Below are positions 1-6,043 of a stretch of 6,043 nt of DNA, one piece after another (within the stretch, counting starts at the first letter, position 1; every line of letters starts with the position of its first letter). Where the stretch lies: assembly GCA_048939465.1 (NCBI GenBank), contig JBHLPL010000114.1, positions 1 to 6,043 of the forward strand, written 5' to 3'. A model generated the notes under the pieces. That model saw nothing but the letters and a program-made list of their open reading frames with translations, made no database searches and had not been told where the DNA came from. The DNA is from Promethearchaeota archaeon. Its GTDB lineage: Archaea > Asgardarchaeota > Odinarchaeia > Odinarchaeales > JBHLKK01. The position numbers and the translations under genes are program-made.

Positions 1-1747
1 AGAATTCAATCTTCTTTCGGGTATCATTAACGTATGGGTTTGTATCATTATATGTCTCCCAGAAACCGGATGAGTTATCGGCTCCACTTAGGATAGTCAT
101 GATGGTAGGGGTTCCTGTCAGAGTTATATTGACATAAACTACGCCAGGTTCAAAGCCAGGCTTCAATAAATAGACCTTGGCTGTGTAGTTACCTCCAGTC
201 ATTCCTGTGGTGAAAAGCTCTATAGTGTAATTACCTCCGCTGTTCCACGCGAAGTCAGGCTCTCCTCCTTCCCATGGGCTTTGAGTGTCATTATCCAAGG
301 CTGCCACTTGACTCAGATTAGTTATTCCTTGGGATGGAATTAAATCTGTTCGGTTATATTGGACATCAAAAAAGGCGGAATTACCGACTATTGTGTAGCC
401 AGGTTGACTAAGGACCTCAGCATCTGTGGAGACGTATCCGTAGACTAAAAGTCGTCCATTTTGGTCGCTCTCTGAAATGCCTAATCCGTTATTTGGTCCG
501 GCTTTTCCCACCATTAACTCTGTTAAGCTATCGTTATCCGCGTCCCAGCACGTAATGTGGTTAAAAGGTCCTGCCTGCGTTCCAATCCACCCAATTTGCG
601 GGTCTTCCAGTTCTAGGCTGGTCTGAAGGGGATCCCACTCGTATACGGAAAGATTACCTTCAATCGTGGTTGAAATCAGCTCATTCCTGATGTCATCATC
701 CGAATCTATTATCTTAAGACCCCAGACATGTGAAGAACCCCCAATGGATAGACTCTCAAGCAGATCATAATCGTTCTCAGCAACACTTACCAAGACTTTG
801 ATAACTCCAGTGTCTTCACCCACAACTAGCTCATTTTTGCCATCTTCATTGACGTCTCCGACCGCCACGCCATAGCTGGTTCCTACGTTATTCTGCAGTT
901 GTGGGTCATTATCAGAATCCCATTCTTCAACATACGTAGAACCGTTGACAACTATTATCCTCCCATCTATGTGAGCTACAATCTCCTTCTTTCCATCGTT
1001 ATCAGGATCCCCTATGACAGCTGTATAGCTTACCTCATTTTGATACAACTTAGGCTGAACTTTGTTCCGAGTCTTTGTGTTTGATCTGCTCCAATCTCCA
1101 GGATAATCTTGAAAAAGGGTCTCGCTTAATACATATATCTCCCCATCATGAGATGTGCTTTCACCGTACGCCGGGAGGCCACTGACAAATATTATTTCAT
1201 TTTCACCGTCGTCATCTAGATCCTCAACAATTATGGTTGTAACAATTCTATCTTCCTCCCACAGCTCTATGTCCTGTTTGAAGACAAAACCCGAACCGTT
1301 CCATTCTAGGATCGTTACGTGACCTAGATTGCCTACCAGTACATCTTGTGAAGAGGGGTTCTTGTTTATTTCGCCTAAAGCAATTGAGTAGATTCCGGTT
1401 TGGTCCGCACCGAGTTTAAGATTAAGAGACCCTATACTAACGTTCAAAACATGACTGTACTGGTTATCGCTTCCATTATAGATGTACAGCTTTCCACTAT
1501 CGGAACCGGTCAATATCTCAAAAGCCCCATCATTACCCAAGTCTCCCACCAGCACAGGAATGGCGGCATTATGGATTGTGGAGGGGTTGCTCAGGCTCTG
1601 ATTGAACTCTAGATAAGTAGGAATATAATAAGACGATAGGGTTTGACCTGTAATCTGAGAGGAAGGAGTAGCAGATACGCTGGAAGAGATAAGCACTATT
1701 GAGAGGACAAGTAGTCCTATTGATGGTATTTTTTTCGAGAGTCTCAT
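1..1747 (-). CDS. Secreted/cell-surface FG-GAP (VCBS-like) repeat beta-propeller protein with downstream Ig-like region; partial, continues beyond position 1 (>=582 aa)
   Basis: Manual translation of the minus strand gives an unbroken frame from ATG at 1747-1745 (upstream in-frame TAA, SD-like GAGGG) to the window edge. The N-terminus MRLSKKIPSIGLLVLSIVLISSSVSA is a Sec signal peptide. Seven repeats follow: VLVGDLGNDGAFEILTG, IALGEINKNPSSQDVLVG, IIVEDLDDDGENEIIF, AVIGDPDNDGKKEIVA, VAVGDVNEDGKNELVVG, LKIIDSDDDIRNELIS, ITCWDADNDSLTELMVG. After them is beta-rich sequence (GGNYTIELFTTGMTGGNYTAKVYLLKPGFEPGVVYVNITL). Confidence 0.93.
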   Translation of the reverse strand, partial: MRLSKKIPSIGLLVLSIVLISSSVSATPSSQITGQTLSSYYIPTYLEFNQSLSNPSTIHNAAIPVLVGDLGNDGAFEILTGSDSGKLYIYNGSDNQYSHVLNVSIGSLNLKLGADQTGIYSIALGEINKNPSSQDVLVGNLGHVTILEWNGSGFVFKQDIELWEEDRIVTTIIVEDLDDDGENEIIFVSGLPAYGESTSHDGEIYVLSETLFQDYPGDWSRSNTKTRNKVQPKLYQNEVSYTAVIGDPDNDGKKEIVAHIDGRIIVVNGSTYVEEWDSDNDPQLQNNVGTSYGVAVGDVNEDGKNELVVGEDTGVIKVLVSVAENDYDLLESLSIGGSSHVWGLKIIDSDDDIRNELISTTIEGNLSVYEWDPLQTSLELEDPQIGWIGTQAGPFNHITCWDADNDSLTELMVGKAGPNNGLGISESDQNGRLLVYGYVSTDAEVLSQPGYTIVGNSAFFDVQYNRTDLIPSQGITNLSQVAALDNDTQSPWEGGEPDFAWNSGGNYTIELFTTGMTGGNYTAKVYLLKPGFEPGVVYVNITLTGTPTIMTILSGADNSSGFWETYNDTNPYVNDTRKKIEF

Positions 1748-1783
1748 CTTTCGTCCCTCTTAGCCCCTCAAACGAATTCGGCG

Positions 1784-1807
1784 CTGAGATGAATCGCCTT
1801 TTCTCAG
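1784..1807. repeat. Inverted repeat CTGAGA-N12-TCTCAG (possible operator)
   Basis: CTGAGA at 1784-1789 and TCTCAG at 1802-1807, lying between the minus-strand TATA box and the predicted transcription start. Confidence 0.35.
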
Positions 1808-1810
1808 TCC

Positions 1811-1826
1811 TTTATAAACCCTTTCC
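1811..1826 (-). promoter_or_regulatory. Candidate archaeal BRE + TATA box for the FG-GAP gene
   Basis: The minus strand reads GGAAAGGG-TTTATAAA: a purine-rich BRE-like stretch directly 5' of a consensus TATA box. This predicts a start site near 1785 and a ~40 nt leader containing GAGGG before ATG 1747. Confidence 0.6.
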
Positions 1827-2043
1827 TCCGAGATGTTACCCGCGTATTATAATCTTGAAAAACACAAATAAATATCTTTTTTTTTTGATTTAGGTACACC
1901 AACACAGTGGGTCTTGTTACGTCAAACTGGATACTATAAATCTGGTTGATCTAGGCGATATCTTGAAATTCAGCAATCCATAAAGATTCTTAAGCTTCGT
2001 TTACCTGAGAACACCTTAGAAATCTTCACGTGGAGACTCGATT

Positions 2044-2880
2044 ATGGCCCTAATAGAAATGAAGAACCTAACGTTTACCTATGCGAATAGCAGTCAACCT
2101 GCCATTCGCGACATAGACTTGGCAGTTGACAAAGGCGAATTCGTCCTGGTAACAGGTCCGACGGGGTGCGGTAAGACCACGTTCTGTCGTTGCCTAAATG
2201 GCCTTATTCCTCACTTCCATGCAGGACAGCTAAAGGGAGAAGTCTTTGTGGACGGCCTTAATACTGCCGACCATCAAGTCTATGAACTGGCACAAAAGGT
2301 TGGGCTCGTCTTCCAGAATCCGGAAAATCAGTTGGTCGCCCTAAATGCCCGGCGAGAGCTTGCCTTTGCCCCAGAGAATCTAGGCCTGCCCAGAGAGGAA
2401 ATTGAGAAACGCGTTGAAGAAACGCTTGACGTTGTTGACATTCAAGACTTGAGTGAAAAGGCGCCTTATGAAATGTCTGGGGGAGAGCAACAACAGGTTG
2501 CTATCGCCTCCCTCCTTACGCTGAAGCCCAAGATTCTTGTTCTAGATGAGCCGACATCAAATCTTGATCCGGTAAGCGCAAAGCATATTCTGGAACTTCT
2601 GAACGGATTGAACAGACGCTCCGGAATAACGATAATTCTTATCGAACATCGTCTGGAGATGGTCTCAAAGTATGCTGATCGCGCAATCATTCTAGATAGA
2701 GGTAGAGCAGTTTTGGATGGCAACCCTAGGGAAGTCTTCTCAACAGATTTGGTTGAAGAGCTGGGCATAGGAGTTCCAAAAATTGCCCAGCTTTTCAAGA
2801 TTTTGAAGCGAAAAGGCCTCGATATGAACATTCCTCTATCCGTGGAAGAGGCAAGAGACATGTTACTGAGGTTAATCTGA
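2044..2880 (+). CDS. ecfA1: Energy-coupling factor (ECF) transporter ATP-binding protein A
   Basis: Walker A GPTGCGKT, Q-loop FQNPENQ, signature MSGGEQQQV, Walker B ILVLDEPT and H-loop IEH. GGAG SD at 2032-2035. It is followed by a second ATPase and EcfT. Confidence 0.95.
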   Translation: MALIEMKNLTFTYANSSQPAIRDIDLAVDKGEFVLVTGPTGCGKTTFCRCLNGLIPHFHAGQLKGEVFVDGLNTADHQVYELAQKVGLVFQNPENQLVALNARRELAFAPENLGLPREEIEKRVEETLDVVDIQDLSEKAPYEMSGGEQQQVAIASLLTLKPKILVLDEPTSNLDPVSAKHILELLNGLNRRSGITIILIEHRLEMVSKYADRAIILDRGRAVLDGNPREVFSTDLVEELGIGVPKIAQLFKILKRKGLDMNIPLSVEEARDMLLRLI

Positions 2881-2881
2881 A

Positions 2882-3709
2882 ATGATCCAGACAGAAGACC
2901 TATGGTATACTTACCCCAATGGCGCTCAGGCCCTAAAAGGGATATCACTAGAGATTCGTGACGGTGAGGTTGTAACGGTACTTGGTGAAAATGGTGCAGG
3001 AAAGACCACTCTTATGAAGCATTTCAATGGACTGCTTAGGCCTCAGCAAGGTAGGGTTCTGATTGACGGTATAGACACCCGAACCATGTCTGTTGCGCAG
3101 CTAGCCAGAACGGTTGCCTTCGTTTTTCAGAACGCAGATTATCAGCTCTTCAGCGAAACCGTTGAGAAAGAGCTATTATTTACCCTGAGAAATCTTGGTT
3201 TTGATGAAAATGCCGCCGGAGAGCGGATTGACAAAACTCTAAAACTCCTTGATTTGGAGGGCTACCAGAGCAGGTCTCCCTTTGCGCTAAGTGGTGGCGA
3301 GCGAAAGAGAGTTGCGCTGGCTTCCGTTATATGCGCCGATCCAAAGATGCTGATATTAGACGAACCGACGATAGGCCAGGATGCTTCTCAGAAAAGAAGA
3401 CTGGCCCAGTTAATTGAGGAGTTCGGGGGGGCAGGAAGGACGATTTTCGTTGTAACGCACGATGTTGAGTTTGCTGTTCGGAACTTTCCCAGAGCAATCA
3501 TTATGGCAGGCGGTCGTATTGTTGCAGATGGCCCTTCAAAGAAGGTTTTAACAAAATCAAACATTTTAGATGTTGCAGGTCTTCTACCTCCGCAGATAAC
3601 TGAGCTCTCCTTGAAGCTGAATGAAGTAAAGAAAACCTTTCCGAAGAATCTAACTACACCGGATGAACTGGCCTCATACATACTCCAAAATATGGGGGGA
3701 AGACAATGA
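2882..3709 (+). CDS. ecfA2: ECF transporter ATP-binding protein A'
   Basis: Walker A GENGAGKT, Q-loop FQNADYQLF, signature LSGGERKRV, Walker B LILDEPT and H-loop THD. Starts 1 nt after the ecfA1 stop. Confidence 0.95.
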   Translation: MIQTEDLWYTYPNGAQALKGISLEIRDGEVVTVLGENGAGKTTLMKHFNGLLRPQQGRVLIDGIDTRTMSVAQLARTVAFVFQNADYQLFSETVEKELLFTLRNLGFDENAAGERIDKTLKLLDLEGYQSRSPFALSGGERKRVALASVICADPKMLILDEPTIGQDASQKRRLAQLIEEFGGAGRTIFVVTHDVEFAVRNFPRAIIMAGGRIVADGPSKKVLTKSNILDVAGLLPPQITELSLKLNEVKKTFPKNLTTPDELASYILQNMGGRQ

Positions 3710-4479
3710 GCGAAAGAGCGATTTCTCTATTTGAAGCTTTCAGATTCAAGAGAAAAAATACCCCCATACATAACCTAGACCCCAGGGCAAAGCTCTATCT
3801 TGCGATTATTGCCTCAGCGATTAGTCTAATATTTGCAGAGCTTGTACTCCTTGTTATCCTCCTGCTGTCCCTTATTCCCATAATTGCTGTGGCCGGATCC
3901 ATAAGGGAATGGGCGAAAAGCATGCGCGGATTGGTCATATTTATGGTCTTCATCGCAGTCATAAACACAATCTTCACAACGATTACCTTTGCCGTAGCAA
4001 TGGTTACCCGTCTGGTGGCATTGATGACGGCATTTTCAATATTTTTCCTAACAGTCCATCCGGACGATCTGGCTCAGGCTCTTATCCAGATGCGAATCCC
4101 CTTTAGTTTTGCTTTCGCCATGAGCATGGCAATACGATACGTACCCACAATAGCACAGGAGGCGCAAACCATAAGAGAAGCTCAAATGTCTCGAGGCTTA
4201 GAGCTAGAACGGGGAAATATCATCAAACGCATCAGGAATTTCATTCCGATAATTGTGCCGCTCATCATAGGCTCGATAAGAAGAGCATTGTCGGTTGCCG
4301 AAAGCCTTGAAAGCCGAGCTTTTGGCTCCACAAAAAACAGGACTTATCTATACCCCCTTAAAATGGGAGTAAAGGATTATGCAGTAATCGTCATCTTAAC
4401 GTTTATTCTAATAGGCCTAGTTTACATACGGTTCTTTGTGGGTTTGCCATCATGGGCGTATTGGACGCTACCCTTCTAA
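3706..4479 (+). CDS. ecfT: ECF transporter transmembrane component T (CbiQ/EcfT family)
   Basis: N-terminal IHNLDPRAKL motif, hydrophobic helices, RYVPTIAQEAQTIREAQMSRG and LESRAFG coupling-helix X-R-X motifs. ATGA overlap with the ecfA2 stop. Confidence 0.95.
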   Translation: MSERAISLFEAFRFKRKNTPIHNLDPRAKLYLAIIASAISLIFAELVLLVILLLSLIPIIAVAGSIREWAKSMRGLVIFMVFIAVINTIFTTITFAVAMVTRLVALMTAFSIFFLTVHPDDLAQALIQMRIPFSFAFAMSMAIRYVPTIAQEAQTIREAQMSRGLELERGNIIKRIRNFIPIIVPLIIGSIRRALSVAESLESRAFGSTKNRTYLYPLKMGVKDYAVIVILTFILIGLVYIRFFVGLPSWAYWTLPF

Positions 4480-4523
4480 TCAATCACAATACTTTTTAAC
4501 TTCTCAACGTAAATATCCAGAGG

Positions 4524-5123
4524 TTGGTGAGTCCCTTGGTCGTGTATCTCTCACCTAGCTGGAATCAAATATATTCTATGTTACTGGAGCTTTCTGAAAA
4601 AATCCACGGGAGTAACTTCAAGCCAGACATTATTCTGGGAATAGCAAGAGGCGGATGGGTAGTCGGTAGAATAATGTCTGATCTCCTCTCAAATAAGCAT
4701 ACTGCCAACCTGAAAATCGAATTCTACACAGACATTGCAAAAACTGCAAAAACACCAAAAATAACCCAACCCGTCTCAACTGACGTAAAAGACAAACGTG
4801 TACTGGTTTGTGATGATGTATCAGATACTGGAAAGAGTTTGGCAGTCGCTGTGGAATACCTAAAGGAAAAGGCTACAAAGGAGACAAAGGTTGCCTGCCT
4901 TCACAAAAAATCATGGTCCATCTTTACGCCCGACTTCTACATTGCCGATACAGATGACTGGGTAATCTATCCTTGGGAGGTAAAGGAAACCATAGATATG
5001 ATCGTGAAAAGAATGAAAGAAGAAGGCAAGAGTAACCAAGAAATAATCGAAGAATTGAATAGGACTGGAATTGATCCGCCCGTCCTAAGCTATTTTATAG
5101 AGAATCTGGCTCTTGAAAAATGA
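4524..5123 (+). CDS. Type I phosphoribosyltransferase (purine PRT-like, hypoxanthine/guanine/xanthine type); start uncertain (TTG 4524, GTG 4527, TTG 4536 or GTG 4542)
   Basis: PRPP-binding motif VLVCDDVSDTGKSL, PPi loop ILGIARGG and the C-terminal PDFY...WVIYPWE motif. The GGTGAG at 4526-4531 favours a start at 4536 or 4542. Confidence 0.9.
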   Translation: MVSPLVVYLSPSWNQIYSMLLELSEKIHGSNFKPDIILGIARGGWVVGRIMSDLLSNKHTANLKIEFYTDIAKTAKTPKITQPVSTDVKDKRVLVCDDVSDTGKSLAVAVEYLKEKATKETKVACLHKKSWSIFTPDFYIADTDDWVIYPWEVKETIDMIVKRMKEEGKSNQEIIEELNRTGIDPPVLSYFIENLALEK

Positions 5124-5724
5124 GGGCTATACTTTGATCATAAAAACGATTGAAGAATCCGATTTTGGCAAGAAGTTTGTGAGTATTACTGCTGTAACCA
5201 ATCATAAATTCGAGCAGTCCGATTTGTTTCAGGAACTGGGGCAACTCTCCCAAGGACTAAATGTGGTTTTCCAAGTTTTTGACGCCGATTATGTCGCCAC
5301 ATGGGAACACCTGTTTTTTGCAACGCTTCACGCTCTGAAAGCATTTGAGCAAGGGAGAAACATCTCAGATAAAACAGAGGTTGAAATACTTCTATACGCG
5401 TCTGCCCAACGCCAGATTGGCCTGGCATTAGAACTAGCTGGCATAAAATCTGATACTAAACATATAGCTCTAATAGCAGTAGGCGATACCCAGAGAGTAG
5501 TTGAAGTGGGAGTCGCTAAAGTGATTAAATCTATGAAAGGTATCGAAAAAGACGAACTTTTAGATATACAGAATGAAGAGAAATTCTCAAAGCTCTGCAA
5601 ACTCTTCAACATAGGTGAGGAAGAGCTGACTGCGGTAATTGTGTCAAAAAATTGGAAAGATCGAGTTGATGGGCTCAAAAAGATAGTTCTGGATAGATCA
5701 GCACTGCTTGCTGTTGAAAAGTAA
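5113..5724 (+). CDS. cgi121: KEOPS complex subunit Cgi121 (likely true start TTG 5134)
   Basis: Family-typical segments QVFDADYVATWEHLFFATLHALKAFEQGRNIS, EILLYASAQRQIGLALELAGIK and C-terminal DRSALLAVEK. GAGGG at 5122-5126 sits 7 nt before TTG 5134. Confidence 0.88.
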   Translation: MKNEGYTLIIKTIEESDFGKKFVSITAVTNHKFEQSDLFQELGQLSQGLNVVFQVFDADYVATWEHLFFATLHALKAFEQGRNISDKTEVEILLYASAQRQIGLALELAGIKSDTKHIALIAVGDTQRVVEVGVAKVIKSMKGIEKDELLDIQNEEKFSKLCKLFNIGEEELTAVIVSKNWKDRVDGLKKIVLDRSALLAVEK

Positions 5725-5870
5725 ACTACCCCACCTATCGGATGGAGCTTATAGCTGTGCTCGGTATCAGCCCTATGCCGTTGGGCATAATTTCAACCTC
5801 ATCACACGCTAAATCATGGGCTTGTTTACAAAAGCCCAGCCCGGTGATCCGCGTATAGCGTTGGGCTATG
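5701..5870 (-). ncRNA. Predicted TnpB omegaRNA/reRNA: scaffold ~5870-5721 plus guide ~5720-5701
   Basis: Established biology: the TnpB guide RNA overlaps the tnpB 3' end and right end, and takes its guide from flanking DNA. Seen here: hairpins TGGGCTT/AAGCCCA (5817-5838), TATGCC/GGCATA (5774-5789), AGCCC/GGGCT (5863-5867 with 5838-5842) and the terminal hairpin 5729-5747. Boundaries are approximate. Confidence 0.65.
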
Positions 5871-6043
5871 TTTCTTGCACCGTTCAGATCGGAGTTGAGG
5901 GTGTGTCCGCACACCTTGCATTGGAAGAATCCTACATGCCGGGAAGTGTTCCTGCTGTGACACCTGTTACACTCTTTGCTAGTGTAGTGTGGCTTAACAT
6001 AGACCACTCTGATTCCTTTAAGGGTAGCTTTGTACTCCAAAAA
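5721..6043 (-). mobile_element. IS200/IS605 (IS1341-like) insertion sequence, right end; left part outside the window
   Basis: tnpB 3' end followed by TAAG-CTCCATC-CGATA-GGTGGGG-TAGTTTAC, an imperfect subterminal hairpin plus terminal TTAC. This resembles the AAGCCCC...GGGGTAGTTCAC-type right ends of archaeal IS605/IS1341 elements. No target duplication is expected for this family. Confidence 0.8.
5735..6043 (-). CDS. tnpB: TnpB (IS200/IS605-family RNA-guided nuclease; Cas12f-like fold), C-terminal part; 5'-partial
   Basis: The reverse complement reads FLEYKATLKGIRVVYVKPHYTSKECNRC...FQCKVCGHTLNSDLNGARNIA: the LEYKA helix, a TS-x-CxxC...CxxC zinc finger and the RuvC-III Asp (SDLNGARNI). Stop TAG at 5737-5735. 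The frame is open at the window edge. The track lists it as + but the protein is encoded on the minus strand. Confidence 0.92.
   Translation of the reverse strand, partial: FLEYKATLKGIRVVYVKPHYTSKECNRCHSRNTSRHVGFFQCKVCGHTLNSDLNGARNIAQRYTRITGLGFCKQAHDLACDEVEIMPNGIGLIPSTAISSIR

What the first reader, a model, noticed from the sequence alone, without database searches (positions are those of the whole stretch)
5701..5751. TnpB element right end supplies the cgi121 stop codon, and its predicted guide is the antisense 3' end of cgi121
Seen: cgi121 ends GTT GAA AAG TAA (5713-5724), and GTAAAC (5721-5726) is simultaneously the element terminus (minus strand ...GGGGTAGTTTAC). If the end is TTAC, the last base of the Lys codon and the whole stop codon are transposon-derived, so the insertion sits at the very end of a conserved t6A-pathway gene without truncating it. 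Established: the TnpB guide is the DNA immediately 3' of the right end. Here that would be UUUUCAACAGCAAGCAGUGC, entirely cgi121 coding sequence in antisense. Inference: (a) the nuclease would target element-free cgi121 alleles, i.e. homing into a conserved housekeeping-gene terminus; (b) the guide RNA is complementary to the last ~20 nt of cgi121 coding mRNA from a convergent transcript and could affect its expression or termination; (c) clean excision would rewrite the gene's last codon and stop.
Basis: partly seen in the sequence, partly recalled or inferred. Interest (0 to 1): 0.7.

Follow-up and report, generated by a model that had tools for sequence, protein, structure and literature searches.

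The report
Transposon end rebuilds cgi121 stop codon
A TnpB-type jumping gene sits exactly on the stop codon of the housekeeping gene cgi121 in an uncultured archaeon, and its last four bases rebuild the codon and stop it displaced; this is real and recurs at other genes, but it follows from known IS200/IS605 biology.

Summary
Window 5113-5724 (+) is cgi121 (Pfam CGI-121). Window 5721-6043 (-) is the right part of a 1,246-bp tnpB-only IS200/IS605 element that continues on contig C70.

Seventeen gene-less mini copies in this genome, three full-length copies in two same-genus genomes, and metagenome contigs all lose homology right after ...GTAGTTTAC. The right end is therefore base 5721.

Element-free cgi121 in both same-genus genomes ends GTT GAA AAA TGA. 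Near-identical metagenome contigs fit the same reading. The insertion changed AAA TGA to AAG TAA, so the protein is unchanged, and clean excision would reverse this.

The 20 nt after the right end (5720-5701, minus strand) are, by the TnpB rule, the guide, and they are antisense to the cgi121 3' end. Their only perfect match in the genome is this flank, which is preceded there by the element's own end and not by a TAM. Empty alleles carry ATCAT plus, by mismatch count, an unchanged protospacer.

This is standard donor-joint targeting, not a special system. An antisense effect on cgi121 is untested.

New here: the family's end (TTTAC, reverse GTAAA) regenerates stops at 6-7 of 18 copies, and 4-5 copies sit in ATGA stop/start overlaps.

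Unresolved: the left flank is a THUMP gene start. That implies either a 1.4-kb deletion or a second copy.

The parts
5113..5724 (+). The cgi121 gene (KEOPS/t6A pathway subunit). The start is probably TTG at 5113. The last sense codon AAG is at 5719-5721 and the stop TAA at 5722-5724.
   Evidence: Pfam PF08617, E 3.8e-15. It is 80% identical to orthologues in G001 and G002, including the KNEGYT residues upstream of 5146.
5721..5724 (.). The four transposon-derived bases GTAA, the reverse complement of the element's terminal TTAC. They replace the native ATGA: the third base of the Lys codon plus the stop.
   Evidence: Homology among all copies ends at TTTAC. Empty alleles read GAA AAA TGA. Three mismatches in the 5721-5727 tail of empty-allele contigs fit this.
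5721..6043 (-). The right 323 nt of a 1,246-nt tnpB-only IS200/IS605 (IS1341-type) element. The rest lies on contig C70:78-1000, joined by a 77-nt overlap.
   Evidence: C70:1-77 is identical to window 5967-6043. The joined element is colinear over 1,246 nt with elements in G001:C109 and G002:C101/C110.
5735..6043 (-). The C-terminal 102 codons of tnpB, with the stop at 5735-5737. They carry the zinc ribbon CNRC...CKVC and the third RuvC aspartate in NSDLNGARNIA.
   Evidence: Pfam PF07282, E 7.6e-21. Alignments to solved TnpB/Cas12f chains. The joined ORF is 381 aa and intact.
5721..5872 (-). The omegaRNA scaffold core, shared with the gene-less copies. It ends in AGTTTAC. The conserved region may extend to about 5945.
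   Evidence: nhmmer match to profile positions 156-300. A consensus structure of 31 pairs is 91.8% paired, against 38-50% when partners are slid. The covariation score is 0.271 against 0.12 or less.
5728..5748 (-). The subterminal right-end hairpin (CTCCATC...GGTGGGG), 7 nt from the element terminus.
   Evidence: Helix 8 of the consensus structure: 8 pairs, 92.8% paired across 19 copies.
5701..5720 (-). The predicted 20-nt guide and protospacer, TTTTCAACAGCAAGCAGTGC. It is antisense to the last six full cgi121 codons plus two bases of the Lys codon.
   Evidence: It lies directly 3' of the right end. Its first 16 nt are unique in the genome, and here they are preceded by GTTTAC, not by a TAM. 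Expression of the guide was not tested.

Best explanation
A 1,246-bp non-autonomous IS200/IS605-family element lies on the minus strand. It carries tnpB only (381 aa, catalytic residues intact) and has an omegaRNA scaffold overlapping the 3' end of tnpB. It inserted by the peel-and-paste route 3' of an NTCAT target motif (TAM).

At this site the TAM is the reverse complement of A+TGA, the last base of the final Lys codon of cgi121 plus its stop. The element's own terminal motif (TEM) is TTTAC. Its reverse complement, GTAAA, puts G+TAA in the same register. AAA TGA therefore became AAG TAA, and the Cgi121 protein is unchanged.

By the TnpB rule, transcription through the right end gives an omegaRNA whose guide is the adjacent 16-20 nt. 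Here that sequence is antisense to the cgi121 3' end. The TnpB-omegaRNA complex would not cut the occupied site, where TTTAC precedes the protospacer. It would cut the scarless donor joint or an element-free allele (ATCAT plus protospacer), which favours retention or homing of the element.

Shown here: the gene identities, the boundary, the empty allele, the conserved RNA structure and the insertion polymorphism. Inferred: expression and 3' end of the omegaRNA, TnpB activity, acceptance of ATCAT as a TAM, and mobilisation in trans by the single TnpA in the genome.
For: Gene identities. The RuvC residues lie in GVDLG, IEDL and SDLNGA, and both CxxC pairs are present.

Boundary at 5720/5721.

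Empty alleles: G001 and G002 read GTT GAA AAA TGA TCT. Contigs in runs X3, X6 and X8 follow cgi121 to 5727 with exactly three mismatches in the tail, then continue CTTGAGAGAC..., which resembles G001 and G002 downstream sequence. X1 has a 715-nt contig identical across the junction. X3 holds both forms, at depth 10.5 for the empty allele and 2.2 for the occupied one.

TAM: the flank 5' of the left end is TTCAT or NTCAT in most of about 33 copies, including ATCAT, GTCAT and CTCAT.

RNA structure with covariation.

One Y1 transposase gene sits on C105, in an IS whose right end (...GGAGTAGTTCAC) is almost the same as this one.

Guide uniqueness, and a TEM rather than a TAM beside it.

Donor-joint targeting and the TAM/TEM concepts: bioRxiv 10.1101/2023.03.14.532601.
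Against: The omegaRNA 3' end and guide length are not measured. TnpB activity and TAM preference are untested. The empty cgi121 site carries ATCAT, not the consensus TTCAT.

The left end assigned to this copy (C70) abuts the THUMP gene start. It does not abut the sequence that follows cgi121 in empty alleles. The present locus is therefore not a simple one-step insertion, or else the C55-C70 join links two different copies.

The letters of the empty-allele contigs at 5721-5727 were inferred from mismatch counts. They were not read directly.
Confidence: 0.85

Rival explanations
1. Adaptive junction docking. The match between target motif (reverse ATGA), terminal motif (reverse GTAA, a stop in the same register) and a Shine-Dalgarno-like GAGGTG or GGGGTG six bases inside the left end is a selected design. 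It would let this family live in stop/start junctions of operons without harming the host. On this reading the cgi121 case is one instance of a harm-minimising strategy.
For: Of 18 copies in G000, 8-9 have their TAM on the start codon of an ORF of about 150 aa or more. In 6-7 the right end gives the stop of a frame of 100 codons or more. Four (C66, C139a, C69b, C139b), plus the window copy, sit in ATGA overlaps. Among all ATGAA sites the expected shares are 3.5%, 1.8% and 0.16%; among non-genic sites they are 17%, 8% and 0.9%. In G001 and G002, 4 of about 14 right ends do the same. Every stop case converts AAA TGA to AAG TAA or TAG. The left-end bases CCACCTC are nearly invariant.
Against: Survivorship alone enriches tolerated sites. 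The gene calls used for the null were crude, based on ORFs. The sample is small, and some copies are orthologous between genomes. The conserved left-end and right-end bases are needed for TnpA recognition in any case. Intergenic insertions may be counter-selected for other reasons.
Confidence: 0.3
2. The cgi121/right-end junction is not a primary transposition junction. It would be the product of a later deletion or recombination that happened to preserve the reading frame.
For: G000 lacks the two small membrane-protein genes that lie between cgi121 and the THUMP gene in G001 and G002. Some rearrangement or a mis-join is therefore needed to explain the left side.
Against: The break lies exactly 3' of a TCAT in the empty allele and exactly at the family's TTTAC terminus. 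That is what transposition predicts, and a random deletion endpoint would rarely land there. The left flank on C70 is a perfect TTCAT. Two bona fide insertions followed by recombination between the copies explain both junctions.
Confidence: 0.07
3. The main consequence is regulatory. Read-through antisense RNA, or the omegaRNA guide, pairs with the 3' end of cgi121 mRNA and changes its stability, termination or translation.
For: The geometry alone. tnpB and the omegaRNA are convergent with cgi121, and the guide is fully complementary to its last 20 coding nucleotides.
Against: There is no RNA evidence. Every TnpB element that faces a gene has this geometry. TnpB-omegaRNA complexes are described as DNA-targeting.
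Confidence: 0.08
4. GTAA is native chromosomal sequence, and the element ends a few bases further in.
For: None beyond the a priori ambiguity of a single copy.
Against: All copies share ...AGTTTAC and diverge directly after it. The empty alleles have ATGA, not GTAA, after GTTGAAAA.
Confidence: 0.02

Closest known systems
IS200/IS605-family tnpB-only elements with omegaRNA (ISDra2 of Deinococcus radiodurans; ISGst1-5 of Geobacillus stearothermophilus, bioRxiv 10.1101/2023.03.14.532601)
   Same: A TnpB with RuvC and a zinc ribbon. An omegaRNA scaffold overlapping the tnpB 3' end and bounded by the right end. A guide taken from the flank. A pentanucleotide TAM 5' of the left end and a TEM at the right end. 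No target duplication. The scarless donor joint as the nuclease target. Mobilisation in trans by a single TnpA.
   Different: The host is an archaeon, and the motifs are TAM (T)TCAT and TEM TTTAC. The tnpB ORF runs almost to the element terminus, with its stop 14 nt from the end. The activity of this element is untested. The reverse complements of TAM and TEM both carry a stop codon in the same register, so stops are regenerated.
PATEs: gene-less IS605 derivatives of Haloquadratum walsbyi (PMC3119063) and Geobacillus
   Same: At least 17 copies of about 300 nt in this genome keep the left end, the right end and the omegaRNA region but carry no tnpB. They served here to define the boundary.
   Different: The window copy is the full-length, coding parent type. 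The searched paper does not mention stop-codon regeneration or docking at gene junctions.
sotRNAs at the 3' end of IS1341-type tnpB genes in Halobacterium (PMC4615843)
   Same: A structured non-coding RNA encoded in sense within the 3' end of an archaeal tnpB.
   Different: That paper reports ncRNAs associated with the 3' end of IS1341-type tnpB genes. Here there is only a structure prediction with covariation.
IStrons: group I intron plus TnpB elements (bioRxiv 10.1101/2023.11.20.567912)
   Same: An IS605-family element that can sit in or at a host gene without destroying it.
   Different: As I recall, IStrons reduce harm by splicing themselves out of the RNA. Here the coding sequence is kept intact at the DNA level by the element's terminal bases, and no ribozyme is involved.
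IS608 of Helicobacter pylori (TAM TTAC, right end TCAA; recalled from the literature, not tested here)
   Same: The reverse complements GTAA and TTGA also each hold a stop codon in the same register. Stop regeneration may therefore be a wider by-product of similar cleavage motifs at the left and right ends.
   Different: A bacterial element that carries both tnpA and tnpB. I did not find this property discussed in the two literature searches that ran.

Membership tests
IS200/IS605 family, tnpB-only (IS1341-type) element | A TnpB protein with the OrfB_IS605 RuvC domain and a zinc-ribbon TNB domain, with the catalytic D-E-D residues present | tested here: met
   PF01385 and PF07282 matches. GVDLG, IEDL, SDLNGA and two CxxC pairs align to solved TnpB/Cas12f chains. 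The joined ORF is 381 aa and intact. The join rests on a 77-nt contig overlap.
IS200/IS605 family, tnpB-only (IS1341-type) element | Asymmetric ends with subterminal hairpins, no terminal inverted repeats and no target-site duplication | tested here: met
   A left-end hairpin (CTCCGTCC GAAA GGACGGAG type) and a right-end hairpin (helix 8) are conserved in 17-19 copies. Flanks show no duplication.
IS200/IS605 family, tnpB-only (IS1341-type) element | A conserved 4-5-nt target motif (TAM) immediately 5' of the left end | tested here: met
   TTCAT or NTCAT in most of about 33 copies from three genomes. The empty cgi121 site has ATCAT at the predicted place.
IS200/IS605 family, tnpB-only (IS1341-type) element | A structured omegaRNA scaffold overlapping the tnpB 3' end and ending at the right end | tested here: met
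   31 pairs, 91.8% paired, 10 pairs with compensatory changes. Only 1 of 500 shuffles reaches the covariation score, and slid controls are far lower. No Rfam family matched.
IS200/IS605 family, tnpB-only (IS1341-type) element | A Y1 (HUH) TnpA transposase available in cis or in trans | tested here: met
   One PF01797 hit in the genome, C105:1180-1545 at 126.7 bits, in an IS whose right end reads ...GGAGTAGTTCAC. Whether it mobilises this element was not tested.
IS200/IS605 family, tnpB-only (IS1341-type) element | The omegaRNA is expressed with a flank-derived guide, and TnpB cleaves TAM-adjacent targets | not testable with these tools
   No RNA run holds the stretch.
CGI-121 / Cgi121 (KEOPS subunit) | A match to the family profile over the whole domain, with orthologues in related archaea | tested here: met
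   PF08617 at 56.7 bits against a cut-off of 25, covering profile positions 3-154 of 159. Homologues were found in 37 of 41 related genomes.

The most novel reading that the evidence does not exclude
This archaeal IS200/IS605 lineage is built to dock in gene junctions. Its target motif is the ATGA(A) of start codons and of stop/start overlaps. Its right terminus regenerates the displaced stop in frame, and its left terminus carries a replacement ribosome-binding site. It could therefore colonise operons, occupying roughly a quarter to a third of the ATGAA overlap junctions in this genome, at little cost to the host. If this is a selected design and not just survivorship, it would be a new harm-avoidance strategy for DNA transposons, parallel to the self-splicing of IStrons.
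Probability: 0.3. Interest if true: 0.6.

Novelty: new member of a known kind. Interest (0 to 1): 0.38.

Why it matters
For the single locus it matters little. It is a cleanly documented, polymorphic TnpB-element insertion that leaves a conserved housekeeping gene intact, and its guide and target follow the textbook rule.

The wider pattern is more useful. A transposon family whose target and terminal motifs both encode a stop codon in the same register can sit on stop codons and in ATGA overlaps without changing host proteins. This helps explain how TnpB elements and their gene-less derivatives reach high copy number in small, gene-dense archaeal genomes.

Annotators should also take note. 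Stop codons, and possibly ribosome-binding sites, of bona fide genes can be transposon-derived.

The natural pair of occupied and empty alleles, with a known 20-nt protospacer and candidate TAM, is a ready-made test case for an archaeal TnpB.

Tried and rejected
- Exact-protein look-ups of the cgi121 and THUMP proteins in public assemblies returned nothing.
- Two exact-pattern scans of JGI metagenome contigs found nothing. One used the sequence downstream of the empty allele and one used the protospacer.
- Rfam gave no family for the RNA, only chance-level hits.
- No RNA holder is listed among the sequencing runs, so expression of the omegaRNA and any antisense effect could not be examined.
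- I tried to settle whether C55 and C70 are truly adjacent. They are the only pair sharing this 77-mer, and six other contig pairs in the bin show the same kind of 77-nt overlap. The joined element is colinear with full-length relatives. But G000 has no homologue of the two membrane-protein genes that separate cgi121 and THUMP in relatives. Logan contig depths (7.7 for cgi121 against 13.1 for 5861-6043 in X1) would also fit two copies sharing part of the element. This is left open.
- The flanks of other copies seen in X1 were not found in G000.
- Boundary elsewhere, with GTAA native: rejected.
- The minimum-free-energy fold of the single window RNA including the guide pairs the guide with the scaffold. 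I gave it no weight against the alignment-based structure.

Full report
**What is in the window.** The window is the whole of contig C55 of a 1.96-Mb, 152-contig archaeal genome bin. Earlier notes of this scan call the organism an Asgard (Odinarchaeia) archaeon; I did not test that.

On the + strand, the ORF 5113/5146-5724 is cgi121 (Pfam PF08617, E 3.8e-15). It ends GTT GAA AAG TAA at 5713-5724.

On the minus strand, 5735-6043 encodes the last 102 residues of a TnpB (Cas12f1-like TNB domain, E 7.6e-21). This part holds the CxxC...CxxC zinc ribbon and the third RuvC aspartate.

Contig C70 begins with the same 77 bases that end the window. Joined, the two contigs give a 1,246-nt element with an intact 381-aa tnpB, in which the motifs GVDLG, IEDL and SDLNGA are all present. 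The element is colinear and 83-85% identical over its full length with elements in two same-genus genomes, G001:C109 and G002:C101/C110.

**Where the element ends.** The genome holds at least 17 gene-less copies of about 300 nt, of the PATE type. Each consists of a left end of about 85 nt fused to the last 215 nt or so of the element. There is also an internally deleted copy on C5.

All of these end ...GGAGTAGTTTAC and have unrelated sequence from the next base on. The same holds for about 15 copies in G001 and G002. That set includes three full-length elements whose ends read GTGGGGTAGTTTAC, as in the window. Other copies seen in metagenome contigs lose homology at 5719/5721.

**The empty site.** In G001 and G002, whose cgi121 is 80% identical at the protein level, the gene ends ...GCT GTT GAA AAA TGA TCT with no element. 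This matches the window up to 5720 and departs from 5721.

In Logan contigs of runs X3, X6 and X8, sequences nearly identical to the window follow cgi121 to 5727. Two of them show exactly three mismatches over the last 126 nt. That count is what ATGATCT against GTAAACT gives. They then continue CTTGAGAGACTTAATT..., which resembles the G001 and G002 sequence downstream of cgi121.

Run X1 holds a 715-nt contig identical across the junction. Run X3 holds both forms, at depth 10.5 for the empty allele and 2.2 for the occupied one. The insertion is thus polymorphic in natural populations.

It replaced A+TGA by G+TAA. The change AAA TGA to AAG TAA leaves the protein unchanged, and scarless excision would restore AAA TGA. 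The letters of the empty metagenome alleles at 5721-5727 are inferred from mismatch counts, not read directly.

**Target motif and guide.** The flank 5' of the left end is TTCAT in most copies and NTCAT overall. ATCAT, GTCAT and CTCAT all occur. On the minus strand the empty cgi121 site reads AGATCAT|TTTTCAACAGC. The insertion point is therefore the one expected 3' of a TCAT-type TAM.

By the established rule for TnpB, the guide is the sequence immediately 3' of the right end, and the natural target is the donor joint, meaning the TAM abutting the right flank (bioRxiv 10.1101/2023.03.14.532601). The guide would thus be the minus strand of 5720-5701, antisense to the cgi121 3' end.

Its first 16 nt occur once in the genome, at this flank. 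There they follow the element's own GTTTAC and not a TAM, so the occupied site should be immune.

The RNA scaffold is supported by a consensus structure of 31 pairs over 19 copies. It is 91.8% paired, against 38-50% when partners are slid. Ten pairs carry compensatory changes, and only 1 of 500 shuffles reaches the covariation score. No Rfam family matches it.

One Y1 transposase gene exists in the genome (C105). It lies in an IS whose right end is nearly identical...GGAGTAGTTCAC, so it is a plausible mobiliser in trans.

Expression, guide length, nuclease activity and acceptance of ATCAT as a TAM are all inferred, not shown.

**The left side is not simple.** On C70 the left end abuts CTTCAT. 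This is the reverse complement of the ATGAAG that starts a THUMP-domain gene.

In G001 and G002, cgi121 is followed by two convergent small membrane-protein genes, and only then by the THUMP gene. G000 has no homologue of these two genes.

Both junctions look like genuine transposition junctions: a perfect TAM on one side, and the exact TEM terminus next to a TCAT site on the other. The likeliest history is therefore two insertions of the family, one at the cgi121 stop and one at the THUMP start. Recombination between the copies would then have deleted about 1.4 kb. I put this at roughly 65%.

The alternative is that both copies still exist and the intervening contig was not binned, at roughly 35%. 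The 77-nt overlap is unique within the bin, and six other contig pairs in the bin show the same kind of overlap. That favours adjacency but does not prove it. None of this affects the right-end observation.

**A family habit, not a one-off.** I reconstructed the empty site for all 18 copies in G000.
- In 8-9 copies the TAM lies exactly on the ATG of an ORF of about 150 aa or more.
- In 6-7 copies the right end supplies the stop of an open frame of 100 codons or more.
- Four copies (C66, C139a, C69b, C139b), besides the window copy, sit in ATGA stop/start overlaps.
- In every stop case whose reconstructed empty site carries TGA, AAA TGA became AAG TAA or TAG. The copy with the aberrant left flank (C38) is the uncertain seventh.

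For comparison, among the 6,693 ATGAA sites in the genome, 3.5% are start-like, 1.8% stop-like and 0.16% both. Among sites outside crude ORF-based genes, the shares are 17%, 8% and 0.9%. In G001 and G002, 4 of about 14 right ends likewise end a frame of 170 codons or more.

The cause is structural. The reverse complements of the TAM (ATGA) and of the TEM (GTAA) carry a stop in the same register. In addition, the near-invariant left-end bases read, in reverse, GAGGTG (GGGGTG in the window copy) six bases before the TAM's ATG, which looks like a Shine-Dalgarno site.

My counts agree with it and add stop regeneration.

My data cannot decide whether this is adaptation or survivorship of harmless insertions. 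The enrichment over non-genic sites is P about 0.002 for junctions overall and lower for overlaps. That is suggestive, but it rests on small numbers and crude gene calls.

**Comparison with what is known.** Everything about the locus fits a new member of the IS200/IS605 tnpB-only elements, with PATE derivatives (PMC3119063) and an omegaRNA/sotRNA-type transcript (PMC4615843). Targeting of element-free alleles is the generic donor-joint mechanism, not a property of cgi121.

In two full-text searches I found no paper describing regeneration of host stop codons by the IS605 terminal motif. That does not show it is unpublished. From memory, the IS608 motifs TTAC and TCAA have the same property, which suggests a general by-product of similar left-end and right-end cleavage motifs.

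**Verdict.** Novelty is low for the locus and moderate for the family-wide pattern.

Noticed in passing
G000 contigs C66:3252-3549, C139:3766-4065, C69:28447-28752, C139:5274-5571 (loci L049, L054, L064, L065): Four gene-less copies of the family sit exactly in ATGA stop/start overlaps of gene pairs. Upstream frames are 118-500 codons and downstream ORFs 187-412 aa. Only 11 unoccupied ATGAA sites of this kind exist in the genome, so roughly a quarter to a third of such junctions are occupied.
   Followed up: partly
Left ends of all copies, e.g. L049-L065 positions 1-20; C70:981-1000 for the window element: Read on the strand of the neighbouring host gene, the left terminus is ...CTCCTTGAGGTGGTTYAG|ATGAA (GGGGTG in the window copy). 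This puts a Shine-Dalgarno-like motif six bases before the ATG of the TAM. It may replace the ribosome-binding site of the gene the element lands on.
   Followed up: partly
G001:C92 (L016) and G002:C108 (L046) versus G000 C55/C70: Two convergent small membrane-protein genes of about 150-165 aa lie between cgi121 and the THUMP gene in both same-genus genomes. G000 has no tblastn match to them. Either 1.4 kb was deleted between two element copies or the intervening contig is unbinned.
   Followed up: partly
G000:C105:1000-2860 (L068): The only Y1 transposase (tnpA) in the genome lies in a tnpA-tnpB IS whose right end reads ...GGGTGGAGTAGTTCAC. About 45 nt upstream of that region there is a terminal-only remnant, CTCTCCGCAAGAAGACTCCATCCGGAAGGGTGGAGTAGTTTAC.
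   Followed up: partly
G000:C5:939-1316 (L066): An internally deleted derivative of the window's element type, 80% identical. Its left end is fused to the last 290 nt or so, including a tnpB remnant with an in-frame TAG. It is an intermediate between the full element and a PATE.
   Followed up: partly
window 5720/5721 in public runs X1, X3, X6, X8: The insertion at cgi121 is polymorphic in mangrove and sediment metagenomes. X1 shows only the occupied allele, while X6 and X8 show the empty allele and no contig bridging the occupied junction. X3 holds both forms, at depth 10.5 for the empty allele and 2.2 for the occupied one.
   Followed up: partly
window 2044-4479 (+): Three consecutive genes look like an ECF-type transporter module: two ABC ATPases with Walker A motifs (GPTGCGKTT and GENGAGKTT) and a 257-aa membrane protein. 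The stop/start overlaps include ATGA at 3706-3709. They were not run against Pfam.
   Followed up: no
window 2-1747 (-): A secreted protein of 582 or more residues, with repeated Dx(D/N)xDG motifs (FG-GAP-like), runs off the contig start. Another note of this scan (e1-5396128) already covers it.
   Followed up: no
G000:C38:1583-1878 (L051): This copy has an aberrant left flank, TTTCAT followed by ATAT before the left end, and ATAT again just after the right end. Its right end closes a 338-codon frame, but the reconstructed empty site would read on past that point. It may be an imprecise insertion or a 4-nt duplication.
   Followed up: no
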